From NCBI RefSeq assembly GCF_000150275.1, contig NW_002060944.1, positions 7,640,735-7,704,734 on the forward strand: a stretch of DNA of 64,000 nucleotides. The letters are read 5' to 3'. The stretch comes from Trichoplax adhaerens. Taxonomy: Eukaryota; Animalia; Placozoa. This document shows positions 1 to 64,000 of the stretch, one piece after another. A program made the translations under genes and the position numbers. Each line of letters begins with the position of its first letter. The first letter of the stretch is position 1. The notes beneath the pieces are model-generated. The model was not told the origin of the DNA. It saw only the letters and a list, made by a program, of their open reading frames with translations, and searched no databases.

Positions 1-487
1 CGTTCGCAACTGTCGCTTATACCACAAAATAAGTACTACCATTGGAGTATTATAGTTATTACCGTATCCTGTCATACGTTTGAAGTGTCTTGTGCCATTA
101 ATGTATACTAATTTAGCTACTTTGACTAAGATGTGAATAAGAACAATATCGATTATAGAAATTCATTTATCAAGCAGAACATACTCTGTAGAGATTTAAG
201 AAGGCAATTGGACATTAATCTTCGTTCATGCAGAATACGAGTGACTACGCAAATTTCATCGTGATACGATACGTGATGTTGTAAGGTAAATTTACACTTC
301 GAACAATATCTCTAGCAGACTCTTCAAAATCACTTCAAGCTTGCTGGCCAAACAATATATTTGTATATCAAAAGGGGTTTAAATGGACCAAGCATATCAC
401 TAACCATGAGGATTACGTACATTGTATCCACATAATGCATATGTCAATCTACGTCTATGCGTATAACATTCCTAAATTTGCACTTAC

Positions 488-2636
488 CATGGAATATTCC
501 TAGCATGTACTGGTTCACTAAGTACAGTGCTATCAATTTTGGAAAAGTTGCGTACAACAAATTGTATCTTTGCTGCACCTTGGCTAGCGTTGGCTTTCAA
601 CTTATCTAAATCATCCTCGTTGCTGATCTCAGTGGTATCTGCAGTATCATTTTCTGCTTCCGGTGATGCAGGTCCATGGTTGCTATTACTATTAGGATGA
701 GGATAATTATCATCTATACAGCAAAGGAAAGAGTAAACAGCAACATTAAGACAAATTCAATACATAAACAAATGCAAACTCTAGTTATTGCTGTAAATGG
801 GTATCTCCCAATCAATCCGTTGCCCCCTACTGCTGAAAATTGATTTATCTGTTATGACGGAAATGCGATTTTAAATTAAATTCCATGTCAGCCAGTATTT
901 TAAAATCAGAAATGAACAAGAACAGCCAAGATTTTCCCTTATCAACCAGTTTTCTACAATTGGATTAATTAGGTGTAATGACTACAGCGCTACTTAGCAC
1001 ATTTTAATTACGAAATCAGCAATTCGATGATAAAGTGTCGATGTTACGGGCCAGGATACAAATATGGGTATTGATGATATTATGGCGCAGACAGTACCTT
1101 TAAGCAAGAGTCTGACAAAGGTGTGTGAAACTGCCATGAATTAGCTTGGGCTGTGAGTCAAGGAGAAGTAAACTATGAAAATAAGGCATGCAGTTTTTCA
1201 ACACTACCATAAGAGTAAGTTTACATCGTAATAAGAATAGCACAGGCAATGCAATTTATTGTCATATCTGCCTTTCCTATTTCATTCAATTGGGTTAGGA
1301 AAGAACTTTCAGTTGTAGAGTCGGTCAGTGTTGGTGGTATAGTCGTATGTAGGGTTGATAAGGAAGCAAAAAAAACAACAGTTTGCAAAGTGTGTCTAGG
1401 ACCAGTATTTTGTTCTCATTCTTTCTACTACTGTACAGTATATTACCAAATTAATTTTATCTTGTTTGGTCTACATTCTACAATACGCTCCGAATTTAGT
1501 GCCAATACTTATACCATGCTAGTAGTAATGTAATAGAATTGAGGAAGTAGGCTAATTATTGAAGAAAAAAATACGAGAAGCAATAACAGAATCCAAAATC
1601 TCATCTTGATGGCGTAAGTGATCTACATGGATGTACAATTGGATTGAAATGTCTGCGTCATAAAAATTGTATCAACGCATACACATAAATTGTATATATT
1701 ATTGTAGTGTGGAGTTGATTTTAAAATCTATCCAGTCGTAGTCATTCTTAGCTTTATAGTGCTTGTTCACACACTCCATCCTCGACAACAAATACAGCCG
1801 TGACTAGCAAACTGCTTGTTATTCTATAATGGATTTGACTTTTTTGTCAATACAGGAAAGTACTTGTATGTCCCCCCCCAAAGTGGCTGGTGAATAGCCA
1901 TTTGAGAAATTACACCTGTAGTCGGGGATGAAATTTTCTGTCAAGCAAATGATCCTCCACTGAAATGTTACTCTTTCTCATGGAGAGAAAAGAAGAGAAT
2001 TGCGGATAGTCTACTGTATCAATTTGATTGAAATGCATCAGCAGCTGGCTGGCTGCCATTGGAGTCTTTTTTGAAGGTGATTGAACGCTACGCTAGCCCA
2101 ATGGCAAGTTTGTAGTCATTTAATATAGACAATTGACTACTGGACGCGTACCAAAGATAGCCAAGCTACTGCAAATTGCTATCCCACAACAAAGGTTGAT
2201 CATGCTAATTGATGACTATAGGAGATCGCATACAATACTACGTAGGACTAGTATTATTATCATTGTTGAAATTCACGGACAAGACTAAGCTATAGTAAGC
2301 CCCAATGGAAGAGGTTTTCGTCAATAAGAGCTGTGATCGCGCAAAATAGATTGGATCCATTTTGACAGACAAGACTCTTGTTGATTTATGTACTAGCACT
2401 CCTTGAGAGATTGTATCCTCCTACTCTGGTACTACAGTGATGACTGTTGTAGTCCAAAAGCTGTAAATTAAGCGTCAACATAGTAAAAATACAACATCAA
2501 TCATGACAGGGATGGTAGTTGAAAATAGCATTGGTATACCTTCTCCTATTTCCATCGTCTCTTGATCACTCGCTTGATGATCATCTCCTTCAACCTCATC
2601 AAAATCATACGAACCGCTTTTCCGATTGTTTTCCAT
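488..2636 (-). CDS. USP7: Ubiquitin-specific protease 7 (HAUSP), 5' part; exons 2636-2540 and 713-488; gene continues beyond the left edge
   Basis: GT-AG splicing joins MENNRKSGSYDFDEVEGDDHQASDQETMEIGE to DDNYPHP...AKIQFVVRNFSKIDSTVLSEPVHARNIPW in phase. The end matches the start of the USP7 MATH/TRAF domain (human, recalled: [29 protein letters not shown]), preceded by an acidic disordered N-terminus. Confidence 0.88.
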
Positions 2637-2994
2637 TCTGCCTAAGCGAGCACTCTTAGACAGCAATTGCTTATGAGGGTGAAATACTTTGGAAACGTGT
2701 TTACTAGTAATACGTCCAATTGCGACTGAATTTTCTTTGCACACCACCAAAGGAAAAAAGAAAAGATTTCAATTGCAACTAACTACTAATTTTGGTCGAC
2801 ATGAAAGGAAATTAACTCAGCGACGAGCTCTCGCTCTTTTTCAAACAGATCCACTCAACTACAGTGCAAGGTCTTTCACAAGGACTGTAGAAGCACCGTA
2901 GTCTACTCGAGTAGACAGTATCAATCACTCAGGCGAATTGAATAGCGCTGTATACTGCGATGATATTTTGACCCTCGCTGTATGACATTAATAA

Positions 2995-3280
2995 TGTACT
3001 GTAAGACATGGACAACCGTACAGAAGTACACTTTTCCCTTTCAAGAAAAATGCTACTTTTCACTGTGATGGACTACAGTACACACTACTGTACACTCTAC
3101 ATTCAAAGGGGTACAATAGACCGCCATTATCCAATGGCCCATTTCTAGATTTTGTTTTCATTTTATTCAAAATGAAGACAAAATCTCTCCTTTTTGGCGG
3201 GGGGGAAAGGCTATGGTCTACAGTACAGTTCTCCATCACACATTTTATGGACAGTAGTACAGTAGTGTAGTGTACTCACA
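2995..3280. promoter_or_regulatory. Putative USP7 promoter, rich in TACAGTA/TACTGTA-type motifs
   Basis: About 350-650 bp upstream of the USP7 ATG: ctacagtacacactactgtac, ctacagtacagt, acagtagtacagtagtgtagtgtac. Function is inferred from position. Confidence 0.5.
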
Positions 3281-3552
3281 ATGGATGCTTACAATCATCA
3301 TAACAATCCACGACGATGGCGCATTCACTGCTGGACAGATCTAATGATGGTAGAGTAAACATGAGACAGCGTAAACCACTGGGATCATCGCTTGTTGCAA
3401 AAAAACTCTCCATTGGATTTGTTGTTATTTGGCTCAGTTGTTTATATCATCTATCAGGAAGATGGGGGAAAGTTGTCCCTCTCCCTCCTGCGGTTCGGTC
3501 TTTTTCTTACCTCAATACGTGTACATGGAATGCCTGATGTTGGATATTTTGC

Positions 3553-4044
3553 TACTACTCGCTAAAACTCGTATACGTGTATATCTAATTTGGTCATTAA
3601 AATAGCCCCCAAAATAGGTAATCGACTGTATACCGGGCTACCCAATTGTACGATGAAAGCGAACGGTTAACAGTGTGGCCCATTTTACTACGATGCGCTC
3701 AAACTCGTTAACGCATATGTACAGTATCTATTTAGTCATCAAAATAGCTAAAAGAAATAGGTAATCGACTGTATACCGGGCTACCCAATTGTACGATGAA
3801 AGCGAGTGGTTAACAGTGCAGCCCATTTTACTACGACGCGCTGAAACTAGTATATCTATTTTGTCATCAAAATAGCCAAAAAAAATAGGTAATCGATTGT
3901 ATTCCGGGCTACCCGATTGCACGATGATAGCGAGCGGTTAACAGTGCAGCCCATTTTACCACGACGCGCTGAAACTCGTTAACGCATATGTATCTATTTT
4001 GTGATCAAAATAGCTAAAATAAAATAGGTACTATATACCGGCTA
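3553..4044. repeat. Tandem repeat, ~128-143 bp unit, ~3.5 diverged copies
   Basis: Unit tatcta..gtcatcaaaatagc..aaataggtaatcgactgtataccgggctacccaattgtacgatgaaagcg..ggttaacagtgcagcccattttactacgacgcgctgaaactcg recurs at about 3582, 3725, 3853 and 3991 (last copy partial). Confidence 0.95.
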
Positions 4045-5100
4045 CAGACGCTAAAGAGATGTGAATGTATTAGTATTAGAAAAAAAGTATAACCGGCTTG
4101 ATCTGCATACTGGATCACGGACCATCATGTCCAACTCCTTTGCAGTAATGGATTCCAAATTGCGCACCGGTAGACACTAGACGTATTTTTTGCTTAGCTC
4201 CATGCCCTGTTAATCGTTCCTCAATTTCTTGCTTAAATTACTATAAATCTACAGACAAATTCACTATAAAGTATCTATTATAGCAAAGACATTTTAAAGC
4301 CATGAAGATAGTGAACGAATTGACTTCCAGTCAATAATACCGCATCCATACTGTACTTGTTGGAACGCAAACGGCTACAATATCTTACTCTTGGTATCAC
4401 AATAACAGCTGTGCTTTGACAGTATTAACTGATAAATGAGCAAATTTAACATCAATTGATAGAGACACACTTTAGACTCTTTATGACTATACTAGATTTA
4501 GAAGTAAATACGCACATGCACACCATGATTAGTGCCTACTTCACTAAATCGCTAGGAGAACTTTTCACTTTTCATCAAACAGCACACAATAGCTGCTGCC
4601 TAAACGTTCGCTCACTTTTACTCCCACAAGGATCCAATTTACTGCGTGGGAAAATGGTCCAATATTCCTAATCATTTGTCTCGAATGTCAATCGAATAGC
4701 TTCTTCTATCATAATCATCGAACGCATATTTTGGGAGATAGTTGGAGATTCGATTAAAATTCAACGGTAAAATCCTGCAAAGAACACCATCAGATATTTT
4801 CAGAGATCCATTTAATATTAATATACAGTAATAGGCCATCTGATTTTCTAATCGTATCATGTGCGACATAATTAAAGAGATCCTTAAAGAGGCAATATGA
4901 GTTATTCTTCTTAAAAGTAATGCGTTGCATATTGCAATAGCTTTAAAAAATAAGAATCTGAAATATAGAGACACGAAATAATACAAGGCAATTACAATCC
5001 TATCAATCGAAAATTGTACTTAAGAAAGTAATCAAACGAAAGTTGCGTGTCATTTATACCGTATCTTCAATATATTATACCGTATAGATGATCGTATATA

Positions 5101-5102
<2 letters not shown>

Positions 5103-5132
<30 letters not shown>
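5103..5132. repeat. (AT)15 microsatellite, probably in or near the HAPSTR1 3' UTR
   Basis: Directly visible dinucleotide run. Confidence 0.95.
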
Positions 5133-5136
<4 letters not shown>

Positions 5137-5819
5137 ATCATATATATATACAACAATACAAAGAAAATTAACACAGTACAACCGTACCACAGTGTCCGTC
5201 TACATGAGGTGCTTTAAATCAACCGAAAATATATCTTGAAACTTTACCGACAAATGATACCTCATACAGCATAATATTACAATATAAAATGCTATCCTCC
5301 TATTCTTCATACAGACTACGATATCAGTAACTTTTTAAATGATGCAAGACGGTCATATAAGCACACAGTTTCAATTACAGTACAGCATATATTACAATAA
5401 AATAACAGCGAAACCTCTTTTATATTGCACTTAAGTAAAGTAGATTTATCAGAACGTAATCGGATTGCAGGATAACAATTTTACATTTTACACGTATGTA
5501 TGGTGGAGCAACTACAATTCCCTCCTCGATTACAAGCATTTTATAATCTGTGAGAATGCGTTACTCATTGATCGCGTCTATCATAGCTTACGATAAAATA
5601 AAGACAATGTATATTAATAACTACATATTCGCGATTAAGCAAATCCGATGCAATAAAACTATAAAAGTAACATCAATGTAAGCAATGAAAAAGGTAACAT
5701 AAAAACCTACTAGTTTGCTGCCAGTATTGACGATATACAGTACGTGCATAGGGTACAACACATTATCCACTGTAGACATAGTCAATTATCTCGGTGGCAC
5801 TCGATATCATAAATGATTT

Positions 5820-8800
5820 CTAGTCAAATTCTAAACGGTATCGCTTCTGACTCGGAGCGGGACAGTCCATATAGTAATCGGCAAACGAAACTGATCGCTT
5901 CTTGCTACTACTGCTACTACTCTCATCGTTGTCTATCACAGCATCAACCTGGCTCGATGGAGTCATTCTGCGTCGATGTGAAGTTGGTGGAGGTGTTGCT
6001 AATGTGCTACTCCGCGAAAAGTTTGCTATAGAGCCGACATCATTGCCAGACGGGCATTCGGGACGTGATGGTGGCAACATTCCAGTAAGAAACCCGATAA
6101 TTTCCTCCCGCAATACCAAACGTCGTTTCTTTTTTAACCAGTTGACTAATTCTTTGGTACGACGCTGATAGCCACATTGTGTACCAAAATCGATCCCATA
6201 CTTGTAAGCATCCATGCCATCTGTTTAGACAATGATATAAAAGAAAAGATATTCAATGTACAGTACAACAACTAGGTAGAAGAATTCGACTACTGTATTT
6301 TCAGTCCTAATTCCAAGTGGCTATCCTATATCATCATGACACTGTACGATATCATTTTTTCCATCAAAAGATTCTTACACCAGTTCATTCCATATTGTCA
6401 CTCATCTTAGCTCAACACAACAATTACTAACTTTATCAAATTATAGCTTGGTGTATTTATTGTATTGATTGATTATTTGTCAGTTTCACGTTTAGTTCAA
6501 CACTTGTACAACAAAGCTAAAATGGGATAGCTTCGAGTAATATCTACACTAATTCATCCATTACAATACTCTAGTTTCTACACAACAATGAATATCATGG
6601 GTTAACAGTGAATACCTATGTAGAATCTACTGTAGGTATTGTAATAAGAATACAATATCCTTCAATATAAAAGAGTATTTTAGGACATTTTTATTTTATC
6701 TTTATGGTGATATACTCCCTGCATCGTGAATTTGTAGAGCAACACTTGAGAAAGACAGCGATACACCATCTACATACACTACAGAATAGACACTACACGT
6801 ACGTACAGTAGGAGAGAATGCAAAAGGTTCATCGCATCCTTTTCAAAGTTAAAATAACAATTTTAGTTACTTCGTTATTTAAGATAATAGCTAGACTACG
6901 GGTATCAATTTGCAATTGAAGTCTACGCTCAAACATTTCCAATTTTTTCATACGTGTCGACGTTTGCAGTAATTTCAATTTTAGTTCGGTACTGCTTATA
7001 AGCTTGTAGTCATTACAACGTTTCAACTCACTAACGCGTAAAGAAAAAAATTGTGTACATACCTATCTTAACAAGGCCCCACGTATAAACCCTGCATAAC
7101 TCTACATTAGGACTCACCACAACACAACGCACGATGATATCCCATTTTATATCATCGCGCCTTGTAATCAGTTCATTCTGCTATACATGAATTTGTTCAA
7201 TCCTAGCGAGAAATCAACTTTTACAGTATGTACAACATCTACCCATACGAACTGCGTAATACTGTCATTCATTCCAAATATGATTGAAAATTGAATTATG
7301 TACTATAACAAGAAACCCAATGATGGGCTACTACATGCTAGTATGCGTCTACTGTAGATGGATGTAGTGGTTTCATTACTCTATTTCAATGGACGCTATA
7401 AGAATCGCACAACATAGCTCACAGTTGTACAAGATGACATAAAAATGGCGTGTCGACCAGGTTAATCAGAAAAACGTATGTAGAACACAAACAACCCAAG
7501 ATGCAGTAGACGATATTTATAATAAATAATTCAATCTAGTTGACTTAATACACGATGTTGTCCAGTTTATCCTTGCGAAGGGTCCAACACATACTGTATG
7601 ACTAATGTGAGAAAAAAAACGTCCATTGCAAGGGTAAACAATCGAGCAAGCTATAAAGGAAGAAAACACTTGGGTAAATTGGTACAATATGGGAAGGGAT
7701 GAAAGAGTAAAATTACGTTCCGTTCTATTGCAATGGCCTAGAAGAATACCATATGAATAGTAAAGACCGTCACTTTCAAATGAAATATATCAAACATTTT
7801 CTTTCCCAAAATACGTCTTCACTGCACCGCGTATACGGAAGCAACTTTTAGCTACTTGAAACAAAGGCTTATGTTTCGCCATTGCTTGAACTACTAATGT
7901 GCAGCAACGGCGTACTCCTCAAGCGTCATTTGACTACAACTAGGGACTACTCAACAACTTATCGTATTTTTTTTTTTTTGCCCCTTTATCCAATTAATGG
8001 AAGTAGAACGTAGCAAGTTCAATTTCAAATTTCAATTCTAATTATTATCACAACAGGGAAAAAATTGGATTCAATACAGTCGTTACTGCTACAAGCTAGC
8101 ACGAACGTACTGATTGCCACTAAAACTGATCGTTCTAGGCCTATCATAGACATCCAATATTGGTGGTAAACTATTGGTAAGACCCAGTTCTTGACAAGAT
8201 ATGATCAACGCTAGAGTTGACAGGATTAATTTTTTGAATGTCCTTTGGCAAGGGTAACTACTACTGCCACGACCAGGAACTTAATTATTTGAAAAACATC
8301 CTGCCTGCTGCGACAATAACAGCAACACTAGACTGCCAATGAGCTAACTACCCGTCCTTGCTACACACTTTTTTGCCTATTGCTTTATATGGATGGAAAT
8401 ACAAGGATAAAGTACTGTCTAGAGTTGTCCAACGCCATTGCTAGCGATGTATAGCCTTCAACGTTGGTTGTTTACCAACTTCCCGTGGTAGAACAATAGG
8501 TAAGAAAAAGCAAAAGGAATCAAATGCGGTATAATGGTGTATGTTGGTAGCGCTACATGGTACACACTACAGTACTTGGCATCATGTAGCGTGGTGATTG
8601 CTAAGTCTGGTCTCGGATATAATTCAGGACTGATGATGGAAACGATGATAGTGGGCAATCGAGTTTGTGTGCACAAAATGGAATAGTAAATCCAACAAGT
8701 TTAAATTATTGACGTGTGTTGTACTTCTTTTTGGATAGAAAAGCTTTACTATGGATCAATGTGATGATCCACTTTTAGCAAGACTACAGAAGTCAAGTCT

Positions 8801-9344
8801 TTACTTTGTAAGGGCAATATATTATATATTACAGTATGACAAGACGTAGAAAATGGATTGTTGAAGTTTACTGTAGAGAAGATGATTGACAGTACCGTGA
8901 TAAAGTTTGGTGACAGAGTTGGAAGTAGACTGAAAATTGGTCCAAGCTCCTTCAGCGGTGCCATTACAACACTCTATAATATTGAAAATAGATCAAGGTG
9001 TTACCTCAATTCCACGCTGTAAAAGTGAAATGGAGATGATGAAATTTGAAAATACAATGTCATGTCCAACCTGTGAAAAGTTGAGCTACTGATGTTGCTG
9101 TTGATTGAAAACTAGAGTATAATGCTTGGCCAACTTTATCACTATCTTTGGATAATAATTCTTCTATGTCATTTTGTTTTTCGCCCTCTTCGACATGCGG
9201 CCGATCCATATCGCCACCATTCATGACTGTCAAGGTGGATGACGTTGCGAACTCGCCTTCCATTTGTTCACCCATTTCTCCATTTAAAGTAGTATTGGGT
9301 AAACCACCGCCTATCGACATGCTTTCATGATCTAATCTTTCCAT
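5820..9344 (-). CDS. HAPSTR1: HUWE1-associated protein modifying stress responses (C16orf72/TAPR1 homolog); exons 9344-9071 and 6220-5820
   Basis: Exon 1 ends LYSSFQSTATSVAQLFT (human LWHLFQNSATAVAQLYK). A phase-1 GT-AG splice leads to DGMDAYKYGIDFGTQCGYQRRTKELVNWLKKKRRLVLREEIIGFLTGMLPP (human IGIQIGYQRRNKDVLAWVKKRRRTIRREDLISFLCGKVPP). The C-terminus is bipartite-NLS-like: KKRS...SQKRYRL (human RKRT...HKRNRMI). Confidence 0.93.
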
Positions 9345-9644
9345 CGTCTATGCTTGTCCTCTTCGCCTACAGTGCAATATCGTCAATATTGTCGTATGCA
9401 AGTAATGGAATAGTATTTTGCGTCCAATGGAAGATGAGTGTACTACTGTACTTCTAGCAACGTTGCCTCTTTCTTAATCAATAGAAATCATTACGTTTCC
9501 TAATGAAATAGAATGCACGATCTTGTTTTACAAGCAGCTGTCAATGACTACAACTCCGAATCAACTAGTACGCTAATTTTTTCAGGGTTGTTTTTTAAAA
9601 AGTGCAAATTTCAAAATGGGTGCTGTAGTTTTCAGGTCGAGTTT

Positions 9645-10485
9645 AATTCCTAACCTTTGGATTACTGTATCCGCACACTACCACAGTACGGCAAAGCTTG
9701 TGTCCTATGGACTCCAATCCGCCCACACGGTGCAGTTTACTGTCTACAGTGTACAGTGTACAGTAAGTCATGGATGGTAGTGTCGTGTACTGTAGGCTAG
9801 AGTTGTGGACTGGTCTGGACCAGTCCGGTCCGGTCCAGTACGGTATACTGCAGAGTGGACGGTATCTCTTTCTAGGTCTGTAGTGCACCACTACATTAAT
9901 GAATAGACTAGACTGCACTGTACTGCATTTATTTACTGTACAGTCTACAGTATAGTGTACAGTACTGTGTGTACACCCCAGTCAAATATCGTGTCGGACT
10001 GTTCAACTTGTCAAAATCCATTCCACTGTTCTACAGTACAGTACACTGTCCACTACAATTCCACGCTGCACTGTGAATATTGTTAAGTCAAAACATACAG
10101 TTTACGTAGAATGAAAGCATACAGTATAGTACTGTACTGTATACAGGGGTCCGAGTGGTCTATCGGTGTCATATAGATCAGAACGGTTGGAACCGAACCG
10201 GACCGTATTCAGGTCTAATCGGTGACAGGACAGTACTTTGCTACAGTACCAAGGACGACGACTACAATACTGTACTAAATCAGTACTGTACTGTACACTC
10301 TAATAGAAGGAGAGTAATTGTACGAACGCAGTCACACCGTGTTAATCTCATACTAAACCTTATGCAACGACGCTAGGGTTCTAAGGTTGAAGGTTGAAGG
10401 CCTATCACTGCATCCAGCATCTCGCTCGCTCAATCAGACTCATCCGATCTGTACCGTACCGTACCGTACCGTACCGTACTGCAAC
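9645..10485. promoter_or_regulatory. Bidirectional promoter between HAPSTR1 and XPO6, dense in TACAGTA/GTACN/GGACC motifs
   Basis: The divergent ATGs at 9344 (-) and 10639 (+) are ~1.3 kb apart. The interval is packed with tacagt/actgta, ggaccagtccggtccggtcc (~9817-9837), gaaccgaaccggaccg (~10190-10205) and (gtacc)5. Confidence 0.7.
10451..10480. repeat. (GTACC)5 pentanucleotide microsatellite near the XPO6 5' end
   Basis: gtaccgtaccgtaccgtaccgtaccgtact is directly visible. Confidence 0.95.
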
Positions 10486-10638
10486 CGTAATCGACCACAA
10501 TTCCTCGACTGCAAACCGTGGCTAATCCATTGCATTTCTCTTCATGTCCATCATGATTAGCTCAATGCTTCTCTTTTAATCGACTTTCAAAGAGTATTTA
10601 CTCAGTCTACTCAACGTTCAGTTTCTATCTCTTCGAGC

Positions 10639-13600
10639 ATGGTAAGTTTTACTTGGCTTGCATAACGGATACCCCCTTCTTCAGCGCCAACTTATTACAA
10701 CGCCTTTCAATCAAAGCCATGCCATCTTCCAATCCTCTTGCTCATCAACGCGCTATCTTGACGTTGATCTTCTCTTATTACCAGCATTTTGCATATATTA
10801 TTCCACTGTAGTAGACGATCTTCTACGACTTCATCTTGATGAAGACTGTCTTGATCGTACTAACCTACTTCAACATCTACAATGTCTCTTGTTTTCTACC
10901 CTTGATTTTTCACTAAAACGACTGGACTGTACGCGTATGAATGATGACACCTCCAATCAGCATTTTGGGGAATTTCACTTTCTTTCGTCATCATTATCTT
11001 ATCTAAGCTGTCAAAATTCAATGCTCACTTTTGTATCCTGTCGTATTTTAGCCTAAAAGTTTTGTAGGATCAATTTCTCACTAGAGTCAACATCAATCAT
11101 CAACTGGATTTTCAGTGGATGGAATACTTTTTTACTTCTTTAGCATTTAAATTTGTTATCATTCACTTTGATTAATTCATCAACACTACAGTATCAGTTT
11201 ATCAACTTGACCTACCATCAGTGATTCATTTGGCAAAGTACGCAATACCTCAAGATCAATGATGATTACCGTTCTCATTCTGTTGCTGTATTATATTATT
11301 TTTTTAATGTTGACAATGAGATAAAGTCTCGGTCATATACCTATGCAATTTCAACGAAATCTTACAGCAATCTCATTGTGTACTGTAGCAGGGACTAGTA
11401 GATGTCGATATCTCACATCAACCCAATTATACTTTGTTGAAAGACTCCTATAATCACATAATGTGACAATTGTATTGCCAATGGACTGGCATAGACTTAG
11501 CTATCATCTTATCACCCAAAGCAAATAGCAATTCCATCTACATATCTTGAGCTTACCTGTCCTATATTAATCCTAAACTGTAACGGCTGTATGAATAACT
11601 TTTCAAGATATTGAGACATCATAATGACAATATCATGCAACTCCTATCTATTGTTTCTTTTTTTTCTTCATGGCTCCCCTCTCTTCAGTATTTCTACTAC
11701 AGCTAATTATACCTTCATACTGCACGTATATCGTAATTACGTATGCTTTTGTCCTAATCTATTTCCTATCTTCGCATTCGTTTAGCCTAATATCAACTTT
11801 TACTTTTGAAAATAAATATTGTACTCTATCAGGAAATAAGCAATTGTATTTGATGATATTCTTTCATTAAATTGAATTAATCAAGCCTTTTCAACGTATT
11901 TGAACATCCAGTGGGTTGTTTTGTAAGTGAATCGTATTAATGCTGTTATTAATTATTATATGCTTATTTTTTATTACACCTTAGAGTAATAACACCACCG
12001 GAGAGTCCTTAAATATACTTCAGCGTCTACTATCGGAATTTTACAATGTTCAAACAACCAACAAACGTAAAAGAGAAATCGGTAATATGATTGAACCTAT
12101 TACTCTAGTTTATCCCCTTCATTTCAAATATTTTCTACCATAGACTTGTGTAGCACTTCTACATGCATACAACAACAGCCAGATAGGGTATTCAGTTGTA
12201 AAAATACCTTTAACAATTTAATACTGTACTTTGTACGATGCAATTTGGCGTAAAAATTGGCTAACAAAATTATCACAACACATTTGCTCAATCAATCATA
12301 ACAAAGCTTAAAACTGGTATGCAGCGTAATGTATAATGCTACAACAAACTAGTACTGTAGGTATACGACAGCATCGTTTACTTCATGCTAGAATAATAAT
12401 ACAGTATCTGTAATGTAAAAATAATTACTCTTTCACTCTTTGCTATACGATTATGCACGCTATTATTATGGTATACAAACTTCTGAGCCACCTTACAAAA
12501 ATTATTTTTTACACATGTATCAAAGCTTCAACGCATATCAATAATGGTCCGTACAATCGTTGCACTTAAATCTTATGATCACTTTCATACCTTTTCAAAG
12601 TTGGAAAATAAATGGCTACGGGCATTTCAACCAATTTCAATTTTTTGGATATTATAGCATTATACATACTGTACAATATAGTCAAACGACATCGCTGTAC
12701 TGCAATTTCAATCAATCTTACTAACCATTACAATACCATTCTAAAAGAATACCTCTCGCAATTATCGTCATAAAGGTGTACTATTTTAACTTAATAAGGC
12801 ATATGTAATCTCTTATAGAACAATTGTTGGCGAATTTTAGCCAGCAGAAAGACGCATGGAGGCACTGCATTTGTTTTTTGAACGATTCTCAAGAACAGGG
12901 TGTTCTCATGTTTGCAACCAGAGTCTTAGAGGTTAGATTATATTTGTACCTTATTAATTAACTTTTACTTACATATTCTAACTACATATGTACAGTAGTA
13001 CAGTACTACAGAATATACAGTAATGCCTACTGTACGTAAGAAGTCAATGTTGCTGCTTGCGATAAAGCATACAATAGTAACATAGCCTTTTGTCACTTGA
13101 ACTGTTTAAAAATATATTCAATGAATAAACAGTTATAATAATAATTTTTAGGACATCGTTAACAAAAAATGGATTGGTGTGGATGCCAACGAAAAAAGAG
13201 AATTCCGTTCTACGTTACCTCGGTTACTTCTAGCAAAACGAACCGATTTTCCTATTTTTGTGCGTAATAAATTGGTTAAAGTGATAGTAGATATAGCTAG
13301 ATTGGATTGGCCACACTTTTATCCAAATTTCTTTAATGATATGCAAGAAGTAAGCGTTAAAAAATCATTTTTTTCCTCTGATGCAATAAATTATGCTGCT
13401 AACTGCTTTGTACAGTATATTGTGTATATCATGCAATACGCTATGTTATTGCAACATGCACAATATACTTGCCTACAATTTCAACCGTAATTGGCCATGC
13501 CCAAATACAGTAGTAGCTAATTTTGCTCTTGTTTTGTTCTATCAAGATAATTAGTGAACCTAGCACCACTAGCCTTGGCTTGTACATGTTATTGACAACC

Positions 13601-16600
13601 TCAGAGGAATTAATTCAACCTCGTGAAAACGTTATATATAGTCGAAAACTTGAATTAAAGAGACTGCTCTTGAATGAGGTGCCCAAGATCCTATCTATGC
13701 TATCAACTTTACTAGATTCATTATTGGATAAATATCAAGTTGCAAGACATATTACACCATCTACTTCTCCAACGTCATTACGACATAATGAAACTGGAGC
13801 GGTTGGTCTAGACCTGTTTTCGGTATCGCCATCATCATATGATCAAAACGATAACTCAACCACTGAAAACGACAATATTGTACAAAAATTACTTCGATAT
13901 ATGCCTTCTCGTCAAGCTAAATCTAGCATTCAAGCATGGAATGTAGAATCAAAAGAAATTGCCGCTTTGGCCTTACAATGTCTAGCTGATTTCTTTTCAT
14001 GGATTCCTTTGTCATCACTCATGACAACATCATTACTGACCACCATTTTTGGCTATGCCAGCTTCGGCTGTCAAACTGGTGATGGCCATCAGTTGGGAAC
14101 GTTAGCAATGGACTGTATAAATGAAATAGTTTCCAAGAATTGTGTTCCGGAAGAGTTCGAGGAATTCTTATTAAAATTATTTCAAGAAACATATCAATTG
14201 TTGCAAGATTTGGTCATTGGTCAAAATATCAATTTCGCTGATCTAGATGAAAAGTACTGTATACGCTTTTGTAATTATCGTAATTTAGGGCATACTATGT
14301 AAATGGCTATTCCTATTATTATGTTATATGTGTTACTACATACTACTACCAGATGTACATATATATATATGCGTACAGTATACATGTACAGAGTGTACAA
14401 GTATATCCGCACATATTGAAGTTCATGGTATATTGCACATAGATAACAACAATATTTTTTTTTTTGTGATTCTATAGGTATTTAGATAAATTTACAGAAT
14501 TTCTACGGCTATTTGTTAATGTTCACTTACAAAGATTTACAAACAGTCCATATTTTCCGCTATCAAGATTCTTCGAGCTTCTGTTTAAGTATACTTTCTT
14601 ACAGGTAATTAAAAAAAATAGAACTATGATTTTATAATACTTGATAGATAATATATCTCAACTGCCTGTATTTTATTCCCTAGCATCATTTAGATGGCTA
14701 TTATGCTTGCTTAGAAATATGGGAATTCTTTATTGAACACTTAAAAATGCAAATTAAGGCTGAGAGTAATAATCATGCAAAAGCAGAAAATATTATAAAG
14801 TAAAAACTAAAACTGAATTAGCACAGAAAAAAAGTTAACTCTCATCTCCCATATAATCTATACTAATGAACGGAATTTATTTCTATTTTAAATCAGCAAA
14901 TATCGGAGTATTCTTACCGTATTAGCTAGTAGTATTATCAAAAAGATTCAGTCCAGCAAAAATTATAATCAAATTGAGGCTCTTAGTAACGATGTAATGG
15001 ACGAAGAAGTTAGTATGCTTCAAGTTTCTTATCATATTAAGGGCCTTTTAAAACAGAAGAAATAACCCTGGAAATTTATCTTAAATTATTTTAGGACGAA
15101 ACAGATTTACAAGTATTTCTGAAAAATAACATTGAGATTATTGCCTCTATTTCTGAAATTCAACCGGAATCAATTCTTCAAACATTAGTATGTATTATTC
15201 ATTACTATGTAATAATAAAACAGTTATGATAGTACTCTGGTCGTTGTGTATATAAACTATTAACTGTAGTGATTGAATTTATTAGTTTGATATACTGAAA
15301 TCGCGATTCAGCATTTTTTCAAGTATCGAGCAATACTTAGTACAAAATGTTCAAGGTATGCGCTATAATGAAACTCACTTCACATAATCAACAATATACA
15401 ATGAATGTACTATAACTAACGAAAGTAATACATTCTAAATTTTTAAGGTCGATGTATAGAATTTCCTGATAATCAAGACGGTAACTATATAAAGCTGCAA
15501 TTTCACTGTGCTTTGAGAGATCTATCTACTTGCATACAAGCATTAGGCAGGATGTCTGAGCATTTTGTCGACGCTTTATTTATGGAAAGATTTCAAAACT
15601 GCAATACATTATTAGATGGGTAAATGCCACAGTTGATAGGACTGTAAAATTTCGAATCTTAAAACAGTATTACACTAATTAAAATAACACAGATCATATT
15701 AACATCGTTTTTTAGACTAACCCACGTCTGCTTTTTCGCCACGAAGCTACAACTATATAATATTAATTGTGAATCATCATTATTATCAACTATCATGGAA
15801 GTGTAAGTATCATTATTTGAAATAGAAAATTTTTAATCAGTATATCATCATTGCTTTCCTTTATTATATTGAAATTGTAGTCATATTCAATCTATGGCTG
15901 CAATTCAAGCCTTTAGCCCATGGTTGTGCCAATTTCACGCCCATAGTCAAGGACACATTGATCGCCAAAAAATGTTCTATTCGCTATTAAATCAAATTGT
16001 GGATGCTGTTATTCCTCTCTTGCAAAAATCCGCAAAAACGCCAGAAAAATTAGCGTATTGTGCCGCTTGTTTACTGTTAACCTTAGCAACAAGTATTAGA
16101 ACATCTATGTTACTAGATATTCGATCAATTCAAGATATGACCAACATGAATTCCGGAATTACAACCTTTGATTACCTTCCTCAAAAGGTATTATTGCAAA
16201 AAGTGAGGCGTATCAAGATAACATTTTATGATTAATACAGATATCCTTTTTAACAGGTTCAAGTCGTTATATTTAAGATGCTCTCAAATACTATAATTCT
16301 ACCCTGGAATGGTGTCAAAGATAGTGACCAGGTCTAAATATGCATATATATATAAGATTGTAATTAACTGCTGATCGATTCTGTCTCTAGAGATTCTAAT
16401 TTATCTATAAATTATCATTTTCACTCAGCGTTGGGAAGAACGCTCAGAGAAACATAGCAGTTTCGTAAGAAGCACAACATTGAGTCTTACTAACACCTTA
16501 CAGAATCAATCGATTCAACAAGACAGTAATCTAATAAGTCAAGGTAAGAGTGGATATTCGATTGCCTATCGATGTCGCTACGAAAGGCTTTTAAATTCTT

Positions 16601-18444
16601 TTACGCAAACAAGGGGTATCTCCTGTAACTAATTACATTCACATGAATTTTTTCCCAATAGCAGTACCAATGATCAAGAGTACGTTGATGGTGCTCTGTA
16701 GTATCACTGAGAGTGTCACGAATGAAAACATGAAATCGAAAACGATTACCTACAAATCAATAGAAAGCTCTATCCATAACATAATATCATCACTTTCTTT
16801 ATTTACACCATTTCCAGGTAGAACTGTAGTTCCTTTAGCCACAATGAAAAAGTCTCGCTTAGAAATTGAATGCCTTACGCGCTTGTATGATATTGATGCT
16901 ATCGTATAATATTAATATTATATTATGCAGATCTTATCAACGAAGTTATGGACCTTATCTATAGTCTTTTCAATGGGTTATTAAGTCAGTGTGGAATGGC
17001 TTTCGCTAAACAAATTTTAGAAACGTTCATGCACTTATTCTCGAAGTAAACCACATCATTTAAATATAAAATTAAACTTTATGTCAATTTTAAAGACTCT
17101 ACCTTGTAATTTTGCAGGCAACAATTATTTGATATCCTCAGTAAAGATGGAGGCAGGGAGCACTCATTCGTTGAAAAGTAAATTCAATTTTATGTAATAC
17201 GTATATGTGTCATATGGACAAATTTGTGAAAGATACTCTTAAAAATTTAGTTATGCGAATTCTAATCGAATTCTTGACTTAAAAAATACGAAAAGCTAAT
17301 CGTACCCTCAATTATGTATCTATGATAGGTTCATAAAAATTATCCAACTATTAGTCGTAAAGCCGGGCTCTGCCGTCAAGGAATTACTACCTAATATATT
17401 ATCCTTTTGTATGGATCAAGTATATCCATTAGCTAAAGAGGTATTAAAAGCATAGTTTAACCTCAGCAGCACATTCATGGTCTACTAACCAATTATTCTA
17501 TTTCAAAAGTTTCACCTTTTAGAGGTAAAATATGCCTTGATGGAGGTGTTATATCAATACCTGTCAAACAATTGGAGGTAGTAATATTCCGCTGTATGAC
17601 ACAATTAAATCACAGTACTACGAGTATTAATATCACATTTACTATTTATAACAATTGTTAATACCTCTTGATCAACTTTTTCTGTAGATATTTTTTCCCG
17701 TCAAACATGGATCAAAGAGAAGGCGATACTGTTAACAACCCTCAGCACTTTATGGCAATCATGCAGGTTAGGCTAAGAGTCGTTATTCACAGTGGCACGA
17801 ACGCTTTGTCGATCCTAAATCTAACAAATAATTACAATCATACGCGTCATTAGGTATTGGGTGAAGCATTTTTACAACCTGACATATCACTGTTTAAGCA
17901 AAGTTTAGAAATTTTGGATAATCTGAATAAGAAATGTAAATTATACGAAAAGGTAGTTCACAAAACTGCTATACACTTAGTGTCAAAGAAATTGTTTTTT
18001 TGGCATTTATACTATTTTTCTTAATATTTCTTTCAGCCTATTTTTCAGCAAGACCTATTATTTGAATTTATGAATGTACTATTTCATGCGCTGGTTGATA
18101 GAAGTCACGAATTATTACAGGAGGAAATGACATGTACTATTTATGCTATGGCATCAATAAGCTTTAGCACCTTTTATTCTGTTTACGTACCACAGATGAT
18201 ATCAAAATGTGAAATGTTAACTTCACATCAAAGAGAAAGATTACAAGAGAATCTTGGCAATAATACGGTAACGAAATTCTGATTTAATACTTATAGAGAA
18301 ATTGTCTTAACGATCCTATGAAATCTTTTCTAATTCTAGGATCTTCCGACTTTCGTTCAAAGTTTAACAATGATCGTTAGTGATTTAAGATACTATCAAC
18401 TATGTAATAATTCTCTACCGCCTGGTGTAATCTCCTTTGACTAA
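10639..18444 (+). CDS. XPO6: Exportin-6 (profilin-actin nuclear export receptor); multi-exon: 10639-10641 (ATG only), 11985-12081, 12819-12931, 13152-13349, 13547-14253, further short exons, last exon 18340-18444
   Basis: Spliced translation M-SNNTTGESLNILQRLLSEFYNVQTTNKRKREIEQLLANFSQQKDAWRHC...FVRNKLVKVIVDIARLDWPHFYPNFF...LGLYMLLTTSEELIQPRE...DLPTFVQSLTMIVSDLRYYQLCNNSLPPG matches recalled human XPO6 (TTNERKREIEELLNNFAQQIGAW; FIRNKLCKVIVDIGRQDWPMFY; DLRYYRLCNDSLPPG). Introns checked are canonical GT-AG. Confidence 0.95.
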
Positions 18445-18937
18445 TTCATAGATTCTTAACAAAAACTATTTTATTGAGGTTAAAGAGTTTTAAGATTTTT
18501 ATCATTATCATGAAAAGGGTATCAAAGCACTCGTATAACAACTAAATTCTATCATCCAACAGATTAAACAACGAAATTACGAACAGACATCAAATAATAG
18601 TGCCGTTCGTTTATATTAATCTAATATCAAGTACATACCGCATTATGTATAAATATTTATTGTAATCTGAGTTTATAGTTGATTTAGATAGTTAATGTTT
18701 CTCGACAGTCTATCCTTTGTAAAGTAAATTTGTGGTATGCAATTAACCATCACCATAACTGGTGATTGAGAAGTTAAAAACTGGATTAACATTTAAATTA
18801 TAACGTAACTGTGAGTATGCCATTTGCGTTAAGGTGATGTAGTAATTTTTAGTCAATAAATTTTTTTCTTTTCAAACATAATGCATTCGATAGCTTTCAA
18901 ATCTGAACCCCAGTTTGATTTTGAAAAACCAACTTTG

Positions 18938-21900
18938 TTATGTAGCAGCCAAGTTATCGAGGCAATCTCGAAGCGAATTTGCTGTTTCAAGTTCTTCTAA
19001 ATGATTACTTAATATTAAATTATGACGCGGTAGAAAAATTCCATCGATTATACTATTGCAGAATAATTTTATGTCAAAGATTGTAAACAATGTTTCACAA
19101 AACGACACAGATAATTATTAAAAGCCTTTAATAAAAATTTTTAATTAGGATACAGATCATTTAAATTGTTTAGTTCGCAACCTTTACGGCGGTTATCAAG
19201 CCAAGAAATATAACGATCCAGTGATAGCTTCAGTGAAACCTGTTGACATTCGCTATGGCGAATGACGCCGATATCTATTGCCTATTACCAACATAAATCA
19301 TAGTTCTTATACACGTTTCTTTAAATTATTTCATAATAGAAGTAGACTACTTCTAAAGTACCTTCATTAAGCAGCGAAAGCATAGCCCTAGCGCTTCGAA
19401 GCTGATTTCAGATTCCGTATACGGTGATAAGCAATTGTTAATTAAAAGGCCCAAGTAGCTCATAATGATTTCATCACCTAATAAGTTGTACATCAATAGC
19501 TAGTAGAAAATTGAATTAGTTATCTTAGGCTTTCATTAGATAAAAATTATACGAATAGGACGATATAACTTGAATCGGCCTACCTGATAAATTAGATAAA
19601 GCAGGCTATTAGAAATTTTACTTTGTAGCATACTTAAACACACTTTATGCAGCATCTTATCCCATAAATTCTTTCCAAATCCTAAGATTCGTTCCACATA
19701 AGTTAAAGGTTAATCCTATTTACCAGTATTCACATCACGAATTATTTACAGAGTAAGTTACCTAATTCTAGCATTTGTGATCTGTGTTGCTTTAAAATCT
19801 CAGATAAACATACCACAGACGCCAACCTTACATTTTCTCTACCCTATCAAATAATCAGATAATGGATAGCTTTGAGCATAAAATCTACCGTAATTGATTA
19901 ATTTCATCGATATTCTGACCACAAATGATTAATTATTATAAAATTATGAGAAATACATATGCGTAGCATATAGGCATTTAGGTACATATTACCATATTAC
20001 CTGTAAGACCGCATTTTGAAGATAGAATAAAAGATTTTTAACGTAGTCAAAGGTATCATTCTGACACAAGATACGGCCATTATGTTCTGCTCGTACGAAC
20101 TTCGGTAGAATAAACTTTCGGCGTAACATTGCGATATTAATGTAGATACCTGCCACTATTAATTAATTAATATTGAAAAGTCTTACATAATCTGTTAAAT
20201 CAACCTATAGTATGGCATAACGTTCCTGAACAAGTATAGCTTACGTTGCAATAGTGGTCGGTATTGCAAGACGATTACTGGTAAAGTTTCATTGACATTT
20301 ATTACAATCGATACTTTCATCTATTCGCATAAAAATATCATTTCCAATTACTAAAGTTACTCTAATATATCGTGACATAACTTTCTGATAATTGATTAAC
20401 TAGAATAACAACGATTAGCAGATAGCTTCGTACATCATTCGAGAAGTTATCGCAATTTTCCATATAAATTAGGGTAGAAAGCAAGATCCAGCTTGTTGCA
20501 GTAAGGCGATCCGACTTTACAAAGCAAAAATGTAGGCTATTATACACAATTAACTTATTTAAACGTCATAACTTGAACATCTTCACCTTCAGCACATCTT
20601 CACGAAGTAACAAAGCGTTCTCAAGCTTGGATAAAAATCGTGAGTTTCTAATCACTGTTAATAACGCTACACCACAAAAGCAAAGATAATGAATTGATAC
20701 AATGATTGGATCAAGAAATACATATGAACGGATTATGATTACTTATATTTATAATTACCTCCGTCGTTGTTATTCTGCTGGATTACGCAAATTATTGCAG
20801 ATAGGCAATTAAGTAAATGCATCATAGTTAATTCACTAAAGTTCTTGCTTTAGCACGCAATAGAAATTAGGAGAAATACAATATTTAATATCGTATGGTA
20901 TCGAAGAAACGAGATTTACAGGAATTTGTTTACCTCATTAGCAGCTTTGAAACTTTTTTACATTTGGATAGAATTCATTCATTCCAGCATTCAGTTGATG
21001 AAGATGTTTTAATTCAGTATTAGTTTAAGGAAAAATTATGGAACTATGAGAATAATTATACGAGTACCGCCGCTAAACACGTAGCTTTCCTCAGTAAACA
21101 ACAAATACGTTGTAGTATAGTATTTTACTACTCTCATGATAACTACAACTTTGATACATTCAAAATTATAAAAAGGATATATGTGGTATTTACATAAAAA
21201 AGACTACAGAAACTTATTATTAGATCGATTTCATATAGGTATTGCTAAATTTGTTATAAGTTATCATCTAACGCTGAACCTTGATGCATTATCGTTATGT
21301 GTATATCCTCAATTTTCGATAAAATAGAACTTGCATAAACTTCCGCTATGATTCGCAGTATTTTTTGAAGGCTCTTCTCTATAGGAAAAACACGCGATTT
21401 TCAGGTTATAACTTTTTTTTGACAGTTAATGCACGAAATCAGCTTTTGTAAAAAATTAAAATAATTATGGAAATGATTTAATGACCGTTAGTTCTTGTAA
21501 TGTCTCCCCTTAAAAAGAACTTGTTTATGCCATAGAGAACATACAAGCGAAAACTTTCGATACCATCCACTTGTGAAGAATGAAGTTCATATAGATACTA
21601 AAAAAATTTGAATCCCCTCAAGAAAAAATCATTGCATTGATAGGCCTCATATTTGTGCCCCTTTATAGTTAATGAAACATTTACGGTGATAACACAAAAT
21701 TTATCGATTTTTATATTCTAGGTTAATCAAAAATTTATAAATCCTCATACCATATGAAGTAATCTTGCAGCTTTCATGGTTAAATGAGGCTCTTCTTCGA
21801 ATAATAGATGCTATTGTTATATGCATAAAAAATTAGAGTAATCGTAACTCTCCAAAAACCCATTTTTAAATTTTATATAGCTATGTTCTTAACCAGTAGA

Positions 21901-24900
21901 ATGTCGATAAGCTTTTCCTGAATAGTTTGGGCAACATCTTGTAGTAGTTCATCACAAGTTGAAGTTTCATTTATTAATAGCCATTGCTTCAACTATAAAA
22001 GTAATTAAAAAATAACTTCGAATATTTTATAATTCCTTTCACAGCTAAATATTAGTGGATTACATTTTATTAAGAAATTATTATAAATCTGCTATACTAA
22101 TACTGTAATTAAATATATTTCAGGAATACAAAAATACTATCAACGCACCATTTCCCGTTGAAAATGTTGTACTGATAAAGATGAGAGTGTCAAACACCAT
22201 CTAATGAATATGATATCGTTAGTAAACAACTCTTTTGCTTCTTGTTGTCTTTCGATCAAAGTAATGAACCAGTGCTCGTCTGAAAATTTTGTGAAAGCTG
22301 TTATAAATGAATTTAATTATAACATATTATTTGTTGCTCACCAGGTATAGAATCATGATCTATAACATCTGGTTCAGCCGGTGATGGCATATTTTGTGTA
22401 CTTCTTGCTAGTTTTAGTTCATTCTAATCCATGCATATAATACCATACTTTGTTAGTCAGTCTACTATTCCCATTGAACCTTTAGATAGCTTACATTATT
22501 TATCTATTTATCTTTTACAATTTGCAATTTTAAGATTAAAGACCTGATTTATAGTATAAATTAACAGTATATGCTTTATAGTAACGTTATCGGTCAAAAG
22601 CTGGTTAAAGTTGCTCTTGATGAAGTTATTAAGATTCTTTTGCACTATCGGCCCATTAGATTCTCTATAAATGAAGTTTTAAAATGGAAAGAATAACCGA
22701 CGCTACTGAATTAAGGATTAGTACATAACATCATCGTCATACAAAACGCGAGTGTAATACCTTTGACCGTACAGATAGGAGAAGTACATAAGCATTAGAT
22801 ATGCTTTTTGAACGCTAATTAAGGATGTTTCATATATTCCGTTGCTATCGGATACTTCGTAATTATTGCATACCAGGATAGAATGTATTTCACTATATGA
22901 AACTGAATTTACAGAACTCCAAATTGATAACAGTCATTTCGTTAACAAAATTTATATCATTCTTGAATGCTGGATAATATTAATAAACCTGTGATATATC
23001 TTATAGAATTTAATATCAATTTCATTCTTTCATTTTCATCATATTTTGAGTCATTCAGATAGCCACATAATACTGCTAAAAAATCATGTATCATATCTGC
23101 AAGGTCTTGATTTCTGAAGTATTATGGTGCAGTATTATGAATAATGTCCTCAAGTTAATAAATTATTGCAACATTAAATTATAAAATGATATGACAACTG
23201 ATTAACTAATTTCGAAATTAGACTCTAACCTGTTGCTTTTACAGAACGCAACTTTTACATCGAGACATAATCTTATTATAGATAGAGAGATCTCTAAAGC
23301 GAAAAAATAGAAATACCTGCGTAAGTATTGTTAAAGTGATAATCAAGTAGAAATTCAGTCGACTTTGCGGTAACCGCTATCAGAATAAGCATTATTATAA
23401 ATTTTACGTCTATGCAATTAAATTGTAAGCTTCGTGTAGTACTTCAAACTTTTTTACACCATATTCCCGTGGCCTAGATCATACCTAATTTAAGACAAAG
23501 ATTTTTAGGGTTGTCGCCATAACGAATGTTGCACCTTAAAATCCTAAATATTAGTTTGTAGACTTGTATTGAATTGATTGAGGATATTCCGTCCTTTGTA
23601 GAAAACTAGCAAAAAGACAGGCCTTTGAGGGTAATTCTGTCGACTAGATCATTCATTTTTAGCAGATAATTACTACACAATATGATTAAAAATTACCTGA
23701 ATATAAGGAATGATCAACTCGTCAACGATTTTTACTAGCTGCGACATAAAGGCCGTACTTTGTATCGCATAACATCTATCATCATTACAGTTTATTGCAA
23801 ATTTACTGATGGATGGCATATCAGTAAATGATGATATTACTCTAATTTTTAAAAAGGACAAGTTGTTTGAATTTCAAATTTGTTTTAAATAATCATATCA
23901 TAAATAATTAATCATTTCGAAATCGTAAAATCAATTATTAATACAAACTCAAATGATTGCAAAACCACTTTCATAAAGAACTCCATAACGTTGCTCATCG
24001 CATTAAGACCGCTAGGATCGTCAGCCGGAGAATTCTGCCTTAAAATATTACCAACCCTATTCACTAATAGCTTTATCGGTAACTCCAAGGATTCTAACAT
24101 ATCTTCATATATGATATAATCTCTCCTAGATTAATGAGAACATTCTCTTCAAATCTATTCATTCTTTAGTCGGGTCAATTTTATTCGTTCATTAGGAACT
24201 TTTCAAGAAAGCGAAAGATTTAATCGTGCCCTTTTTCACCTCATGAATACAGCCAAAATTTTGATAGTACTAAGTAAAATCTGGAATTCCATAGTAACAC
24301 CCATACAAAATATTTCCGTACACATATTAAAGACCTGATCATTGGATACAAGTGTGGTATTTTCTTCTTGACTGAAATTAAAAAGCGCATGATGCGCATA
24401 AAATTGGATAAATATGCTTAAGCAGGAGATGTTATATTATAATGTCTGAATATTTGAATATCCAAAGAAAAATATACCTTTGCAAGATTTCAGCCAAGAG
24501 GTTTAATCTAAATAGGAAATCATAACTCAATGCATATTTAAGTAGAAAAAAGGCCGGTTAGCGAAGCGAATGCTAATAGCTTACTCACTCGACTATTGCA
24601 ATTTTCTGATCCTGTACTCTTAGTCGCGCCAATGTGTCCTTAACAATAAGGCTAAAACCTAGGTTATTGTATAATTTTCTGCTAATTAATCACGTATAGC
24701 TTAAAGATCTTTTCAAGATCCAGTATAATCAAAGGCTTACCGTACATCATGTACGAAGTATTCTGTAGACGACTACATTTAAGCATTTTCAATATGCAAT
24801 TAGATATCTCCCTGAAAATTAAACGGTAATTCCCATTCATAGGTCAATGAAAAAAGCCAGGTTTATGAACATAAGGAATCTATGCTATGTCGCGATACTT

Positions 24901-26932
24901 ACTGAACAACTGCTAGTCCCGCTTCTGATAGAGCTTCAAATAAGTGATCTAAGCAAGTGTTTCATAGTTATCGTATTTATTAAATTTTATTTTAACTCAA
25001 ATCAACTTTTATAGGGTTGATTCTGTAAATCCTGAGCTATATGATACCGGATATATTTTGATTCATTAAATCTTCGGCTGTAACTGCGCCCCATTCAACG
25101 GTTTTTAGCATAAGTTTTAAAATGGTAGTTTTGATCCCATCATCAGATCCTGATAGGAACTGTTTCAGTTATAAGTAAATAATTCATAGTCAAAGTTTTC
25201 AATGAATTACAGTACATTTAGAAATGATATTTAGATGTTACGAACGATACTACCATTCCAATCTTGGTAAGTAGTCGAAAAATCATATCTGTTGTGATAG
25301 ATTCAGAAGCAGATCACTATTACAATTCGTGAAACAGAGCTAATTTACTTCATACGCGAAATATGGTCCGACTCTTACTTTTGAACAAGTTTAAAATTAG
25401 CTTGCATTCATGAGCATCTCTTTCATGTGTGGTCCAATTCTCTGCTATATTTAATAAGAGAACTGAAAAGAACTAATATCGTTAAAAATTGTAAGTTTAT
25501 ATCCTTAATTAATTAAAGTAATATAGCTATTCCAATATCGACTAACCCAACATATTCCCTTGTAATAAAACATTATTTGATTCAAGAATAAGTTCAGGGA
25601 TCTCGGTTAGCAACTCTGCGACTTCGTTACCTGATATGGCAGCACCTAAACCTTCATCAAAGATGATGTAATATAAGTGTGAAGATGCCAGCTGGGCGTT
25701 CTCGTTGTCTTTTGCTAGGCAGCTTTTCAATAACAGCATTATAGAATCTACTAAAAATAAGCCAGAATAAAGAATAATTGCAGATGCAAAGTTTAAACAA
25801 ATACTAGCGTAACTGTAAAACACATGCAATACGAATGGTGAAAACACTGCTATGAGCTATTTTTTTAATATCGTTTCTAAGATCTTCATTAAGAAAAGTT
25901 ATCTAGCAGATTGGAGAATATCACTGATTAGATAAATTTAACATTTATTGTACCCGATTTTTGGAAGATTTCTGCTATAATTGAAGGATAGGCAAACCCA
26001 ATCTTACTTAAACACTGTAGTAAGTTGAAGGATTCCCCCAAATTAATCGATTTTTCCAACTGAAAGAAAGAATTAAAATTGAAGTGAGAAGATTCATTAA
26101 TTCATAAATCACAAGTTTATGAGTAGGCAAAATTCAAATTTCACATTTTTAAAACTTATATAGTAAATCTATCCTATACCAGATACTATGATATAATGAA
26201 GGATTATATTGACATGTTATAATCGAAACATTGACGTGCGCTACATAAATTCCAGAATTTTAAAGAGTTGATACATCTCTGCTTAATAAAATACGCTACA
26301 TATAAGAATTTAACATTATTCACCTTGTTCACAAAGCAGTCTACCAACACACCATGAATTTTTTTTTTTATTAAGTGTAAACCAATATGTACCACAACTG
26401 AATAATAAAAGGATGTAGATATTTAATCATAACCTCCAGCGGTACGCGGTAACTAGTTGCTATTCTAGGCCTTATTTTCTATAATAGCGTATAGCCTTTT
26501 GACTTACTATCTATGACAAGTCGACCTATTGTGTTGTCGTTGTTGTCGAAAAATTCTAAAATTTATGGAATAAAGAATATTCACAAAAGTTGATGGTTAA
26601 CTTTTTCATTTTTAAAAATATAAAATTTTTGATTAAAATCAAAATGAAATAGTCAATAAAACCAGTCTATACGAACCCAGAATGACTTTCAAAAGGTAAT
26701 TGGTAACAGGCAATTCGCTTTCCAGTAAAGTATAGAAATCAGATTGGAACTCTGAACTTAAATCATAGAGTTCTGATAGCATCGTCTTCTTTGTATTTTT
26801 TGAAGTTGCCTCGCTTGTGATGTTACCGATGAGGCAGGTAATACACAAAAAGGAATTATTAGTAGTTTTTAAGATCGTCCATCTATCAGCGTGGTTGTCA
26901 TGATCATTTAATAAAGGAACTGCAGAAAGCAT
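18938..26932 (-). CDS. MEI1: Meiosis inhibitor protein 1-like (MEI1/PRD1 family, helical-repeat factor for meiotic DSB formation); many short exons; exact start uncertain
   Basis: The N-terminal exon HDNHADRW...LCITCLIGNITSEATSKNTKKTMLSELYD aligns to recalled human MEI1 [37 protein letters not shown]. Later exons are colinear: LLLKSCLAKDNENAQLASSHLY vs [28 protein letters not shown] vs EFLFEHL; NCILKML...MYG vs NCLTLL...VYG; LLAEILQ vs LFAEILT; LAVFMRRD vs SAFLRKD. The first ~12 exons and last 3 exons splice in frame; stop TAA at 18940-18938. The middle exons were only partly checked. Confidence 0.82.
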
Positions 26933-29900
26933 AGTAAATATCACTGATTGGTCTTCCAATATCTTTCAAAAAATTTCAAAGAAAATGTTTAAAGATAGAA
27001 GGATTTTCTTCCAATTAAAGCGAATTTCACAGAGAATGACACAAGTTACAAAGAGGATTAGCGTATTCTATTGACGTTATGTAGAGTATTGGTATATGGC
27101 CAGTTCGGGTTACCAATAAAGAATTTCTCTGCCTAATTTAATTTTATACTAGTATTCAAAGAAGCAAATTCAAAATCTTGCGGCTATAATATTTGTTGGA
27201 AGGTTTGCTTGCTCACATTCACAGTCATGTAAAAGGCGTCCATTAAACGAATTCTAAAACAGTGAGACTCTTACTCTCAATATTAAACCTTATATACAGT
27301 ATCTTAAAAAAGAAGATTATGCAGTACGTACGTTTAAATGGAGATCGATAGCGAAATAGAGTGACACTACGTAAGCGTCACTGTTTTGCAATGGAGCAAT
27401 TATTTCACTGAACACTTACTGTAATGCTTTGAACCAAGAGGTTTAGAAAAAAGTAAAATTAGAATTAAGTTAAGGATGGGAAATTAGAAATTGAATAAAA
27501 TGGTTTAAATTTTAGTAAATATACAAGGAAAACAGCTTCGATTCGTAAGTCAACAGGATAATTTTCGATAGCCTAAATCTCTGCTTAATGACCATCAAGT
27601 AGATTACAATCCTGGTAGGATTAAAGCAGAGAATCCATGATTGAAATGGCACATTAATTTCTATGTATAAAGCGAAATTTTTTATTTCTAATAGTAAATC
27701 TTTTATTTAGGACGAAATCGAGTACGTTAAGCTAAGGGATGTCGCTACATAAGCGCCACTTTAACGCAATATTAAAATTTTTCACTGAATGCATATCTTA
27801 AATATTGCCATAAACCAACAATTCTCAGATAAAATGAAAATAGAACGAAGTTAAAAATGTCAAACTAGAAATTACATAAAATATATAAAATTTTATAGTA
27901 ATTACAGAGAAATTGAATTCAGTTCATAAATTAACTGGTTGATCTTTAACAACTAAAATCTCCAATTAATAATCATAGGCTGTGATACTCAGAAGCCATT
28001 GTATTTCCGGACTCAAGATAGGGCGATTCGTGATGGAGATGGCGCATCAATTTCAGCATAGAAAGTTTTATTTCCATTTCCTATATTAAACTTTATATTT
28101 ATTTAGAAAGGAAGACGCTGCGTTCACTTGATAGATGTTGACACATAAGCATAAATTTAGTGTACCATTATAATTTTCTTCACTGAATATCAATCTTGTT
28201 ATGAATAAACTATTTCAGGCAAAGCGAAATGATATTAGGTTCAAAATTTTAATCTAAAAATTGTATCAAAATGCTTGAAGTCCCATGACAAATACACAAG
28301 AGAAATAGTTTTTAGTTTTCGTATTAGGAGAATGATTTTCAACGACCAAAAATCTATAATCAAATACATTGATTACCATATTCGTATTATCATTATATAG
28401 CCGTGAATTCAAGATGGAGAGATCCACAATTGAGATGACGCTATATAATTGGTATCAGTCATAATTGTCATTAATCATCGTGGTTGAAATGTTGAAACTA
28501 TCGTTGCCTTAATATTTTGTTTCTGTTTCTTTAGATAGGATGAGTACAGTGGCATACAATCCTCCTGCTACAGGGAATATACCACGGAAATCCTGCTTTG
28601 ATATTTTAGATACATTAGATTATGTACTAATTTGTACTTGTGTAGTAAATGAGGAAGACAAATAATTTATTAAAGAGCGTTTTATTTCATAATAAGTCAT
28701 AATTTTGTCATTCTATATTCATAGTCGTAGTAGTTGTTTATTGTGGATACGTTACTAAAATATGAAAGTTTATAATATGCTGTCGATTTAAAACTAGGTA
28801 AACTAACAGTCTGGAATTTAGAATACTAGAATTTACATCTAGGTAAACAGATACTAGTTCACTGACAACTACAGATCCAAACAATCACATCCATTCAGAA
28901 AAATCTGATTCGACATTATATACAATTAATATTGATGATAAAATTTAATTATAGCGAGATGAATAAAGAACGAGTGGATTATTTACTTAAAGCTAATTCA
29001 TAAATGATATTGTATGTTCGATACCAAAAATTCCTAATTTATGAGTGCGTTTCAGCACGCATATAGGCTGCTGGTTATTAATATATCGTTATTAAAAATC
29101 CAAAGCAAATTATTAATGTACCCATACATGAAATTATATAAAGATATGATCCGAACGAACCGCTAAAGTGTTTGATACTACGAGTTGCGGTTAATAGAAG
29201 AGCCTTTTGATCTCTCTGCAATGATCACTGTTATAAGATTTAACGTATGATACAGTGTCAATACATGTAGTCGGATTTAAATGTAGTTAAGTTTGAAATC
29301 CTACTGTGCTTTTAAATTTTACATAATGATTTATTATTTTACTGCAAGATAACATGATATATTTTTCTGTATCTTGTCTAGACAGTATTGATCATATATT
29401 CTATTGTTACGAATTAATTATGTTTTTATCCTTACTGCCTATCAATAGACCTAAATGACAATTCTGGCTTACATCAACATCAACTGGAAAACTATAAACT
29501 AAAATTATGCACCGGCTTTTAATATGGACAAGACCTCATACTGGTGAAAAAATGTTATTTTTTTACGCTATAGGTTGCAGAGATGATACAATCACTCATT
29601 ATTTTCAAAGAATTTCGAACTTTTAAATCAAAGCCAAGCCAGTCACCCGTACTGTATATTGTTAAATTGTAATCAATAGAGATGGGCTGAAAACGCTCGG
29701 CTCTCGCCCAATAATTTTAATTTAGAGTGAATCATGCAATAATACGAGGTTCATTGAACCAATTAACTAATTCTATCTTTATAATATTTACTGATATTAG
29801 CTGTTTGATGATGACATAATACTGAGTAAATTGCCCAAACAAATAAATAGATATCGTAATTCTAGATTGATTTTTGTCGTATCTGTATGAAAGTGAGACT

Positions 29901-32199
29901 TGCAGTCCTTTGAATATTGTCGCAGTTTAAGACAGGATCACATATAGTGCTTTATTATATTTCCTTCTGGGTGATTTATACCCGGTACAGTGCTCGATAT
30001 CGAATAGTTATACGAAATTTTCTCTCCAAGTTGAGTACCTGGTACTCTGTTGTATCATTAACATTGTACGCTTAGTTTTATTTTGCTAAGTAGAAAAACA
30101 GTTAAATAAAATTTCCTTCGGAAATAAGTATTGCAAGATATATTGAACATTAAGATATAGAAGCTTAAGTTTAGTTTTCTGAGAAGATAACTGGACCCCG
30201 ATATTCATTAGGAGAGCTGTAATTCATAGCAGGCTTATTGTGATTAATATGGGTACGTCTTATGCGGAAAAAGAAAACAGTACAAGATTACTTGTTACCG
30301 TACTAGCTCTTTTGATTGTGCACGATGTGATATATTGTACGTATACAGTATACTATACTTATCTATAGCATTTTAAACAAAGCAATTTGATTTAAGCAAG
30401 GAAGATCTAGCATAAATGTATTTATAACAATTAAATTAATTATCAAATATATCTATTACTGAAAAATAATCTTGTGTACTTTAGAGCCGTTTTCAAAATA
30501 ATTATTTGCACTTATATATTGACATCATTCTGAGATGGATTCGCTGGTCCCTTCAAACGTTATACTGTACATTAATATCTTACAAATGTAACTTTTTAGT
30601 TTATTAAAAGCAATTGGAAGAAATATGGCATCGATACCGTAATTATTTTCTACAAAATTATCTAACTAATGCAAGAATATTGATATAAATACAACTAGCC
30701 CGGAAATATATGTTTTTATTCTTTTTAGCCTTACGTACCATACACCAACATCCTAATAGCTACTGTAATTTGTTTTCTCTTTCTTATCACACGTGTACTA
30801 TATTTATACGCATAGGCGTACTTGCACTTCAAAAAATTACCGAAGCAATTGTAGCATTCAAAACAGTGAGGTACTGTGCTCTCTAATATGCTGTATATTC
30901 GCAACACTCGTAAACGGAGATAGAACACTATCGTTCTGCAATCGGTAAGGTAGCTGACATAATGTAAGTAGCGCCACGTTGGTATCTTATTTGTTTTAGT
31001 GCTGGGGTTTATGATCCATATTTTGTTTTTCATTTAAGTGACGGTGTAGTTCTTTCGATGAGAATTATGTCGCTTTTCACCTTTCATTATCATTTTAAAA
31101 AGCAGATTACATAATCCCTAATGTACAGTATAATATTTCAAAGCTAAATGTGATCTATTTCCACACTACTACTTACTAAACGGGTGCTATCGGTGATATT
31201 AAGATATTTTGATTAGGTCAAAATAATTCATACTTCAAAGACAGTTCAGGGCTGTAAGAGAAATATAGCGCGTAAGTTATGCGTTGTCAAAGGTGTGAAG
31301 AGTAAGAAAGGGTTGATAAATGGAGTGCTATAACTCTACTTGCAAATCATATTGAACTTCATAGATATTCCGATCATTCTACGTTGCCTTCAGGTTAAAG
31401 CTTTTCATACAAAACGTTCATTTATTATATCTAGATTCATTAAGAATAGAGAGATAGAAAATTAAGTTTACGCGTATGCATTTCTGTATGACATGTGATG
31501 TTGTTTGGTGACTGTAAGGGTTTCCATTCGCTATTCCTCTGCCCATTTTATTAACCAATTAGAAAGGAATACAATCAGAATAGTCATAAGTTTGTACCTG
31601 AGCAATGTATGCAAGGTAGAACACTGGAAAAGTATTCCCTTCTAATTATCTTAAAAGAATCGTTGATTGAGTAAAAATAAAACTAATTGACCTGAGCTAA
31701 GTTAAGAAAGCAATGGTAGGACAATTCAAATTACATAAAAAAGAAGCATTTCTACAAGCGATGAAATCCACTTTAGTAATTTGTATTAGCAACGGAAATT
31801 ATTTTATCGTGCTGAAGTTGTTATTCATATCAAGAGGTGCCCAAGTAAACAAATAGAATAGAGGATATCATTGAACAATGGGATATACTAGTGAAATAAG
31901 TTTAGTAAAGCTCTGGCAGTAGTGCTAACGCTACTTGGGCTACATATTGTTATGACACATAAAGCATACAGTAGAGGTAATTTTGTGACCCCCAATTGAT
32001 GATGCGTCTATCAGCCTAATGTTGTCTTTTCTTTACTATGCAAACGTTTAGAAAGTTAATTATGAACTCTTTACATGTTTATTACTCATCATTTTCATTA
32101 ATCATTATGATTACTGACGTATTCCAACTATCCACATTGCATAATAGGGAAGTAATCAACGTGAGATGCGAATAATAATTAAAATAAATACTAGGGTTA

Positions 32200-32640
32200 A
32201 TTTGCAAGCCAATGCCTCATTTTATGCGTAATTATAGCTATTCATTAATTGGTTGAGACTGGATAAGAGGTGGAGTTAAAATGATGATTGGCATTTTTAA
32301 TAGATGCATTCTATTCAAATGCGTGCAAGTTGGCTCTTCAGCCAACTTGCATTGGTAATAGACTTCTTCTAGCGTTGTGGGCTGGGTCGCCACTTCTTTC
32401 CAAGGTTATCACGATTTGGTAAGGTTGAACTAGATATTGAACTTTTTGCAATTAGATGATAACTTGATAGTTGGAACTCAATTATCTTGATAGAATTGTG
32501 TCTAGTTTATTTAATGGATACGTTAATTTATAGAGTCAGCAAGATTGGCAAGCGTTAGCTTATGCTTTGGGCTTGTTCGCGACTTGGTGGAGAAGATTGG
32601 ACTTGCAAAAACTTCAACTTTATATAAGCGTAGAGGAAAG
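32200..32640 (+). promoter_or_regulatory. Putative myosin heavy chain promoter/5' region: CCAAT-box cluster, inverted repeat and TATA-like box
   Basis: CCAAT/ATTGG at 32209, 32248, 32287, 32351, 32544 and 32596; perfect inverted repeat at 32324-32351; TATATAAG at 32621-32628, ~110 bp before the ATG. The TSS is unknown and a 5' UTR intron (~32419-32533) is possible. Confidence 0.45.
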
Positions 32641-32735
32641 ACGTCTTACACTATATTGTCTAGTGCAGTAGGTGGTGAACTAGTCTTTAAACTCAGTCAA
32701 TACTGTAGGGGTGATCGATTGAGTTAGCCGACAAC

Positions 32736-35700
32736 ATGGACGACGCTGAAGGATTTTTGCGGCAAAAATCGCAAGCCGTCACCGAGAGTATCGATTCCAA
32801 GAAATGGGTTTGGATCGAAGATAAGGCTGAAGGATATCTCTCTGCTAAAATTCTAGAAGTCAATGGCGAAACTTTATCGGTTGAAGTCAATACTGGACAG
32901 GTAAATATCAAATTTATCCAATTTCCATTCCGCTCTATTCCACTCAATTAGTCATACTCCAATCTGTATCCGCCCATAATCCAACTATTGCAAGCGGTGG
33001 CAACGAAGTACAATAAAGTTCATTTGCAATGCAATAAAATTCTATCTAAAATAATTTGATATCGTCTCTTTGAGTTGACTTGTGATACATTGATCAACTA
33101 ATTTGATCTATTTTAATTCCATGCTAGCGATAGCATGGATTAAAAATAGAGTCCATGCAGTTTTAACAAGTCCAACAGTACCAAGCAATCTAATTAACGC
33201 TATTAAAATGACGCTGATGAAATGTCCGACCGTATAGTGTTAACGTAGCAATGGGCCGTAATATCTTGAACTTTAGCCCTCCAAAAAATTACCTTATCAT
33301 TAAATAATTCTTAATTTTATCTTGTAGCGATTAACGGTTAAGCGTGATTTAACCCAACAAATGAATCCAACAAAATATGACAAAGCTGAAGATATGGCAG
33401 CCCTGACCTATTTAAATGAAGCTGGTGTCTTGAATAATTTGAAACAGCGTTATTTCAGTGGAATGATCTATGTAAGTAATCAAAGTATGCCCACAATTTC
33501 CTATTAGCATGAACGTAGTAAAAACATTCTAGCATCAAGCCTGTTAATGAGATCTCGATTTGAAATGATTTATGATATTGAGATAATTTTTAAACAAGCT
33601 CCAAACGATCATTGCACAATGGACATTTTCTTTTTTCAAACTTAAAGCTACTGTTAAAAATGCTCTTCTGTCATCTTTATTTTCTACGTTAATACGATAT
33701 TTCCATTATTATACGCTAACACTATTCTATTTTATATCTCATTTTGAGTAAATAGGATAAACTTAATAATGTTCGTTTAGCGATATACGAGTCGTATTGT
33801 AAGTTCTATTATGTAACGGTTTGAATAAGTAAGTGTTTTATAGTACTTGCATACACTATTACAGCATTAACTACAATTGCGGATAATTGTTCGTTTTTAA
33901 CTACAATTATTCATCCAGCGACTTTTCCTTAACCTTAGACAGCGATCGTTAACATTTAATCGAACAAACATGTACAATTCTAGTAGCGTCGAGGCAGTAT
34001 TAAAACTAGATTTAATGAACAATATTTCTATTTCTATCAACCTTTGAAATGATCTATTAATGTAACTATTGAGGACTTTTATACCATTTTTATTATTTCT
34101 ATTATTTAATTTACTTTAACCACTAACGAGCGTAAAAACCAACAATTAATCATTGATTTTGTAAGAAATTTTCATAATTTTGTTAAAATTACTGTAGTAA
34201 TGATAGGTTGCCATGATTCATTTTCGTACACCATACAGCGTAAGTTAATTAAATTCATCGATGCAATCGGAAAGACGCGATGCTTATATTGCTATTTATT
34301 ACGTATGCACGGCAAGGACTCCAGACGAAAATTACAATTTATCTTTAGTAGCACGTGCTAGTATGAGGCCGTAAATCTACCTATCAACACATTTCACTGA
34401 TCCAATTTTATAATACTAATAATGCATACTCTTAATTAAAAGAGAGTAGTATAGCGATTCCACTTCAATATTGTGACTGCACTATAGAGTATTAGCAGAA
34501 ATGTTTATCTTGCAAGTCTAATGTAAACTCGCCACGAAGGATCGAACCTATTCATGCTCTACGAGTACTTATAAATGACCCATAATAATAAGTAAAGGGG
34601 TAGTTGAACAATCCCATCTACTAAATATCTTCAAATAGTAATACTGTGCAATAAAAGACTGAATACTGGCTTCAGTAAAAGTGTCCAAAATATCTTATTT
34701 ATTTCGAGATTCAAACGTTTAAGTGTAATAAATGTACTATCGGCCAATACACAATTGTATTTAGTTAATAATATGTAATAATATCAGAATTACTTTAATC
34801 GTCTGTTCTTTACAAAATATTTAAGACTAGTAAGGGTGTAACATTATCGTCAATAGCTTTACATGTTGGTATAAATTACAGTCAATAACTCAATAACTAG
34901 AGCACTTGATCTCAATTCTATTCCAAAAGCCTATTAGGTTAAAAAAAGAGCAGAGAATAATTAATGTATATTATACGCATTATGATGAATTGAAGCTTTT
35001 TCATGCTTTCTTACAGTACAAGAGGGTATCGAATTAATTTTTAGATTACCTTATGGTATTATCTGTCTTCAGCTTGGATTGTAAAATATTCATAATTTTG
35101 CGTAGACCTTTCTTATTAACAAGTCTGGGATAATTGAACCGGATTACTGCCGTACTATTACTCTAAATTTTTAACTCTGTTAATTATCGTTCCGACGATA
35201 CGTCTGATCTTATTCACTTTCAATGCTATGTAATAGAAAAGCATTTCCTTTTGACAGACGAATTATGATGGAAATTGAAAATTTTCATGATTAATCATGA
35301 TTGCCAATCATTGATTGGGATTGTTGTAAATTATTCGCCCATTGGAAAAACGGCTAAACTAATCCTAACGTTACTACTACGAATTTTAATGCGTTACACA
35401 TACTGAAATATAAATGAAAGACACTTTTTAAATATCATTGTCTGTTCAATCCTAACCAATACCATTATAACTTCATTATAACATCATTACACTAATTACT
35501 AGCGTTAAGCATTATTTATAAGATGCATCATTGAACTTCTTTTACTAGAGAAATACCACGATATGTTTTTGATCCCGATCTAGTGATACTTTTTAAAATT
35601 GATTTTTTTATCGTTACTTTAGAAAGAGTTTTATTTTGGTCGACGAAGACATTACAGTAGTTTAATTATTATTGAAAATTCTACAACGTCATTTAATTGG

Positions 35701-38700
35701 CTATACTTACGTCTATTTACAGACATATTCAGGTCTCTTTTGTGTAGCTGTCAATCCTTACCGACGTCTTCCAATATACACCGATAAAGTAGTGGAAATG
35801 TACAAGGGCAAAAGAAGAGCTGAAATGCCACCTCACATTTTCTCCATTACCGACAACGCGTACAATGAAATGTTACAAGGTTAGGATAATTAGGGCTTAC
35901 GACACAAAATCTCGATAGTTTGCTGAATTATTAATACTGTAAATAGTACGGTAGACTACAATTACAAGAACCGTAAGTTAATATGGCTGACTTAAAATCA
36001 CATGTTTTGCTTCCATTTTAATCTTAAAACAGAGCGAGAAAATCAATCCATCCTAATCACGTACGTATCGCATCGTAATGATTCTTTTATTAATCAATTG
36101 ATATAATCGTAACAATTAACATTTATATTCCATCAGTTTATAATATATATATATAAATTTAACGTATGTAATATCCTGTCCGTTCATAATATACTGGTAT
36201 CTTTTATCATCACGTACAATTATAATACTATTTACGTATAAGTGAAAATGATAGAATCATTTGCACGATCTTTCAGACTTATTAAAAGTGTAGATATGTG
36301 CACTTGCTATAAAAAATCGTTCAAAATTTCTAGCAACGGTCATAGTTAAATTCTTATTCCTCAAATTATTGCAAAAAAATGCTAAGCTAGTTTGTAATTA
36401 TCTCAGCGGTGAATCAGGTGCTGGTAAAACAGAAAATACCAAGAAAGTTATACAGTATGTGGCGACTGTAGCCGGAACTGGAGAAACTAAATCTGAAAAG
36501 AAGCAGGTACAAAATAAAATTTTTTAACTATAACAACTTCTAAATTGAAGTTTAAGGAATCGGTATACTGCTGGAACCTATAGAAAGATTTAACTGATTT
36601 ATCTGGTAGTTTCTATGTTACTGGAAACTAAAAAATTGAATAAAGTAGATCTTAGGCTCATTATCTTGCTTATCCTAAACCAGTTTCTTATATTTGGATT
36701 TTAAACTACCTACAGATTTAAACGGGTTTTACAGTTTACTTCTAGTTGAGAGGGTTACTAAAATTATTTTATTTACTTTGAACTTTTGTTCTAGAACTTG
36801 GAAGATCAAATTGTTCAAGCTAATCCCCTTATGGAAGCTTTCGGTAACGCAAAGACAATCCGAAATAACAATTCTTCACGATTTGTAAGTAGGGTTTGCA
36901 GCATCTTAATTTCTGATTATCTATAAGGATTACTTAAGGGTATAAGCATCAGATATCCTGCTTAAAAGTTGCATAAATAAGAAATACAATTTATATGCAT
37001 ATAATTATCACTGCACCTCCTTTACTATATCTAATGGAATGCTTTTCGATGTAATTGAAAGGGTAAATTTATTCGAGTACATTTTGGCCTACATGGTAAA
37101 ATTGCTGGAGCGGATGTTGAATCATGTTAGTTGAATGGATTTAAAGCTACTTAAATATAATTTTACCAAAACCATTACTTCTACTATCTAAATTCAATTA
37201 ATGATACCTAGAACTCCTTCAATTTAAAGTCTTTAGTAACGGTCAAAAAATAATATAGTAAAAATTTCATTTATTAATTATAGATCTACTGGAGAAATCT
37301 CGTGTTGTTTCACAAACTTCAGAAGAGCGAAATTACCATGTCTTCTACCAAATTTTAACTGCAGCAGATGACCAGATGAAAGGTTAAACACTTGTGATAA
37401 ATACTGAAAGCATTCAATTTACTTGATAATCTTCTACTAATTATATCTATATCCGTATTACAGAAAAATATTTAGTAACGGGTAAACCTGAAGATTACAA
37501 GTTCTTAAGCGAAGGCGTAGCGCGAATTGATGCAGTTGACGATGAAGAAGAATGGCATGCGACATGTGTACGTAGCATATCTATAGTTTACTAAATACTA
37601 CTTGATATTTTATGACAAATTATTGTAAAAAAAATTGGATATCATATTGCAGCTAGTAAGATTAGTTGATAAAATTGATATCCAATAATTTTGAATCTTA
37701 AAATATTTCTGGGAAAATTGTAGGATTCTATGAAAACTCTACGCTTTACAGATGAAGAGAGGGGCTTCCTTATTAAAGTCGTTATGGCTATTCTGCATTT
37801 TGGCAATGTTAAATTCAAGCAACGCCCAAGGGAAGAACAGGCTGAATGTCCTGATACCGCAGGTTTCTAGATTGCCATTGACACTCACTCTTGCTTAATT
37901 GTCTACCTGCGTCACATAAATATAAGCAAAATTTATAAAATTAAAACCTGAAAAGCAATCTCTTATCCTAATGATTTATTGTTCCATATCAGATGCTGAA
38001 AAGGTGGCATTCTTGCTTGGAATTCAAGTTGCTGATCTTGTGAGATCTTTGCTGAGGCCAAGAATTCGTGTGGGCCATGAATACGTACAACAGGGAAGAA
38101 ATTATGAACAGGTATGTATAAAATTTGATATTGCCTACATTATATTGTTTAATCAGCAGCATTAATCTGAAAGTCATATTTGCTATAATTATAGGTTGTT
38201 TCTTCCGTAGCCGCATTATCTAAATCTCTATATGACCGTATGTTCAAGTGGTTAATTGCTCGCATCAATAAAACTTTAGAAACAAAAGTAAGAAATTTCT
38301 ATCTGACAGTTATCAGCATTGAAAACATCGCTTTAATCAGTAACATTTCTATCACTGCTTTCAGTTCAGCAAGAATTATTTTATTGGAGTACTCGATATT
38401 GCTGGTTTTGAGATTTTCCAGGTTTCATTGAATAATATTATGGTATAGAGTTTCATAATGTAAATGTTAGCAATTCTAAACAGTACTTTTCCCATAATCT
38501 ATACAGGTAAATTTGTTCGAGCAATTGAGTATCAACTACACTAACGAGAAGTTGCAGCAATTTTTCAATCACCATATGTTTATCCTGGAACAAGAAGAGT
38601 ATAAAAAGGAAAATATTGATTGGGAATTTATCGATTTCGGTCATGATCTACAGCCCTGTATTGATCTAATTGAAAAAGTAATTTCTGTGATATAACTTTC

Positions 38701-41700
38701 ACAATACAGTAATCAATATCATGTAATATTAGGATATGAATTAAATCTATTTGGATTGCCTTTTAGAAATTAGGTATTTTATCAATTTTGGACGAAGAAA
38801 GTATCTATCCTAAAGCCTCTGATAAGACATTTATTGAAAAATTGAAGAAAAATCACGACGGAAAATCGCCTAAATTTAAACTTCCAAAAATGTCTTCTAA
38901 AAACAAGGCACACTTTGAAATCGAGCATTATGCTGGAACAGTACGTACTGATAATTTAAAAAATTTAGTGAGAAGTTTCCATATACTGAGTGTCCTTAAT
39001 GAACCCATAAAACTAGGTCGGATACACTGTGATGGGATGGTTAGAAAAGAATAAAGATCCTTTAAACGACAGCGTTGTTGATTTATTAAGAAAATCAACA
39101 GATCCAATCATTGCTAGTTTATTTGCAGACCATCAGCCTGAAGGTAAATGAAGATTGCAGGACTAAATTAAGCTTTCTTATTCTAAAAAGCCTAATCTAT
39201 GTTTACGACACAAAAGAAGTCTTGTGTTTAATATGGGTTACTAGGTTTTAACTTTAGTTAAATGCTATTCTGACATACGCAATTATAGCAACTTGTACAC
39301 TCCATCCAAACTTAATACCACTGCACATGGAAAAATGCCTTTTAACCATGCTTAGATAATTTAAATTTATAATTTATTGTCTGTTTATATAGGCAGTCGA
39401 AAGAAGGGTAGTCAGTTTTTGACAGTCAGCCAGCTCCACAAGGTAGGTTTGATTCTGATCTAATTCAAATTTGAAAACATAACAGAGTCTCTCGACACTG
39501 ATTATTAAACCAATAAGCCAAAAAATAGCTTTATTTGCGTGTTTTAGACAGAAATTGATTCATAGTAAACAAAAATAATTGCAATTCAATCGCAATAAAC
39601 TGATAATATTTCCTAAAATATTTCACAGGAACAACTGGAAAAATTGATGGTCAATTTACGAAATACCACGCCACATTTCGTACGTTGCATTATACCAAAT
39701 GAGAAGAAAAAGCCAGGAATCATTGAAGCAAATCTCGTTCTACATCAATTACGTTGTAATGGTGTACTAGAGGGCATAAGAATTTGTCGTAAAGGTTTTC
39801 CAAATAGAATTATATTTTCCGAATTTAAACAGCGGTAATTGTAAATTATAATTTTTATACTGCATACCCACCCACAATCATTCACTTCAATACATACTGT
39901 AGGTAGACTAATAGAATTTCGGTATTTCGTTTATTTCACTATGCAACAGCTATGCAATTCTGGCACCAGGTGCTATTCCTTCCGGAATGTTTATGGATGG
40001 CCGAAAGGCAGCTGCTAAACTTGTTGATGCCCTTCAATTAGAGCCCAATGAATTTAGAATGGGAACAACTAAGGTTAGCTTGATAGCGTCACTTTATTTT
40101 CCACGAAAATTATTTTATTTTTACGCTCAATGGACTAGGAAATGGAATAATTTTTAACTCGACATTGTATTCTAATTTAAAGTTGTCACGAATGTTATTG
40201 AAGTAAAATTATTATTTACTTCCATGATCAGGTATTCTTCCGTGCTGGTGTTATTGGAAGACTTGAGGAATCTCGTGATGAAAAATTATACGCTATCCTT
40301 TCCAAATTTCAAGCGCGCATGAGAGGTTTTCTGATGAGAAAAACCTTCCAAAAAATGCAGGAGCAAAGGTTAGCTAGTGAACATATATGGGCTAATTTAC
40401 AGGCCTACAGTGGCTATATGAGAAATATTGTAAGTTATGACCTTTTTTGGTTATAATCTTCCTTTCAAATGACACATAGATCTGGGTTGCAAATCATTCA
40501 ACGTAACGTTCGCAAATATATTGTACTGCGTAATTGGCAATGGTGGAGATTATTTACCAAGGTATGTACAAATTGGAACAAATATAAAGTTAAAGTACTG
40601 TATAGATATTATTGCGATTGTAATCACTTTTACATCTACTCTGACTGGAATTGTGTACAGAAAGACTATCGGTATCGCCTTTAGTGTCTGCTTATTACAA
40701 TATTTCGTCATTATTTTAGGTTAAACCATTACTTAATGTTGCACGATCAGATGAAGAACTAAAACACATGCAGGAAGAGGTAAATGCAGGACCGAACTAT
40801 AGTGAAGGAAACCTGACTTCGTCAATCTTAATTAATCTTTAGCAATTAAATTTTACTTCTACTGCCGTTGTAGTTAACTACAAGAATAAACATTTTATTA
40901 TAAATAAATCCTCTATAATATTTAATTTACATTTAAATATCAAAATCGTAATGTTGCTATCGATAGCTTAATCGAACTTTGGATAAGTCACAAAAAGAAG
41001 AATCACTCCGAAAAGATCTTGAGGAGCAAAACACAAAATTGGTGGAAGAAAAGCAACAGCTATTTATGGATTTACAAAGGGTAAGATGCAATAATACAAG
41101 TCCAATGTTGTGCTTAATGTGGTTAATACTGTACTAAAATATAAACGATTCATTCTTGTACTTATTCTCAATGAAATTGCAATTCTGGACAATATTATTA
41201 ATAGGAACAAGATGCTTACGCTGATGCTGAGGATAAAATTGTCAAATTGGAAAGCATTAAGAACGATATGGAAAGTCAAATACAAGAGTTAAATGACCAA
41301 TTAGAAGAAGAAGAAGACAACAACGCTCAAATATCACAAGTTAAGCGTAAGCTAGAAGCTGAAGTTGAAAACCTACGTACAGACATAGAAGATATAGAGG
41401 CTGCGTTGCAAAAGGTTACATCTGAAAGCCTAAATATATCTGATTTACAGTATTATCATATATCAACTTTGAAGTATTTTTCGAATTTCTTAATTAATAA
41501 ACTCATTCTTATAGTCTGATCAAGAAAAACAAGCTAAAGATGATGCTCTTCGATCAATAACTACGGAGCTAGATGAATGTCAGGAAGCAGTAGACGCCTT
41601 GACTAAAGATAAGAAAGCATTGGAAGAGAAAGAATTAGTAAGATCCAATCGTTCAACTTCAATTAAATTTCATGATTTTTATTGTAGCTAGAAAAAGCGT

Positions 41701-44700
41701 TTAACCATTAATTGAAATTAAATTAGGAATTGAGCAATTTGTTAGAAGCTGAGGAAGATAAAAGTAACCATTTGACTAAAGTTAAGAACAAGTTAGAAAC
41801 TTCACTGGAAGAGGTATCTTACTTGTCAAAAATGCCACATCAAGATATAAAATGCGCTATTAACAATTAGCTTTGCACATCACAACAACTTGATATAAAA
41901 TTTTCGAACACTTTTTAGTTACAATCGCATTTGGATAGCGAAAAGAAACATACATCAGATTTAGATAAAGCTAAGAGAAAGCTTGAATCTGAAGCTAAGG
42001 TATATCTATTACGCTAAATGACGATCAGTATTCGTAAAAATGTGACATGAAAAGTTTACTGAATGAAATCATCATGTGGTGCTTGAACTAACAGCCATAA
42101 AATTTTACTCTTTTATTAATAGGTAGCAAATGAGAAGATAAATGAAATGGAAGGCAACGTTAAATTAGCTGAGGAAACAATTCACAAGTTAGTTGTGGTT
42201 TTGCTTGACAATTTTTACTACATTTAGAGTGAAATCAGTGGAAGTTGCCACTAATGCATTCGTTTTATTATATATAAATAAGAGTTTCATCCCATTTTGA
42301 CTTTTTAGTTACTGTACGTAGATAGTTGAAGATCTTGTGAGGATAGCATAAAAACAATCATCCGTAAATAGCTAGATCAGTTATATACTGTGTATCATTA
42401 TATTAGGTTCGACTTTAGTGGAGCATTACAACATTAAAACAGTTTTCTCGCTAACATTTAGAAATATATTATATCTTTTTACAAGTTACGAGTATAATAA
42501 TTAATTACTGTATATCGTTAAATAACGACATTAACTATTATTGGAGCTAAAGATGATTTATTTTTGGGATTTATTAGGAGAGATAATGAAATTTCCAAAC
42601 TTGGACAAAGCTTGGAGGATGAAAGAACTACAGTAGCAGCATTACAGAAGAAGCTTCGCGAAGCTCAGGTAAATAATATTACATTGACATCAGTATTCCA
42701 GATATCACTTATATGATGCATAAATCGCTCAGTAAAATTTACACTAATAAACATTATTTCATTCTTGCTTATTAGTCTCGCATTGACGAATTAGAAGAAG
42801 AATTCGACAACGAACGTGTACTAAAATTAAAAGTACGATCGCTAGTTGCTAAAATATTTCAGATCATTTAGAAAGATATCGTAGACGTAGATTTTGCCGT
42901 GAGCTATCCTAATTAAAGTATTACTGGTTATCATTAGATCGAGAAACAAAAAGCTGAGTTATTACAAGAACTTGATGAACTGAATGAGAAATTAGATGAA
43001 GCAGGAGGAGCACATGTTCTCCAGGTAAATTTGGATGAAGTTTACATATAGCAGTACAATGTTCTAGTAAACATGATCGTACTTCGCTTTAAGGCTTTAA
43101 ATCCAAATATTGATTGATTACTGACGGCTTTAATCCTTATACAGACTGATTTAACTAAAAAACGAGAGGCAGAAATTAATCGATTACAATCTGAAATTGA
43201 AAGTCGTACTAAGCAGCATGGAAGTCAGGTTGCCAGTATGAAAAAGAAACACAATGAAATTATCGATGAATTAGAGAATCAAGTTGAAACTTTGCAGCGA
43301 GCTAAGAACAAGTAAGGCCTTTGCCTTCAATTGCATAAGATTATAATTATGCTTGCATTTAATCTTAAAAACCCATCTTATAATGTCAACATAGAGCGGT
43401 TAATAACTTACCCGTTGAATCATTTCATTTTGCTGTCTTCTACTGTTTAATTTTATAGGTTAGAAAGTGAAAAGCAACATCTTTCTGGTGATCTAGATGA
43501 ATTACAAAGTAACCTAGAATCACTGACTAAAGCGAAGGTTTGTATTCCTGGCTTCTGTATTTCCAATCGTACCGTAAAAATATTGCCATTTGATAAATAT
43601 CTGCATTTCTAATCATTTCTTAATTAGAATTCCAGCGATAAGCAATTGAGGCAGTTAGATGAACAGTATAATGAAGCCTCTGCTAAGGTAATGCTTGAAA
43701 GGAAAGTTTGTTTTCCATTTCTTGTTATATCGTACTCGCTAGCATTGTGTTAATAAATCCGACTCGATTCTACATTTTTGTTTAATTATTAACTAATATT
43801 TAAATTTTAGGTTGATGAACAGGAGAAAATTATCGCCGATTTACAGGCAGCACTGCAACGTTTGCAAGCTGAGAATAATGAATTATCTGAACAAGTGGAA
43901 GATGGCGAGTCCAAAATTAATTCATTAACGAAAGCTAAAAAAGGACTTGAAAGCCAATTGGAAGAATTGAAACGTAAATTTGAAGATGAATCTCAGGTAA
44001 TATTATTTGATGCTATATATAGAGTTGATTCTTGACTTATGATAGAGTAATGTGGGACAAAATCCATACCATAATGCCATAACATTTTTGGTCTTATCTT
44101 CGGTAAATTGATAGGCACGATCTAGTGTTTCTAATAACGTTAAGAATTTACAAGCTGAACTAGAACAAACACAAGAATTACTTGATGAAGAACAAGAAAG
44201 TAAAGCTGAATTACAACGTCAGTTAACAAAAGCAAATGCAGATGCAGCTACTTGGCGTAATAAGTATGAAATTGATGGCGCGCAACGAGTGGAAGAACTC
44301 GAAGATATCAAGTAAGAATTTACAATTTAATGACATAACTAATAAAAAATTTCATTATAAAATAGTCCATTATAATCGTTGCTGGTATAGTGTATAATAG
44401 TAATGTTTACTCTAAACTGTTTCTTGGTAATCTGATGTGTTTAATTGCATTTTATTTAAATACATAGGCGTAAATTGACAGCAAAATTAACTTCCGCTGA
44501 AGAATTAGCTGATGAATTTCAAATGAAATTTTCAAGCGCAGAGAAATCTAAAAATCGTTTATCTACTGAAATGGAAGATTTACTGCTTGACTTAGAAAGG
44601 GTAAGTACTACATTTTGGTAGCTATAGTTGAGTTATTTCGATTGTAATTAAAAAAAATGTATTGAACAATGATCGCTAAGTATCTCATGATATGATACCT

Positions 44701-47700
44701 AAAAACTCTACAATGAAGAAATTTTGGAATTAATTTTTAATTTTATTTTGACAATGTATCATTCTAGGCTCAAAACCAGTGTGCTGCTATGGAGAAAAAA
44801 CAACGCAAAGTTGATGCGCAGACCGCTGAATGGAGGAATAAGCACGATACATTAACTATTGATTTAGAGAATGCACAACGTGAATACAGAGAGCAATCCA
44901 CTGAGGTATATCTTGTTGTTAAATGAAAGAGATAGCAATAGGATTTCGTAAATTTTATCATTTTAATCTTCTCAACCTTTAACTTGATCTCTGAATGTAG
45001 TTATTTAGAGTTAAAGGCAGCTATCAAGAAACTGCCGAATTAGTTGACGGATTACGCCGAGAGAATAAGCAATTGCAAAGTATATTCTTTTGAGCTATAA
45101 CTAGTCATTCCGATATAAATTTTAATTAGAACTATATTGACTTACATATTCTAGATATCATCTACTTTAAGTATGATAAATTAACTAATTTGTTAACTCT
45201 GAATTTATAGATGAGTTGAGCGATTTATCGGAGCAATTGAATTCAGATGGTCGAAATGCAGCCGAAATAGAAAAAGTACGTCGAAAATTAGAAGTTGAAA
45301 AAGAAGAGATAGCCCTGTTGCTAGAAGAAGCCGAAGCTAGTTTAGAACAAGAAGAGAATAAAGTTCTTCGCATGCAACTGGAACAGTCGCAATTAAAACA
45401 AGAATTTGAACGACGAATTCATGAAAAAGAAGAAGAAATGGAAGGATTACGGTAATTTCTGTACTGTTATGATATTCTAATGGATAGTTTACCAGGCTAC
45501 ATATAGTAACAATTACGTTCAGTTTAATATCCAATAAGCGCTGTAGTATAGCAATAGCTTCCGGGAAATAGATTTATAATTGATATATTTTCCATTCCAT
45601 AGTAAAAATCATCAACGTCAACTTGAGGCCGTTAATAACAGTTTGGGATCTGAATCGAAATCTAAGTCTGAACAGGTAAAGAAGATACCGTATTAAATCA
45701 AATAATCTTAGAATAAATTCTAAATATAGCTAAAATGAAGAATTTTTAAGCTCTTAAATGACAATTTGAACGATCTAGCATTAAATTTCATTTACTGAAA
45801 GGAAATTTTATTTATACTTAGATTCGCTTAAAGAAAAAATTAGAAGCCGAAATTACCGAATTGGAATTAACCTTAGAAGCTGCTAACAAGGTCATCATCC
45901 CTAATAAATTACAAAAATGATATTTTAGCTAGCCGATTATATTCATATTATTAAATAAAATTAGAACTAAAATTTCAAATATACTTCTATAATTTTAAAA
46001 TTGCAGAGTAATGCTGATTTGAATCGGTCAGTCAAAAAGTATCAATCCCAAGTTAAGGTAATAAAATCGATGGCATTTTAAAAAATTAATTAACGCTGTA
46101 CAGGGCTAAAATTACTCAATAAATACTCAAAGCTTTAAGAAAATGTATAATTACAGTTCATTTTCAGAAGATTTTCAATTTATTGATGACTCGGATCACG
46201 CTTATGATGTTATAAATTTATTTTCATATAGGAATTGCAATCTATGATTGATGATGAGCAAAGAGTGCATGAAGATTATCGGGATAAAGTACAAAAGGCC
46301 GAGCGAAGAGCTAATGACGTCCTTGGAGAATTGGAAGATTTAAGAGCCTCACTTGAACAGGTTTTTAATTATCTTACTTGTGTAATATAGTCTAGCATGA
46401 AAGATGATTGATTAATTGTAAATATACCATTACAATAACATCCCTCTTTCTCATGGTGAGATTATAATTAAAATTACTTCCTATAATTTAATTAATTAAT
46501 TAAATCTTCAATAGTCGGAACGTGTTCGAAAACAACTGGAAGTTGATCAGATTGATCTGCAAGAAAGAGTTCAAGATCTAACAACTAGTAACTCTGCTGC
46601 TCTTGCAACCAGAAAGAAGTTGGAAACGGAAATTGAAAGCTTACATGTAAATTTATTTATGTCTCGACTGTATAAATTGTTCAATTTTGCAGACAGCTAT
46701 CCATCTTTAAGTATTAATTGGAAGCTTGGTAAATCATTTTAGGAAGAAATTGAAGAATTAGAAGGCGAAGCTAAAAGCGCTGAAGATAAATATAAACGTG
46801 CCAATGAACAGGTTTGTAAAACAAAGCAATGGAGTTTAATGGATATAGACATTACTGTATATGTCCCAATTAATAATAATTATTTATTATGAAAGAAAGT
46901 ATGAGTAAAATTATATCTAATATTTTATTTTTCGCTTACAGATTGCTAGACTAACATCAGAGATCGCAACAGAGCATGACGAGGTTTCAAACTCCTCAGT
47001 AATAATGCAGCATTGGAAAAGCAAATGAAAGAAATGGAAGCTAAACTTAATGATAGCGAACTAGCTGGTGGCAAGGCATCGAAACGCCATGTTACTAAGT
47101 TGGAAGCTAGAGTACGTTTCGTATATATGAAATTAAGATGACATTTATTAGGATAGAATCTAAGCATTAATTAAGCTGCCAGATATATAAATAGTAATTT
47201 CGTATGGCTTTTGGTATTTACATATGTCATGTTACTATTTCATTTATCGGAATAGATTCGTGAATTGGAAGCTGATCTTGAGGCAGAAACGAAGCAAAGC
47301 CAAGAAGCTACTAAGCAATTGCGTAAGAATGAACGCCGTCTGAAGGAATTGCAATTTAGCGCGGAAGAAGATCGCAAGAACTTAGAGCGTACGCTGGCTG
47401 CAGCAGAAAAGAATAATCATAAGATGAGAGTACTTAGACGACAGCTTGATGAAGCTGTAAGTTGAAAGTATCAGTAGCAGCCTTCAATGATCTGTGAACT
47501 ATGTTTCACCATGTGCAATATACAACTCAATACTTTGAAAATTGTGCTTTATTTCAATTGATTTCGCATTTTAATATGTTATGCAATAGGAGGAGCAAAC
47601 TACACAGTATCAATCTAAAGTAAGAAAATTACAGCATGAGATAGAAGAATGTGAGGAAAGAGCAGAAGCTGCAGAGTCGGCATTAGCTAAAGCTAAATCT

Positions 47701-47992
47701 CGAGCTCGTATAGGTGCTGGGTCAGGAGTCGGTGGAAGGAGATTATCGGGCCGACCAGGAAACGATTATTATAGGGTAAAAAATAATCTTATTTAAGCTG
47801 TTAGCAATTCTACTCTGGAGCACTGTTTACTGGATATTCGAGTTGTATTTAAAAGGATATGTTGAAGCAGCCCTTTTAACCAATAAATACTTTTATTTTT
47901 GATAAACGTAGTCAAGAAGATCAGAATCTGGAGAATTTAATAATAGTAACAGTACAAGTGTCAACGAAAATGAAGGACAAGAGTCCGATTAA
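32736..47992 (+). CDS. Mhc: Myosin II heavy chain, striated-muscle type (ST-MyHC), ~50 exons, complete motor domain, IQ region, coiled-coil rod and tailpiece
   Basis: P-loop [15 protein letters not shown], switch I NNNSSRFGKF, switch [19 protein letters not shown] and [18 protein letters not shown] are present, followed by a long heptad rod. [10 protein letters not shown] and FIRVHFG..GKIAGAD are striated-type signatures (the non-muscle type has LERQLLQANP / FIRINFD). First exon 32736-32900; last exon 47912-47992 ends QESD*. Confidence 0.97.
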
Positions 47993-50640
47993 ACTAGTTA
48001 TCAGAATTAAAGGCCATATTTATAAGGATGTTGTATTTTAGCTGTTAAATAGTTCATTTAAGACTTTTAAGCAGTTTGGCATCTAAAACCGACTCCATTT
48101 TCATTTGGTATCAACTATGTTGAGGAAAATTTTTACTATATGTATCCAATTGTCTGTCCTTTAACTGTAAACTTAATTACTCCTGGCGATTTACATTGAC
48201 GATGTTGTAATTGTGTTTTATGAAATTATTACTGTTACTGTTTGGAAATGGTTAGTAGTTGATATTGGATAGCGATATTAATGCTATTAGTGCTATTTGT
48301 ATCGACAAAATGTGGCAAAGTTAGTAATTTCTGTATGTACGTATATAATGAATGTCTTAATTGTAATCTTTTTGCTAATTACATTAAGTCGTTGGTTAAA
48401 TGAAACCTTGGTCAAAGCCTGTCTAGTTCTGTTTCAAACTTGATATAGTCGCTTATCAGCTCATATTCACTCTTGCATTATCTAAAAATGTTCGACTTTC
48501 TACTGAATGGAATATTGCTTGTGTTAAAAATATTTGCTGTTCTGGAGTTTAACTGTACTACTTGTAATATTGTGGTTTAGTGTTTTTTTGGATAGTATTT
48601 TTCCATGCATGGTTGGGATTTAACTGTTTTTAATTTTCATTTATAATCAGCCTACATATTTTACAATGTTAGTTCTCTCTTGCAATAATAACTAATGATA
48701 GCTGGAATTTTTTATTTTATTTGTTTTTCAATTATCATTGAATGATAAATAGGTCGATTTTAGGTACTAAAGCCTTTTCTGGTTTTGAGTGGTTATCTTA
48801 AGTTTAATATAGTTGGAATGAATGATTATTGCCGTGATAATCACCATTTCAGTATATTTAATCGGTAATAGTCTTTGAAATACACTTGTCATCTGCATCT
48901 TCAAGTGCTTACTGTAAAAGAATATTTTATATTTTATTACATTTTTGTAGTATGGGATAAGATAAGCCTGTTGATATTTTAGTAATAACATGGTACCATA
49001 AAATGATTAATTACTGAGAAGTCGTTTTATTTCTTTACCATCTTCACTTCTGTGGATTATGTCAGGGCTGATGGATATCCTTAGTAATCTGTTATGTTAG
49101 TGCAAGTCGTGAATTGATATAAAGATTAGATTATTTCCGTAAATGTATACAGGCATGATTGAAAAGATACAGTAGTAGTTGAGGTTCTAATCTATCTATA
49201 TAAGATATCATTATTGTATGATTATATTATTAGTAAGGTAAGCAGCAATTGATAGCTCTGTTTCTGCGAAATATATTAGCATGATATTATACTTTAGCGC
49301 TTATACTCTTTCGACTATACTGCTACTGCATGGTGCTATTCCTTCACCCATTAAGTGTGACAAAATCTCCAATTTTATGATTCTCCTATACAGTCTAGTG
49401 TTATATATACATCAATCACGCAGGTTACCGTACTGCATTGATTAGTAGATAATATAATTCCATATACCTTGGGTTATCCATATATCCATCAATGAGCGTT
49501 GTTATGGAGATTGATTCCATTTTATCCATGCATTATTCGATTATTTGAGTCAGTCATTAAGTTCATTAATTAATAGGGATCCATTCTGTTCGCATGCTGC
49601 GTGCTGTAGTTAGTCAGATATATACCATTGCATGATATAAGAAGTACTGTTCTATACCGATGAGGTTTACGAGATATACTCTACAACACCGTTTGAAATC
49701 TATATAATGTAATTGATATGCCTAACTTGAGATTTATGTATAATTGTTAATCTATTAGATAAAGTGCTGGTTCATTTTCGTTTCAGCAAAAAAATCCACT
49801 ATATAGTACATCAAGACTGTATAATTACTTAACCTGCTTTGCTGAAGACTATGAGAGCATATATGTACGAAATAAGTTTGCAGATGATGATAAAGGAAAA
49901 TGAGCTAAAATGCAACAGAATTGTGTAAGACGGCCAGTAATCATCAGCTTTATGAAGCAAGTCTAGCGTAACTTAGGTCTTTAATTAATTGGTATTTTTT
50001 GAATACCAAATAATAATTTTTAATTTTTTAACACAGATATTATGTAGACATTAGGTATATCTACCCGTACAGCACAAAGATTTAGATCGATGATTCGTAT
50101 TTCTTGAATATACAATTTTAGTCTCATTTTTACGCAGCCGTTGTGTGAATTATAATATCTACCATGAAGAGGGATAAATCATGATTTGGCAGTCTAGATC
50201 TATAAGATTTTTTAAATGTAAAGTTACAGTTTAATTTCTGTGGTTATACTCGTATAAAGTGAATAGAAAATGGTTTTGGTCGATATTATTTCTTGAACAT
50301 ATAACTGGGTTTCATTTTTATACAATGGTTCTGCGCTCATGAATTGGATAGAAAAAAGGTCGATCCTATTTCTCAAATTTCAAAATTACGATTTAATTTT
50401 ATACAATGGCTATGGGAATTTTAATTAAAGTATATCGTAATTTAGATTTATAATTAATAGGTGTATCTTGAATGCAAAAAGGCGATTTGATTTTGACCCA
50501 GGCGTTCTATAAATTATTGTTATAGTGCATATACTGTATATAATCAAGGCATGCTTACGATCCAGCCAAAATGAAATGTTTCAGGTCTATCATACACATA
50601 TTTCTTGCATGCAACATTTCAGTTGAACTAATTTTACATG

Positions 50641-51065
50641 TCCGTTACGTGAATTATGATATACGTATAATTAATGCTTGCTGACCATTCTTACAATAGG
50701 ATGTAGAAGAGGTCGATAAAATTGCTAGCGTGTATGCAAGATTGAAATTGAAATTCTCTTGTACATCCGTTGTATGAATTTTGATATACGTATAATTAAT
50801 GCTGGCTGATCATTCTTACAATAGGATGTAGAAGAGGTCGATAGAATTGCTAGCATGTATGCAAGATTGAAATTGAAATTCTCTTGTACATCCGTTATAT
50901 GAATTTTGATATACGTATAATTAATGCTTGCTGATCATTCTTACAATAGGATGTAGAAAAGGTCGATAGAATTGCTAGCATGTATGCAAGATTGAAATTG
51001 AAATTCTCTTGCACATCCGTTATGTGAATTTACATACGTGTTTATTAATGCATGCTGACCATTGC
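50641..51065. repeat. Tandem repeat, 125 bp unit, ~3.4 copies
   Basis: tccgtt..tgaatt.tgatatacgtataattaatgct.gctga.cattcttacaataggatgtagaagaggtcgata.aattgctagc.tgtatgcaagattgaaattgaaattctcttgtaca starts at 50641, 50766, 50891 and 51016, with degenerate flanks (~50600, ~51137). Confidence 0.96.
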
Positions 51066-51422
51066 CTCCATAGAAAGTGATTTCCATCGGTAGCACTTCT
51101 TGCAGGTAAGAAAAATTGAATATTAATTTTCTACAGCCGTTTTATGAATTGAATATAAAATGCTAATCTTATTTCTTATAATTAAAGTTGGACTTTTAAT
51201 TAACTTGCATACCGCCATTCTGTCATTCATGCGTGTTTTAAAAGCGGACATTATTTTATTTTTCAAATGAAACATAATAAAGCAATCATTGGTTGCCAAG
51301 TACGCTAAAATTCAGAGACGAGGCCGATGCGTCTACGGGCTACATCAAAAAAAGATGTTGTATCGCTAAACAAATAATAACAGTTTTAGTGTTGCTTCAG
51401 TTCTTGCGACCTGGAGCATGTT

Positions 51423-52036
51423 GACGGGCTCGACTGAGTACCATGTCGTACAGTACTGTAGAAAGATTTCGGATATTGATATTTTGGCCAATATATTTTA
51501 TGACTACGTTAAAACTATTAGGCTGTATGTCATGCAACGTTCTAAAGTTTCTATACGTCAATTCTATATCAATCAATCGATTAATCAAGCAAAACAAGCT
51601 ATTCTACCTAATTCTACCAGCAGTAAGCAAAACTGGATTCGCATGGACCGGCCCGACTGATGCACAAAGTCGTCCAGTACATACTGTAGAAAGATTTCGG
51701 ATATTGATATTTTAGCCAATTTACTTTATGACCACTTTAAAACTATTAGGCTGTATGTCAAGCAATGATCTAAAGTTTCTATACATCAATTCTATATCAA
51801 TCAATCGATTAATCAAGCAAAACAAGCTATTCTACCCGCAGTAAGCAAAACTGGATTCGCACGGACGGGCTCGACTGATGCACCATGTCGTACAGTACTG
51901 TAGAAAGATTTCGGATATTAATATTCTCGCCAATTTACTTTATGACTACTTTAAAACTATTAGGCTGCATGTCATGCAATGATCTAAAGTTTCTATACAT
52001 CAATTCTATATCAATCGATCGATTAATCAAGCAAAA
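51423..52036. repeat. Tandem repeat, ~220 bp unit, ~2.8 copies
   Basis: gacgggctcgactga...tactgtagaaagatttcggatatt...aaaactattaggctg...tctaaagtttctata...tcgattaatcaagcaaaa starts at 51423, 51646 and 51864. The ORFs at 51443 and 51885 are near-duplicates for this reason. Confidence 0.96.
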
Positions 52037-52419
52037 GTTGGATTGCCATGGAGCTTCGTCACCATGACTATTAAGATAGGATTTGAGCTAACCATGGTAA
52101 GCATCTGTTGCACCAGCCATGCCCTACCCTACAGTTTCCTTGCCATTGCAATATGAGCTTTTTCATAGAAAAGGCTATAGCCTGGCTATTGACTTTGAAC
52201 ACAGTACTATCCATATTGGACTGTCTCTGACGTGTATCACTCATCATACTATCTATAGCCGTAGTGTCAGCGGTTCCTTTGTTTCATTGTTTGAAAATGG
52301 TTCGAATGGCATGGGAGTTGATGCGAGTGGATGGGGACAACCGTCATCGCGTCAGTCATCATTCCTACAGCCGTGGGCGAGTCATTTCCAAAGATGATGT
52401 CACCTGTAGCGATTGACTT

Positions 52420-53070
52420 GCTACTCTACTGTACTGTACAGTACGCTATACGGTACACTGTACACTGTAAACTGGACAGAATAAATTATATAAATTAAAT
52501 TATAAATTAATTATACTGTACAGTAAACTTTGGTACAGTTTACACTACTATAATGTGGTGATATAACCGCTAATTTGGATGGCAATCGCGGATAATGGAT
52601 TATTTCAGACATAGTACTGTACACCAGTCAGTGGGCTATATGGTAGACAGACTCATATCATCATCATTGGCGATTTTATAAAATTCATTCATCGTGCAGT
52701 AGACATTGGTCCGAATCCTGCAGTACAGTACAGTACGTACAGAGTGGACTGTACTGTACACTGTACTGTACAGTATACTGTACTGTAGAGTACTGTACTG
52801 TAGCTGACCTACATCGCTATGGGTGACATCTTTTTTACTCAGGCTATACGATACAGTAGTGGTCAGCGGAAATACTCATGTCTGATCATGATGAAGTACA
52901 GTACTGCACACTGTGGACTGCATACTGTAGTTGGCCTGCATCGCTATGGGTGACATCTTTTTTACTCAGGCTGTACGATACGGTACCGATCAGCGGAAAT
53001 ACTCATGTCTCGTCATGACGAAAACGGAAGATGTGTACCAGACCGTACCAGTTGTAACGGTACTAACGGT
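52420..53070. promoter_or_regulatory. Putative Sidekick promoter with a dense TACAGTA/TACTGTA/GTACC cluster
   Basis: ctactgtactgtacagtac (~52426), cagtacagtacagtacgtacag...ctgtactgtacactgtactgtacagtatactgtactgtag (~52721-52788) and gtaccagaccgtaccag (~53035). It lies ~1.2-1.8 kb upstream of the signal-peptide exon; a possible 5' UTR donor is at ~53469. Confidence 0.55.
52796..53022. repeat. Direct tandem duplication, ~127 bp period, 2 copies
   Basis: catcgctatgggtgacatcttttttactcaggct.tacgatac.gta....tcagcggaaatactcatgtct..tcatga.gaa occurs at 52812 and 52939. Confidence 0.93.
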
Positions 53071-54235
53071 AGAATCGATTGGAAACTGGATACTACCCGG
53101 ATAGCACTAGACGAGAGCTTAGTCGAGGTCGCTGATCGCTTTGATGTTTTGTTCATCCTTTTTCTATTAGTCAACAACAAAATTAAAATTGATTGCATTA
53201 CCCGACTCTAATTTATCAACATAAAGACGAGCAATATCGGCTTTCCAGGCTAAAAGAAGGAAAGAGTCAATACACCAAGAGTCAGTTCAAGCAATCTGAA
53301 CAATTGGAATCTTGGTACAATAGCTACAAACCGTTATTATAACGGTCGGAAAGTTGACAACCTATCCATTTTTTTCTATTCATATTCTTCTGGCGATACG
53401 TCGATCGATTTCCTGCTTGCCAATATTATCATCCATTCAACACTTTCCTATTCCAATTTTTGAAGGAGGTATATCATTATACTTGATTTTGCTATGACTG
53501 GGATATCAACTATAGCTATTGTTCACTTAACTACCATGCTATATAGTCTTATTCTCGGTTAATCAAGGAGAAATGAAACTAGTATTAAAATATCCTTATT
53601 ATCCTTATTAGGGTGTAGTAGCTAGGAGTAAGACGCTCTCGTTAAAATTGTTGTGGTGGGCATCTTTGCCAATTGGTCTTGGTGATGTCCGTTATATGGT
53701 GATTACCTGATGATTTTACTTTCAGTTCAATCATAGTATGGTATAATCACTTCGATATCCTTTCCAAGACTCTATCCAATGCTTTTCAACCACAAGATTA
53801 ATGCCATAACTGTCTATTTTTTATAAGGTAAGATGATGACAACGATGACCAAGAGAGAGAAAAAGGATAATGACATTACAGTAATGATACAAATCAATCA
53901 TGACATTGTATTCCTAAATATCAATTTACAACTTCGATCGATAAATTCATCTCCTATGGCTAGGAGAACATAATTTAGTCATGGAAAATTTTGCTAATCA
54001 GTCTTTGTAAGATATTTTCCACTTCAGTAGAATAATTCATCCCTCAACAAATGATTTTATACCAAATGTAGAATAGCACTGGACACTTTTCCGACTGACT
54101 TTAATGATACATTGATTGAATAGTAATCATTTCTTTTTATTCCCTCTTATGATGGTTAATGCTCGCTAATGTCGATCATCAAGACAATCATTGTATGTGT
54201 TATTACGACGTGAAAGATCGTCTTTTAACAACTTC

Positions 54236-57200
54236 ATGGCCTTAGTAATCAAGAGGATCGCTTCAAGCTATATCATATTCCTCTTCTTGGTCATTAGCCT
54301 GGTATTACCCACATCCAATTTAGTCGGTAAGTCTTGTTACTTTTTTCATTTATTTCAATTATCTTCAACTACAACAGTCTACCCACATTTCCAAATAATC
54401 ACCTCATATGCTATGCTAAGTGTTGCAACATGATCATTAATTAATGATCACCTCGCTACTGTACATGATTGTATCCACCAAAATTGATAGGAACGAATTT
54501 GTGCGATAGCCACGTTTTTTAAACAATGTTGTTTTTAATCGCATCATGACGCTTATCATCAAATACCACTTTTTCCCCCTTAAATTATTACAAATGCTTT
54601 CAAGATAGTGTTAATTAATGGATTAATGCTGGCTATCAACTGTGTCTTGTTATGTAAGTGACCGATTATTAGCAAAATTGTATACAGTACTACCGTATGT
54701 ATATCAACAAATTCCATCAAAATTTCAACAAAACTTCGCTCTTAACTGAGCCTGTAGTAAACTAACCTGCCGGTACAATACACTAAAGTGATAGATTGTA
54801 ACCTTTCAATTGATAAGAGCCCTATAATTTCCCTCAAAATGAACCTATTTCCACTCTAATTTGAAGCAATTACGTTCGATGTCATTAATTCTATTTCCAT
54901 GCAATAATGGATCATGAGATTGATATAGCAGCGCTAAAATGATCATTAAATCCAAGTGCCCCCCCATGTGGCGAAAAGACATTATTTGAAGCATTATCGA
55001 AAATAAACGCTAAAATTTCTCCACCAAAAAGTCATCGATGAAATTAACGAGTTGTTCTACAGTATATACGCGTAGAGTAGAGGCCAATATCACTTTACTT
55101 TAAAAGCTGAAGTAATACAGTCTAATCGAAATCGTTTACTTAAAACATTCCATATACTGTAAGTTAAAAATAAAACTAAATTTTCACTGTATTAGATAGG
55201 CGTTATAACATAGCTGTTGGACGATAAATTATCCTTCTATATTGTACAGTAATCATAACAGATTAATTTTTGTCTTGATACATTGTAATTGATTTCAAAA
55301 GTGTTCTCATGGTATTCCATGCAGTAAAATGAATTAGATTGTTGTCATTTTATTAGAAGAGTGTAACTAAATCTGCTTTTCATAGGTAGAGCTCATGATA
55401 AAGTAAATAAGTCAGAGCATTAGTCATCATAGGAATCAAATCCTCAATATTTTAGTACCATCTGACATAATAGCTCACTAAATACCATATTATAGTCCAC
55501 AAGACTGATTTTTTGATATCATCTCTCTCTAGCAGATTTAGTCAATTTAATAGAATGATTTAATTATGAGATTACTACCAAAATGCTTTAAATAGTAACT
55601 TCAATTTGAAATCATAAAGGCTAAAAAGAATTTTGATATCAATTTCTGTTACAATAATACGAATTCCGGCAGGCGATCTAATTTGTCGTGATCTGATAGA
55701 ATTACATCGTAATGGTAGAAGATCAGGAGGCTTCCTAGCTAGAAAATAATAATAATGATTATAAATAATTTTACCCATACAATGAAATCTGGTAGTCCAT
55801 CGAATTGACCTATATACGATAGTATTACTCCTCATCTTAGGCATAGAAAACTAACTGGTTTCATTTTACAAAAGTCATCATCATCGGAATAAACTTTACT
55901 ACTGTAATACATCGATAATTATTTTAAAATTTTATTATAAGCTGTAACCGTCATCATTTTTGATCAGTTGATTGATTATCAATGATAGCAGGTTAGATAG
56001 ATAGAATAGGAGGTAAACAAACAACTTTGGTATACTTACAGTCATCTCTTTGTGAAAGTCATTAGGATAAGTCATAAATATTGGAATTCAATAGTAACAG
56101 ACAGATTATCGATTGAAAAGGTTTTTAATTTCAATTATAGCTTTCACCATACAATGATTACTTCTAAGTGATCATTGTAAACTAAAATGTTGTAACTAAC
56201 AGCGTTTAATTCTATTGCTAGTGCTGCATGGCTCAACTAATTTAGCATTATCGTTCGTTCGTGTATTACTGATCTCGTAGGAAATACAATCCGTACATAT
56301 ATGCCAGCCTTAAACTGTTTTTGTCGTTATTATCGACAAGTTATAATGACATGTACACACGTTTCTTAGTATTTAGTTGATAGCAATAATATCACTATAT
56401 CGTCATTTTATTTATAAGGGGGCTAGCAGTTATTACAAATTAGTTAACATATTAATTTCAAGTAACATTTCCAAGCGATACCATGATTTTTCATCGCTAA
56501 AGATATTGATTCTATAAATTATTAATGATTAATTATGGACAGACTGTCTGGCACCTTGCATATTAAAATTCTCAATGTTATGTTTTGTCTCTCATTAAAT
56601 CATGTTCATGACTGCTATCATTCACAATCCAACTACGATCGTATTATTTCTTTAGACGATAATACCTGGTCTTGTGATAAAACACAGTAAGCTTGATTTT
56701 CTGTCAATCGCTATTAGAATTATGCTCAAAAAGATCAGTATGAAATTTCACATCAATACCTTAAAATTTCAGTATAATCCTCTGCATATCCTATTTTTAA
56801 AGTCATTTTTAAGTTAAAGCTATATGTCAGCTCAAATTTCTAAATTTTCCATATATCCTCGAAGGATTTCACTAATTCAGCATCAATTAAAAAATATCCT
56901 AATTATACATAAATACAAATTATAAAGTTCAGGGGTTAATTACGAAGTTATGAATACCTTTTTTATTATTAGGTTATAGTTAATATTAAAGGTAGAACTT
57001 TTATTGAATAGACAATATTGAGAGTATAGTTATATTATTGTAATGGCTAGACGTTTAAGGCCATTATTTATGTCTGTAATCTAAGAAGCTAACATGAAAC
57101 GTTGTGCATTATGATAAATGATCACAAAGAAAGATGAAATGATCTTTAATAAGAAAGAAAACAAAACTAACAGTACAGTTCATGCCCACATTGCCCAGCT

Positions 57201-60200
57201 ACTATGCTCTATTTAAATAAGCGAAAAAATTTTATCCTAGTCAACAATTTGCTTAGGCTATGATTTACCTTGAAATAGAAGCGATAGTCTTAATTAAATA
57301 TTATAGAGTAACCAACATTTTTTTCCGATAGTAATTAATATTGTAATAAGCTAGAACGATGTTATTTATTTATAATTCGGTAAAAATGTTCGAAAATGTC
57401 CATTATGCGAACGTATAATACATGTATCGTGCTGTGGAATTTAATTATTTCATATCCGCTTCCTTTATTTTTAAAAGCAGACATCAAAGGGTAAATGTCT
57501 CCTAAATTAGTACTAATTGCTAGGGATGTTCTTCATACTGTATAGGAAATGAGTGTTAATGCTATTTCTTTGGAATGTACAGTTATGCTATCACGATAAC
57601 TATTTTTCTACAGGTTTATATGCTCTAATTACCTGTATGAAATCCAAAATGATTTTGAGCTATAGAATTTGATACTAGTCATAATCATTCTAATACGGCA
57701 GATCCAGCAGACAGCCGATAGAAAAAGTTTAAATTACACAAACATCAAGTTATAAATACCTGCTGTAGATAGCCAGATATTTCGAATGGAACAATTTAAT
57801 TTATAGAAATTATTGCAATTCATTCAATTAGGAGTATATCTTTAAGCTACAAATATCGGTAGCCAGATATGTGTAAACTGATACAGATATGATCATTTAA
57901 ACACTCGATTACGACGATATCACGATAACAATTTTATTTTTCTATAGCTTGAAACTATACAGCAGCAAATGCTTACTTTACTAAACAGTCTAAATAGAAT
58001 AATTATATATTATATAGATATAGTTAAATCTTCAATGTTATAGAAATCTGACGATTAAAACTATACTAAAGTCCTTAACATTTTGCATCGGGTAATAGCT
58101 TAATTAATATTAGAAAATTTTCAGGCTTCAACTTCTTGATTAAATGGTGATAAATAACAAATTGACCAATATAACTATAACTGAACACTCGTTATCTTTC
58201 GAATCATTTACATAAACCTATCTTGGGCCTTGTTTAAATTTTTAGCTTTTCAAATATTTCTTAATTAAGAGCTTTGTCTATACATTTTACTTTTGGTACT
58301 ATGCTTGGGAATTTATCTAAACTTTGCTATATATTTAATCTAACCTTATATATACGGTATTTTCTATCTAGCGGCTCAAACGGTGCAAGCTACTGGTTTC
58401 GGTGTTAAAAGAGTTCGAGTTTATTCTCGAAATATTTTATTAGACTGCCAAATTACTGCAACAGCCGGTGTCCAGTATTCTAAATCATGGGACCGCAATG
58501 GCAATATTCAAATCTCGAACTCTAGTCGTTTTTCTATATTACAAAATGGTTTACTAATTAGAACAGTACAAGTTGGTGATAATGGAACTTATACGTGCAC
58601 TGTTCGGTATGCAGATAATAATAACAACCCGAAATCTACACTTGCAAAAGGCGATTTAATTGTAGAAGGTAAGAGTAGTAGTTATTATCACAACTAATAT
58701 GCCACCGTATAACAATTTTTGGATCGCTGGTATTTTTTTTATAAACATGTGACTGATTGCGCAGCGATAGAATATATCCAAAATAAGATGCTGATATCAT
58801 GTTGTAAATCATGGTGTTTCTTTAACCTTATAGTATTTTCGATTACCATTTCACTTTAATAATTAATTATCTACCTTTTATACTCATTTATGCTAGACAT
58901 CAAGTGAATTTTCTTTTTAACCAGTAATCTGTATAAGCTATGCTACTATATCATGTCAGCGTATAGTCTACAATATCCCCTTCTTTCAATATAATATCAG
59001 TTAAATTTATAGATTTAGCATAACTACTAATCATACTTTCCGATCAAAGTACGCATGCTATAGAGCTAGCGAACTCATTGTTGTCGAAATTATTAGCACC
59101 ATGATTATTTTATTTAGCCTAGTCGTTAATGTTCATTTTGGTTACTGAATATTAAGAAATTGACCTCGTAACGAGCTAGTAAGCTAGCGACAGTGAATTG
59201 TTAAGGCTACAATAGTTACTACCAAAATTTTTTTACATCTATATTCATCGTTAATGGTTGCTCTTGATTCATGGCTTTTAAAATAAATTGTCGATTAATA
59301 AACCATTTTTAAACTGTTTTATTCAATTTATAGCGCCACCATCACCACCAACTAAACCGATTGTTACTGCAATCAGTTCTAAATCGATAATATTATTATG
59401 GAATCCACCTTTAAGTAGTGGCAATTCGCCTATAACAACTTATATTGTCGAATACCGTACAGCAAGCACCTCATGGGCAACTGTCCTACAAACCTTATCC
59501 AATAACAATGTAAATATATCTAATTTACGGCCCAAGACATTTTACTACTTTCGCATTAAAGCTGCCAATATTGTTGGAACTGGAAGTGAAAGCCCATTCA
59601 CCACTGTAGAAACTTTACAAGCAGGTTTGTACACCACTTATAGAATATCTATTATAGCCATACTTAATCAATCGTCTCGAAATAACCTATACGTCTTAAA
59701 TCGTCTAGAACCTTCTGCTCCACCACAAAATATTAATATAGTCGCTCTCCAAGTTAGCAATACCTTAAGAATATCGTGGCAAGTAAGTTGAACTTAAAAC
59801 GAAATAAAGTTTGTACTAGTTGTAAAATATAAGTTACGATAGTATAAATGTTTATAAAATGTTTAAATTGTATATTATTCTAATTGAATTAAATTTAATC
59901 TTTGCAGCCCCCACCGGTCGATCAGCAATATGGCACCATAGCAGGCTACAATATAGCTTACAAGCCAAGTGGCGTACAAAGTATCGATTTTGAAATGATT
60001 AATATTGGTGGTAGCACCACTACAGCTGATTTAAACAATTTAAGCCCTTACACAACATATTCCATTAAAATTCGAGCCAATAATAGCATTGGTTTCGGGC
60101 CATACAGCCAAATTTACGAGAAAAGGACGCGAGAAATAGGTAAAAGTATTCGGATCAAGTATAATAATTAATCACGTGCAAATTTAAACTTTTATACTAT

Positions 60201-63200
60201 GTAAAAGTTGACATAGAAGTAAAGATGATTTAATTGCGATTTCTAAATTTGTTTTATGTTCTATACAGATCCGCAGGCATCTCCACAACAAATTCGAGGA
60301 AACAGTGTAACGTCAAGTGTTATAACACTAACTTGGCAACCACCTGATCCGTTTCAAACTTATGGGTCAATCATTCGATATCAGGTTAATTCTATTAGCG
60401 TAACTTTTTGTGTAGATTATCTTTTGCTCGGCATTAACATATAGCGAAAGAGTCTAAAGATTGTAGTTAATTAATACTTCTAATTTATTTCGTTATTATA
60501 CTAAATGATTACATATATCTTTATTTTGTTAATTTATTAGATACGAGCTCAATTGACAAGTAATACCAATATTGTAAGATATTTTGATCAAGCATCTGAT
60601 AGCGCATCCATTATTCAGCGTGGAAATGCTACCAATTTAAATAAATTTACTACTTATACAATGACGGTTCGAGCATATAATAGTGCTGGTCCTTCACCTT
60701 GGAGTTCGTCTATTCGTACAACAACCTTAGAAGACAGTGAGTCATTTTATAGAAATTATGGCTAATAACTTAAATTTAACTTAATATTTTGTTCTGCTAA
60801 TAATATAACATTAAGTACCGATTTAAGCAGTGTTTTATAGGTTAACCATAGATTGATCATACTATTAAGTATATGGTACCATACTAAATGCTTTACTTAT
60901 TGCAATAAATTTAGTTCCAGGAACTCCTTCAGGAGTTACAATTTTAGAAATTACTGATCGAACGATACGACTATCATGGAATACTCCAATAGATCAGAAT
61001 GGAATTATCATCAGTTATAGACTTCGTCAATGCTTGTTTAACACTAGCACTTGTAGTACTTGGCAAATTTATTCCAACACCACGTTTTCTGGAGCTCTTA
61101 GCTCGTTACAAGCTAACACTAATTATGGCATACAATTAGCAGCAAGCACAAGCGTTGGATTTGGCAAAATGTTTCAACAAAGTGTCACAACAGCTCTGCC
61201 AATTAGTGAGTTTATGCTTTGATGTCCCATTTTCTTTGAGTTCTATTTTTACCTGTGATATCATAATTCAATCTTTGTACTAATGTACATTTCGAATTTT
61301 ATTAGATCTGCCGGAAGCCCCTGGTAGACCTAGTCCAACTGTACAATCGGCAACATCGGTTTCACTATCATGGTCACCCCCGATCTCAACTGGATCTGGT
61401 TTACTATCCCATTATAAATTAACTTATAATAAACGAGCAGAAAGTACTTGGACTCAAATTAATGTGCGTGCCAATGAGACACAATATACGGTTACAAATT
61501 TAGCACCTTATACTTATTATCGATTTCGGGTCTATGCCGTCAATACCTTGGGCTCAGAAACCCCTAGTCCGATTACATCCTATATTTTGACGTTTGAAGC
61601 AAGTGAGTCTGTAAAAATATAAAACTTATATAGTGGCAAGGCTACAGCTAGCTTGTATAGTGATCTCTGTAGTATGCTATCAACTTTTTGCGGTGACATA
61701 CCGTATTTATGTTCAATTGGTAAATACTTTTATGCATCTGTTAACGCACAAATAGGCAAACGTTTTATGCTTTACAAGAGTAGAAATTAACCGAATCATG
61801 CAATTTAATTATTGATTTTAGTTCCTTCAGCAGCGCCTCAGAATGTCGTTGCTATCCCCATTCGAGATACTAGCCTATTAATCAAGTGGCAAGCACCCCC
61901 AAGCAGTCATTGGAATGGTATACTATTAGGTTATACTATCGTTTATCAACAGCGTGGATCAACTTTGGAGCAATCAGTCAACGTAGATGGTGCAGAAAAG
62001 GATAGCTTTCAATTTAGTCAGTTGTTAACTAATACTGACTATGAAATTCGAATTCAAGCGCGGAATAGCCGTGGAGGTGGAGTATTTAGTCGTCAAATCA
62101 TAGCTCGTACTCGTGAAAGAGCTCCATCTCAGGCTCCATCTCCGATTACAACAAAGTCAATTAATGCGACTGCGATAGAAGTGAAATGGGGGCTTATTCC
62201 TGATGGTGCTGCACGTGGTATTATTATGGGATACAAGGTATGATAGTATTTAATTTAGTAATAACTGTGCCTGGTTATGGACTAATTAGTCATAGAGTGT
62301 TAGTAATTACCTTTTCTGTGATATGAATTAGCTTAGCAGAACGTATTTTAACTACAAGAATATCTGATTTAGTGAATCGATTGATGAGTATGTTCCCAGA
62401 TAACTTACTTAATTACTAAACAGATTCGATATTGGCGAGAGATAGTCGCTGGCATATCCATCAGAAACGTTAATAACGCCACAGCAACTTCTACAATAAT
62501 AAGTGGTTTAGTCAGTGAGCGGTCGTACTATGTACAAGTTTTAGGCTATACGTCTCGAGGAGACGGTCCGGCAAGTTCACCACCAAATTACGTCTACGTA
62601 TCTCCCTTAAGTATGTCATGGTATTACATTAATTATCAATTCACTTGTTTTGGCTTAGCCTCATGTGTGATAACACACCCAGAGAGGATTTATAAGATAA
62701 AATAAGGAAAGTAATAGCGGTCCTAACTGATAATTTCTTTTGTTAACATAGTTCCATCAGCTCCACAAGGCATTACCTTCAGTTCGATTTCGTCTAATTC
62801 TCTTCGAATTAATTGGGTTATGCCATACCGACCTAATAAACCAATTCTTCAATTTCGAATTGGTTTTGCTCTTAATTCTGCCACGCAGCTACAAAATATT
62901 TACATTGCTGGAAATAGTACATTTAACTTTCGTCATAACAATTTGCTATCCCGGCGTGATTACAAATACCAAGTTTGTGCAGAAAATGCTGCTGGATGGG
63001 GATGTAGTCTTTTCTACATTGTTAGAACTGAATCTACTATCGGATGTAAGTACTGCAAATTCATAGATAATTTAATGGAAATATGTATGTAGCAAATATT
63101 GAACTAGAACTATCCAAGGGAAAGGATTTTTGTAGCGAATTTTTTAATTAATTCGTAATTGATTTCACTGATTGAATTGCTGTAATTAGTATGAAGCGTA

Positions 63201-63941
63201 CGATATAAATTGTAAGCTAGAGTTTTGTAAGACTTCAGTCGGTTGCGGTCGTCATTATCTTATTATGTTATAACTTTCCAATTTCAATAGTTTATGTTGC
63301 TTTGGTAGTTTATCTAATTCATATTTTCAATCACATTGTAGCAATCCCAGCTCTAGCTCAATCAATACGATATCCGGCAGAGACTATTGGAGCTCAATCA
63401 TTTGTTATGTTATGGAATAATCCAGCAGGTACTTATCCAATCCGTTATTACAGAGTTCGCTATAGTAGTGATGGAAGTACATGGTTCGTTTTGGATGAGC
63501 TCATTCCTCCATCCCCTACAAGTTTTATACTACGTGGTTTTCAGCCTAATACCCGCTATTTTCTGCAAGTTATTTCAACTAATGATTATAATAATGGATT
63601 TTGGAGTAGCTCAATCCAAGCACAAACTTTACCAACTTGGCCAAGTCAGGTTCCATCTAACGTTTTAGCGCAAGTTGATAATTCAACGACTATCCTCGTT
63701 ACGTGGACAGGCATTTCTACAACCGGCTTTAATGGTGTTCCACTTGGTTATCGCTTGCGATATCGAATTGTCGATAATGCTAATGTTTACACAGTTCTTC
63801 AATCAGCAAATACAACAGCATTTCGTTATTATATACAAGGTTTATTACAATATTCTACTTATGGGGTCTCTGTTGCCGCATACAACAGTAATGGTACTGG
63901 GCCTTATAGCAATGAAGTGACTGTTCAAACTCAAGCTTCCG
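54236..63941 (+). CDS. sdk: Sidekick-like Ig/fibronectin type III cell-surface protein, 5' part (signal peptide, one Ig domain, 10 FN3 domains in window); continues beyond the right edge
   Basis: The signal-peptide exon 54236-54326 (MALVIKRIASSYIIFLFLVISLVLPTSNLV) splices in phase 1 to Ig exon 58372-58668 (LDC...W...LLIRTVQVGDNGTYTC). The FN3 repeats are colinear with recalled human SDK1: GNSPI..YIVE (FN1), PSAPPQNI..WQPPP (FN2), GNATNLNKFTTY..TLED (FN3), LEITDRTIRLSW..NGII (FN4), NLAPYTYYRFR (FN5), RTRE (FN6), GWG (FN8), PIRYY..TND (FN9). Confidence 0.85.
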
Positions 63942-64000
63942 GTAAAGTATTTCTTGCTTCGCGTTATCCGGAGATTTATTTATCGCTTTTCTATTATATA

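What the first reader, a model, noticed from the sequence alone, without database searches (positions are those of the whole stretch)
488..9344. USP7 and HAPSTR1, two members of one HUWE1 ubiquitin module, are adjacent here as at human 16p13.2
Seen: HAPSTR1 lies directly upstream of USP7 on the same strand (HAPSTR1 stop 5820, USP7 ATG 2636), with no gene between. Established: human USP7 and C16orf72/HAPSTR1 are near neighbours on 16p13.2, in divergent orientation as recalled. HAPSTR1 binds HUWE1 and has been linked physically and functionally to USP7. Inference: the pair may have stayed linked since early animal evolution despite an inversion, which would suggest a co-regulated ligase-adaptor/deubiquitinase locus. 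The HAPSTR1 tail also has P/AxxS motifs (PPTS, PAPS) of the type bound by the USP7 MATH domain, though such short motifs arise easily by chance.
Basis: partly seen in the sequence, partly recalled or inferred. Interest (0 to 1): 0.8.

Follow-up and report, generated by a model that had tools for sequence, protein, structure and literature searches.

The report
Ancient USP7–HAPSTR1 neighbour gene pair
In this placozoan (Trichoplax) genome the deubiquitinase gene USP7 and the gene for its partner protein HAPSTR1 sit side by side, and the same two genes are also direct neighbours in a sea star, a brachiopod, an oyster and humans, so the pairing is an old animal gene linkage and not a coincidence.

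Summary
On the minus strand there is a three-exon, single-copy, expressed HAPSTR1 (9344-5820). It is followed 3.2 kb downstream by the first two exons of a genuine USP7 (ATG 2636, MATH exon ending at 488). The rest of USP7 lies just off the window. No recognisable gene lies between them.

The genome is Trichoplax adhaerens. I looked at 10-kb flanks around HAPSTR1 orthologues in other animals.
- USP7 is the direct neighbour in Patiria, Lingula and Saccostrea. There the genes are head-to-head, with only 255-707 bp between the gene ends.
- USP7 lies 6-10 kb away in two unnamed eukaryote assemblies.
- USP7 is absent from the flanks in amphioxus, a hemichordate, a scorpion and a termite.
- Human adjacency is published.

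The linkage therefore predates the placozoan-bilaterian split. It fits the known class of conserved microsyntenic, bidirectional-promoter pairs. Trichoplax has a rearranged tandem version with separate transcripts.

Co-regulation is plausible but untested. The P/AxxS motifs occur at chance frequency and are not conserved. I found no paper that reports the deep conservation. Interest is moderate.

The parts
9071..9344 (-). HAPSTR1 coding exon 1 (ATG at 9344; includes the first FQxxAxxVxxLF repeat)
   Evidence: ORF and Pfam PF15251 positions 6-45. GT donor at 9070-9069. 100% tblastn match to P0002 residues 1-91.
8896..8973 (-). HAPSTR1 exon 2 (26 codons; the second FQxxxxxVTxLY repeat, which carries residues equivalent to the human HUWE1-binding residues F90 and L100-Y101)
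   Evidence: AG/GT splice sites, and the joined translation equals P0002. RNA contig loose ends at 6221 read into the end of this exon in 3 RNA runs. The human residue list comes from PMC9834230.
5820..6220 (-). HAPSTR1 last coding exon (conserved GxQRR...WxKKxRR core, disordered tail, C-terminal KR-rich motif, stop at 5822-5820)
   Evidence: Pfam PF15251 at 52 bits, E 1e-13. Genome scan at 48 bits. Alignment with 14 orthologues.
5151..5819 (-). HAPSTR1 3'UTR, at least this long. Lower-depth RNA contigs continue to about 3892 beyond a (TA)n repeat at 5093-5150.
   Evidence: RNA contigs 5151-6221 in X4 and X6, and 5378-6221 in X5. Weaker contigs cover 3892-5092.
2734..5150 (.). Spacer between the two genes. 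It has no recognisable gene. It holds a repeated element around 3600-3850 and an ACTGTA/TACAGT word cluster at 2734-3300, just upstream of USP7.
   Evidence: No Pfam hits for its ORFs, no Rfam match, almost no RNA coverage at 2800-3890, hexamer density 14 per kb against 2.6 per kb for the window.
2540..2733 (-). USP7 exon 1 (5'UTR from about 2733; ATG at 2636; 32 codons plus 1 nt)
   Evidence: An RNA contig covers exactly 2540-2733 in three RNA runs, and the joint 2540/713 has GT..AG ends on the minus strand. Sequence.
714..2539 (-). USP7 intron 1. The part 1318-2569 is itself covered by RNA contigs.
   Evidence: The joint skips 1826 nt. Contigs 1318-2569, 1335-2569 and 1405-2569 appear in the RNA runs.
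488..713 (-). USP7 exon 2 (acidic N-terminal linker and the first strand of the MATH domain, AKIQFVVRNFSKIDSTVLSEPVHARNIPW)
   Evidence: The top 11 PDB hits are all the human USP7 MATH domain at the matching position, though E is only 0.09 for this short piece alone. RNA loose ends at 487 continue into RIMLMPRHSG...GFFLQC, found 386 bp below the window start.
9345..10350 (.). HAPSTR1 upstream region, shared divergently with a plus-strand exportin-like gene. It holds a dense ACTGTA/TACAGT word cluster.
   Evidence: 22 hexamer hits per kb against 2.6 per kb for the window. Sequence. Plus-strand ORFs at 13179-18282.

Best explanation
The two genes are the true, expressed Trichoplax adhaerens orthologues of USP7 and HAPSTR1 (C16orf72/TAPR1). 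Their adjacency is inherited from an ancestor older than the placozoan-bilaterian split.

In the bilaterians sampled, the pair is transcribed divergently from a shared, CpG-rich intergenic region of less than 1 kb, that is, a bidirectional promoter. The most likely mechanism of retention follows from this. A chromosomal break in so short a shared promoter would damage one or both genes. The shared promoter would also co-express a deubiquitinase with the HUWE1 adaptor whose stability it controls.

In the placozoan lineage a small local inversion turned one gene. The pair is now in tandem (HAPSTR1 first, then 3.2 kb, then USP7), and each gene has its own start site and transcript.

Shown: gene identities, expression, splicing, adjacency here and in three other phyla, and loss in several lineages. 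Inferred: common ancestry of the arrangement, the bidirectional promoter as the constraint, co-expression, and the inversion.
For: Identity of the genes:
- HAPSTR1.
- USP7.
- The genome is T. adhaerens. TRIADDRAFT_53768 sits on a 9,739,543-bp contig, which is the length of the window's contig.

Expression and separate transcripts: splice joints and contig extents in three RNA-seq runs.

Synteny:
- Patiria miniata: USP7 (1115 aa; MATH, UCH, USP7_ICP0_bdg, USP7_C2) head-to-head with HAPSTR1, 707 bp apart.
- Lingula anatina: 581 bp apart.
- Saccostrea echinata: 255 bp apart.
- Two unnamed eukaryote assemblies: USP7 lies 6-10 kb from HAPSTR1.

Chance expectation for two named genes being direct neighbours is roughly 2/N. 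With my recalled figure of about 11,500 Trichoplax genes, that is about 2e-4 genome-wide. It is a few per thousand if both genes lie within one ancestral linkage group.

Promoter features: the shared intergenic regions have CpG o/e of 0.95-1.21, against 0.34-0.77 for their loci. They share five 8-mers, against 0.9 expected from shuffles.

Functional link: USP7 binds and stabilises HAPSTR1 and is its second-strongest DepMap co-dependency (PMC10921065 and PMC11148184). A HUWE1 orthologue is present in Trichoplax on another contig.
Against: - The pair is not within 10 kb in Branchiostoma lanceolatum, Ptychodera flava, Centruroides, Cryptotermes or one unnamed assembly. Any constraint is therefore breakable.
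- In Trichoplax the genes share no promoter. In humans, from memory, they are more than 100 kb apart. Adjacency thus persists without the proposed constraint in two lineages.
- Only 10-kb flanks and about ten taxa were examined. No named cnidarian, sponge or ctenophore was sampled.
- The ancestral orientation cannot be polarised without an outgroup.
- Co-expression was not measured. Contig depth cannot rank expression.
Confidence: 0.75

Rival explanations
1. The linkage is ancient but retained passively. The two genes began as close neighbours. They stay together in slowly rearranging genomes (placozoan, brachiopod, oyster, sea star, vertebrates) only because few breaks have fallen between them. 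There is no selection for co-regulation, and the shared pathway is incidental.
For: The pair is lost in several lineages without loss of either gene. In Trichoplax the pair is tandem with separate transcripts and a 3.2-kb spacer. Trichoplax, Lingula and oysters are, from general knowledge, known for conservative gene order. Hundreds of unrelated conserved pairs exist (PMC3514665).
Against: There is sub-kilobase head-to-head spacing in three phyla. The two products interact physically and functionally. In Trichoplax an inversion with breakpoints right at the pair still left the genes adjacent.
Confidence: 0.2
2. The Trichoplax adjacency arose independently by chance rearrangement and is not homologous to the bilaterian pairing.
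For: The orientation differs (tandem against divergent). The flanking genes (CANT1-like, exportin-like) are not shared with the other loci.
Against: The prior probability of two named genes becoming direct neighbours is about 2e-4 genome-wide (calculated from my recalled gene count of about 11,500). Two further divergent, unnamed eukaryotes also keep the genes within 10 kb.
Confidence: 0.04
3. Assembly or annotation artefact: the two genes are not really contiguous or not in this orientation.
For: This is an older draft assembly. Independent contigs break at repeats around 3620-3800 and 5093-5150.
Against: The window has no N runs. Contigs from independent runs (X1) tile 400-6399 at 99% identity, with breaks only at short repeats. 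RNA contigs give consistent strand and structure for both genes.
Confidence: 0.01

Closest known systems
Human USP7-HAPSTR1 (C16orf72) locus at 16p13.2
   Same: The same two orthologous genes are direct neighbours. They are co-amplified in cancers, and their products interact: USP7 stabilises HAPSTR1, and both act with HUWE1 on p53 and stress signalling (PMC11148184, PMC10921065).
   Different: From memory, the human genes are divergent and more than 100 kb apart. In Trichoplax they are tandem on one strand, 3.2 kb apart, in a compact genome. Trichoplax HAPSTR1 lacks the central DLQPFREALA..GLNGAMA motif seen in bilaterian orthologues.
Conserved ancestral microsyntenic pairs (CAMPs; Irimia et al. 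2012, PMC3514665)
   Same: A non-paralogous gene pair is kept adjacent in at least four major metazoan lineages. It belongs to the head-to-head, short-spacer class attributed there to shared cis-regulation.
   Different: I could not check whether this pair is among the 595 listed, because the supplements are not held. Unlike most CAMPs, the two products here are documented direct interactors in one pathway.
Mammalian bidirectional (head-to-head, under 1 kb) gene pairs such as SERPINI1-PDCD10 or PREPL-C2orf34
   Same: In Patiria, Lingula and Saccostrea the gene ends are 255-707 bp apart, and the region between them is CpG-rich.
   Different: This does not apply to the Trichoplax copy itself. 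Promoter sharing in the invertebrates is inferred from annotation, not tested.

Membership tests
HAPSTR1 / TAPR1-like (Pfam PF15251) | Significant match to the family profile above the curated cut-off | tested here: met
   52.2 bits against a cut-off of 27 on the last exon alone. Exon 1 adds 20 bits. The genome scan gives 48 bits.
HAPSTR1 / TAPR1-like (Pfam PF15251) | Two FQxxAxxVxxLY repeats, a GxQRR...WxKKxRRxxxRExLxxFLxG core and a C-terminal RKR...PxxKRxR motif. Human HUWE1-binding residues are F90, AA93-94, LY100-101 and G119. | tested here: met
   The alignment of 15 orthologues has invariant G134, Q136, W145 and K148. F, LY and G are conserved, and AA is replaced by T-S. The residue list is from PMC9834230. 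Binding itself was not tested.
HAPSTR1 / TAPR1-like (Pfam PF15251) | Expressed, correctly spliced, single-copy gene | tested here: met
   The exon 2-exon 3 junction and 3'UTR appear in three RNA runs. There is one locus in the genome.
USP7 / HAUSP orthologue | N-terminal MATH domain followed by a UCH catalytic domain with the Cys box | tested here: met
   The MATH start in exon 2 matches human USP7 residues around 64-96; the top 11 PDB hits are all USP7, with E 0.09 for the fragment. The next MATH exon is joined to it by RNA. The UCH Cys-box exon [20 protein letters not shown] has E 1.6e-8.
USP7 / HAUSP orthologue | USP7-specific C-terminal UBL region (USP7_ICP0_bdg PF12436 and USP7_C2 PF14533), colinear on the same strand | tested here: met
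   PF12436 exons total 61 bits with neighbours and are the only locus in the genome. Three PF14533 exons score 19-22 bits each, individually below the cut-off but colinear.
Conserved ancestral microsyntenic pair (criteria of PMC3514665) | Non-paralogous genes with at most 4 intervening genes in at least 4 major metazoan lineages | tested here: met
   Placozoa (this window), Echinodermata, Brachiopoda, Mollusca and Vertebrata (literature). The pair was not found within 10 kb in Cephalochordata, Hemichordata or two arthropods.
Bidirectional-promoter gene pair | Head-to-head orientation with under 1 kb between transcription starts | tested here: not met
   In Trichoplax the genes are tandem, with the USP7 start near 2733 and the HAPSTR1 ATG at 9344. 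The feature is met in Patiria, Lingula and Saccostrea.
USP7 MATH-domain substrate (P/A/E-x-x-S docking motif) | A conserved or enriched P/AxxS motif in HAPSTR1 | tested here: not met
   Trichoplax has 5 motifs against 3.0 +/- 1.4 in shuffles. PPTS and PAPS are not positionally conserved. PAPS overlaps the SPxHKR motif, which lacks the serine in other species. Binding may use another surface; this was not testable here.

The most novel reading that the evidence does not exclude
USP7 and HAPSTR1 form a selected two-gene functional unit in animals: a deubiquitinase and the HUWE1 adaptor it stabilises. They have been kept physically linked for more than 600 million years so that their dosage stays coupled. 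Ancestrally this worked through a shared bidirectional promoter carrying a conserved ZNF143/Staf-like site. In Trichoplax, after an inversion, it may work through two promoters that both carry the same ACTGTA word cluster. That would make this one of the few deep microsyntenies in animals explained by the biochemistry of the two products rather than by developmental enhancers.
Probability: 0.3. Interest if true: 0.7.

Novelty: new member of a known kind. Interest (0 to 1): 0.5.

Why it matters
HAPSTR1 was characterised only recently. Its relation to USP7 rests on human cell-line co-dependency, co-IP and stability assays.

Finding the two genes as neighbours in a placozoan, an echinoderm, a brachiopod and a mollusc gives independent evolutionary support for a real functional coupling. 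In the three bilaterians they share a promoter-sized spacer. The finding also bears on the human 16p13.2 co-amplification and copy-number variants. There USP7 and HAPSTR1 always change together, and their separate contributions are hard to tell apart.

It offers compact invertebrate promoters of 255-707 bp in which co-regulation can be tested directly. For comparative genomics it adds a case where conserved microsynteny links two direct protein partners.

Tried and rejected
- The word-based protein search with the last exon and with P0002 found only placozoan sequences. I needed the exhaustive representative search and a third word search seeded with the sea-star protein.
- The look-up of encoding contigs did not serve the T. 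adhaerens record or Owenia. One unnamed assembly came without DNA.
- I first built a two-exon HAPSTR1 model of 224 aa. I rejected it once P0002 and the RNA loose ends showed the 78-nt middle exon.
- The 309-aa JGI model TRIADDRAFT_53768 has two extra exons that the RNA contigs do not support.
- P/AxxS motifs as MATH-docking sites: rejected as chance.
- Inverted repeats flanking HAPSTR1 as inversion footprints: only one 21-nt pair (3080-3100 / 9950-9970), made of the common ACTGTA words. This is not convincing.
- Extended synteny: the Trichoplax flanks (CANT1-like, exportin-like) are not shared with the other loci. An ANKS4B/USH1G-like third gene was not found in Trichoplax with the query used.
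- Literature searches for a prior report of deep USP7-C16orf72 synteny found none. The supplements of PMC8851819 and PMC5429095 do not list the pair. The Irimia 2012 supplements are not held.
- The taxa behind ERZ18545498, ERZ19433661 and ERZ26168041 could not be identified.
The exons were joined only inside a local script to compare the translation with P0002. Full-length searches used the database protein P0002, which is identical to the spliced translation.


Full report
**1. What is in the window**

The window is G000:C1413:7640735-7704734 of a 105.6-Mb, 1414-contig genome. The HAPSTR1-family protein TRIADDRAFT_53768 of Trichoplax adhaerens sits on a contig of 9,739,543 bp, exactly the length of C1413. 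The genome is therefore T. adhaerens, a placozoan.

**2. HAPSTR1**

- Two minus-strand ORFs match Pfam TAPR1-like (PF15251). These are 9060-9344 (20 bits, profile positions 6-45) and 5820-6215 (52 bits, positions 76-135; cut-off 27).
- A six-frame scan of the whole genome finds this family only here.
- The exhaustive protein search returned a 250-aa Trichoplax sp. H2 protein, P0002. It is 100% identical over the last exon and revealed a 26-codon middle exon.
- The model with exon 1 at 9344-9071, exon 2 at 8973-8896 and exon 3 at 6220-5820 has GT-AG at every junction. Its translation equals P0002 exactly.
- The exons were joined only in a local script for that comparison. Full-length searches used P0002.
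- In three RNA-seq runs, contigs cover 5151-6221. Their loose ends at 6221 read into the end of exon 2, which confirms the exon 2-exon 3 splice and a 3'UTR of at least 670 nt.
- The older 309-aa JGI model has two further exons (8193-8110 and 7162-7034) that these contigs do not support.
- Aligned with 14 orthologues, the protein has both FQxxAxxVxxLY repeats, the GxQRR...WxKKxRR core and the C-terminal KR-rich motif. It lacks the central DLQPFREALA..GLNGAMA block of bilaterians.
- Of the human residues reported as needed for oligomerisation and HUWE1 binding (F90, AA93-94, LY100-101, G119; PMC9834230), F, LY and G are conserved. AA is replaced by T-S.

**3. USP7**

- On the same strand, ATG 2636 opens a short acidic exon ending at 2540.
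- Exon 2 (713-488) ends with AKIQFVVRNFSKIDSTVLSEPVHARNIPW. This is the start of the MATH domain. The eleven best PDB matches are all human USP7 at the matching position, although E is only 0.09 for this fragment alone.
- Three RNA runs show the 713/2540 joint, which is GT..AG on the minus strand. An exon-1 contig covers exactly 2540-2733, placing the transcription start near 2733.
- Loose ends at 487 continue as RIMLMPRHSG. That peptide lies 386 bp below the window start and continues GFFLQC, as in human USP7.
- Further down the same strand lie the UCH Cys-box exon, other UCH exons, USP7_ICP0_bdg and USP7_C2. The first of these two USP7-specific families matches nowhere else in the genome.

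**4. Between and around the genes**

- The 3.2 kb between stop 5820 and ATG 2636 contains no ORF with a Pfam match and no Rfam family.
- RNA coverage is nearly absent at 2800-3890 and low at 3892-5092.
- The two genes are thus separate transcription units.
- The window has no N runs.
- Downstream of USP7 lies a CANT1-like apyrase ORF. Upstream of HAPSTR1, divergently, lies an exportin-like gene. Neither is shared with the loci of other species.
- A HUWE1 orthologue (DUF913, UBM repeats) lies on another contig.

**5. Is the adjacency conserved?**

I took HAPSTR1 orthologues from the searches and fetched their genomic places with 10-kb flanks.

| Taxon | Result |
|---|---|
| Patiria miniata (echinoderm) | USP7 is the direct neighbour, head-to-head, 707 bp between gene ends |
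| Lingula anatina (brachiopod) | Direct neighbour, head-to-head, 581 bp |
| Saccostrea echinata (mollusc) | Direct neighbour, head-to-head, 255 bp |
| Two unnamed eukaryote assemblies from ENA | USP7 exons lie 6-10 kb from HAPSTR1, convergently, with one to three intervening genes |
| Branchiostoma lanceolatum | No USP7 in the annotation or by tblastx within the flanks |
| Ptychodera flava | No USP7 within the flanks |
| Centruroides | No USP7 within the flanks |
| Cryptotermes | No USP7 within the flanks |
| A third unnamed assembly | No USP7 within the flanks |

- In the three head-to-head cases USP7 has the full MATH, UCH, USP7_ICP0_bdg and USP7_C2 set.
- The two unnamed assemblies differ a good deal from each other (49-66% identity in neighbouring proteins).
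- 'Not within 10 kb' does not mean unlinked.
- Human adjacency is stated in PMC11148184. Its divergent orientation and spacing of more than 100 kb are from my memory.
- Two named genes are direct neighbours by chance with probability of about 2/N. Using my recalled count of about 11,500 Trichoplax genes, that is roughly 2e-4 genome-wide, and a few per thousand within one ancestral linkage group.
- Independent origin in five phyla is therefore not credible. By the criteria of Irimia et al. 2012 (PMC3514665) this is a conserved ancestral microsyntenic pair.

**6. How it probably works**

- In the three bilaterians the spacing is that of a bidirectional promoter. The shared region has CpG o/e of 0.95-1.21, against 0.34-0.77 for the surrounding locus. 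It shares more 8-mers across phyla than shuffles do (5 against 0.9).
- These 8-mers assemble into TCCCACAATG(C). From memory, this resembles the ZNF143/Staf site common at bidirectional promoters.
- The same element lies about 150 bp upstream of HAPSTR1 in Ptychodera and Branchiostoma, where USP7 has moved away. It is absent from Trichoplax.
- A shared core promoter makes breakpoints deleterious and would couple expression of a deubiquitinase with the adaptor it stabilises (PMC10921065).
- Trichoplax shows a derived or alternative state, in tandem, explicable by a small inversion of one gene.
- Both Trichoplax upstream regions carry dense ACTGTA/TACAGT clusters: 14 and 22 per kb, against 2.6 per kb in the window. 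There is only one other such cluster in the 64 kb. This may be a general promoter feature.
- Co-expression was not measurable. Contig depths cannot rank genes.
- Passive retention in slowly rearranging genomes remains a serious rival for why the pair persists.

**7. Claims that fail**

- The P/AxxS motifs occur at chance frequency and are not positionally conserved.
- No convincing inverted-repeat footprint of the inversion was found.

**8. Novelty**

- The human adjacency and the protein-level link are published.
- I found no paper reporting conservation of the pair beyond vertebrates. It is not listed in the held supplements of two synteny studies.
- The Irimia 2012 lists could not be checked.
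- The phenomenon belongs to a well-known class, so this is a new member of a known kind and of moderate interest.

Noticed in passing
window 1318-2569 (USP7 intron 1): RNA contigs cover this part of the intron in three runs. Depths are 31-45 in X4 and X5 and 5-6 in X6, against 42-109 for the exons. The contigs are continuous with the end of exon 1, while 800-1317 has none. This could be intron retention, an intronic polyadenylated short isoform, or a nested non-coding transcript.
   Followed up: no
window 2734-3300, 9345-10350 and 52001-53000: The hexamers ACTGTA/TACAGT cluster at 14-22 per kb upstream of both USP7 and HAPSTR1, and at one other place in the window. The window mean is 2.6 per kb. 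This overlaps the motif family of another note of this scan.
   Followed up: partly
L004:9633, L014:9860, L015:9798, L005:9852, L009:9844: An element TCCCACAATG(C), which from memory resembles a ZNF143/Staf site, lies about 140-370 bp upstream of the annotated HAPSTR1 start in a sea star, a brachiopod, an oyster, a hemichordate and amphioxus. It was not found in Trichoplax, the scorpion, the termite or the two unnamed assemblies.
   Followed up: partly
L014:16434-22723, L010:10848-12103, L012:11806-12977: An ankyrin+SAM gene lies directly downstream of HAPSTR1, convergently, in Lingula and in two unnamed eukaryote assemblies. Its SAM domain best matches USH1G and ANKS4B. This suggests an older three-gene block USP7-HAPSTR1-ANKS4B/USH1G. 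From memory, human ANKS4B is also on 16p. The gene was not found in Trichoplax with this query.
   Followed up: partly
window 7034-7162 and 8110-8193: The public 309-aa model TRIADDRAFT_53768 includes two extra exons inside HAPSTR1 intron 2. The RNA contigs do not support them. The 250-aa model identical to the Trichoplax sp. H2 protein fits the data.
   Followed up: yes
window 3600-3850: A roughly 70-nt element occurs twice about 170 bp apart in the spacer. DNA-contig depth rises there (139 against about 80), and contigs break there. It is probably a multi-copy repeat.
   Followed up: no
L009:1-505: In amphioxus the gene about 10 kb upstream of HAPSTR1 is a different deubiquitinase of 520 aa (zf-UBP plus UCH, USP3-like), with an SDR gene in between. 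It is not USP7.
   Followed up: no
G000:C1411:1834917-1843872: The Trichoplax HUWE1 orthologue (DUF913 at 275 bits, three UBM repeats) lies on a different contig. The third member of the module is therefore not linked to the pair.
   Followed up: partly
L002:2700-3755 and window 13179-18282: The neighbours of the pair in Trichoplax are a single-exon CANT1-like apyrase ORF (351 aa, minus strand) beyond the 3' end of USP7, and an exportin-like multi-exon gene on the plus strand, divergent from HAPSTR1.
   Followed up: no
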